Assembly (NCBI RefSeq): GCF_002251735.1 | Contig: NZ_NOXS01000033.1 | Coordinates: forward strand, 74,040-98,039 | Reading direction: 5' to 3' | Length of the DNA stretch: 24,000 nt | Origin: Elstera cyanobacteriorum | GTDB lineage: Bacteria > Pseudomonadota > Alphaproteobacteria > Elsterales > Elsteraceae | Part shown: one piece after another, positions 1 to 24,000 of the stretch | How the letters are laid out: every line of letters begins with the position of its first letter | How positions within the stretch are numbered: the first letter of the stretch is position 1 | Program-made: the position numbers and the translations under genes | Notes under the pieces: model-generated | Told to the model about the DNA's origin: nothing | Seen by the model: only the letters and a program-made list of their open reading frames with translations | Database searches by the model: none

Positions 1-1
1 T

Positions 2-232
2 AAGATTGCGCAAAAAGTGGGGGAAGAGGCGGTGGAAACGGTGATCGAAGCCATTCGCGGTAAGCGCAAGCGCCTGGTTTCGGAAAGCGCCGACCTTCTG
101 TATCATCTCACCCTGCTCTGGGCGGCGTCGGATGTAGAGCCTGGCGACGTGTGGCGCGAACTGGCCCGCCGCGAAGGCGTGTCGGGCTATGCCCATCTTG
201 GCCGCGAAAACGAGAGCGACGACGAAGATTGA
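2..232 (+). CDS. hisE: Phosphoribosyl-ATP pyrophosphatase (HisE), C-terminal part; the 5' end lies outside the window
   Basis: The frame is open from the window edge and reads [48 protein letters not shown]. The ADLLYHL helix and the ..L.RR.G ending are typical of HisE/MazG-like proteins. Stop codon at 230-232. Confidence 0.85.
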
Positions 233-273
233 CCCCGGGGCGGCCCTGCCCCGGTCCTTGTGGGGAGAGCCGC

Positions 274-636
274 GTGTCCTACGATCCGTCCAATATCTTT
301 GCCAAAATTCTCCGGGGCGAAATTCCGTCAAAGCCGGTTTATGAAAGCGACCATGTTCTGGCGTTTCCAGATATTGCACCGCGCGCCCCGGTGCATGTGC
401 TGATCATCCCGAAAGGCGCCTACGTCAGCGCTCAGGATTTCAGCGAAAAAGCCAGCCCGGCGGAAAAAGCCGCTTTCTTCGATGCCATCGGCGCCATCGC
501 CCAACAGTTCGGGATCGCCGACAGCGGTTACCGTCTGATTGCCAATACCGGCGCCCACGGCCATCAGGAAGTGCCGCATTTTCATTTGCATCTTATCGGC
601 GGGCGGGCGCTTGGCTCCATGCTGCCGAACGACTAG
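274..636 (+). CDS. HIT-family (histidine triad) nucleotide hydrolase/transferase
   Basis: Carries the histidine-triad motif HFHLHLIGG plus NIFAKILRGEIP..VYE.D..LAF.DI.P.APVH.LIIPK. I place the start at GTG 274, preceded by GGGGAGAG (262-269). The ORF-track start at 151 overlaps hisE and gives an Arg/Pro-rich non-protein-like N-terminus. Confidence 0.85.
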   Translation: MSYDPSNIFAKILRGEIPSKPVYESDHVLAFPDIAPRAPVHVLIIPKGAYVSAQDFSEKASPAEKAAFFDAIGAIAQQFGIADSGYRLIANTGAHGHQEVPHFHLHLIGGRALGSMLPND

Positions 637-648
637 AGCAAATCCCAA

Positions 649-666
649 GCGGGTGGCCACACCCGC
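649..666. terminator. Short GC stem-loop between convergent genes (possible bidirectional terminator)
   Basis: GCGGGTG-gcca-CACCCGC forms a 7-bp perfect stem. It lies between the HIT stop (636) and the stop of the minus-strand regulator gene (704). There is no clear U-run on either strand. Confidence 0.3.
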
Positions 667-703
667 GACGAGGCATGTGCCTATAACACAGAAGGTTACA
701 CTA

Positions 704-2047
704 TTAGGCGGCGCCCGCTTCGATCAGATCGAGCGGGTGCAGCACTTCCAGCAACAATTGCCCGCGCCCGCCCTGGGTCAGCCGAATGCCATTATCGCGC
801 TCCTCCAGCCGCCGTTTCAGCAAAATGAGGCGGGTGGCGAGATTATCGGAGAGGTGCGGCAGGCCAAGCTGTGGATCGAGCCGCAATTCCCGACTGGAAA
901 AGCGCGTGCGGCCATTGGCGGCGAATTCGCGCAGCAGCTTCCATAAGATCGCCCCGGCAACCCCTTTGATCAGATAATCATCGTTCAAAAACACCGTCGC
1001 TGTGCCCGAGTAATAGCGCACCCGCAAGGCCGATCCGCTGACAGGGCAGTCGCAGGGCGGGGTTTCCTCCGGAAGGTCCGCGTCGAACTCCGAACAGTCG
1101 CCGTCTTGGAACTGCATCAGCAGCGCACCGAAACTCAGCCCGATGACCGATAGCGCGTCTTCAATCTCATACGTGAAGGCGTGATTGCGCGGGCTTTCTA
1201 CAAACAGAACGCCCTTTAGCGTGCCGCCAATTGCAATCGGAACGGCGAGCTGGCTTTGTGGGTCGATCAGGCCCGGTAAGGGGATTTCGGGGGCAAGGTC
1301 ATAGGCATCGCCCGCCGTGCGGCGGATGGCGCGGGTATAGGCATTTTCGTGCAGCATATGATTGATGCGGATCGGGGCGCTAACCTCGGCGCAAACCCCG
1401 ATGACGCCATCGCCCAGCGCTACCTCCGATCCGACCCCGGAGGTTGCATAGCCATGACTGGCGAGGGTATAGAGCCGCCCACTGCCGCGATCCAGCGCGA
1501 GCACCATACCATGCTCGATTCCCAATTCCCGCGCTAAGGTGGGGAATAAGGCAGAAATCAGGGCGTCCCCGCTGCGGCAGCGGCTCAGGGTGTCCTGAAC
1601 CCGCCGCAAAGCAGGCATTAAGCTGGGCTGCGCCGGTAACGGTCGGGCGGCGCTATTGACCTTTTCGATAGCAATGACGCGGTAAATATCGGCCCCGCGC
1701 AGTTGGAACACCTCCGCCATTCCGTGATGGGAGGCGATTCCGGCCAGCTTGGCGCGCATCCGCTCGAACAAAGGGCCGTGGGTTTCGGTGCGCAGATATT
1801 GCACACTAATTCGATATTTCTCCGAACTGCCCGGATGCAGCACCAGCACCTGGGCATAGGGGTTCTCGAGAATATTCTGCCGAGTTTTATTGAAGAACTG
1901 AAAGCTGAGGGCGAGGTGCGACTCGTCGAGATACAGAATGTCCGAAAGGTAGGAGACATTCACCTCCCCCGAGGCCGAGGTGGTGGCGATGGCGGACGGT
2001 AGAATCCCGTCCAGCGCGTCGCGAAAGGCGCTGAGGTGTAAGCTCAT
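704..2047 (-). CDS. Putative one-component sensor regulator: PNPOx-like split barrel + GAF + C-terminal OmpR/PhoB-like winged-helix region
   Basis: 447-aa ORF whose start overlaps the upstream gene stop (ATGA, 2044-2047).
- aa 1-135 look like a PNPOx-like FMN-binding split barrel (LPSAIATTSASGEVNVSYLS..LALSFQFFNKTRQNILENPYAQVLVL..YRISVQY).
- aa ~145-312 look GAF-like (GMVLALDRGSGRLYTLASHGY..GVIGVCAEVSAPIRINH..LAVPIAIGGTLKGVLFVES).
- An acidic Cys-containing linker follows (DGDCSEFDADLPEETPPCDCP).
- aa ~339-435 fit the Trans_reg_C pattern by eye (AILWKLLREFAANGRTRFSSRELRL..NLATRLILLKRRLEE..IRLTQGGRGQLLL).
Domains were assigned by eye only. Confidence 0.65.
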   Translation of the reverse strand: MSLHLSAFRDALDGILPSAIATTSASGEVNVSYLSDILYLDESHLALSFQFFNKTRQNILENPYAQVLVLHPGSSEKYRISVQYLRTETHGPLFERMRAKLAGIASHHGMAEVFQLRGADIYRVIAIEKVNSAARPLPAQPSLMPALRRVQDTLSRCRSGDALISALFPTLARELGIEHGMVLALDRGSGRLYTLASHGYATSGVGSEVALGDGVIGVCAEVSAPIRINHMLHENAYTRAIRRTAGDAYDLAPEIPLPGLIDPQSQLAVPIAIGGTLKGVLFVESPRNHAFTYEIEDALSVIGLSFGALLMQFQDGDCSEFDADLPEETPPCDCPVSGSALRVRYYSGTATVFLNDDYLIKGVAGAILWKLLREFAANGRTRFSSRELRLDPQLGLPHLSDNLATRLILLKRRLEERDNGIRLTQGGRGQLLLEVLHPLDLIEAGAA

Positions 2048-2529
2048 GCCGCCCCCGCAATCTGCCGTCCGGCCTGCGGTCCCGGGGTTTGATCGAAAAT
2101 CGCCTCGGGCCGGTACCGGAAAACGGTGAGCAGTGCAGGATCGTACCCCAGATAGGCGCGCGACTGTGGTTCGGGATAATCCACCTTCTGAAACTCCACC
2201 ACCATGCGCTCAACCGCCCCCAGCAGCCAGTGCTGTTCCCCGGCATCGGCGTCGCGCAGGCCTAGAAACCGGCCTTTGATCTGATAGGTTTGCAAGCTCG
2301 TCGGGCGGCACATGACGCCCGCGACCGAGGCCCCGAGGGGCGGCACCGGGTCGATCATCGTTCGATCGAGACCATTCAGAAAAATACCAACCTCGTCCCC
2401 GCGCCATTGGCAGGCAATCCCGCGCGTGATGACAGGAATGCCGCCAGGACCGGCAACGGCCAGAACAGCCGTGATCGGTCCTTCCAAGAATCGCGCAAGA
2501 TCAGGACTGGGGTAAACCTGGGCCGCCAT
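2044..2529 (-). CDS. PNPOx-like / flavin-reductase-like split-barrel family protein (161 aa)
   Basis: Sequence pattern FLEGPITAVLAVAGPGGIPVITRGIA..GDEVGIFL......YQIKGRF is typical of pyridoxamine-5'-phosphate-oxidase-related split barrels. An RBS GAGGGA lies 4 nt upstream of the ATG. There is a 12-nt gap to the hemerythrin gene and a 4-nt overlap with the downstream gene. Confidence 0.6.
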   Translation of the reverse strand: MAAQVYPSPDLARFLEGPITAVLAVAGPGGIPVITRGIACQWRGDEVGIFLNGLDRTMIDPVPPLGASVAGVMCRPTSLQTYQIKGRFLGLRDADAGEQHWLLGAVERMVVEFQKVDYPEPQSRAYLGYDPALLTVFRYRPEAIFDQTPGPQAGRQIAGAA

Positions 2530-2541
2530 TATCCCTCGCCG

Positions 2542-3213
2542 CTAGGCTGCTATGTTTTCCCATAGTCTTTTCATCTCGAACTCTGTCAAGCGGGCCGTCA
2601 ATAGGTCGGTCACGGCGGCGACCACCGGCGGCGGTGCAGCGGCCCGCAGCCCGGCGAATTTCTCTGCGCGTTGGGCGGCGGTCAGGTTTGGTAGCATCCA
2701 TTGCAGCACCTGCATCGCTTCCTGCGGGCTTTGGCTGGCGACGATCTGATGTTCGATGGCGGCGATTTCTGCATCGCTTAAATGCGCCCACAGGATCTGC
2801 ATATGGCGCGTTTCCTCGTCGTGCATATGCTCGAAATCGATGGCGAGGAACTGGGCAAATTGAAGATAAAGCGCATAGCCCAGCCCTTCCCGCGCGTCCG
2901 GGCGGGCGAGGCTGAGCGCTTCAGCCGCGGCCTCAAGCTGGCGCAGCGCTTCCGCATGGCGGTCGTGCTCGGCGACGGCGGCGGCCTCGCTGCCCGGCAC
3001 AAGGCGCGCCAGGACCGGATGGATGAAGCGATCTTCGTGCGCAATATGCAGCCAATGGACCGCCAAATGGTCGCGCAGGTCGGTCAAGGTTTTACGGGTG
3101 TTATCCTCGTGCTGCCAATCGGCGCGACCGAGTTTGACCAGAATATCCGTAGACCAAGCCCGTAAAGCCTTGTGAATCGGACCGTATAAATCATAGCGCT
3201 GCGGTGTAGACAT
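2542..3213 (-). CDS. Hemerythrin-like (HHE cation-binding) domain protein with a ~70-aa C-terminal extension
   Basis: His/Glu ligand motifs are spaced as in a hemerythrin four-helix bundle: PIHKALR, WLHIAHEDRFIHP, AEHDRH, FEHMHDEE. RBS GGGGGAAGG lies upstream of ATG 3213. This is the first gene of the three-gene operon. Confidence 0.8.
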   Translation of the reverse strand: MSTPQRYDLYGPIHKALRAWSTDILVKLGRADWQHEDNTRKTLTDLRDHLAVHWLHIAHEDRFIHPVLARLVPGSEAAAVAEHDRHAEALRQLEAAAEALSLARPDAREGLGYALYLQFAQFLAIDFEHMHDEETRHMQILWAHLSDAEIAAIEHQIVASQSPQEAMQVLQWMLPNLTAAQRAEKFAGLRAAAPPPVVAAVTDLLTARLTEFEMKRLWENIAA

Positions 3214-3289
3214 TCGACCTTCCCCCGATAAGGTTAAAAACGAGGGAGGCGTTATACAGATTTTATCGAATCACTATTTTATAATAATT

Positions 3290-3318
3290 TGCTAAGGGAA
3301 TGCTAAATATATGCTAAG
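3290..3318 (-). promoter_or_regulatory. Three phased 7-bp direct repeats TGCTAA(G/A) (7-bp repeat + 4-bp spacer, 11-bp period); candidate transcription-factor binding array
   Basis: TGCTAAG at 3290-3296, TGCTAAA at 3301-3307 and TGCTAAG at 3312-3318, with spacers ggaa and tata. The array lies 77-105 bp upstream of the hemerythrin start codon inside an AT-rich island (3214-3375). That island also contains several -10-like hexamers on the minus strand (TAAAAT twice, TATAAC). Confidence 0.45.
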
Positions 3319-3365
3319 AGACATAAAATAGTGCGCTATATGGACTAAGTATTTCCTAGTCTAAT

Positions 3366-3413
3366 TCTAAAAACAAGACGGGCTTCCTGACGCCCCTGTC
3401 AGAAAGCCCGTCT
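3366..3413 (-). terminator. Rho-independent terminator of the MCP gene
   Basis: The minus strand reads AGACGGGCTTTCTGAC-agggg-c-GTCAGGAAGCCCGTCT (arms at 3376-3391 and 3398-3413, one mismatch) followed by TGTTTTTAG. It sits 26 nt after the MCP stop (3439). Confidence 0.75.
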
Positions 3414-3438
3414 GGGGGATTGGTTTATATCTTGGCCG

Positions 3439-5556
3439 CTAGGCTGTGCCGGTGCGAATTGCCCCCAGGAAGCCGTTAACCTCCCGGTCAAGGTCGCCCG
3501 CTTCGCCCGCCAGCAGCTCCGCCGCGTGCAGCACGCCCTTCGCCGCTTCGCCGGTGGAGGTGGTGGCCCCGCGCACCCGTTCGATGATATGGGCGACGCC
3601 CTGGGTTCCTTGGGCGGCTTGATCGGCACTGCGGGCGATTTCGCCCGTGGCGGCACCCTGTTCTTCCACGGCAGCGGCGATGGTGGCGGCGATGCCGCTG
3701 ATATCGCCGATGATCGTATCGATCTGCGTGATCGCGCCGATGGCGGCCCGGGCGCCCTGGGTGATCGAGCCGATTTGCGAGCCGATTTCTTCTGTCGCTT
3801 TTGCCGTCTGCGCCGCCAAATTCTTCACCTCACCCGCGACCACGGCAAAGCCGCGCCCGGCTTCCCCGGCCCGCGCCGCCTCGATAGTGGCGTTGAGGGC
3901 CAGAAGATTGGTCTGCGACGCGATCCCATCGATCAGGCGCGCAACCTCGCCGATGCGTTCCACCGCTTCAGCCAGCCCGCGCACCGTATCGCCCGCCCGC
4001 CGCGCTTCCGCCACGGCCTGATCGGCGATCGTGTTGGAATGCACAACCTGGCGGGAAATTTCGCTGATCGAAACAGTCAATTGCGCCGATGCCGCTGCCA
4101 CGGCATCAACATTGCCGATGGCCTGCGCGGCCGCTGCCGCAACCTCCGAGGTCTGTGCCGTCGCGCCATCGGCCAGGGTCGCCATCGAGCCGGAGGCATT
4201 GCGCATTTCATCCGCCGCCCGCCGGACGGTAGTTACGATGCGCGCCACGCTTTGTTCGAACTGGCTGGCCATTTCATTGAGGGATTGGCGCCGTTCCTCT
4301 GCCGAACGCTGACGCTCGGCCTCGGCTTCAGCCCGTGTGGTTTCAACTTCCATCGCCGTCTGGCGGAAGACATCGAGTGCCCGCGCCATCGTGCCGATTT
4401 CATCGTCCCCAGAAACGCGCAAGGTTTCATTCAGACGCCCCTGGCGCACGGCTTCCATGCCATCTGACAGCAGGGTCAGACGGCGGGCGATGGTGCGATG
4501 GCCGATCCCCCAGCCGACCGCGAGCGCGATCAACAGGCTGGCCCCCGTCAGGGCCATCTGCATGCCCCCGGCCTGTTCGACCAGTTCCTGCGTGCGAACC
4601 CCCTCTGCATGGGCTTCAGCCTGAACGCTTTGGGCCATCTCGTCGATCTGGGCCGACAGCATCTGCGCCTGGGCGCTGATTTTCTTCAGGGTTTGCAGAA
4701 CATTGGTTTGCGCGGCGATCCGCCGCTCGGCAATGACGAAAACGCCGCTTCCCGTATCGGTCGCCAGTCCTAGCAAGCGTTGCACCGGCCCGACCAGATC
4801 AACGTCCTGCGAATCTTTCGACAGGGTGACGAGGCGGGTTTCGAGATGGCGCAGGATCGTTTGGGTCTGCGTCTTGCTGCGCGTAAGCTGGTCGTTGCTG
4901 GTCGCCTGCGCCGCCTGCCGGGCCAGCAGGGACGCGCGTTCGACATCGAGCAGCACGGCGGAGGCTTCTTCGTAGACTGGGAAATGCAGTTCCGCCATCG
5001 CCTGGAGCATTTCCAGGCCCTTGTCGTAATTATTCGACAGTTCCAACGGCACTTCGGTCAGGGTCAGGGAAAGGCTGAAGCGCGCGCGTTCGGCCAGTGG
5101 CGCTACCCGGTCGTTCAAAATGCGCGAGGTGACGGAGATATTTGCCAGTCGCGCCCGTAAATCTTCTTCGGTATTCAGATAGGCTTCGCGCGCTTTATGA
5201 ACCTGGGTTACCTGTTCATTGAACGCGGTGACCATTTCACTCAGCTTTTCATTGTTCTTAAGCTGGCGGGTTAAGGTCCATAGCTTTTCGATGCGATTAT
5301 CAAGCGACAGCTTGCTCGACTCGAGGTTCGCGAGGTCCGGCGCATCCCCTAGCGTTGGCGCCAGCGCGGCAATGGCATTGGCTTCGGCCTTAAGGTCGCC
5401 CGCAACGGCGACCGCCGGTAGTTTTTCGGTCTGAACGACGGCAAAGGCCGCGCCCATCCGATCATATCCCCACAGGGCGGCCCCGCCGCCAACGGCAGCA
5501 AGGGATGCCAAACCCGCCAAAGCCACGAACAGCTTTGTCTTGATCGTTAGCCGCAT
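3439..5556 (-). CDS. Methyl-accepting chemotaxis protein (TM1, ~300-aa helical periplasmic sensor, TM2, HAMP, MCP signalling domain)
   Basis: Carries the highly conserved signalling hairpin [46 protein letters not shown]-like segment follows TM2 ([26 protein letters not shown]). N-terminal TM helix [35 protein letters not shown] lies upstream of the ATG. Confidence 0.95.
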
Positions 5557-5646
5557 TTCATTCCTCCCCCTGAAGCTGGTCGTTATGCGACCTTTTGACG
5601 CTTCATTACGACGATGCTACACCCGGGCGGAAGGAAGACAAAAGTA

Positions 5647-6534
5647 TTATCCGCCGAAAAGAGTCGATTTAACCCCGTGAATTGACGCAAACGTAAGATT
5701 ATTTTGTTGCTTAACTCCGGTAAGTGCCCAAAGTTGCCCGCCTTTTCCGGCTCCATCTTGCGCCGAGGTGATAAATAAAACGTCAAGATTGTTTCCCCCA
5801 AAACAACAAGAGGTCGGGCGATTGACCGGTAAGGCGATCACCCGCTCGCGGCTACCGTCCGGCCGGTAGCGGGTGATCCGCGCGCCGTCCCAATGGCAGG
5901 ACCAGATATGATCATCAGCATCGAGGCACAGCCCATCCGGGAACCCTTCGTCCGGCGCCAATTGGGCAAAAACGCGCTTTTCCCCCGCCGTTCCGGTTTC
6001 GGGGTCGTAGGGGGCGGTATAGATGCACCGATTGGCGCTATCGGTCAGATAGAGGGTGCGCCCGTCGCCCGACCAGCCGATCCCATTGGTCACGGTGAAA
6101 TTCACCGGATAGGGCCTTACCTCCGGCCTGCTGCCCGTCAAGCAGTAGAAATGCCCGGTCGGGGCGTTTTCGGCATCGTCCATGCTGCCGATCCAGAGGC
6201 GCCCCGCCGCATCGACCTTACCGTCGTTCAGCCGGTTGCCCGGCATCTCCGGCTCCAGCACGGCGAAGGGCGTTAGCGTTCCCGTCTCCGGCACGAACCG
6301 GTAGACGCCCGATTTCAGCCCGACCAGCCAATCGCCCCGCTTGGTCGGCACCGCCGCGCCAACCGGTTCCGGCAGAGGGAAGCGGGTATGCGCCCCGTCC
6401 TTTCGGCCACCGTTGAGCCGGTGTAGGGCGGGGTTCTTGATATCCACCCACCAGATCGCCCCGTCATGCCAAACCGGGCCTTCGCCCAAGCGGCAGGAAA
6501 AATCGGTCAGTTGCGTCAAAACCGGTTCGGACAT
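5647..6534 (-). CDS. SMP-30/gluconolactonase/LRE-family lactonase (probable sugar-acid lactonase)
   Basis: Motifs CRLGEGPVWHDG..WWVDI, NRLNDGKVDAAGRLWIGSM, TNGIGWSGDGRTLYLTDS, PDGLCLDADDHIW and NRPTSCCFGG match six-bladed propeller lactonases of the regucalcin family. It is the last gene of the sugar-acid operon. Confidence 0.85.
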   Translation of the reverse strand: MSEPVLTQLTDFSCRLGEGPVWHDGAIWWVDIKNPALHRLNGGRKDGAHTRFPLPEPVGAAVPTKRGDWLVGLKSGVYRFVPETGTLTPFAVLEPEMPGNRLNDGKVDAAGRLWIGSMDDAENAPTGHFYCLTGSRPEVRPYPVNFTVTNGIGWSGDGRTLYLTDSANRCIYTAPYDPETGTAGEKRVFAQLAPDEGFPDGLCLDADDHIWSCHWDGARITRYRPDGSRERVIALPVNRPTSCCFGGNNLDVLFITSAQDGAGKGGQLWALTGVKQQNNLTFASIHGVKSTLFGG

Positions 6535-6545
6535 CGGGCACTCGC

Positions 6546-8318
6546 TTAGTGGGAGTGGCGCAGGCCGCCCTTGGCGGCGACGCGGTGGAAGGCGGTCGCG
6601 GCTTCAAGGCAACCGCCGGTCTGAAGCTGGCCGACCGTCTGGCGATAGAGTTGCTGCCACGGCGTTTGATCGGCGGGGATGCTTGGCTGCGGCAGTTCGG
6701 ACGCTTTGCGTGCCTCCCATTCGCCTGCGGGCAGCAGCACATCGACCCGGCGGGTCTTGAGATCGACGCGGACTGTATCCCCCGTCTTCAGCCACGCAAG
6801 GCCGCCACCCGCCGCCGCTTCCGGCGAGACATTCAGGATCGATGGGCTGCCGGAGGTGCCGGATTGCCGCCCGTCCCCCATCGTCGGCAGGGCGAGAATG
6901 CCACGCTGGATCAGCGCATCGGGCGGCTGCATGTTCACGACTTCCGCCGAGCCGGGATAGCCAATCGGGCCGCAGCCGCGAATGACCAGGATGCAGTTTT
7001 CGTCAATATTCAGCGCCGGATCGTTCAGCCGATGGTGATAATCCTCCGGCCCGTCGAAGACGATGGCGCGCGCCTCGAAGGCGTCGGGATCGTTCGGGTT
7101 CGACAGGTAGCGCGCGCGGAAATCGGCGTCGATCACGCTGGTTTTCAGCAGGGCGCTGTCAAAAAGATTGCCGCTGAGCACGAGGAAACCTGCCGAAGGT
7201 TTTAGCGGGGCCGCATAGGCGCGGATCACCTCGCGGTTCGGTTCCGGAACCTTTTCCAGAATCGGGCCGATGGGCTTGCCGGTGACGGTGATCGCATCGC
7301 CGTCTAGTTTCCCGGCCTTCAGCAGTTCGGCCATGACGGCGGGCACTGCCCCGGCGCGGTGGAAGCTTTCGCCCAGGAAGCGGCCCGCCGGCTGGCAATC
7401 GACCAGCAAGGGAATGTCGTGCCCATGGGTCTGCCAATCCTCCAGCGTCAGATCGACCCCGGCATGGCGGGCGATGGCGATCAGATGCGGCGGGCAATTG
7501 GTCGAGGCGCCGATGGCGGAGGCGGTGCGAATGGCGTTCAGGAAGGCCGGGCGCGTCATCACTTTGCGCGGCGTCAGGTCTTCCGCCACCATCGCCACAA
7601 TCCGCCGCCCGGTTTCATAGGCCATATGGCCGCGTTCGGCATAGGGGGCGGGGATCGAGCCGCAATAGGGCAGGGACATGCCCAAGGCCTCGGCGACCGA
7701 ATTCATCGATAGGGCGGTGCCCATCGTATTGCAATGGCCGACCGAGGGGGCCGAGGCGGCGGCGGCCTGCATAAACTGTTCGTAGTCGATTTCCCCGGCG
7801 GCGAGGCGCTTGCGCGAGTCCCAGATAATCGTGCCAGACCCGGCAAGGCGGCCCTGCCAATGCCCATCCAGCATCGGCCCGCCCGAGAGCACGATGGCAG
7901 GAATATCGACCGTACCCGCCGCCATTAGGCAGGCGGGGGTGGTTTTATCGCAGCCGGTGGTCAGCACCACGCCGTCGAGCGGGTAGCCGTGTAGCACTTC
8001 GACAAGGCCGAGATAGGCGAGGTTGCGGTCAATCGCCGCCGTCGGGCGCCGCCCGGTTTCCTGGATTGGATGGACGGGAAACTCGATGGGAATGCCGCCC
8101 GCGTCGCGGATGCCGTCGCGCACGCGCTTGGCGAGATCGAGGTGGTGGCGGTTGCACGGCGATAGGTCCGACCCGGTTTGCGCGATCCCGATGATCGGCT
8201 TACCGGACTGCAACTCGTCGCGCGTGATGCCGTAATTCAGGTAGCGTTCCAGATAGAGCGCGGTCATATCGGGGTTTTCGGGATTATCGAACCATTCCCG
8301 GCTGCGGAGCTTTTTCAT
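6546..8318 (-). CDS. IlvD/Edd-family sugar-acid dehydratase (XylD / L-arabinonate-dehydratase-like; by context a galactonate-type dehydratase)
   Basis: 590 aa. The sequence REWFDNPENPDMTALYLERYLNYGIT..GKPIIGIAQTGSDLSPCNRHHL..TTGCDKTTPACLMAA..GHCNTMGTA..PTMGDGRQSGT..RHSH is near-collinear with my recollection of Caulobacter XylD and other pentonate/hexonate dehydratases of this family. Confidence 0.9.
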   Translation of the reverse strand: MKKLRSREWFDNPENPDMTALYLERYLNYGITRDELQSGKPIIGIAQTGSDLSPCNRHHLDLAKRVRDGIRDAGGIPIEFPVHPIQETGRRPTAAIDRNLAYLGLVEVLHGYPLDGVVLTTGCDKTTPACLMAAGTVDIPAIVLSGGPMLDGHWQGRLAGSGTIIWDSRKRLAAGEIDYEQFMQAAAASAPSVGHCNTMGTALSMNSVAEALGMSLPYCGSIPAPYAERGHMAYETGRRIVAMVAEDLTPRKVMTRPAFLNAIRTASAIGASTNCPPHLIAIARHAGVDLTLEDWQTHGHDIPLLVDCQPAGRFLGESFHRAGAVPAVMAELLKAGKLDGDAITVTGKPIGPILEKVPEPNREVIRAYAAPLKPSAGFLVLSGNLFDSALLKTSVIDADFRARYLSNPNDPDAFEARAIVFDGPEDYHHRLNDPALNIDENCILVIRGCGPIGYPGSAEVVNMQPPDALIQRGILALPTMGDGRQSGTSGSPSILNVSPEAAAGGGLAWLKTGDTVRVDLKTRRVDVLLPAGEWEARKASELPQPSIPADQTPWQQLYRQTVGQLQTGGCLEAATAFHRVAAKGGLRHSH

Positions 8319-8320
8319 TC

Positions 8321-8950
8321 TTATGTCCTCGCAAGAGCTACCCAGGCCGCCGCAAAGGCGCGGGCTTTATCGCCAACGGCGCCGGGGGCCATGCCCGGCT
8401 TGAACAGGGCCGATCCCAGGCCGAACCCTTGTGCCCCCGCGTCGATCCACGGGGTCATCGTCTCCGGCGTGACGCCGCCAACGGCAAAGACCGGCACCTC
8501 GGGCGGCAGAACCGCCTTCAGCGCCTTCACATGGGAAGGGGTGGTGGTTTCGGCGGGAAACAGCTTCAGCCCATCGGCCCCGGCGTGCAGGGCGGCGAAA
8601 GCTTCCGTCGCGGTGAAGAAGCCGGGCAGGGCGTATAGCCCCGCCGCTTTGGCAGCAACGATGACCGCGGGGTCGGTATTGGGCGAGACCATCAGTTTGG
8701 CCCCAGTTTCGGCGAGGCGTTCTACATCCCCCACCGTCAACACCGTTCCAGCGCCGATCACGGCCCGGTCGCCGAAGCGCTGGACAAGCCGGGCAATCGA
8801 GGTGAAGGGATCGGGGGAGTTTAGCGGTACTTCGATGGCGCGGAACCCGGCGTCAATCAATGCTGCGCCCGTCGCCTCGGCATCCTCGGGCCTCAGCCCG
8901 CGCAGAATAGCGACCAGCGGCAAATCGGCAATTTGAGACCAGAGGCTCAT
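8321..8950 (-). CDS. dgoA: 2-dehydro-3-deoxy-6-phosphogalactonate (KDPGal) aldolase
   Basis: 209 aa with LPLVAILRGLRPEDA..GFRAIEVPLNSP..IGAGTVL..SPN..PG..T.TE...A...GA..LKLFPA, which is the KDPG/KHG aldolase family in its short DgoA form. A 4-nt ATGA overlap joins it to dgoK, and a 2-nt gap separates it from the dehydratase. Confidence 0.85.
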   Translation of the reverse strand: MSLWSQIADLPLVAILRGLRPEDAEATGAALIDAGFRAIEVPLNSPDPFTSIARLVQRFGDRAVIGAGTVLTVGDVERLAETGAKLMVSPNTDPAVIVAAKAAGLYALPGFFTATEAFAALHAGADGLKLFPAETTTPSHVKALKAVLPPEVPVFAVGGVTPETMTPWIDAGAQGFGLGSALFKPGMAPGAVGDKARAFAAAWVALART

Positions 8951-9891
8951 GCAGGGGTTCCTTCGGGCAGCAGCGCGGCGAAAGCGGCCAGCCCGGCGGC
9001 GGCGGCATCCTCCCCGGCAATCAGGCGGGCGGTGTAACCGCGTTGGGCGAGGGCGAGGCGATAGCGGTCGGCCAGCCCAGCGGTGGCGATCACGGGAATG
9101 TCGCGGTTTCCGCCCTCCGGCAGCGCCGCCGCGATTTCCGCCCCGATCAGGAGACCGGAGAGATAGTCGGGCAAGGCCACGGCGGGCAGCCGGTCGAATA
9201 GTCCGAGCGTGCGGGTGGAAAACAGGCTGCGCAGCAGGGCCGGGTCGGCAAAGGCGTGCGCCACGCCGCGCCGAAAGCCTTCGGCGGCCAGATCGGCGGG
9301 GGCCGTCTCAAAACTGCCATCCGCCGCGCGCGGAAATCCGCGCCCGAGCAGCGAATGGTCACGCAACACGGCAAAGAGTTCACCCGTCATAAAGGTGGCA
9401 AACGCGCGAATCGCGCCGCCCGCGACCGTTACCCATTTGCTATGGGTGCCCGGGGTGCAGACGGTGCCATCGGCAAGGCCTGCCAGGGCGAGGGCGCCGA
9501 TGATCTGGGTTTCCTCGCCGCGCATCACATCCGGCACATCGCCGCGCTGGCAAGACACGCCCGGCAGGAACACCGCTTGCCGCCCGTCGCTCAGGGAATG
9601 GCGAACCGCTTTGGCCAGCAGCGCCGCCGCATCGGCAGGCGCTTCGGCATAGGGGACTTCGATCCAGCCTTGGCGGCTGCCGACCATGCCGGAGAGCAGC
9701 AGCGGCGCTGTCGGATCGGCGGCCAGCCAATCGCCGGCAGTTTCGCGCAGAACCGCTTCGAACCCGCCCGGTGGTACGGCAAGAATGCCCTTGGGCGCCG
9801 CGCGCTGGGCTAAAATCACGCCATCCCGCGCCAGCCGGAAGGCGCGCAGACTGCTGGTGCCCCAATCGAGGGCAATGATGGTACCGCTCAC
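8947..9891 (-). CDS. dgoK: 2-dehydro-3-deoxygalactonokinase
   Basis: IALDWGTSSLRAF...MVGSRQGW.EVPY...PGV.......DVMRGEETQI.G...........CTPGTHSKW are hallmarks of the DGOK family. The start is ambiguous. GTG at 9897 abuts the GGAGGA RBS directly, while GTG at 9891 has a 6-nt spacing and is preferred. Confidence 0.85.
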   Translation of the reverse strand: MSGTIIALDWGTSSLRAFRLARDGVILAQRAAPKGILAVPPGGFEAVLRETAGDWLAADPTAPLLLSGMVGSRQGWIEVPYAEAPADAAALLAKAVRHSLSDGRQAVFLPGVSCQRGDVPDVMRGEETQIIGALALAGLADGTVCTPGTHSKWVTVAGGAIRAFATFMTGELFAVLRDHSLLGRGFPRAADGSFETAPADLAAEGFRRGVAHAFADPALLRSLFSTRTLGLFDRLPAVALPDYLSGLLIGAEIAAALPEGGNRDIPVIATAGLADRYRLALAQRGYTARLIAGEDAAAAGLAAFAALLPEGTPA

Positions 9892-9954
9892 GATCACTCC
9901 TCCACCGCCGAACGCTCTTACGGCGCCTCAGCGTGGTTCTAAGGTAGCAGATTA

Positions 9955-9991
9955 TTGTATGATAAATAGAGGGAAGATAATTATCACACAA
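9955..9991. promoter_or_regulatory. Candidate GntR/FadR-type operator: inverted repeat TTGTATGATAA-N15-TTATCACACAA in the divergent dgoK/regulator intergenic region
   Basis: The arms at 9955-9965 and 9981-9991 match in 10 of 11 positions as an inverted repeat. Each arm approximates the FadR-subfamily pattern TnGTnnnAcnA. A perfect palindrome GATAATTATC lies at 9976-9985. The arms overlap -10-like hexamers on the minus strand (TACAAT, TGtGATAAT). This is the only AT-rich patch in the intergenic region. Confidence 0.4.
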
Positions 9992-10108
9992 ATTAATCTT
10001 TTTGCCGTTTTCGGGTCTGACCCCTCTTGTCATTGCGCGACCGGAATGTAAGGGTTGCGCCAAAAGCGGGGCAGCCGTCGCCATCCCGCCAGAGAGGAAC
10101 GCAGTCAC

Positions 10109-10831
10109 ATGGCCGATCGGGGCAAACGCACTTATTCGCGGCGCAGCCTGCACGGAAAAGTCGCGCATATGCTGGGCACTCGGATTTTGAGCGGGGGCTA
10201 TGCCCCGGGCGCCCTGCTTCCGAACGAAGAAACCCTGTCCGCCGAACTGGGCGTCAGCCGCACGGCCTTGCGCGAAGCGATCAAGGTGCTGGCGTCGAAA
10301 GGGCTGATCGAAAGCCGCCCGAAGATCGGCACGCGGGTGCGCCCGGCAAAAGTGTGGAACCTGCTGGACCCGGATATTCTCGCCTGGTCGCTCGCCACCC
10401 GTCCGGCGCTGGAGTTTGTCGGCAAGTTCCTTGAACTGCGCGAGATGGTGGAGCCCGGCGCGGCGGCGCTGGCGGCCCGCAACCATACGCCCGATCAGGC
10501 GAAAGCCATGCAAGAAGCCTTCGATGCAATGGCCGCCGCCCCGGATATCGACGCTTGGAACGCTGCCGACGTGCGGTTCCATCAGGCGCTAATGGCGGCG
10601 ACGGGCAATGAGTTCGTCGCCTCGCTCGGCGGTTTGATCGATCTCGCCCTAACCGCCAGTTTCGATTTTACCGCGAAACGGGCAGTCGCGCCCCGGCGCG
10701 GTCTGCCGTTCCACGGGCAGGTGCTGGCCCGCATTCTGGCCCGTGACGCCGAGGGCGCCCGCGATGCGGCGCTGGCCTTGCTGCACGATGCCCGCGCCAC
10801 GGTGGCGGAAATCTCGGCGGTTGCGCCCTGA
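10109..10831 (+). CDS. GntR-family (FadR subfamily, FCD C-terminal domain) transcriptional regulator, DgoR-like by context
   Basis: N-terminal wHTH L.SE..LS.ELGVSRTALREAIKVLASKGLIESRPKIGTRV, followed by an FCD-like helical domain (LELREMVEPGAAALAARN......FH.AL..ATGN). I place the start at ATG 10109 with RBS AGAGAGGAA. It is divergent from the dgoK operon. Confidence 0.85.
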   Translation: MADRGKRTYSRRSLHGKVAHMLGTRILSGGYAPGALLPNEETLSAELGVSRTALREAIKVLASKGLIESRPKIGTRVRPAKVWNLLDPDILAWSLATRPALEFVGKFLELREMVEPGAAALAARNHTPDQAKAMQEAFDAMAAAPDIDAWNAADVRFHQALMAATGNEFVASLGGLIDLALTASFDFTAKRAVAPRRGLPFHGQVLARILARDAEGARDAALALLHDARATVAEISAVAP

Positions 10832-10962
10832 CGGCCCAGGGGATCGGCGAAAATCTCTCTTTCCGCCTGGCGCACTTCATGCCGCCCGCGAATAGGTTAA
10901 TACCGACCGCGTGACGCCGACGCCCTAGCCAAAGCCCCCGAACCGCCCTAATCTTGCTGCCC

Positions 10963-11160
10963 ATGAGCACGATCTTCCTCGTTCTGCTAGGCGCGGCGAT
11001 GCTGGCGGTCCTGGCGACCCTTTTCATGGGCCTGTTCGCGATGGCACGCGGCGGCACGGGCACCGGCGCCAAGCAAAATAAGCTGATGCAAATGCGCGTC
11101 GGCTTTCAGGCCTTGGCCCTGGTTTTGTTCGTGTTGGCCCTGATCTCCAGTCAGGCCTGA
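10963..11160 (+). CDS. Twin-transmembrane-helix small protein (HIG1/hypoxia-induced-protein-domain family)
   Basis: 65 aa with two hydrophobic helices flanking a ..G....KQNKLMQMRVGFQALA.. motif typical of alphaproteobacterial HIG1-domain proteins. The start is uncertain: ATG 10963 or TTG 10954, and neither has a clear RBS. Confidence 0.65.
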   Translation: MSTIFLVLLGAAMLAVLATLFMGLFAMARGGTGTGAKQNKLMQMRVGFQALALVLFVLALISSQA

Positions 11161-11163
11161 CCG

Positions 11164-11727
11164 ATGGTCCGTTTGACCAAGATTTACACGCGCGGTGGCG
11201 ATAAAGGCGAAACCTCGCTGTCCGACGGTACGCGCGTTGCGAAAGACGATCTGCGCGTCGAAACCTATGGCACGGTGGACGAATGTTCCTCCGCCCTCGG
11301 TATTGCGCGCTTGCATGCCGACCCCGCTTTGGAAGCGGTCCTGGCCCGCATTCAGAACGATCTCTTCGACCTGGGGGCCGATTTGGCCTGCCCGGTCGAT
11401 CAACCCTGGACGCTGCGCGTGACCCAAGCCCAGGTCGATTGGCTGGAAGCGACGCTAGACGGGATGAACGATCACCTAAAGCCGCTCGATAGTTTCATTC
11501 TGCCCGGCGGCACCCCCTGCGCCGCATACTTGCATCTGGCGCGCACCATCGCCCGCCGGGCTGAACGGCAGTGCGTGACGCTGATGCGGGATGACGCCAA
11601 CGTCAATTCCGCTGTGCTGCGCTACCTCAATCGTCTGTCCGATCTCCTGTTCGTTGCCGCGCGCTGGGTGAACGATAAGGGCACGGCGGATATTCTCTGG
11701 GTGCCCGGTCAGAACCGGGCGGGGTAA
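11164..11727 (+). CDS. PduO-type ATP:cob(I)alamin adenosyltransferase
   Basis: KIYTRGGDKGETSL..G.RV.KDD.RVE.YGTVDE..S.LG.AR.......L..IQNDLFDLGADLA...........L.SFILPGG...AA.LHLARTI.RRAER matches the Cob_adeno_trans (MMAB/PduO) family. The start lies 3 nt after the HIG1 stop. Confidence 0.9.
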   Translation: MVRLTKIYTRGGDKGETSLSDGTRVAKDDLRVETYGTVDECSSALGIARLHADPALEAVLARIQNDLFDLGADLACPVDQPWTLRVTQAQVDWLEATLDGMNDHLKPLDSFILPGGTPCAAYLHLARTIARRAERQCVTLMRDDANVNSAVLRYLNRLSDLLFVAARWVNDKGTADILWVPGQNRAG

Positions 11728-11746
11728 CCCGATTATTCCAGTGTAT

Positions 11747-11788
11747 CTGACGTATTGGGAAGTTACGTAACGAATACGTCAACGTCAG
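11747..11788. promoter_or_regulatory. Nested ACGT-core palindromes upstream of etfB (candidate operator)
   Basis: The sequence is CTGACGTATT-gggaag-TTACGTAA-cg-AATACGTCA-ACGTCAG. TGACGTATT (11748-11756) is the exact reverse complement of AATACGTCA (11773-11781). A central perfect palindrome TTACGTAA lies at 11763-11770. ACGTCA is tandem at 11776-11787. A -35-like TTGACT follows immediately at 11791-11796. Confidence 0.35.
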
Positions 11789-11866
11789 TCTTGACTTGTC
11801 TTGGTTCGCGCCGCACAACAGGGGTCCGAACCAGAAAAACGACTATGGGCGGAGGAAGTCGCACTC

Positions 11867-12616
11867 ATGAAGCTACTCGTCGCGGTGAAGCGCGTGATTG
11901 ACTATAACGTCAAGGTTCGGGTGAAGGCCGACCAGACGGGCGTTGATCTCGCCAATGTCAAAATGTCGATGAACCCGTTCGATGAAATCGCCGTCGAAGA
12001 AGCGGTTCGCCTGAAGGAAGCCGGGATTGCGACCGAGGTGGTCGTCGTCAGCATCGGCCCAACTCAAGCCCAGGAAACCCTGCGCACCGCCCTCGCGATG
12101 GGCGCCGATCGCGGCATTCTGGTCCAAACCGATGCCGAAGTGCAGCCGCTTGCCGTCGCCAAACTGCTGAAAGCGGTGGCGGAGAAGGAAGGCCCCGGTC
12201 TGATCATTCTCGGCAAGCAGGCCATCGACGACGATAGCAACCAAACCGGCCAGATGCTGGCGGCGTTGCTGGATTGGCCGCAGGCCACCTTCGCCTCGAA
12301 GGTCGCGGTCGCCGACGGCAAAGCCACCGTCACCCGTGAAATCGATGGCGGTTTGGAAACCCTGGCGCTGACGCTGCCGGCGATCATCACGACCGACCTA
12401 CGCCTCAACGAGCCGCGCTATGCGTCGCTGCCAAATATCATGAAGGCGAAGAAGAAGCCGCTCGATACCGTCGATCCGGCGGCGCTCGGCGTTGATATCG
12501 CCCCGCGCCTCGCCACTCTGAAAGTGACCGAGCCGCCGAAGCGCCAGGGCGGCGTGAAGGTCGCGTCCGTTGCCGATCTGGTGGCGAAGCTGCGCACTGA
12601 AGCGAAGGTGATCTGA
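11867..12616 (+). CDS. etfB: Electron transfer flavoprotein beta subunit
   Basis: [23 protein letters not shown]....[21 protein letters not shown] is a canonical EtfB N-terminus. RBS GGAGGAAG lies 8 nt upstream of ATG 11867. The ORF-track start at 11801 adds a non-conserved extension. Confidence 0.95.
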
Positions 12617-12618
12617 TT

Positions 12619-13548
12619 ATGGCCGTTCTCGTTATCGCCGAAGTGGATGCGGGCGCGCTGAAGCCTGCCACCCTGAATGCCGTTACCGCCGCTGCGAAGC
12701 TGGGGGAGGTTCATGTCCTCGTTGCCGGGTCGGGCGCCGCTGGCGCCGCCGATGCCGCGAAGGGCATTGCGGGCGTTGCCAAGGTTCTGCACGCCGACAG
12801 CGCCGAGTATGCCAACGGCCTTGCCGAAGCGCTGACCCCGCTTGTGGTTTCGGTCGCCAAGTCCTATGCCGCTGTGGTCGCCACGGCCACCACTTTCGGC
12901 AAGAACCTGCTGCCGCGCGTTGCGGCGCTGCTCGATGTGCAACAGATTTCCGAAGTCACCGCGATTGAAAGCGCTGATACCTTCGTGCGCCCGATCTATG
13001 CCGGGAACGCGCTCGCCACGGTGAAATCCGCCGATGCGATCAAGGTTTTGACCGTACGCGGTACCGCCTTCGATGCGGCCCCCGCCACGGGCGGCTCGGC
13101 AGCGGTCGAAAGCGTCGCGGCGGTCGCCGGGTCGGGCAAGTCGGCCTTTATTGGTCAGGAACTTTCCAAGTCCGAACGGCCGGAACTCACCTCCGCCCGC
13201 ATCGTCATTTCCGGCGGGCGCGGGATGCAGAATGGCGAAAACTTCGCCCTGTTGGAAGCCGTGGCCGATAAGCTGGGCGCCGCCGTTGGCGCGTCGCGCG
13301 CGGCGGTCGATGCCGGGTTCGTGCCGAACGATTATCAGGTCGGCCAGACCGGCAAGATCGTGGCGCCGGACCTTTATATCGCCGTCGGGATTTCGGGCGC
13401 GATCCAGCATCTCGCCGGGATGAAGGACAGCAAGGTCATCGTTGCCATCAATAAGGACGAAGAGGCACCGATCTTCCAGGTCGCCGACTATGGCTTGGTC
13501 GCCGACCTGTTTAAGGCGGTGCCGGAATTGAAAGAGGCGCTAGACTAA
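12619..13548 (+). CDS. etfA: Electron transfer flavoprotein alpha subunit
   Basis: Canonical EtfA FAD-binding C-terminus: [17 protein letters not shown].....[73 protein letters not shown]. The start lies 2 nt after the etfB stop. Confidence 0.95.
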
Positions 13549-13571
13549 GCGCTAAAAGCCTAGGTAAGCTG

Positions 13572-13606
13572 CCAGCCCTTCGCACCCGCGAAGGGCTGGT
13601 TTGTTA
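13572..13606 (+). terminator. Rho-independent terminator after etfA
   Basis: CCAGCCCTTCGC-accc-GCGAAGGGCTGG forms a 12-bp perfect stem (13572-13599) followed by TTTGTT. Confidence 0.8.
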
Positions 13607-13627
13607 GAACGCTCGGGGGACTTCCAT

Positions 13628-14497
13628 ATGCACACCATCGGGATCATCGGCGCGGGTCAAATGGGCACCGGCATTGCCCAGGTCTTCGCGGCGGCCGGAT
13701 ACCCCGTGCATCTGCTGGATGTTACCGCCGACCGCTTGACGGCGGGCGTCGCGACGGTCAGCAAGAACCTCGACCGTCAGATCGCCAAGGGCAAGCTGAC
13801 GGAGGCGGAGAAGGTTGCGACGCTCGGTCGCATCACCACCGGCACCGACTATGCCGGGTTCGGCGCCTCCGATCTCGTGATTGAAGCTGCGACCGAAAAT
13901 GAAGCGCTGAAGCGCGAGATTTTCAAGACGCTGGTGCCGCACCTGAAGCCCGAGGCGCTGGTGGCGTCCAACACCTCGTCGATTTCCATCACCCGGCTTG
14001 CGGCGGCCACTGACCGGCCCGGCAAGTTCATCGGCATGCATTTTATGAACCCGGTGCCGGTGATGCAGTTGGTGGAACTGATCCGCGGCATCGCGACCGA
14101 TGAAGACACGTTCGCGACCGTGCGCACCTTGGCGGAATCCCTGGGGAAGACGGTTGCCGTGTCGGAAGATTTCCCGGCCTTCATCGTCAATCGCATTCTG
14201 CTGCCGATGATCAACGAGGCGATCTATACGCTGTACGAAGGCGTCGGTTCCGTGGTGGCCATCGATACCGCGATGAAGCTGGGGGCCAATCACCCGATGG
14301 GGCCGCTGGAACTGGCGGATTTCATCGGTCTCGATACCTGCTTGGCGATCATGCAAGTGCTGCACGACGGTCTGTCGGACACCAAATACCGCCCCTGCCC
14401 GCTGCTGGTGAAATATGTCGAAGCCGGGTGGCTGGGCCGCAAAGCCGGGCGCGGCTTCTACGATTATCGCGGCGATAAACCGGTGCCGACGCGGTAA
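13628..14497 (+). CDS. hbd: 3-hydroxybutyryl-CoA / 3-hydroxyacyl-CoA dehydrogenase (NAD-binding)
   Basis: Rossmann motif IGIIGAGQMGTGIAQ, then VIEAATENEALKREIF, SNTSSISIT, GMHFMNPVPVMQLVELIRG, PAFIVNRILLPMINEA and HPMGPLELADFIGLD. I place the start at ATG 13628 with RBS GGGGGA upstream. Confidence 0.9.
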   Translation: MHTIGIIGAGQMGTGIAQVFAAAGYPVHLLDVTADRLTAGVATVSKNLDRQIAKGKLTEAEKVATLGRITTGTDYAGFGASDLVIEAATENEALKREIFKTLVPHLKPEALVASNTSSISITRLAAATDRPGKFIGMHFMNPVPVMQLVELIRGIATDEDTFATVRTLAESLGKTVAVSEDFPAFIVNRILLPMINEAIYTLYEGVGSVVAIDTAMKLGANHPMGPLELADFIGLDTCLAIMQVLHDGLSDTKYRPCPLLVKYVEAGWLGRKAGRGFYDYRGDKPVPTR

Positions 14498-14504
14498 CAG
14501 CCCG

Positions 14505-14894
14505 TCAGTTCTGCTGCAACCTCGGCACCGGGATTGCAGTGGCTTCGATCTCCGCTTCAAGATTGGCCGTGAATTCCGCGAACATTTCCGGGTCGGCGTC
14601 GGCTTCCCGTTGGTATTGCGCCGCCACGTTGCGGTTGAGCTGGTGCATGATGTCGTCCATGCCGGTAAAATCGGGAAAGCCGCCGCGCAAGGAAAATTCC
14701 GCTTCCAACTGCACGATTAATTCCAACACTGGCCGATAGCTTGGGTCATCCGCCAGGGCGGTAAAACAGTCGCGCCACTGGTTTTGTAAATCTTCGGGCG
14801 ATAGGGCCGCGAAGCTGCGCCCGGCCTTCAGATAGGCTTCAGTCAGCGCCAACCGTTGTTGGGCGAAAAAAGTGGCGAGCGCGGCTTCATCCAT
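14505..14894 (-). CDS. Hypothetical small acidic helical protein (129 aa), translationally coupled to rmuC
   Basis: ATG at 14894 sits inside the sequence ATGGATGA, which contains the rmuC stop, giving an 8-nt overlap. The protein-like, helix-prone sequence is MDEAALATFFAQQRLALTEAYLKAG..DLQNQWRDCFTAL..LELIVQLEAEF..EMFAEFTANLEAEIE. I recognise no family. The ORF-track N-terminal extension to 15203 overlaps rmuC out of frame and is Arg/Pro/Ser-rich. Confidence 0.55.
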   Translation of the reverse strand: MDEAALATFFAQQRLALTEAYLKAGRSFAALSPEDLQNQWRDCFTALADDPSYRPVLELIVQLEAEFSLRGGFPDFTGMDDIMHQLNRNVAAQYQREADADPEMFAEFTANLEAEIEATAIPVPRLQQN

Positions 14895-16263
14895 TGGAAA
14901 ATAATCCCGGTCCCGGCAGGGACGCGACAGAGGCACTGCGGCGCAGCGCGGTTTCGACGGGCGGCGGCGGCTCCAGCGCGTCCCCCAGCCCGGCGGTATC
15001 GAAGTCGGCGAGCTTGCGGGCCTGCACCAGCACGCGGCTGTCGAAGGCGCCAACGGCACTATTGTAGGCTCCGGCGGCGGTCTCCAAGCCCTTGCCGATC
15101 TTGGCGAGATGATCGCTGAACGTCGAAAGTCGCTTATGCATCTCCCGTCCCAGCCCGGCGATTTCGCGGGCATTTTGGGCCAAGCGCTCCTGCCGCCAGC
15201 CATAGGCGACCGCGCGCAAGAGCGAAATCAGCGTCGTCGGCGTCGCCAGGATCACGCTTTGCTCCACCCCCGCTTCGATCAAGCCCGGATCATGCTCCAG
15301 CGCGGCCGCGAAGAAATGTTCGCCGGGCAGGAACAGCACGACGAATTCCGGCGTATCGCCCTTGAACTGCTCCCAATAGGTTTTTTCGGAAAGCGCCTTG
15401 ATATGGGTGCGGATCTGGCGGGCGTGATGGGCTAGATGGGCGCGGCGGGCATCGTCATCGGGCGCTTCGACGGCGGCCAGATAGGCTTCCAGCGGCGCTT
15501 TGGCATCGACGATGACGCTCTTGCCGCCCGGCAGGCGCACGACCAGATCGGGGCGCAGGCGCTTATCTTCCGGCGTCTGCACTTGTTCCTGGAAGTCGCA
15601 GTGATCGACCATCCCGGCGAGTTCCACGACGCGCTTTAGCTGGATTTCCCCCCAGCGCCCGCGCACGGTCGGCGCGCGCAGGGCGCGGGTGAGATTGCCG
15701 GTTTCGGACTTCAATTCCTGGTAAAGCTGGCGCATCAGCGCCGTCTGTTCCCGCAGACCGTGATAGGCGCCCTCGCGGGTCTTTTCGATTTCGCGCAGGT
15801 TCACGTCGAGCTTGTTGAGATGCTCCACCACAGGCGTAAGCTGCGCCGCCATGGCTTGACTACGCTGATCAAGGTCGCTTTTGGCGGCTTGGTGCAGCTT
15901 GCCGAAATTCTCCTCGGCCAATTGCAGGAAGCTGGCGTTGGATTTTTCCAATGCCTCTGTCGATAGCGCCCGGAACTGGTCCGATAGCGCCCGCCGCGCA
16001 TCGTCGAGCAGCGCGAGGTTTTCCTCCGTCCGGTGCTTCTCGGTATCCAGCAGCACGCGCAATTCGGCATTTTCGGCACGCAGGTCCAGGATGGAGGTGC
16101 TGGCGTCGGCAAGATCGGTTTCCAGCCGGGTCAGCCGCTCCGTCCGTTCGGTCAATTGCGCGGCCAGCACGGCTTGACGGCTGCGGGCGATCAGCCAGCC
16201 GAGCGCTGCCCCCAAAAACAGGGCGAGCAGCGCCGCCGCAATGATACTGCCGTTCCCGTCCAT
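14887..16263 (-). CDS. rmuC: DNA recombination protein RmuC
   Basis: N-terminal TM helix, a long coiled-coil, then the conserved RmuC nuclease-like core (RGRWGEIQLKRVVELAGM..HCDF.EQ......RLRPDLVV.LPGGK..VVDAK.PL.AY......FVVLFLP.E..F.AAL..DP.L...). Start candidates are ATG 16263 (RBS AAGGGA, preferred), 16278 and 16296. Confidence 0.9.
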   Translation of the reverse strand: MDGNGSIIAAALLALFLGAALGWLIARSRQAVLAAQLTERTERLTRLETDLADASTSILDLRAENAELRVLLDTEKHRTEENLALLDDARRALSDQFRALSTEALEKSNASFLQLAEENFGKLHQAAKSDLDQRSQAMAAQLTPVVEHLNKLDVNLREIEKTREGAYHGLREQTALMRQLYQELKSETGNLTRALRAPTVRGRWGEIQLKRVVELAGMVDHCDFQEQVQTPEDKRLRPDLVVRLPGGKSVIVDAKAPLEAYLAAVEAPDDDARRAHLAHHARQIRTHIKALSEKTYWEQFKGDTPEFVVLFLPGEHFFAAALEHDPGLIEAGVEQSVILATPTTLISLLRAVAYGWRQERLAQNAREIAGLGREMHKRLSTFSDHLAKIGKGLETAAGAYNSAVGAFDSRVLVQARKLADFDTAGLGDALEPPPPVETALRRSASVASLPGPGLFSNG

Positions 16264-16376
16264 CCAACGTCCCTTCATAGACAGAAGCGGCTGCATCTGG
16301 GATAAGTCGCCTCTCTAAGTGGCCGCGAGAGTAGCCCCTTTGTTCCTATCCTGCTAGTGTCTGGTGAGCCGCTGTT

Positions 16377-17942
16377 ATGGCCTTTCTCTCCCCCTCCTGG
16401 CCCCGCGCGGCCCGCATTCTCGCCCTGATGCTGATTGCGGTGGCGGGGGTGCTGGCTTTCCGACCCGATGCCGTGGTTTTCACGACGCCGCTGACCGAGG
16501 ACGCTTATTACAGCCTGTCCGCCGCCCGCAATATCGCAGCGGGGCGCGGTGTGACGATTGACGGCAGCCTGCCGACCAATGGGTTTCAGCCGCTGTTTAC
16601 CTTCCTCGAAGCCGGGGCGTTCGCCCTTGCAGGCGGGAATGAGACACTGGCGATCCGCTTTACCCTCGGTCTCTCTTGGGTGATCTGGCTGGCGACGGCC
16701 CTCACCCTCGGGCGCATCGCGGTTGATGGCGCGAGCGGTTCGGCAGCGGAGAAGAGCGCGCGCGGCTGGCTGGCCACCCTGCTGTATCTCGCCGGGTTCC
16801 TGACCTTCATGCACCACTTCAACGGGCTGGAAACCGGCCTGCTGATGCTGGGCTATGCCATCCTGTGGCGGGCGTGGCAGGCGGGGGTTTACGAGCAGCG
16901 CGGCGGGCCGCTCAAAATCGGCTTGCTGCTGGGGCTGCTGGTGCTCACCCGCATCGACGCTGCCATTTTCACGGCACTCTTCGGCCTTTGGTTGCTGGTC
17001 CGCGAAACCCGGCGCTTTGGGCTGGTTGCCGCGTTGACGCGCACCGTGCCGATGGGGCTGGCGGCGCTGGCTATTTCGTCCCCCTGGTGGGCCTATAATT
17101 ATCTGGAATTCGGTAGTTTCATGCCGACCAGCGGCACGGCGCAGCAGGAATGGGCGGTGGATGAGCGGCGCCTGCGCTGGATCTTTTGGGCCTTGGGCGT
17201 CGCCGGGCTGCCGCAGCTTTGGCTTGGGCAGTTGGATGAGATGTTCGGCGATGGGATCGTTTTGTCGATCCTGCGGGCCGGGGTTGGCGGCGGCTTGCTG
17301 TGGGGCTTCTGGCGGGCGGTGAAAACCCGCAAACCGCTCGCGGCCAAGGATGCCGCCCAACGCCGCACCTGGGAATTCGCCGCCTTGCTGGCCGCCGCCC
17401 TGACCGTCCTCTGCCTCTATTACGGCTTCAGCTTCATCGCCTATTGGTTCTACTACCGCTATCTCTTCTTCTTCGTCCTGCTCGCGACCCTGGGCATCGC
17501 CTGGCTGCTGGCGCCCTGGGTGGCGGCGGATACCCGGCGCGGAAAACTCGCCGCGCTCGGCCTGTGGGTGCTGGCCGCGCCGACGCTGGCCTCCGCCCTC
17601 CTCGCGCAGACCGGCAAGACCCTGCACGTCGAAACCGTCTATTTCGAACAATTGGCGCTGATTAAGGAACATGTTCCCGACGATGCCCGCGTCGCCGCTG
17701 GACAGTCGGGTACGCTGGGTTACTTCCGCCCCAACTCAGTGAATGTGGACGGCAAGGTCAACCGTACCGCCGTTCCTTACCAAACCCACATGTGGGATTA
17801 CCTGCGCGAGAATAAGATCGTCTGGTTCTGCGACTGGCCGAACTATGTGGAAAAATACCTCGGCCCCGATCCAGCAAAGCATGGTTGGAAGCTGGTGGCG
17901 GAAAAAGGATTCTGGCGGCTGTGGAGGTACGAGGGAGCGTGA
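16377..17942 (+). CDS. Polytopic membrane protein, ArnT/PMT-like GT-C-fold glycosyltransferase (family 39/83-like)
   Basis: 521 aa with roughly 11-13 hydrophobic segments. The first periplasmic loop carries TEDAYYSLSAARNIAAG, which resembles the DE..Y.e.Are motif of ArnT/PMT enzymes. A C-terminal ~110-aa soluble domain follows. Family assignment is by eye only. Confidence 0.55.
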   Translation: MAFLSPSWPRAARILALMLIAVAGVLAFRPDAVVFTTPLTEDAYYSLSAARNIAAGRGVTIDGSLPTNGFQPLFTFLEAGAFALAGGNETLAIRFTLGLSWVIWLATALTLGRIAVDGASGSAAEKSARGWLATLLYLAGFLTFMHHFNGLETGLLMLGYAILWRAWQAGVYEQRGGPLKIGLLLGLLVLTRIDAAIFTALFGLWLLVRETRRFGLVAALTRTVPMGLAALAISSPWWAYNYLEFGSFMPTSGTAQQEWAVDERRLRWIFWALGVAGLPQLWLGQLDEMFGDGIVLSILRAGVGGGLLWGFWRAVKTRKPLAAKDAAQRRTWEFAALLAAALTVLCLYYGFSFIAYWFYYRYLFFFVLLATLGIAWLLAPWVAADTRRGKLAALGLWVLAAPTLASALLAQTGKTLHVETVYFEQLALIKEHVPDDARVAAGQSGTLGYFRPNSVNVDGKVNRTAVPYQTHMWDYLRENKIVWFCDWPNYVEKYLGPDPAKHGWKLVAEKGFWRLWRYEGA

Positions 17943-17945
17943 TAC

Positions 17946-17992
17946 TCGGGGACGCCGTCCCCGAACCCCAGGCCAAGGGGCGAGTCCCTTGG
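17946..17992 (+). other. Two stem-loops directly after the glycosyltransferase stop
   Basis: TCGGGGAC-gcc-GTCCCCGA (17946-17964, 8-bp stem) and CCAAGGG-gcgagt-CCCTTGG (17973-17992, 7-bp stem). Neither is followed by a U-run. Confidence 0.4.
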
Positions 17993-18048
17993 CGATCCCA
18001 TTCCTTAAAGGCGCTAGCCCGTATATTGCTGGGCAGTGTTTCCGCGCA

Positions 18049-18081
18049 TAAAAAAACGCCCCGAGTGTCCTCGGAGCGTTC
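18049..18081 (-). terminator. Rho-independent terminator of pnp
   Basis: The minus strand reads AACGCTCCGAG-gaca-CTCGGGGCGTT (one mismatch) followed by TTTTTTTAT, from the A7 run on the plus strand at 18050-18056. Confidence 0.8.
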
Positions 18082-18099
18082 TTAAGAACATCGGGATTG

Positions 18100-18148
18100 T
18101 TAAGGGGCCGCAGCCCCTTAAGCGGAGTGCAGAGGCAGCGCCTCTGCA
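18100..18148 (-). other. Two perfect 9-bp stem-loops between the pnp stop and its terminator
   Basis: TTAAGGGGC-cgca-GCCCCTTAA (18100-18121) and TGCAGAGGC-agc-GCCTCTGCA (18128-18148). Both lie inside the pnp 3' UTR. Confidence 0.5.
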
Positions 18149-18171
18149 TCCCTATCCCAGACAGCCGAAGC

Positions 18172-20298
18172 TTACGCCTCTGCCGGCGCGTCCTTCTTGC
18201 TCAGGTCTTCGCCCGTTTCCTGGTCGACAACCTTCATCGACAGGCGGATCTTGCCGCGATCGTCGAAGCCGAGGCACTTCACCTTCACGGCATCGCCGAC
18301 CTTCACCACGTCTTCGGTCTTGGCGACGCGCTTCGGCGCCAGTTCCGAGATGTGGACGAGGCCGTCGCGGCTGCCGAGGAAGTTGACGAAGGCGCCGAAA
18401 TCGACGGTCTTCACCACCTTACCCGTGTAGATCACGCCGACTTCCGGTTCCGCGACGATGCCTTTGATCCAGTCGATGGCGGCTTGCGCCTTCGTGGTAT
18501 CGGTGGCGGCGACCTTAATGGTGCCATCGTCCTCGATGTCGATCTTGGTGCCGGTGGTTTCGGTGATCTCGCGGATGACCTTACCGCCGGAGCCGATGAC
18601 TTCGCGGATCTTATCCTTCGGGATCTGGAAGGTGGTGACGCGCGGGGCGTTGCTGGACACCTGACCGCGCGGAGCCGACAGACCCTTGGCCATTTCGCCC
18701 AGGATGTGCAGACGGCCGGCTTTCGCCTGTTCCAGCGCGATCTTCATGATCTCGCGGGTGATCGAGGTGATCTTAATGTCCATCTGCAAAGCGGTGATGC
18801 CGCTTTCCGTCCCGGCGACCTTGAAGTCCATATCGCCCAGGTGATCTTCATCGCCCAGAATGTCCGACAGAACGGCGAATTGGTCGCCTTCCTTGATCAG
18901 ACCCATGGCGATCCCGGCGACCGGGCGCAGCAGCGGCACGCCCGCATCCATCATCGACAGCGAAGCGCCGCAGACGGAAGCCATCGACGAGGAGCCGTTG
19001 GATTCGGTGATTTCCGACACGACGCGGATCGTGTACGGGAACTTTTCCTTCTCCGGCAGCACCGGATGCACCGCGCGCCAGGCAAGCTTGCCGTGGCCGA
19101 TTTCGCGGCGACCCGGCGAGCCCATGCGGCCCGCTTCCCCGACCGAATACGGCGGGAAATTATAGTGCAGCATGAAGTTTTCGCGGTATTCGCCGTCCAG
19201 CGCGTCGATGATCTGTTCATCCTGGCCGGTGCCGAGCGTGGCGACGACGAGGGCCTGGGTTTCCCCACGGGTGAACAGGGTCGAACCGTGGGCGCGCGGC
19301 AGCACGCCGACTTCGGCGACGATCGGGCGAACGGTCACAAGGTCGCGGCCGTCGATGCGGCGCTTCGTGGACAGGATATTGCCGCGAACGATGTCCGCTT
19401 CCAGATCCTTGAACTTCGCGGCGACGAGATCGGCGGCGAAGCCTTCTTCGACCAGCTTGGTGACGGCTTCGGCCTTAGCGGCACCGACCTTTTCGTAGCG
19501 CACCTGCTTCTGCACTTCCGAATAGGCGGCGGTCAGCGCGGTGGCGGCAACTTCCTTCAGGCGCTTGGCCACGGCGGTTTCGGCTTCCGGCGGGGCCGGC
19601 AGGTCGAAGGGTTCCTTGGCGGCGGCATTGGCGAGGTCGATGATCGCATCGATCACCGGCTGGAAGCTATCGTGACCAAAGGCCACGGCGCCCAGCATAA
19701 TTTCTTCGGAAAGCTCCTTGGCTTCCGATTCGACCATCAGCACGCCATCGTTGGTCCCGGCGACCACGAGGTCGAGCGCGCTTTCCTTCACCTGGGCGGG
19801 GGTCGGGTTCAGCACGTATTCGCCATTGATATAGGCAACGCGCGCCGCGCCGATCGGGCCAAGGAAGGGGGCGCCCGAAATCGTGAGAGCGGCGGACGCG
19901 CCGACCATCGACACGATATCGGGATCATTTTCCATATCGTGGCTTAGCACAGTGCAGATCACCTGGGTCTCATTGCGGAACCCATCGGCGAACAGCGGGC
20001 GGATCGGACGATCCACCAGGCGCGACACCAGCGTTTCCTTTTCGGACGGGCGGCCTTCGCGCTTAAAGAAGCCGCCCGGAATCTTACCGGCGGCGAAGGT
20101 CTTTTCCTGGTAGTTCACCGTCAGCGGGAAGAAGTCCACGCCCGGCTTCGCGGCTTTGGCATAGACCACGGTGCAGAGCACGGTGGTTTCGCCATAGGTG
20201 GCCAGCACGGCGCCATCGGCCTGGCGGGCGATGCGGCCCGTCTCCAGCGTCAGGGTGCGACCGCCCCATTGAATTTCTTTCTTGAACACATTGAACAT
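18172..20298 (-). CDS. pnp: Polyribonucleotide nucleotidyltransferase (PNPase)
   Basis: [31 protein letters not shown].. shows two RNase PH-like domains, then KH ([15 protein letters not shown]) and S1 ([29 protein letters not shown]) domains. Start at ATG 20298 with RBS GGAAGGA. Confidence 0.97.
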
Positions 20299-20450
20299 CG
20301 TCGTTCCTTCCATCGTTCGTGCGTCGGGGGTGCTTTCACCATCGCCGCCGCGCGGGCTGGGTTTCCCTCAGGATGCAGCCCGCCCCACCCTGCGCCGGAC
20401 CTGTCGAAAATCAGGCTTTCGATCCGGCTGTACCGCGCTGACTGTAGCGC
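20299..20450 (-). promoter_or_regulatory. pnp 5' leader (structured; possible autoregulatory / RNase-processing region)
   Basis: About 150 nt of non-coding sequence lies between the rpsO terminator and the pnp RBS. It contains several short stems, for example CGGGCTG..CAGCCCG, TCGAAA..TTTCGA and GCGCT..AGCGC. The function is proposed by analogy to the E. coli rpsO-pnp leader. Confidence 0.35.
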
Positions 20451-20490
20451 AAAAGCAAACGATCCGCCCTTCGGGGCGAAGGGCGGATCG
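20451..20490 (-). terminator. Rho-independent terminator/attenuator after rpsO
   Basis: CGATCCGCCCTTC-ggggc-GAAGGGCGGATCG forms a 13-bp perfect stem (20460-20490). On the minus strand it is followed by TTTGCTTTT. It sits 30 nt after the rpsO stop. Confidence 0.75.
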
Positions 20491-20519
20491 CTTTTAGTCT
20501 GCCATCCCAGGCGGCGCGA

Positions 20520-20789
20520 TTAGCGACGCAGGCCGAGGCGTTGGATCAGGGTCGCATAGCGGCCGTGATCGTTGCGCTTCAGGTAATCCAGCAGGCGGCG
20601 GCGCTGACCGACGAGGACCAGCAGACCGCGACGCGAGTGGAAGTCCTTCTTATGGCCCGACAGATGGTCGGTCAGATTGCGGATGCGTTCCGACAGGATC
20701 GCAACCTGGACTTCCGGCGAACCGGTATCGCCTTGCTTGGTGGCATATTCTTGAATGAGCGCAGTCTTGCGCTCGGCAGTGATCGACAT
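20520..20789 (-). CDS. rpsO: 30S ribosomal protein S15
   Basis: 89 aa: [67 protein letters not shown] is canonical S15. Confidence 0.97.
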
Positions 20790-20804
20790 CGGGGGCTCCC
20801 AAAA

Positions 20805-21728
20805 TCAGAGGTTGAAAACGCGGCTCGGGCGCAGGTTTTCCCCCTCGCGGTGACAGAGCGCGACCGGAGTTCCCTCCGCAATCGCGACCAATACCGTTTC
20901 CGGGGAGCAATCCACCAAAACGCCCCAGTCGCTCGCGGGGAGCGGCAGGGTTTGTCCATGGCGGAGGCGCTGCGCCGATGCTACCGGAATGGCCAGAGCC
21001 GGGATGTCGTCCAGCACGGTCAGGATCGGTAGCAGTCGATCCGACAGCGGCGGACTATGATCAGATTCCCCGGCTGAATCCAGAAGAATCGCGTCCGCCT
21101 CGCTAAAAACCCCAACTTTCGTGCGCCGTAGGGCCGACAGATGCCCAACAGTGCCCAAAGCCAAGGCAATGTCACGTCCCAAGGAGCGCACATAGGTGCC
21201 TTTGCCGCAATCGACCTCGAACACCGCATGATCGGCGTCAGGCATCTCACGCAGGCGCAGATCGAAAATCTCCACCGGGCGCGCCGCCAGTTCCACCGCT
21301 TCCCCGGCGCGGGCGAGATCATAGGCGCGCTGGCCGTCGATCTTGAGGGCCGAATAGGCGGGCGGCTGCTGAAGGATGGTGCCGAGGAAGCGCGGTAGCA
21401 CCGCATCAATGGCGGCGCGGTCGGGGCGAACGTCGGAGGTGGCGGTAATCTCCCCCTCCGCATCCTCGGTTGACCGGGCGATGCCCCAGCGCAGGGTAAA
21501 GCGGTAGCTTTTGCGCCCGTCCATCACCAGGGAAACCGTCTTGGTCGCCTCGCCGAAGGCCAGCGGTAGGATGCCGGAAGCCAGCGGATCGAGCGTGCCG
21601 CCGTGCCCAACCTTTTCGGCATTCAGCAGGCGCTTGGCTTTGCCGACCACCGCTGCCGAGGTGACGCCGAGCGGCTTATCGACCACCAGCCAGCCGTGGA
21701 TGGGCTGGCCCCGGCGCTTGCGGCTCAT
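20805..21728 (-). CDS. truB: tRNA pseudouridine(55) synthase
   Basis: The TruB catalytic motif is present (HGWLVVDKP.G.TS...V.K.KRL....KVGHGGTLDPLASGILP.AFGEATK), with the PUA-less short alphaproteobacterial form. Confidence 0.95.
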   Translation of the reverse strand: MSRKRRGQPIHGWLVVDKPLGVTSAAVVGKAKRLLNAEKVGHGGTLDPLASGILPLAFGEATKTVSLVMDGRKSYRFTLRWGIARSTEDAEGEITATSDVRPDRAAIDAVLPRFLGTILQQPPAYSALKIDGQRAYDLARAGEAVELAARPVEIFDLRLREMPDADHAVFEVDCGKGTYVRSLGRDIALALGTVGHLSALRRTKVGVFSEADAILLDSAGESDHSPPLSDRLLPILTVLDDIPALAIPVASAQRLRHGQTLPLPASDWGVLVDCSPETVLVAIAEGTPVALCHREGENLRPSRVFNL

Positions 21729-22195
21729 GCCTCCTCGGTGCCTTCATCATCCTGGTGCGCGGCAAGATCGCGCTGCACTTCCGGGCGGTTGAGCAGTGAC
21801 CCGATGCGCGCCGCCTCGCCGAAGGACGTATCCGGCTGGAACGCCAGTTCCGGCACGAATTGCAGGCGCAATTCTTTCGCCATCTGACCGCGCAAATAGG
21901 GCGATGCCCGGCGGCAGGCACGGACCAGCGCCTTTTGCGCCTCCGGCGTATCCTCGCCGCCCAGTTTGATCACGAAGGCGGTGGCGTGGCGCAGGTCGGG
22001 GCTCATGCGCACTTCCGTCACCATCACCGACGCCCCGGCAAGATCGGGATCGCGCAGCCCATCGCGGGTAAAAACCTGGGTGAGCACATGCCGCACCTCT
22101 TCCCCCACGCGCAACTGACGCGGCGACGGCGCCCGGCCTGCGGAGGAGGAAAGTGTACCGGAAGAGGCGGGATGGGACGGGCGGGGCATGGTCAT
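21725..22195 (-). CDS. rbfA: Ribosome-binding factor A
   Basis: SPRQLRVGEEVRHVLTQVF..DL....V.VTEVR.SPDLRHATAFV........AL.....ASPYLRGQ.AKELRL.FVPEL.F..D.SF matches RbfA. An ATGA overlap joins it to truB. Start at ATG 22195 or 22189. The 131-aa upstream extension in the ORF track runs through a promoter and hairpin and is rejected. Confidence 0.85.
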   Translation of the reverse strand: MTMPRPSHPASSGTLSSSAGRAPSPRQLRVGEEVRHVLTQVFTRDGLRDPDLAGASVMVTEVRMSPDLRHATAFVIKLGGEDTPEAQKALVRACRRASPYLRGQMAKELRLQFVPELAFQPDTSFGEAARIGSLLNRPEVQRDLAAHQDDEGTEEA

Positions 22196-22220
22196 TGTCG
22201 CTTCGCTAAAGAGGGCGAGG

Positions 22221-22249
22221 ACAATAGGCATACCGATCATCTCTGTCAA
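22221..22249 (-). promoter_or_regulatory. Near-consensus sigma70-type promoter for rbfA-truB-rpsO-pnp
   Basis: The minus strand reads TTGACA (22249-22244), a 17-nt spacer, then TATTGT (22226-22221). The -10 element is about 25 nt upstream of the rbfA ATG. Confidence 0.5.
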
Positions 22250-22273
22250 TTGACCCCTGACCCGAAAGGCCGG

Positions 22274-22310
22274 GCAGGCGTGCCGCCCCGGTTGGCAGCG
22301 GCACGCCTGC
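22274..22310 (-). terminator. Strong GC-rich hairpin after the beta-helix gene (probable terminator/insulator; no clean U-run)
   Basis: GCAGGCGTGCCGC-N11-GCGGCACGCCTGC forms a 13-bp perfect stem beginning 11 nt after the stop at 22321. On the minus strand it is followed by CCGGCCTTTCGGG. Confidence 0.5.
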
Positions 22311-22320
22311 GACGGAAGGT

Positions 22321-24000
22321 CTACCCGATGAACGTTACGAACAGAACGGTTGCATTGGCGGCGGCGGTGATCTGTGCAATCCCCGTCCCGCCGTTTCGAC
22401 GCAGCTTGATAACTGGCGGTGTCGTGCTTTGGTTCAAGATCATCGGGAACGAACCATTGATCGTGATCGCCGTTTGCCCATTCGCGGCCCATGATAGGGT
22501 TTTTACCGCACCATTGGCGACGACCGAGAAGGTTCCGGTTTCGGTCGTCCCGAGGTTCGCCAAAGCGATGGTCACGTCGAATTGCCACAGGCCGCTATTG
22601 GGAATGCCTGTCGTCAGAATGGTCGCATCGCCGCGCAGAACCTGCGGGTAAGGAACCGTGATTTCCGTCGTGGCCGGTACGTCCAGAACATCGGTGCGGC
22701 GGGCGAAGACGAAGCCGTTATTGACCGGGTTTCCGACCGTCAGCTTGCCCGCCTCGATCATTTGAAAGGCGGCATCGGGATGTGGGGCTTTATTAATCTT
22801 CTTCTGGTTCGGTGCCGTCAGTGTAATCCACAAAGGACTATCGACAGTGATGTTATTGTAAGTTCCAGTATCGCCAAGATAGATACCGTCAAAAGGAATG
22901 CCGCCTTGGGCGTCGGCCCGGAAGGCGCATTGCTGCATATCAATGCTATTGACAGACGCTGATCCCAGTGTTCCGCCAAAAACGACGCCTTTATTGGGAA
23001 TCATCACCTGATTATTTTGGGGATCGAGATGACTTATGAAGCGGCATTGCTCGATAATCCCGTTTGTTAGATACTCTAACCGGATCTGAGCGCCAACATT
23101 ACTGTCGAATTCAATCTTGCGAACCGAGAGATTTTGCGCAGAACTGTTGATGCGGGTAACGCGCAAGCCTGCGGCCAGATCACCGGACGCTCCGGCTCCG
23201 TTGCCGGCAATAATGCCGCCGTCGATGTCGGCGCCTGCCCCAATAAGAACCCCGCCGCCATTTGCCTGAACCTTAGTGTTCTGCCAATAGAGTATAAACC
23301 CTAAACCGCAATATCCGGCGATCCCATACCCACCATTTTGAATGATTTCCGTATCGCGGATATGAACGATACTTTGGATGGCATCGGTCGTACCAATGGC
23401 AAAGATCGAGCTAACCTCGGTCAGCGTACAGGGTTGAGAAATTTTAACCTGAAAATCGCTCACCACCTGCGTCACCAGGGCGCCGATTGGAATGCCCGGG
23501 CCGAAAACCCCGTTGCCCACGACCAGCCGTGTCAAGAACCCGCCCGCCGCCCGGTTAAGCTCGTTACTGCCGGCGGTCTTGCTAACGTCGGTGATCTCCG
23601 TATAGACGGTCGAGACCAGCGGAGATTTAACAGCATCACCGCCGAAATTCTTGATGACGAGATCGCTGAGATACCAATCGAAAGCCCCCGTCAGACTTAG
23701 GGCCGATTGTCCGGGGATATCGGATTTCCCCGTCAGGGTCATGCTGGCAATCGAGCCATTCTTAAGGAAGCGGTACCCGACGGCCTGGGTACAGGTTAGG
23801 AGAGTGCCGGTTCCCCGATAATCGAGAATACTAATGTCCTTGCCCTCGCCAAAAAGCTGCGGGCCGGGGGCGTGATTATTTACAGGGGCAGTGACTGTTA
23901 AGGGGCCGTCGAGACGGAACGTGCCTGCCGGTACAAAGACGGGCCGACCGTTCGCCGCTGCCAGAGCTTGCGTAAAGGCCGTCGTGCTATCGCTGCCGTC
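22321..24000 (-). CDS. Right-handed parallel beta-helix protein (pectate-lyase-superfamily / tailspike- or depolymerase-like); N-terminus outside the window
   Basis: By manual translation, the frame stays open beyond the ORF-track Met (23742) to the window edge. It reads ..DGSDSTTAFTQALAAANGRPVFVPAGTFRLDGPLTV.., the classic N-terminal motif of pectate-lyase-3-type beta-helix proteins. Gly/Asn/Ile-rich coil repeats follow (GGVLIGAGADIDGGIIAGNGAGASG.., NLSVRKIEFDSNVGAQIRLE..) and then a beta-rich C-terminal domain. GC content is about 45-50% in hand-counted 60-nt samples, against about 65-68% in neighbouring genes. Confidence 0.65.
   Translation of the reverse strand, partial: DGSDSTTAFTQALAAANGRPVFVPAGTFRLDGPLTVTAPVNNHAPGPQLFGEGKDISILDYRGTGTLLTCTQAVGYRFLKNGSIASMTLTGKSDIPGQSALSLTGAFDWYLSDLVIKNFGGDAVKSPLVSTVYTEITDVSKTAGSNELNRAAGGFLTRLVVGNGVFGPGIPIGALVTQVVSDFQVKISQPCTLTEVSSIFAIGTTDAIQSIVHIRDTEIIQNGGYGIAGYCGLGFILYWQNTKVQANGGGVLIGAGADIDGGIIAGNGAGASGDLAAGLRVTRINSSAQNLSVRKIEFDSNVGAQIRLEYLTNGIIEQCRFISHLDPQNNQVMIPNKGVVFGGTLGSASVNSIDMQQCAFRADAQGGIPFDGIYLGDTGTYNNITVDSPLWITLTAPNQKKINKAPHPDAAFQMIEAGKLTVGNPVNNGFVFARRTDVLDVPATTEITVPYPQVLRGDATILTTGIPNSGLWQFDVTIALANLGTTETGTFSVVANGAVKTLSWAANGQTAITINGSFPMILNQSTTPPVIKLRRNGGTGIAQITAAANATVLFVTFIG

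Follow-up and report, generated by a model that had tools for sequence, protein, structure and literature searches.

A conserved split-barrel/GAF gene pair and a tandem 11-bp operator suggest a candidate phosphorylation-independent regulator of hemerythrin and cytochrome c genes in Proteobacteria

Introduction

A 24,000-nucleotide stretch of DNA from Elstera cyanobacteriorum (here called the window) contains three minus-strand genes, designated A, B and C, whose predicted products are a hemerythrin-like protein, a small split-barrel protein, and a larger protein combining a split barrel with a GAF domain and a putative DNA-binding domain. The locus raises the question of which of these products senses a signal, which conveys it, and which is the output. 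A first-pass annotation of the DNA had proposed a self-contained sensor consisting of a hemerythrin that detects the signal, a flavin/haem accessory protein, and C as the regulator, and had pointed to no characterised system of this composition. Full-text literature searches bear out the latter statement, as no paper on this gene set or family and no published function was found.

Here, we describe a computational analysis of the domains, genomic neighbourhood and upstream DNA of the three genes. We present evidence that B and C are the invariant unit of the module and that a conserved operator precedes the hemerythrin gene, which looks like a regulated output of the system and not an obligate input.

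Results

Gene structure of the A-B-C locus

The three open reading frames lie in the order A-B-C (Table 1). Homologues were found for each of them, the closest being 99-100% identical and present in Elstera cyanobacteriorum and in metagenomes, and we therefore regard A, B and C as real genes. The close packing, AT-rich promoter island and insulating terminator described in the first-pass annotation are all evident. A and B are separated by 12 nt (2530-2541), B and C overlap by the 4 nt ATGA (2044-2047), and the operon is tightly packed in relatives of the same clade as well as in the window. The G+C content is 0.43-0.50 over positions ~3000-3450, compared to ~0.6-0.65 in the flanking DNA. An intrinsic terminator directly follows the upstream MCP gene (3439-5556) and forms the upstream edge of the module. 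A link to the MCP, which had already been doubted, is rejected on two grounds: close relatives have different genes at this upstream position, namely an MCP, a DAO-family (FAD-dependent) oxidoreductase or a patatin, and this strong terminator intervenes. A search of the window against Rfam found no RNA family.

Table 1. Positions of genes, protein domains and regulatory elements in the window
Feature	Position	Strand	Description or evidence
Gene A	2542-3213	(-)	223 aa ORF
Gene A product: N-terminal HHE domain and helical C-terminal extension of ~90 aa	2542..3213	(-)	PF01814/FBXL5 profile matches
Gene B	2044-2529	(-)	161 aa ORF
Gene B product: split barrel (PNPOx-like fold), invariant C-terminal QTPGPxAG	2044..2529	(-)	AlphaFold, Foldseek
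Gene C	704-2047	(-)	447 aa ORF; stop codon 704-706
C residues 1-132: split barrel with FQFFNKTRQNILENP phosphate-binding-like motif	1652..2047	(-)	PNPOx_N, Foldseek
C residues 140-315: GAF domain	1103..1630	(-)	GAF_2, Foldseek
C residues 339-447: putative OmpR/PhoB-type winged helix-turn-helix	707..1033	(-)	Predicted topology
Ribosome-binding site GGGGGAAGG of gene A	3218..3226	(-)	Direct sequence reading
Putative -10 hexamer TATAAC	3251..3256	(-)	17 nt after array; promoter role inferred
Operator, four tandem 11-bp units: TTAGCAtatat TTAGCAttccc TTAGCAaatta TTATAAaatag	3274..3317	(-)	Conservation, shuffles
Intrinsic terminator of upstream MCP gene	3376..3413	(-)	16-bp stem, 6-nt loop, T-rich tail

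Gene A encodes a hemerythrin-like protein

The His/Glu pattern noticed at the outset identifies the product of A as a hemerythrin-like, predicted di-iron protein. The putative ligands H14, H56-x3-E60, H83 and H129-x3-E133 are invariant in nine homologues with identities down to 29%. As a single sequence, A of the window scores 11.2 bits against PF01814, below the gathering cut-off of 25.3; seven of nine aligned family members match this model, with a best E of 1e-8. A profile of the A family matches the hemerythrin domain of FBXL5, its closest solved relative, at E 1.4e-9 (residues 27-161).

B is a predicted split barrel and the N-terminal domain of C a probable one

The PNPOx-like fold first read from the sequence of B is recovered in its predicted structure (AlphaFold pLDDT 92.9). 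Foldseek matches this model to 3f7e (probability 1.0, E 1.4e-6), 6vna, 7kpz, 2iab and others, and the matched split barrels bind FMN, F420 or haem. B itself matched no Pfam or NCBIfam family at E ≤ 1. The B family comprises 1922 cluster representatives at 50% identity, and its members are annotated as "hypothetical".

The GAF domain attributed to C is likewise found, and its N-terminal domain is a probable split barrel. Residues 1-132 match PNPOx_N (PF01243) at E 6.8e-5 and 23.7 bits, below the cut-off of 28.1, and PF01243 matches are on record in Pfam for most of the listed C homologues. Additionally, Foldseek aligns this domain with the FMN-binding protein 3in6 (target-normalised TM-score 0.74, rmsd 2.9), and we take its FFNKTRxN motif to resemble a flavin-phosphate site. 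The GAF domain scores 32.8 bits against GAF_2 (cut-off 28.6), and its Foldseek matches, at E of about 1e-8, are PtsP (3trc, E 1.4e-8), Nlh2 and phytochrome GAF domains. Searches of C against Pfam and NCBIfam detected no Response_reg, its N-terminal domains being a split barrel and a GAF domain and not a receiver. B was rejected as a recognisable paralogue of the C N-terminal domain: hhalign aligned the two in register at E 0.011 and a probability of 4%, which is not significant.

The C-terminal domain of C has a predicted winged-helix topology

The C-terminal domain is basic. Conservation within the C family is highest here, where the motifs YLIKGVAG, DNLxxRLxLLxRRL and GRG are found. AlphaFold models residues 339-447 at pLDDT ~70-93, mostly ≥ 80, as three strands, helix 1, a strand, helix 2, a loop, helix 3 and three final strands; this order, with similar spacing, presumably corresponds to the plan of the OmpR/PhoB effector domain. 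Among 21 members, the domain matched no Pfam model at E ≤ 10, including Trans_reg_C (PF00486), and searches of NCBIfam and of PDB profiles found no match. An hhalign comparison with a small OmpR/PhoB alignment (OmpR, PhoB and three locus-derived regulators) gave a probability of 0.1, both profiles being shallow (~2 effective sequences) and the comparison of little power; helix 3 alone was aligned, at the equivalent position. Foldseek matches listed for the full-length C model were exclusively to GAF domains and split barrels, with GAF dominating. The DNA-binding output suggested in the first-pass annotation is thus supported by the predicted topology and by the conserved operator described below, whereas no sequence model (Pfam, NCBIfam, PDB profiles and hhalign) recognises it, and we describe the domain as a putative DNA-binding output with OmpR/PhoB-like topology.

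More than 7800 homologues of C were found, and at least 583 species genomes contain a C gene. The family is abundant among Beta-, Gamma- and some Alphaproteobacteria of environmental origin, and its tractable carriers include Cupriavidus, Variovorax and Thauera. Annotations of its members read "GAF domain-containing protein" or, erroneously, "adenylate cyclase".

B and C are the invariant unit of the module

The gene set recurs widely, as a comparison of 85 B-C loci from other bacteria revealed. B lies immediately upstream of C in all 85, the stop codon of B and the start codon of C overlap by 4 nt in 70, and B and C are joined through a linker in natural fusions (P0165, 660 aa, and L019). B-C is the invariant unit of the module. 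The hemerythrin gene is its most frequent neighbour (53 of the 85 loci); it is a separate gene outside the Elstera clade, and in 51 of these 53 loci it is convergent and separately transcribed. A gene for a small, periplasmic, monohaem cytochrome c, with a signal peptide and the motifs CNDCH and PPMPW, adjoins B-C in 15 loci, 14 of which lack the hemerythrin. One or the other gene is next to B-C in 67 loci, and neither is found within 4 kb in the remaining 18.

A conserved operator precedes hemerythrin and cytochrome c genes

The DNA upstream of A contains four head-to-tail units with a period of 11 bp and the core consensus TTAGSA. Three copies of TTAGCA at 11-bp spacing had no match in 100 shuffles of the window. 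The operator is kept in six Elstera-clade loci, and in Beta- and Gammaproteobacteria the same 4 x 11 array is present ahead of the genes for hemerythrin and cytochrome c. It accompanies B-C across three proteobacterial classes. The strict 4 x 11-bp pattern occurs in 27 of 53 hemerythrin upstream regions versus none of 85 B upstream regions; it is absent from shuffles and from scans at periods of 8-10 or 12-14. A weight matrix derived from the very loci that it scored gives 42 bits for the window operator and exceeds every shuffle in 50 of 53 hemerythrin and all 15 close cytochrome c upstream regions, compared to a single B upstream region among 85; neither the search with the strict regular expression nor the control with other periods is affected by this circularity. 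The single exception is L004, an Elstera-clade locus that has kept the operator and B-C and has lost the hemerythrin.

The window array ends 17 nt before the putative -10 hexamer, and the same spacing is observed for a TAGACT-type -10 in other taxa, where a consensus of 42 sites reads cCTA.ACT (a TAnnnT box) at a fixed offset from the array. No -35 hexamer is found at 17 nt from the window -10, and transcription is predicted to begin near 3244 (-). A perfect 11-nt inverted repeat around the operator was rejected as a second operator, as it is not kept in a relative of 89% identity. An operator-first scan of metagenome contigs found the hemerythrin at one of 120 loci among the matches listed (L196); because these matches are dominated by 11-bp-period satellite repeats from a few samples, the scan is uninformative on the regulon.

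These results bear on whether the hemerythrin is itself the primary sensor of O2, NO or iron, signalling to C by contact in one obligate complex to which B is accessory. Such an arrangement would be in keeping with the compact A-B-C operon of the window and its clade, with the kinship between A and FBXL5, and with the hemerythrin being the commonest neighbour of B-C, but we consider it unlikely. The hemerythrin is not adjacent in 32 of the 85 loci, 14 of which have the cytochrome c gene instead, and where it is present it almost always has a transcript of its own; the operator precedes the hemerythrin and not B-C, and L004 retains operator and B-C without it. Because the hemerythrin is dispensable, convergent elsewhere and preceded by the operator, it looks like a target rather than a sensor, and the model of a sensing hemerythrin with a flavoprotein accessory does not fit a module in which B-C is the constant part. 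The hemerythrin may nevertheless exert feedback on C.

Discussion

We conclude that B and C probably constitute a phosphorylation-independent one-component sensor that activates a hemerythrin or a cytochrome c gene. Split barrels are normally dimeric, with the cofactor at the interface. Based on fold, adjacency and natural fusions, we propose that B would pair with the split-barrel domain of C to form a pseudo-dimer holding a flavin or possibly a haem. Together with the GAF domain, this pseudo-dimer would respond in the cytoplasm to a signal related to redox state, O2, NO or haem. The co-localisation of B-C with the operator suggests that the C-terminal winged helix binds the four TTAGSA-core sites, and the geometry of the promoter, in which the array lies 17 nt upstream of a -10 that has no -35, points to activation by C rather than repression. 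The controlled gene would encode an iron protein, in most cases the FBXL5-type hemerythrin and elsewhere the periplasmic monohaem cytochrome c. Presumably the hemerythrin gene came to lie in front of B-C in the Elstera lineage, and since a single operator-controlled promoter there precedes, and would drive, A-B-C, positive autoregulation is predicted.

The same architecture could respond instead to haem or iron, the barrel formed by B and the C N-terminal domain binding haem and matching the synthesis of iron and haem proteins to supply. Split barrels such as GluTRBP, HugZ, HupZ and Pden_1323 bind haem, and the haem-binding matches of B in Foldseek include HupZ, Pden_1323, MSMEG_4975, NohD and GluTRBP. 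There is also precedent for split barrels acting as cofactor-dependent, non-enzymatic, haem-sensing regulators (PMC11602992). Furthermore, both alternative targets, cytochrome c and the predicted di-iron hemerythrin, are iron proteins, and the histidines H44, H71 and H107 are near-invariant in the C N-terminal domain. However, the matches of this domain are to an FMN-type model (PNPOx_N) and to the structure of an FMN-binding protein, and it keeps the motif that we take to be flavin-phosphate-site-like; the family alignment of B contains no conserved His or Cys suited as an axial ligand, and genes for haem uptake or iron transport are not linked to the module. A dedicated haem or iron signal therefore seems improbable to us. 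That the locus encodes an enzyme system, a flavin- or haem-dependent oxidoreductase with a di-iron oxygenase in which C is no transcription factor and the operator is bound by an unrelated regulator encoded elsewhere, is very unlikely: most characterised split-barrel proteins are enzymes and the C-terminal domain lacks sequence matches to DNA-binding families, but a cytoplasmic hemerythrin and a secreted cytochrome c that replace each other are hard to place in one pathway, the operator travels with B-C through three classes, the domain in question is basic, highly conserved and of winged-helix topology, and no substrate-related genes are conserved nearby.

More broadly, and with somewhat less than even confidence, we suggest that B-C represents an undescribed family of regulators (at least 583 species, thousands of proteins) in which a heterodimeric split barrel and a GAF domain control a phosphorylation-free, OmpR-like winged helix, and whose regulon is the FBXL5-type hemerythrin or the periplasmic cytochrome c. 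If this is correct, Alpha-, Beta- and Gammaproteobacteria, including many denitrifiers, would possess a new cytoplasmic route for sensing redox state, O2, NO or haem, and the module would provide a further example of an OmpR-type output that is controlled by cofactor-binding domains instead of phosphorylation. It would also place in a regulatory context a hemerythrin that is widespread in bacteria and that, among solved structures, is closest to a mammalian iron and oxygen sensor. The conserved partner B, the mapped geometry of the operator and the two alternative target genes are pieces of this proposal that can be tested.

Several known systems share individual features with this module. The hemerythrin domain of the mammalian protein FBXL5 genuinely senses iron and oxygen. 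A has the ligand set H-HxxxE-H-HxxxE of FBXL5 and of bacterial HHE proteins (PF01814). It differs in being a free-standing bacterial protein, in carrying ~90 aa of additional helical sequence at its C-terminus and, apparently, in being the product of a regulated gene. The N-terminal position of the HHE domain, and FBXL5 as the best relative of A among solved structures, set A apart from the YtfE/RIC type. B, and probably the N-terminal domain of C, share the fold of the PNPOx-like superfamily, including GluTRBP, and differ in that B is strictly paired, and occasionally fused, with a split barrel-GAF-putative DNA-binding protein, an arrangement of which full-text literature searches found no description.

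In Ralstonia eutropha, the gene for a hemerythrin-like di-iron protein, norA, is under the control of NorR. NorR, NifA and FhlA belong to the σ54 enhancer-binding proteins, which combine an AAA+ domain with a Fis-type HTH. C resembles these proteins in coupling a GAF sensor to a transcriptional, in C putative, output, and resembles NorR in the kind of gene that it would regulate; unlike them, it has neither an AAA+ domain nor a Fis-type HTH according to Pfam, NCBIfam and AlphaFold. Activators with OmpR/PhoB-type winged helices act on tandem direct repeats with a period of 10-11 bp, as at promoters of the Pho box type. The likeness of C to the OmpR/PhoB family lies in the predicted element order of its residues 339-447 and in the head-to-tail 11-bp repeats that it would bind, which lie over and upstream of a -35 region that has no -35 hexamer. 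C differs from these activators in having no receiver domain or phosphorylation and no detectable Trans_reg_C sequence similarity, its input being a split barrel and a GAF domain, and its presumptive array comprises four units with the core TTAGSA.

Results

Domain composition of A, B and C

The three minus-strand genes encode a hemerythrin-like protein (A), a split-barrel protein (B) and a protein (C) comprising a split barrel, a GAF domain and a C-terminal domain. The first-pass annotation had described a 12-nt gap between A and B, a 4-nt ATGA overlap of B and C, an AT-rich promoter island and the upstream terminator of a methyl-accepting chemotaxis protein (MCP) gene, all of which are present in the window; G+C upstream of A falls to 0.43-0.50. 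Homologues of each protein at 99-100% identity, from Elstera cyanobacteriorum or metagenomes, are named "hypothetical protein", "Hemerythrin-like domain-containing protein" or "GAF domain-containing protein".

The Pfam hemerythrin model barely matches window A alone (E 0.52). Across the aligned A family H14, H56-x3-E60, H83 and H129-x3-E133 are invariant, seven of nine members match PF01814, and a search of the PDB with the family profile picks out the FBXL5 hemerythrin domain (E 1.4e-9), bearing out the di-iron ligand pattern ascribed to A. Despite the absence of Pfam and NCBIfam matches, assignment of B to the PNPOx-like split barrels is upheld by a confident AlphaFold model (pLDDT 92.9), for which Foldseek gives matches at probability 1.0 to FMN-, F420- and haem-binding split barrels. 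Among 1.8 billion cluster representatives, a profile search picked up 1922 clusters for the B family. Near the C-terminus B has an invariant QTPGPxAG motif.

The AlphaFold model of C (pLDDT 83) has three parts, the first two of which agree with the split barrel and GAF domain originally proposed: PNPOx_N Pfam matches are on record for most C homologues, and for the N-terminal domain the Foldseek match to 3in6 has a target-normalised TM-score of 0.74. Beyond a disordered linker lies the most conserved part of the C family (motifs YLIKGVAG, DNLxxRLxLLxRRL and GRG). Its modeled order of elements (three strands, helix, strand, helix, 12-residue loop, helix, three strands) is what we take to be the OmpR/PhoB effector-domain plan, suggesting that it works like an OmpR-type winged helix. 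The DNA-binding output anticipated for C is thus supported by predicted architecture but not by sequence: none of the models tried, Trans_reg_C included, recognised this domain, and the matches listed in two fold searches with full-length C were GAF and split-barrel only, so that Trans_reg_C membership is not established.

Features of the module in the window and domains of C
Feature	Position	Strand	Description
Gene A	2542-3213	minus	ORF, 223 aa
Gene B	2044-2529	minus	ORF, 161 aa
Gene C	704-2047	minus	ORF, 447 aa
Operator	3317 to 3274	minus	TTAGCAtatat TTAGCAttccc TTAGCAaatta TTATAAaatag; within AT-rich island
TATAAC	3256-3251	minus	17 nt past operator
Ribosome-binding site of A	3226-3218	minus	GGGGGAAGG; read from sequence
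ATG of A	3213	minus	read from sequence
Terminator of preceding MCP gene	3376-3413		16-bp stem and T run
MCP gene preceding module	3439-5556		
C split barrel	residues 1-132		PNPOx_N sub-threshold in window protein; Foldseek 3in6
C GAF domain	residues 140-315		above Pfam cut-off; Foldseek PtsP, Nlh2 and phytochrome GAF domains
C C-terminal domain	residues 339-447		well predicted; AlphaFold model

B-C is an invariant pair with exchangeable neighbours

The protein collection holds more than 7800 C homologues, and C relatives occur in at least 583 GTDB species genomes, mostly in Burkholderiales, Rhodocyclales, Xanthomonadales and Nevskiales. We compared 85 loci (80 from a GTDB species scan and five from contig look-ups, one duplicate among them). 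B-C is an invariant unit: a B homologue lies directly upstream of C in 85/85 loci, the B stop overlaps the C start by 4 nt in 70/85, and the two are fused through a linker in P0165 (660 aa) and L019. Conservation of the trio holds for this pair but not for A, since a hemerythrin gene that is an A orthologue (38% identity) adjoins B-C in only 53/85 loci. In 51 of the 53 it is convergent, tail-to-tail with C (median stop-to-stop gap, 6 nt); a same-strand hemerythrin upstream of B-C is confined to the Elstera clade (the window, L005 and L086-L089). In 15 loci the neighbour of B-C is a gene for a small secreted monohaem cytochrome c, frequently placed tail-to-tail as well; 14 of these loci lack an adjacent hemerythrin, and one or other gene is adjacent in 67/85. 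The cytochrome (signal peptide, CNDCH, PPMPW) has relatives among the single haem domains found in cytochrome subunits of dehydrogenases. The Azoarcus sp. KH32C gene (L002, 9454-10057), named "hypothetical protein", falls below Pfam thresholds, yet has the signal peptide, CNDCH haem-binding motif and PPMPW; L026, L040, L042, L045, L063 and L082 carry the same target.

Of the 51 convergent C/hemerythrin junctions in L001-L085, 41 have a gap of at most 30 nt, and the genes overlap in 14. Because hemerythrin abuts or overlaps the C stop codon, a terminator would not fit between the two genes, and read-through from an induced hemerythrin promoter could run antisense to C-B as negative feedback.

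Within the Elstera clade the gene upstream of A-B-C varies (MCP, DAO-family FAD-dependent oxidoreductase, patatin); the module is therefore not associated with the MCP gene, a link already doubted. The HIT-hisE neighbourhood downstream of C is constant in all Elstera-clade loci, and in the window the end of hisE (PRA-PH) and the HIT-family gene (17-636, plus strand) converge on C. Upstream of the MCP gene, an SMP-30/gluconolactonase-like gene adjoins an IlvD/Edd-family dehydratase gene (5647-8318, minus strand), which looks like a sugar-acid pathway pair unrelated to the module.

A tandem operator accompanies the proposed target genes

Three exact TTAGCA at 11-bp spacing did not occur in 100 shuffles of the window, and in six Elstera-clade loci it is the operator block that is conserved within the intergenic region. 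The same four-unit array of 11-bp period precedes hemerythrin genes in Beta- and Gammaproteobacteria (consensus TTAgGAAAttc TTAGGAattcc tTAGc.Aa.aT TTAGgAAcgc), with constant spacing to a TAnnnT box, which is usually CTAGACT. This geometry, tandem direct repeats of 11-bp period covering the -35 region of a promoter with no -35 hexamer, is conserved across three proteobacterial classes. The strict pattern is present upstream of 27/53 hemerythrin genes and 0/85 B genes, is absent from the shuffles, and gave no match at periods of 8-10 or 12-14. A weight matrix, partly circular because its sites come from the loci scored (the strict scan and period control are not), scores above all shuffled controls upstream of 50/53 hemerythrin genes and 15/15 close cytochrome c genes, but upstream of only 1/85 B genes. 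The operator is thus carried by the hemerythrin or cytochrome c gene. Of the three hemerythrin exceptions, two are preceded by a cytochrome c gene and the third follows C on the same strand. The one B region above the controls is that of L004, an Elstera-clade locus (C at 74% identity) that has lost hemerythrin but retains an operator-like site of 22.6 bits directly upstream of B (region 4168-4520).

The arms of a perfect 11-nt inverted repeat, CACTATTTTAT / ATAAAATAGTG, lie on either side of the window operator (3272-3282 and 3323-3333). One arm overlaps unit 4 and the other is not kept in L086 (89% identity), so the repeat is probably incidental. Orphan operators with no target gene behind them point into the C 3' end in L059 (~5461), L065 (~5407), L066 (~5393) and L085 (5433-5476), all on the minus strand; they may be left over from a hemerythrin gene since lost, or serve as antisense promoters on C. 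Long 11-bp-period satellites in metagenome contigs from few samples (L090-L209, e.g. L112 and L124; ~46% G+C) match the TTAGSA spacing pattern and have no relation to the operator.

Discussion

We propose that C, the only candidate DNA-binding protein of the module, uses its winged-helix-like domain to bind the array head-to-tail and activates transcription. B and the N-domain of C would make up a pseudo-dimeric split barrel, probably containing flavin, as the latter matches FMN-type PNPOx_N and keeps an FFNKTRxN motif; this barrel and the GAF domain would perceive the signal. In Elstera, where hemerythrin precedes B-C, the operator would govern all three genes, resulting in positive autoregulation.

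There are only hints of the signal, with redox, O2, NO or haem as candidates: each target is an iron protein, and many of the carriers denitrify. Haem or iron could possibly be sensed by the same B-C architecture, consistent with the haem-binding split barrels among the B model matches. The first-pass annotation viewed the trio as a self-contained sensor with a gas- or iron-sensing hemerythrin; a model in which hemerythrin is the obligate sensor is weakened by the many loci in which hemerythrin is absent or replaced and by its position as a regulated gene; a feedback role for hemerythrin is possible. A purely enzymatic reading of the genes fits poorly with the interchange of cytoplasmic and periplasmic neighbours.

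The B-C module is widespread, currently unannotated and now amenable to direct testing. A full-text literature search found no account of the A-B-C gene set, in agreement with the first-pass annotation, which knew of no characterised system of this composition. The domain combination, dedicated split-barrel partner, operator and regulon appear undescribed; the proposed mechanism of B-C is that of a one-component regulator, an already known kind.

Follow-up and report, generated by a model that had tools for sequence, protein, structure and literature searches.

The window, which is the whole 24,000-nucleotide stretch of Elstera cyanobacteriorum DNA that was analysed, carries on its minus strand a predicted operator and promoter, a gene for a hemerythrin-like protein, a gene for a small split-barrel protein (hereafter the partner) and a gene for a four-part putative regulator. 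The preliminary description of this DNA addressed the regulator gene and overlooked the partner gene, the hemerythrin-like target gene and the operator array; its other claims were partly supported. The features, with the evidence used to place them, are as follows:

3276–3320, minus strand: predicted operator, comprising CTTAGCA, TTTAGCA, CTTAGCA and then a degenerate fourth unit (direct reading; matrix).
3251–3265, minus strand: candidate −10 hexamers, TAAAAT at 3265–3260 or TATAAC at 3256–3251, the assignment being uncertain (direct reading).
2542–3213, minus strand: gene for a hemerythrin-like di-iron protein of 223 aa, first of the operon and predicted target (similarity to a Cupriavidus neighbour).
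2044–2529, minus strand: partner gene, 161 aa, encoding a further split barrel of PNPOx-like type; the partner stop codon overlaps the regulator start (ATGA).
704–2047, minus strand: regulator gene, 447 aa, encoding a split barrel, GAF domain, acidic linker and winged helix (ORF and translation).
1643–2047, minus strand: N-terminal PNPOx-like split barrel of the regulator, aa 1–135, presumed cofactor-binding input (PNPOx_N, Foldseek).
1103–1615, minus strand: GAF domain, aa 145–315 (GAF_2 above cut-off).
1040–1102, minus strand: acidic, Pro/Ala-rich flexible linker, aa 316–336, with C318, C332 and C334 (pLDDT, composition).
707–1039, minus strand: C-terminal winged-helix domain of OmpR/PhoB topology, aa 337–447, a sequence orphan (AF2, Foldseek).

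The regulator ORF and its domain order, as first proposed, were borne out by translation, Pfam and an AF2 model of the full-length protein (pLDDT 82, pTM 0.80). The model placed the barrel at residues 18–130, the GAF domain at 144–315, the linker at 316–330 and the C-terminal domain at 341–444, which is within a few residues of the boundaries originally given for all four segments. A 99% identical NCBI protein exists from Elstera cyanobacteriorum, and full-length homologues sharing about 50% identity number in the thousands (>7800 database matches for the family), demonstrating that the gene is not a chance ORF. Databases name these homologues ‘GAF domain-containing protein’ or ‘adenylate cyclase’ and nothing more specific. 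The architecture is abundant in databases under these generic names, and a literature search for a published function or paper on the barrel-GAF-winged-helix arrangement found none. Most likely, the 447-aa protein is an unstudied but widespread DNA-binding sensor.

Assignment of the N-terminal barrel drew on both family and fold. Pfam matched residues 9–97 to PNPOx_N (PF01243) at 23.7 bits (E = 6.8e−5), below the cut-off of 28.1. Homologues exceed this cut-off (31–44 bits) and Foldseek returned an FMN-binding protein (3in6, E = 1.9e−7) and HupZ (7kpz, E = 7e−7), so the domain is a PNPOx member by family and fold, though sub-cut-off when taken alone. Its profile also matched HutZ in the PDB (3tgv, E = 0.07). 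The GAF domain scored above the cut-offs for GAF_2 (aa 172–303, 32.8 bits versus 28.6, PF13185/PF01590 test) and GAF (22.9 versus 22.4 bits). The GAF domains of PtsP were matched both by profile (3ci6, E = 5e−12; 3trc, E = 4e−11) and by Foldseek, where 3trc and 3ci6 ranked on top (E = 8e−9). GAF domains of NifA and Nlh2 were also among the PDB matches. Foldseek with the full-length model gave GAF and barrel matches only; phytochromes were aligned through the GAF domain alone, with an rmsd of 9–16 Å, and a phytochrome/bilin reading was thus rejected. No receiver domain (PF00072) was found in the regulator: Pfam gave only PNPOx_N and GAF ahead of the winged helix, and the AF2 model has a split barrel and a GAF domain there, in agreement with the first description of the protein as receiver-less.

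The C-terminal domain was visible to structure but not to sequence profiles. Pfam scans of residues 300–447 and 324–447 gave no match even at E ≤ 10, an NCBIfam scan of the region gave none either, and neither the single sequence nor profiles recovered anything for this domain from the PDB. The AF2 model of the domain (pLDDT 89.6, pTM 0.85) has, in domain numbering, three strands (6–11, 16–19 and 22–25), helix 1 (27–43), a strand (47–49), helices 2 and 3 (50–55 and 66–82) and a hairpin (86–90 and 95–100). This corresponds to the sheet, helix 1, strand, helix 2, recognition helix 3 and wing of the OmpR/PhoB fold. A structure search had been recommended for this region and, with Foldseek, OmpR/PhoB DNA-binding domains came out on top, accounting for 10 of the 11 best PDB matches (TM 0.47–0.66, probability 0.85–1.0). 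These included the DNA-binding domains of SaeR (4u88), AdeR (5x5l) and BaeR (4b09), all three at TM 0.55–0.66, as well as Rra and PrrA (1ys6). E-values were modest (best 8e−3) and other winged helices, e.g. ScpB, scored close by. The model supports an OmpR/PhoB-type winged-helix fold for the C-terminal region.

Membership of the Trans_reg_C family by sequence, the other half of the original proposal, was not upheld. The Trans_reg_C profile (PF00486) identified 16 proteins in the Elstera genome, the regulator not among them, and the profile of the C-terminal domain found none of these 16 in return. Comparison by hhalign with Trans_reg_C domains from Elstera gave E-values of 0.088 and 0.037 (probability <2%), i.e. 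local alignments that are in register and not significant. Two conserved motifs, the basic LLxRRL within helix 3 and GRG at the hairpin, occupy the positions of RLRKKL and G.GY in Elstera's own OmpR-type proteins. The lack of homology to any DNA-binding family, together with the ScpB-type domains among the fold matches, would suit a winged helix that contacts proteins in an ScpB-like manner and not DNA, in which case the operator would belong to another regulator, such as an OmpR-family response regulator. The composition of the domain argues for DNA binding instead, as it is the sole net-basic domain of the regulator, and both its helix 3 and its hairpin carry invariant Arg. It is also the most conserved part of the protein, with 22 invariant residues.

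The linker (DGDCSEFDADLPEETPPCDCP, Cys at 318, 332 and 334) had been suggested to hold a cysteine triad through which metal binding or redox state would switch the winged helix. All three cysteines are present in the Elstera protein and its two closest homologues (84–89% identity), and a CxC motif with a third Cys beside it is capable of metal binding. This conservation did not extend further: homologues at 67–74% identity retain one Cys, the triad was complete in only 3 of 42 aligned homologues (single columns: 5/42, 4/42 and 7/42), and 25 of the 42 linkers lack Cys altogether. Furthermore, the linker is disordered (pLDDT <50 at 316–330) and varies from 21 to 39 aa across the family, whilst conservation is seen in the rest of the regulator and likewise in its partner and in the operator. 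What persists is the negative net charge, −7 in the Elstera protein and negative throughout the family. The alignment thus does not support a switch, which we consider very improbable; the three cysteines are a lineage-specific feature.

A partner gene (~165 aa in the family) was found directly upstream of the regulator, on the same strand, in 84/84 regulator loci, with the 4-nt overlap in 46 of them, and the two are fused in P0127 (hhalign E = 3e−44). The Elstera partner itself had no match in PDB or Pfam searches; PF01243 was matched by 13 of 36 members of its family, and hhalign aligned it with the regulator's own barrel over the full length and in register, though weakly (E = 0.026). PNPOx-like split barrels work as dimers, with flavin or heme held at the interface, and for this reason the regulator's barrel and the 161-aa product of the partner gene probably form a pair. 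The two proteins would thus be a heterodimer.

Immediately upstream lies the gene for the hemerythrin-like protein, whose product shares 40% identity with the Cupriavidus neighbour, a protein that carries PF01814, and has weak similarity to the RIC/YtfE di-iron domain. Among the 151 Burkholderiales genomes sampled, the regulator was present in 14 and the hemerythrin-like gene in ten, all ten of them within the 14; these counts come from related genomes and are not independent. In the Rhodocyclales, four of five genomes had the regulator and lacked the hemerythrin-like gene.

The pairing of two barrels and an iron protein in one cluster also bears on whether the regulator acts chiefly in catalysis, as a PNPOx/HugZ-type oxidoreductase that depends on flavin or heme, is regulated by its GAF domain and belongs to a metabolic pathway. 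Most split-barrel proteins are enzymes, and the structural neighbours here include FMN-binding and heme-degrading proteins. Against this, the winged helix is the most conserved part of the protein, P0262 has the same barrel-GAF module attached to a Ser/Thr kinase, as is typical of sensor modules, and a conserved operator with fixed promoter geometry (see below) would be hard to explain. An enzymatic role is accordingly given little more than nominal weight.

Upstream of the hemerythrin-like gene, the three strong Elstera units recur with an exact 11-bp period (3318–3290). In the family, the array consists of four TTAGCA-type units with the same period, located before the hemerythrin-like gene or a gene for a small c-type cytochrome. 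A matrix trained on beta- and gammaproteobacterial sites only, without Elstera sequence, scored 35.1 bits at 3276–3320 when scanned across the 3.95-Mb Elstera genome, the next best match reaching 16.0, which makes this the single outstanding match. That second-best match (C24:7747, 16 bits) showed no evident connection and was set aside as noise. Three units with at most 5/18 mismatches occurred in 34 of 55 regions upstream of hemerythrin-like genes (0.3 in shuffled sequence) and were strand-specific. Matrix scores were 38–54 bits at 8/10 independent loci, and an unlinked hemerythrin-like gene in Noviherbaspirillum keeps its array. Alphaproteobacterial relatives have weaker arrays at the same position. 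In the loci of beta- and gammaproteobacteria, the region ahead of the partner gene contained no array (minimum 7/18 mismatches). A crude IUPAC pattern search of five genomes was too insensitive, missing the true Noviherbaspirillum site, and its sole Dechloromonas match scored only 1–4 bits. OmpR/PhoB effector domains recognise tandem direct repeats with a 10–11 bp period close to the −35 region; an array of this kind is conserved beside the gene family and unique in the Elstera genome, and we treat it as a predicted site of the regulator.

The array occurred within 4 kb in 70/84 regulator loci, including 21 of the 29 that lack a hemerythrin-like gene. At ten of these sites a downstream ORF of ~145–200 aa was scanned, and eight of the ten matched Pfam Cytochrom_C. 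This linkage points to the regulator as the protein that would bind the array. The 16 Trans_reg_C proteins of Elstera could also bind direct repeats, as a response regulator acting in place of the winged helix would need to. Such a response regulator would have to account for an array that accompanies the regulator family in different classes, whatever the target gene, and for a target gene that occurs only where the regulator occurs, and no response regulator is conserved in the regulator neighbourhoods. Taken with the basic character of the domain, this renders a protein-contacting winged helix and a foreign owner of the array improbable.

The position of the array relative to the promoter informs the direction of control. 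In beta- and gammaproteobacterial loci, a conserved TAGACT-type −10 hexamer lies 19 nt past the array, there is no −35 element, and the array covers neither the −10 nor the start site. Activator-dependent promoters of the OmpR/PhoB family have this geometry, the site ending before the −10 and the −35 being absent. We therefore infer that the regulator activates rather than represses. With architecture and operator unchanged, the protein could alternatively be a repressor or dual regulator that occupies the array until ligand releases it. In Elstera the array does precede the operon that contains the regulator gene itself, and many repressors are autoregulated; moreover, several Rhodocyclales loci have an array right after the stop codon of the regulator, oriented into the gene, which does not fit simple activation. 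Given the uncovered −10 and start site, we regard repression as unlikely.

Overall, we consider it probable that the protein is a receiver-less one-component activator, with a barrel-GAF input, a hidden winged helix, an 11-bp array and an iron-protein target. This reading builds on features that were computed directly, namely the domain folds, the linkage and fusion of the partner, the conserved and genomically unique operator and the co-occurrence of the target. It agrees with the earlier proposal of a one-component regulator, as the domain order places sensor domains and a predicted DNA-binding output on one cytoplasmic polypeptide, and a conserved direct-repeat operator lies beside the gene family. 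In the proposed mechanism, the input would be the split barrel followed by the GAF domain, which the flexible acidic linker would join to a highly divergent winged helix of the OmpR/PhoB fold. Several copies of the winged helix may bind head-to-tail to the three to four TTAGCA-type units, 11 bp apart, just upstream of a promoter with a predicted −10 and no −35. The bound protein would activate the hemerythrin-like gene, in Elstera its own operon too, and in other lineages the small c-type cytochrome gene. As the predicted targets are iron and heme proteins, the leading candidates for the signal are O2, NO, redox state, or heme/flavin status. A more specific version, in which regulator and partner form a heterodimeric flavin/heme split-barrel sensor of O2, NO or redox that signals via the GAF domain to the hidden OmpR-fold domain, is put forward tentatively, as one possibility among several.

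Thousands of proteins in this family carry only the label ‘GAF domain-containing protein’ or, wrongly, ‘adenylate cyclase’. The family now has properties amenable to testing: a putative DNA-binding domain invisible to profiles, a predicted operator, predicted targets and an obligatory partner. A heterodimeric split-barrel sensor, if true, would be an input type previously undescribed, and the family would then represent a new and widespread signal-transduction class, having an operator code to itself and a regulon of a few iron and heme proteins. The case also indicates that sensors other than a receiver, sited N-terminally of the OmpR/PhoB fold, can drive it, an arrangement that is, to our knowledge, rare among known regulators.

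Compared with known systems, the closest parallels to the output are the effector domains of PhoB and OmpR, which share the fold order of an N-terminal sheet, three helices and a hairpin. The regulator's C-terminal domain differs from these in having no detectable sequence homology and an extra C-terminal strand (439–444), and the protein has a split barrel, a GAF domain and a separate partner in place of a receiver domain and phosphorylation site. The predicted operator is likewise comparable to the direct-repeat sites of PhoB at pho boxes and OmpR at ompF/ompC, with 7-bp units and 4-bp spacers giving an 11-bp period beside a −35-less promoter. HugZ, HutZ, HupZ and FMN-binding split-barrel proteins come nearest to the N-terminal domain in both structure and profile, and share the PNPOx-like superfamily with the partner as well; they are stand-alone enzymes or heme-binding proteins, whereas the barrel here is fused to signalling domains. 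NorR and NifA are transcription activators whose input is likewise a GAF domain, sensing small molecules or a metal or gas, and in some betaproteobacteria hemerythrin-like di-iron genes are under the control of NorR-type systems. These activators combine the GAF domain with an AAA+ sigma-54 activator domain and a Fis-type HTH, both of which the regulator lacks, adding instead a split barrel and a partner protein. Finally, ToxR/CadC/TcpP and SARP/AfsR/EmbR resemble the regulator in employing an OmpR-fold winged helix without a receiver or phosphotransfer, sensing being performed by other domains of the same polypeptide. Their winged helix is N-terminal and their sensors are periplasmic or of the BTAD/NB-ARC/TPR/FHA types, whereas the regulator is cytoplasmic, with a C-terminal winged helix and a split barrel plus GAF domain as its sensors.

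The regulator is encoded by an ORF whose product is 99% identical to an NCBI protein from Elstera cyanobacteriorum named 'GAF domain-containing protein'. The preliminary description had proposed a split barrel, a GAF domain and an OmpR-like output without a receiver. All of its features were found in the sequence where it had placed them (ORF, Pfam and AlphaFold model), and its reading of the domains was upheld by Pfam, AlphaFold and Foldseek. The full-length AlphaFold model (mean pLDDT 82.3, pTM 0.80) gave the following layout.

704-2047, (-), regulator ORF, 447 aa
aa 18-130, split barrel (AlphaFold model)
aa 144-315, GAF domain (AlphaFold model)
aa 316-330, low-confidence segment, pLDDT <50 (AlphaFold model)
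aa 341-444, compact C-terminal domain (AlphaFold model)

The Pfam GAF_2 match (aa 172-303, 32.8 bits) was over its cut-off. The PNPOx_N match (aa 9-97) scored 23.7 bits in the Elstera regulator, under the cut-off of 28.1, which most homologues passed. An HIT-family gene (151-636, +) and the regulator gene converge, with ~70 nt between their ends.

The nature of the C-terminal domain was apparent from modelled structure rather than sequence. Pfam returned zero matches, with a threshold of E <= 10, for either aa 300-447 or aa 324-447, NCBIfam gave nothing relevant for this domain, and PDB sequence searches with the regulator protein and family profiles left the C-terminal region without a match. 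Across the Elstera genome, the sole match to a profile of the domain was the regulator itself; the Pfam Trans_reg_C profile matched 16 other proteins, with which profile-profile comparison gave in-register local alignments that were non-significant (E 0.088 and 0.037, probability <2%). Judged by sequence, the domain is not a member of Trans_reg_C. Modelled alone from an input alignment of 47 family members (pLDDT 89.6, pTM 0.85), it starts with three strands, continues through a helix, a strand, a short helix, a loop and a long helix, and closes with a hairpin and one more strand. In a Foldseek search of the PDB, OmpR/PhoB DNA-binding domains ranked first (TM 0.47-0.66, probability 0.85-1.0), namely SaeR (4u88 and 4qwq), AdeR (5x5l), BaeR (4b09), Rra (3q9v) and PrrA (1ys6), with a best E-value of only 8e-3 and with ScpB and other winged helices coming next. 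As modelled, the domain is a winged helix of OmpR/PhoB topology. In the family consensus, the long helix bears DNLEARLxLLxRRL and the hairpin turn bears GRGRF, and Elstera OmpR-type proteins carry ...RLRKKL and G.GY where the family has LLxRRL and GRGRF. The domain is also the sole net-basic part of the regulator (+6 in Elstera, +1 to +7 across the family) and holds 22 invariant residues among 47 sequences. The motifs, charge and invariant residues fit a predicted role in DNA binding.

The linker, DGDCSEFDADLPEETPPCDCP, carries cysteines at positions 318, 332 and 334, for which a metal or redox switch had been proposed. This proposal was not borne out. In an alignment of 42 homologues (49-89% identity), cysteine occupied the three columns in 5, 4 and 7 sequences, and thus was not conserved. 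The complete triad occurred in only 3/42 homologues, every one a relative at >=84% identity, and 25/42 linkers had no cysteine at all. A cysteine-based switch can be ruled out as the mechanism of the family. The linker itself varied from 21 to 39 aa, was net acidic in every case and was rich in Pro/Ala. Most family members have cysteines elsewhere (family alignment A1):

nt 2015-2017, barrel position 11, Cys in 76%
nt 1979-1981, barrel position 23, Cys in 79%
nt 1577-1579, GAF-start position 157, Cys in 83%

These positions, of which the Elstera regulator retains only Cys157, are better conserved than the linker cysteines and could be relevant in other lineages.

A gene of ~165 aa lay directly upstream of the regulator, on the same strand, in 84/84 loci, overlapping it by 4 nt in 46 of them. 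In the window it reads as follows.

2044-2529, (-), partner gene, ATGA overlap with the regulator gene

PNPOx_N matched 13/36 members of the partner protein, whose alignment to the barrel of the regulator is in register and which ends in an invariant QTPGPxAG motif (aa 147-154). Natural fusions of partner and regulator exist, e.g. the 660-aa protein P0127 (hhalign E 3e-44). Since split barrels are dimeric cofactor binders, the simplest reading would pair the partner and the regulator's barrel in a heterodimer.

The predicted operator is flanked on one side by the terminator that ends the upstream chemoreceptor gene, and on the other by the hemerythrin-like gene, with which the operon begins. 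Here CTTAGCA, TTTAGCA and CTTAGCA occur on the gene strand with an exact 11-bp period (3318-3290). The upstream limit of the operon's control region is set by the terminator:

3376-3413, predicted intrinsic terminator, 16-bp stem and T-run, closing the chemoreceptor gene (3439-5556)

Among the beta-/gammaproteobacterial loci, a hemerythrin-like gene lay downstream of the regulator in 55/84, convergent in 54/55. Three TTAGCA-like units with an 11-bp period (<=5/18 mismatches) were found on the gene's own strand in 34/55 of the regions upstream of it, versus 0.3 in shuffled sequence; no array turned up on the other strand or ahead of the partner gene at these loci. The full element comprises four units. 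A 45-nt matrix built from these 34 sites, excluding the Elstera sequence, was scanned across the whole 3.95-Mb Elstera genome, where the sole outstanding match was at 3276-3320 (-) of the window (35.1 bits; runner-up 16.0). The runner-up, upstream of an unassigned ORF (G000:C24:7747-7791, -, 16.0 bits), is probably noise.

Validation used sites outside the matrix training set. Eight of ten newly fetched hemerythrin-like loci scored 38-54 bits, and in Noviherbaspirillum, where the hemerythrin-like gene and regulator are on different contigs, the array was still present (38.4 bits). Loci with the regulator and without a hemerythrin-like gene had an array of >=30 bits within 4 kb in 21/29 cases; at ten of those 21 sites a downstream ORF of ~145-200 aa was scanned, 8/10 matching Pfam Cytochrom_C. 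Three alphaproteobacterial relatives had weaker arrays (7-18 bits) at corresponding places. In total, 70/84 regulator loci carried an array. Several Rhodocyclales loci had a strong match to the matrix (34-44 bits) directly behind the regulator stop codon, on the opposite strand (L057, L075, L086 and the two listed).

L003:6371-6415, (-), array behind the regulator stop
L058:5360-5404, (-), array behind the regulator stop

These arrays point into the regulator gene, no ORF follows them, and they could be relics of a lost hemerythrin-like gene or antisense promoters. In Azoarcus sp. KH32C (L003:8554-9730), a small cytochrome c gene with an array in front of it is followed by a gene for a Cu/Zn superoxide dismutase, a neighbour that hints at a link to oxidative stress.

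When 79 arrays were aligned by their ends, a conserved hexamer (TAGACT, TACAGT or GATACT) began 19 nt downstream, with its second A and sixth T best conserved; a -35-like hexamer was absent. The hexamer has the signature of a putative -10 element, and the array would cover about -73 to -30, leaving the -10 and transcription start free. OmpR/PhoB-type activators use that position, and for this reason activation is the likelier sign of regulation. Two hexamers are candidates for the Elstera -10, TAAAAT (3265-3260) and TATAAC (3256-3251), which makes its assignment ambiguous. In one betaproteobacterial order, the regulator occurred in 14/151 sampled genomes, in single copy every time, and the hemerythrin-like gene in 10/151, all ten within those 14 (Fisher's test, p = 8e-13, a value that is too strong, since the genomes are related and so are not independent samples).

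Scoring of 8000 candidates placed 7814 in the regulator family at E <= 0.001, with 1183 clusters (50% identity) at E <= 1e-10 and at least 561 relatives in species genomes. Distribution was patchy, as only 4/17 genomes of the window's own order had the regulator. The family is abundant, yet no study of it was found in the literature searched, and databases name its members only 'GAF domain-containing protein', 'hypothetical protein' or 'adenylate cyclase'. The 623-aa protein P0262 has a Ser/Thr protein kinase domain, in place of the winged helix, fused to the same PNPOx-GAF module, as expected of a portable sensor module.

The barrel lay nearest to 3in6, a protein that binds FMN, and to HupZ and HutZ, which bind heme; the GAF domain lay nearest to those of PtsP, NifA and Nlh2, which bind small molecules. 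Of the predicted targets, the hemerythrin-like protein shows weak similarity to the RIC/YtfE di-iron domain and the other is a c-type cytochrome. Oxygen, NO, redox state and heme/flavin status are reasonable candidates for the signal, none of them probable when taken singly.

Sequence and models together define a predicted one-component regulator of a novel variant. It resembles PhoB/OmpR in its predicted action at tandem repeats but differs in having no receiver. The absence of a receiver is shared with ToxR/CadC and the SARPs, from which its domain order and sensors set it apart, whereas NorR and NifA share its GAF input and differ in output.

Follow-up and report, generated by a model that had tools for sequence, protein, structure and literature searches.

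Our analysis of the DNA in front of a three-gene operon of Elstera cyanobacteriorum has revealed a tandem array of four units with an 11-bp period, which its sequence predicts to be an operator. We consider it probable that the product of the last gene of this operon, a protein of 447 amino acids, is a one-component activator that would bind the four-unit array, replace the -35 element of the promoter and activate its own operon; this reading combines sequence comparison with a structural model. In the window, i.e. the whole stretch of 24,000 nucleotides that was analysed, the three genes lie on the minus strand from position 3213 down to 704, and the array would be part of the promoter for the genes encoding a hemerythrin-like protein, a 161-aa protein and the candidate regulator (see Table 1). 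The operon needs a promoter of its own since a strong terminator (3413..3376) closes the upstream chemoreceptor gene.

Table 1. Genes of the operon, elements of the predicted control region and flanking features in the window
Feature	Coordinates	Strand	Remarks
Gene 3, candidate regulator, 447 aa	704..2047	-	PNPOx-like N-terminal domain, GAF domain, conserved C-terminal domain
Predicted OmpR/PhoB-type winged helix, regulator residues 336-447	707..1042	-	AlphaFold2 model and Foldseek
Gene 2, 161-aa protein	2044..2529	-	No family match (Pfam, NCBIfam)
Gene 1, hemerythrin-like protein, 223 aa	2542..3213	-	Open reading frame; homologues carry PF01814
Predicted -10 hexamer TATAAC	3251..3256	-	Offset 62 from array start
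Spacer block GTGATTCGATAAAATCTG	3257..3274	-	Between unit 4 and -10 hexamer; conserved in the clade
Unit 4, ATTATAAaata	3275..3285	-	In phase, degenerate (heptamer 3285..3279); predicted position about -41..-31
Unit 3, CTTAGCAaatt	3286..3296	-	Heptamer 3296..3290; predicted position about -52..-42
Unit 2, TTTAGCAttcc	3297..3307	-	Heptamer 3307..3301; predicted position about -63..-53
Unit 1, CTTAGCAtata	3308..3318	-	Heptamer 3318..3312; predicted position about -74..-64
Intrinsic terminator of upstream gene	3376..3413	-	16-pair stem, then TGTTTTTAGA (terminator scan)
Upstream chemoreceptor gene (methyl-accepting)	3439..5556	-	MCPsignal and HAMP domains

The hemerythrin-like protein of the window gives a weak match to PF01814 (E value 0.52) and has few close homologues (14 matches). 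The stop codon of the 161-aa gene overlaps the start codon of the regulator gene (ATGA), and according to tblastn this gene is located directly upstream of the regulator gene in nearly all loci. Its product has no similarity to the N-terminal domain of the regulator in a BLASTP comparison, and searches with the two proteins encoded upstream of the regulator against Pfam (E<=10) and NCBIfam gave nothing useful. The regulator is 99% identical to an E. cyanobacteriorum protein annotated as 'GAF domain-containing protein' and matches the Pfam families GAF_2 (9e-8) and PNPOx_N (7e-5). A Response_reg domain is absent according to Pfam, in agreement with the precomputed domains of 120 homologues, and there is no match to a membrane domain in Pfam; the protein appears to be soluble. 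The regulator family comprises more than 7800 matches (clusters at 90% identity) with a coverage of 98-100% and an identity of 45-99%, the conserved C-terminal domain included.

The initial annotation of this DNA had described three TGCTAA(G/A) heptamers that start at 3290, 3301 and 3312, and direct reading of the sequence bears this out: The plus strand carries TGCTAAG (3290-3296), ggaa, TGCTAAA (3301-3307), tata and TGCTAAG (3312-3318) with a period of exactly 11 bp. For the operon on the minus strand, this corresponds to CTTAGCA-tata-TTTAGCA-ttcc-CTTAGCA. The sequence TGCTAAR occurs just one further time across the 24-kb window. The annotation had also proposed to judge the repeat against shuffled versions of the interval 3214-3438. 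We generated 5000 dinucleotide-preserving shuffles of this interval and searched them for any 7-mer that is present three times and varies in no more than one column: Such an arrangement appeared once with a period of 11 and in 14 shuffles with any period between 8 and 22. With the AT-rich core alone, the corresponding numbers were 2 and 28 of 5000. Given the thousands of intergenic regions in a genome, this statistic alone is suggestive but does not settle the matter.

A scan with one genome per species yielded 80 regulator loci from Beta- and Gammaproteobacteria and Acidobacteria, and a hemerythrin-like gene is found near the regulator in 58 of 91 sequences (90 loci and the window). In the Beta- and Gammaproteobacteria, this gene is usually convergent and located just downstream of the regulator gene, and it thus has its own promoter. 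Nearly all of these promoters contain four units with an exact 11-bp period and the consensus nTTAaGaAaTt cTTAGGatTtg CTtAggcAatt TTTAGgAaCGc (unit yTTArGaA). The periodicity is also obvious from the distances between TTA[AG] pairs in 47 non-redundant upstream regions of hemerythrin-like genes: 52 pairs are 11 bp apart, 42 are 22 bp apart and 28 are 33 bp apart, as compared to 0-4 pairs at any other distance up to 45 bp and 0.2 in shuffled controls. We used 38 Beta- and Gammaproteobacterial arrays, and only these, to train a 46-bp weight matrix, and scanned both strands of the window with it. The matrix found a single positive match, 22.2 bits at 3318..3273, and the runner-up in the 24 kb scored -3.8. 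The highest score among 5000 shuffled versions of the intergenic region was 13.3 bits, and 22.2 bits was thus never reached. The match begins with unit 1 and falls on the heptamers, which are thus units 1-3 of a four-unit tandem array that runs from 3318 to 3275 on the minus strand. The three heptamers of the initial annotation therefore stand, and the array is one unit larger, with the fourth unit in phase. With 22 bits, the array of the window scores well below the 35-53 bits of typical arrays, and its unit 4 is degenerate.

These data bear on the explanation that the repeat has arisen by chance, or that it reflects a sequence-independent property of AT-rich promoters such as curvature or an UP element. 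The region is indeed AT-rich (39-45% G+C as compared to about 62% in the flanks), and short repeats are commoner in such DNA. However, the period of 11 is reached in just one of the 5000 shuffles, the same TTAG cores recur with the same period in G+C-rich intergenic regions of distant taxa, and a matrix that was trained independently lands exactly on the site. We regard this explanation as effectively refuted and its residual probability as negligible.

The initial annotation had suggested phylogenetic footprinting, and the promoters of the corresponding operons in close relatives indeed retain the first two units. The gene order hemerythrin-like gene, 161-aa gene and regulator gene is conserved in the loci L003-L007, and an alignment of the upstream regions gives a phylogenetic footprint in which units 1 and 2, the TTA of unit 3, unit 4, the block GTGATTCGATAAAATCTG and TATAAC are kept whereas the flanks diverge. 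Unit 1 is present as yTTAGCA or TTAACA in L002, L003, L005 and L006, and unit 2 as TTTAGCA or TTTAGCG in every close relative. Unit 3 is the weakest unit of the family: the relatives keep its TTA only (CTTACCC, TTTATTG, TTTATCC, ATTATGA), and in the Beta- and Gammaproteobacterial arrays it has the lowest information content (7.6 bits versus 9.3-11.3). Unit 4, ATTATAA, is invariant in L002, L003, L005 and L006, and L007 has AATAAGA at the same place. Locus L007 encodes a hemerythrin-like protein with 56% identity, and its intervening sequence differs from that of the window; still, there are four in-phase units (ACTAGCA, TTTATGA, CTTAATC, AATAAGA) and a TATGAT hexamer at offset 62. In L009, where the hemerythrin-like gene is transcribed divergently from the regulator pair, the shared intergenic region contains half-sites at 0, 11, 31 and 42.

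A degenerate further copy of the heptamer, GACTAAG, had been reported at 3353-3359. These positions read TTCCTAG, and GACTAAG is actually located at 3343-3349, out of phase and 31 bp from unit 1. The relatives do not keep it (CTTCACT in L002, CTTGATC in L003). Since it was misplaced by 10 bp and is not conserved, we have excluded GACTAAG from the array.

The spacer block between the array and the -10 hexamer is conserved within the clade. It is nearly identical in L002, L003 and L005, with one G/T change in L002/L003 and one C/A change in L005, and in L006 the 15 bases at its 3' end (ATTCGATAAAATCTG) are identical. In the Beta- and Gammaproteobacterial loci, the block has no counterpart. Comparison by eye with Fur and FNR boxes gave poor matches, and both assignments were discarded. 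An Rfam search of 3150-3480 detected no RNA family.

How would such an array act on a promoter? The hexamer TATAAC is invariant among the close relatives and would place the start of transcription near 3244. Upstream of this hexamer, there is no -35 match at a distance of 16-18 bp (the hexamer 17 bp upstream is AAATAG), and a scan of 3100-3500 for the sigma-70 consensus gave no promoter, a result which we read as consistent with an activator-dependent promoter. The same architecture is found in the distant relatives: In 37 of 38 aligned Beta- and Gammaproteobacterial arrays, a TAnnnT hexamer is present at offset 61 from the array start (TAGACT in 19 and TACAGT in 9 of the 38 arrays), and the 6 bp lying 17 bp upstream of it, gAaCGc, do not match TTGACA. 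Activators that substitute for the -35 region typically show a fixed distance between array and -10 hexamer, the lack of a -35 hexamer, and a proximal unit at -40 to -30. The predicted position of unit 4 is where a -35 hexamer would sit, and about 21 bp separate the 3' end of its heptamer from the -10 hexamer. The previous proposal that the promoter-proximal repeat would, depending on the true -10 hexamer, abut the -35 position holds insofar as one unit is predicted to cover this position; this is unit 4 rather than the third heptamer.

The same protein might use the same sites for repression. In that case, the promoter would consist of TTAGCA (3306..3301), a 17-bp spacer and TATAAA (3283..3278), the bound protein would obstruct RNA polymerase, and the conserved sequence that extends to TATAAC would serve as a 5' leader. 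This promoter, which is contributed by units 2 and 4, agrees with the consensus at 9 of 12 positions and is kept in the five closest relatives (among them L002, L003, L005 with TTAGCG, and L006); the scan tool had missed it because TATAAA ends in A. Moreover, the downstream block is highly conserved, as might be expected of an operator or a leader. In L007, however, the two hexamers have become TTATGA and ATAAGA and the promoter is lost, while TATGAT at offset 62 is kept. Similarly, the Beta- and Gammaproteobacterial arrays lack a -10-like hexamer in unit 4 but have one at the fixed offset of 61, and a fixed geometry without a -35 hexamer is typical of activators. We therefore regard repression as unlikely and infer that the array serves the activation of a promoter with TATAAC as its -10 hexamer.

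The identity of the binding protein is suggested by the genomic distribution of the array. For 73 of the 80 loci, we found an array with 12 bits or more within 4 kb of the regulator gene, and this also holds true for 36 of the 43 loci outside the training set of the matrix; in the remaining 7 of the 80 loci the array is absent from the examined sequence. The array adjoins the regulator gene in Alpha-, Beta- and Gammaproteobacteria as well as in Acidobacteria, whatever the target gene is: a hemerythrin-like protein, an E1 dehydrogenase or a cytochrome c. In loci that lack the hemerythrin-like gene, an inverted array directly follows the stop codon of the regulator gene, and then come 37 nt, a TAGACT-type hexamer and a gene on the plus strand; in L066 and L064 the distance is 26-27 nt and the matrix match is shifted by one unit. 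The gene behind the inverted array encodes the alpha subunit of a TPP-dependent E1 dehydrogenase in nine of ten tested cases and a cytochrome c in one. Since the core yTTArG is nearly palindromic and some arrays are inverted with respect to the promoter, the orientation rules are not simple.

The binder of the array would most likely be the 447-aa product of the operon itself. It is also conceivable that a different factor, e.g. a canonical response regulator of the OmpR family whose gene is located elsewhere in the genome, binds the array, and that the 447-aa protein has a signalling or enzymatic function and does not bind DNA. Such a scenario would fit with the finding that sequence methods do not see a DNA-binding domain in the 447-aa protein, and with the annotation of some members of the family as 'adenylate cyclase' by some sources. 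However, only one OmpR-type response regulator was found among the 90 loci, the array stays beside the regulator family across taxa while the target gene changes, and the C-terminal domain of the 447-aa protein has been modelled with an OmpR/PhoB-like fold (see below). We thus judge the involvement of a different factor to be very improbable.

The initial annotation had also suggested autoregulation by the last gene product. For the Elstera lineage, in which the array heads the operon, autoregulation is indeed predicted, and there it would be positive since the regulator is co-transcribed with its target. In most other taxa, however, the promoter of the regulator gene is devoid of an array: 81 upstream regions of the 161-aa/regulator operon, which served as a negative control within the loci, show no periodicity. 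Thus, autoregulation cannot be considered a feature of the family as a whole.

The idea that this protein binds DNA receives support from the predicted structure of its C-terminal domain. We obtained an AlphaFold2 model of the last 112 residues, built from 30 sequences, with a pLDDT of 89 and a pTM of 0.84. The topology bbb-a1-b-a2-a3-bb(b) (strands 6-11, 16-19 and 22-25, helix 27-43, strand 47-49, helices 50-55 and 67-82, and strands 86-90, 95-100 and 104-109) is, in this model, that of the OmpR/PhoB effector domain with its N-terminal antiparallel sheet, three helices, of which helix 3 is the recognition helix, and a C-terminal beta-hairpin wing. In a Foldseek comparison with the PDB, the best matches were BaeR, SaeR (two entries), AdeR and PrrA, and ToxR, ArlR and the Deinococcus response regulator 3q9v followed at lower ranks. 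The top six are all OmpR-family domains, with probabilities of 0.84-1.0 but with E-values of only 0.02-0.12 (0.02-0.3 over the list). The TM-scores, normalised to the isolated DNA-binding domains, were 0.54-0.68 at a sequence identity of 14-21%.

Sequence-based methods gave a different picture. The C-terminal 137 aa had no match in Pfam (E<=10), as was the case for ten other members of the family, and NCBIfam had no match for the C-terminal domain either. A profile of 30 C-termini produced only chance matches to PDB sequences (trypsin inhibitor, chitinase). When we used hhalign for comparison with the DNA-binding domain of PhoB, the sequence of which had been checked against the PDB entries 1qqi and 1gxp, the equivalent helix was aligned, with a probability of just 0.08. 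Finally, we searched 1.84 billion representatives with a profile; the best 150 matches listed were all members of the same family and thus provided no link to Trans_reg_C. Since Pfam, NCBIfam and hhalign all fail to detect the winged helix, the support is solely at the level of the fold: The modelled fold is supported, and membership in Trans_reg_C is not demonstrated at the sequence level. The earlier suggestion of a winged helix in the last gene of the operon thus agrees with the model and the structural matches but has no counterpart among the sequence families. Likewise, the notion of OmpR/PhoB-type sites that are one helical turn apart gains support from the matrix match, the linkage between array and regulator gene, and the modelled fold.

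The alignment of the C-terminal domains contains 25 invariant columns. Throughout the family, helix 3 (DNLEARLxLLxRRL) and the wing (GRGRFRL) show hardly any variation, in line with the conserved core of the array units. The Elstera clade has NLATRL in helix 3 and GGRGQLLL in the wing, as compared to NLEARL and TGRGRFRL in the family. These changes parallel the AT-rich TTAGCA-type units of the clade, a correlation that is limited to this single clade.

Based on these results, we propose the following model. The PNPOx-like and GAF domains would sense a signal, and the C-terminal 112 residues would form a divergent OmpR/PhoB-type winged helix. Several protomers, probably two dimers, would occupy the array head to tail on one face of the DNA between about -74 and -31, and the promoter-proximal unit would take the place of the missing -35 hexamer, so that the bound protein would recruit RNA polymerase to TATAAC (3256..3251), in a mode that may resemble that of PhoB and of the SARP activators. 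In the Elstera lineage, the three genes would have been fused into a single operon. It is tempting to speculate about the signal: The presence of PNPOx-like and GAF domains and the nature of the targets, i.e. the hemerythrin-like protein, the E1 dehydrogenase and the cytochrome c, suggest that this is plausibly the redox state, O2, NO, or a haem or flavin ligand. The window also contains a -10-like sequence, TTCCTAGTCT (3353-3362, plus strand), in the second (inverted) geometry; thus, the array may in addition give rise to a divergent transcript, either a short or an antisense RNA, that crosses the chemoreceptor terminator.

We also favour, with somewhat less confidence than for the Elstera operon itself, a more general interpretation: The regulator may represent a large family of soluble one-component factors with a cryptic winged helix, a four-unit operator, a small regulon and two array geometries. 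The family would have been overlooked so far, as none of the sequence models captures its OmpR/PhoB-type winged helix. Its regulon would consist of the hemerythrin-like protein and/or the TPP-dependent E1 dehydrogenase plus c-type cytochromes in Proteobacteria and Acidobacteria. In the first geometry, a direct array would replace the -35 region; in the second, the edge of an inverted array would be located 37 bp upstream of a TAGACT -10 hexamer.

The Elstera promoter provides a widespread and so far unstudied family of sensor-regulators with a predicted DNA site and with predicted target genes. If our interpretation is correct, thousands of proteins that now carry only the label 'GAF domain-containing protein', or the erroneous label 'adenylate cyclase', would turn out to be transcription factors for which an operator, a promoter architecture and target genes can be predicted, and a common DNA-binding fold would be able to escape the current profile libraries. 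In terms of physiology, a hemerythrin-like di-iron protein and a module of TPP-dependent dehydrogenase and cytochrome c would be linked to a PNPOx-like/GAF sensor; this link points to a response to O2, NO, redox state, or haem or flavin, which is now directly testable. Moreover, more than 70 natural arrays with invariant spacing and two orientations form a comparative set for the mechanism of OmpR-type activators.

In the literature, we found no description of the regulator family or of the motif, and the predicted system differs in several respects from the characterized ones. In E. coli, the winged-helix activator PhoB binds head to tail to the pho box, which is made up of 7-bp direct repeats with 4-bp spacers and replaces the -35 region. 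The array studied here shares the period of 11 bp (7 + 4 bp), the missing -35 hexamer and the predicted OmpR/PhoB-type winged helix. However, the unit is yTTAGsA rather than CTGTCAT, there are four units versus two per box (22 bp), and the distance between the proximal unit and the -10 hexamer is 21 bp versus about 10 bp. The regulator contains PNPOx-like and GAF domains in place of the phospho-receiver domain of PhoB, and its predicted targets, which encode a hemerythrin-like protein, an E1 dehydrogenase or a cytochrome c, are different from the Pho regulon, the operon having no phosphate genes. The array would function in the manner of a pho box, but it is not a Pho box in terms of sequence, position or regulon.

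The SARPs of Streptomyces, which carry an N-terminal DNA-binding domain next to a bacterial transcriptional activation domain (BTAD), provide another point of comparison. The afs box of the SARP AfsR has its upstream repeat at -40 to -30, where it overlaps the -35 region; SARP sites are direct repeats with a spacing of 11 or 22 bp, and 8 bp separate the 3' repeat and the -10 hexamer (PMC10936776). The system described here resembles the SARPs in having a predicted OmpR-type domain without a receiver and 11-bp repeats, and unit 4 is predicted at the position of the upstream repeat of the afs box. In contrast, the unit 4 heptamer ends 21 rather than 8 bp before the -10 hexamer, the 447-aa protein has no BTAD match, its predicted winged helix is C-terminal, and taxa and targets differ.

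An OmpR-family winged helix without control by phosphorylation is also present in ToxR and CadC, and ToxR (8b4d, 7nmb) is among the Foldseek matches. ToxR and CadC are anchored in the membrane, bind DNA with their N-terminal domain and have their sensor in the periplasm, whereas the 447-aa protein is apparently soluble and has N-terminal sensor domains. Finally, BaeR, SaeR, AdeR, PrrA and ArlR are the best structural matches of the modelled C-terminal domain, and AdeR and SaeR bind direct repeats; unlike the protein studied here, these regulators have receiver domains and clear Trans_reg_C signatures. On the basis of sequence comparison and modelling, we regard the predicted system as an OmpR/PhoB-type tandem-repeat activator that would combine a new sensor architecture with a cryptic DNA-binding domain.

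The regulator seems to serve more than one kind of target. In loci that encode the regulator but lack the hemerythrin-like gene (L015, L050, L051, L054, L066, L068, L074, L077, L083 and others; at about 5360-5480), an inverted array lies directly 3' of the regulator stop codon and is followed, after 37 nt, by the hexamer TAGACT or TACAGT. In L066 and L064, the gap between array and hexamer is 26-27 nt, and the match to the weight matrix is displaced by one unit. The gene that comes after inverted array and hexamer encodes the alpha subunit of a TPP-dependent E1 dehydrogenase in nine of the ten cases tested; in Acidobacteria, a cytochrome c gene takes this place. These loci give a predicted second target class and a second promoter geometry. 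The Rhodocyclales locus L048 carries two arrays, one at each type of gene (see the table), and therefore both target classes are possible in one genome.

Coordinates of the features discussed (window positions unless a locus is named)
Feature	Position	Strand	Sequence or context
Spacer block, unit 4 to -10 hexamer	3257-3274	minus	GTGATTCGATAAAATCTG
-10-like element	3351-3362	+	TTTCCTAGTCT; match to family -10-region motif TTCCTAGACT
Inner hairpin CTGAC(A/G)-N4-CGTCAG	3388-3403		within terminator 3376-3413
L048 array 1	6196	minus	upstream of hemerythrin-like gene
L048 array 2	1385	minus	before E1 dehydrogenase gene (1476-2423, +)

In L013-L090, offsets 57-67 of the arrays correspond to the -10 region, TTCCTAGACT. 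Compared with what is usual for sigma-70 promoters, this region is unusually constant across Beta- and Gammaproteobacteria. Read as its reverse complement, AGTCTAGGAA, it looks similar to a single array unit (CTAGGAA). The motif may be an extra inverted half-site placed over the -10 hexamer, or it may reflect the demand of a particular sigma factor. Moreover, a CRP/FNR-type palindrome, TGTGACGCAGTTCACA, is present just upstream of unit 1, about 25 nt from the array, in the Ramlibacter loci L020, L022 and L031, and similar palindromes occur in L023, L024 and L088, a hint that a factor of the O2, NO or cAMP type may co-regulate these promoters.

In the window and its close relatives, the spacer that separates the -10 hexamer from unit 4 is notable. 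The alignment of the relatives revealed a near-identical block, with a single base change each in L002, L003 and L005 and with the last 15 bases (3') identical in L006, making the spacer better conserved than unit 3 of the array itself. It contains the imperfect inverted repeat ATAGTGATT-N6-AATCTGTAT. Unlike this block, the corresponding spacer of the Beta/Gamma loci is variable and G+C-rich. The block may be the site of a second, clade-specific factor; compared by eye, it fits a Fur box or an FNR box poorly. Further upstream, L002, L003 and L005 share the inner hairpin of the chemoreceptor terminator, at equivalent positions in L003 and L005, although the outer stem differs. The hairpin is still kept in L005, where another gene, for an FAD oxidoreductase, lies upstream. 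It may be part of the regulatory region, beyond its role in the neighbour's terminator.

The regulator itself has clade-specific features. In the Elstera-clade proteins (window 707-1042; P0016-P0019), the predicted helix 3 reads NLATRL rather than the NLEARL of the family, and the predicted wing GGRGQLLL rather than TGRGRFRL; the operators predicted for this clade are rich in A+T, their units are of the TTAGCA type, and unit 4 is degenerate. The 161-aa gene adjoins the regulator gene in nearly all of the 90 loci, and in the window its stop codon overlaps the regulator start (ATGA, 2044-2047), which suggests translational coupling of the two genes. One source names many family members "adenylate cyclase" or "methionine-R-sulfoxide reductase with GAF domain". 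These names are probably wrong, because Pfam found no cyclase domain.

Finally, the window may contain a divergent promoter. The -10-like element TTTCCTAGTCT, which is carried by the opposite strand, is 38 nt away from the array's distal edge. It would give rise to a plus-strand RNA starting near 3369, and this predicted transcript would cross the chemoreceptor terminator hairpin and run antisense to the chemoreceptor gene. At the same position, L002 and L003 have TATTCT and L006 has TATTTT; in L005, the comparison of upstream regions found no -10-like counterpart. Relative to the array, TTTCCTAGTCT has the same geometry as the inverted-array promoters of the loci without a hemerythrin-like gene.
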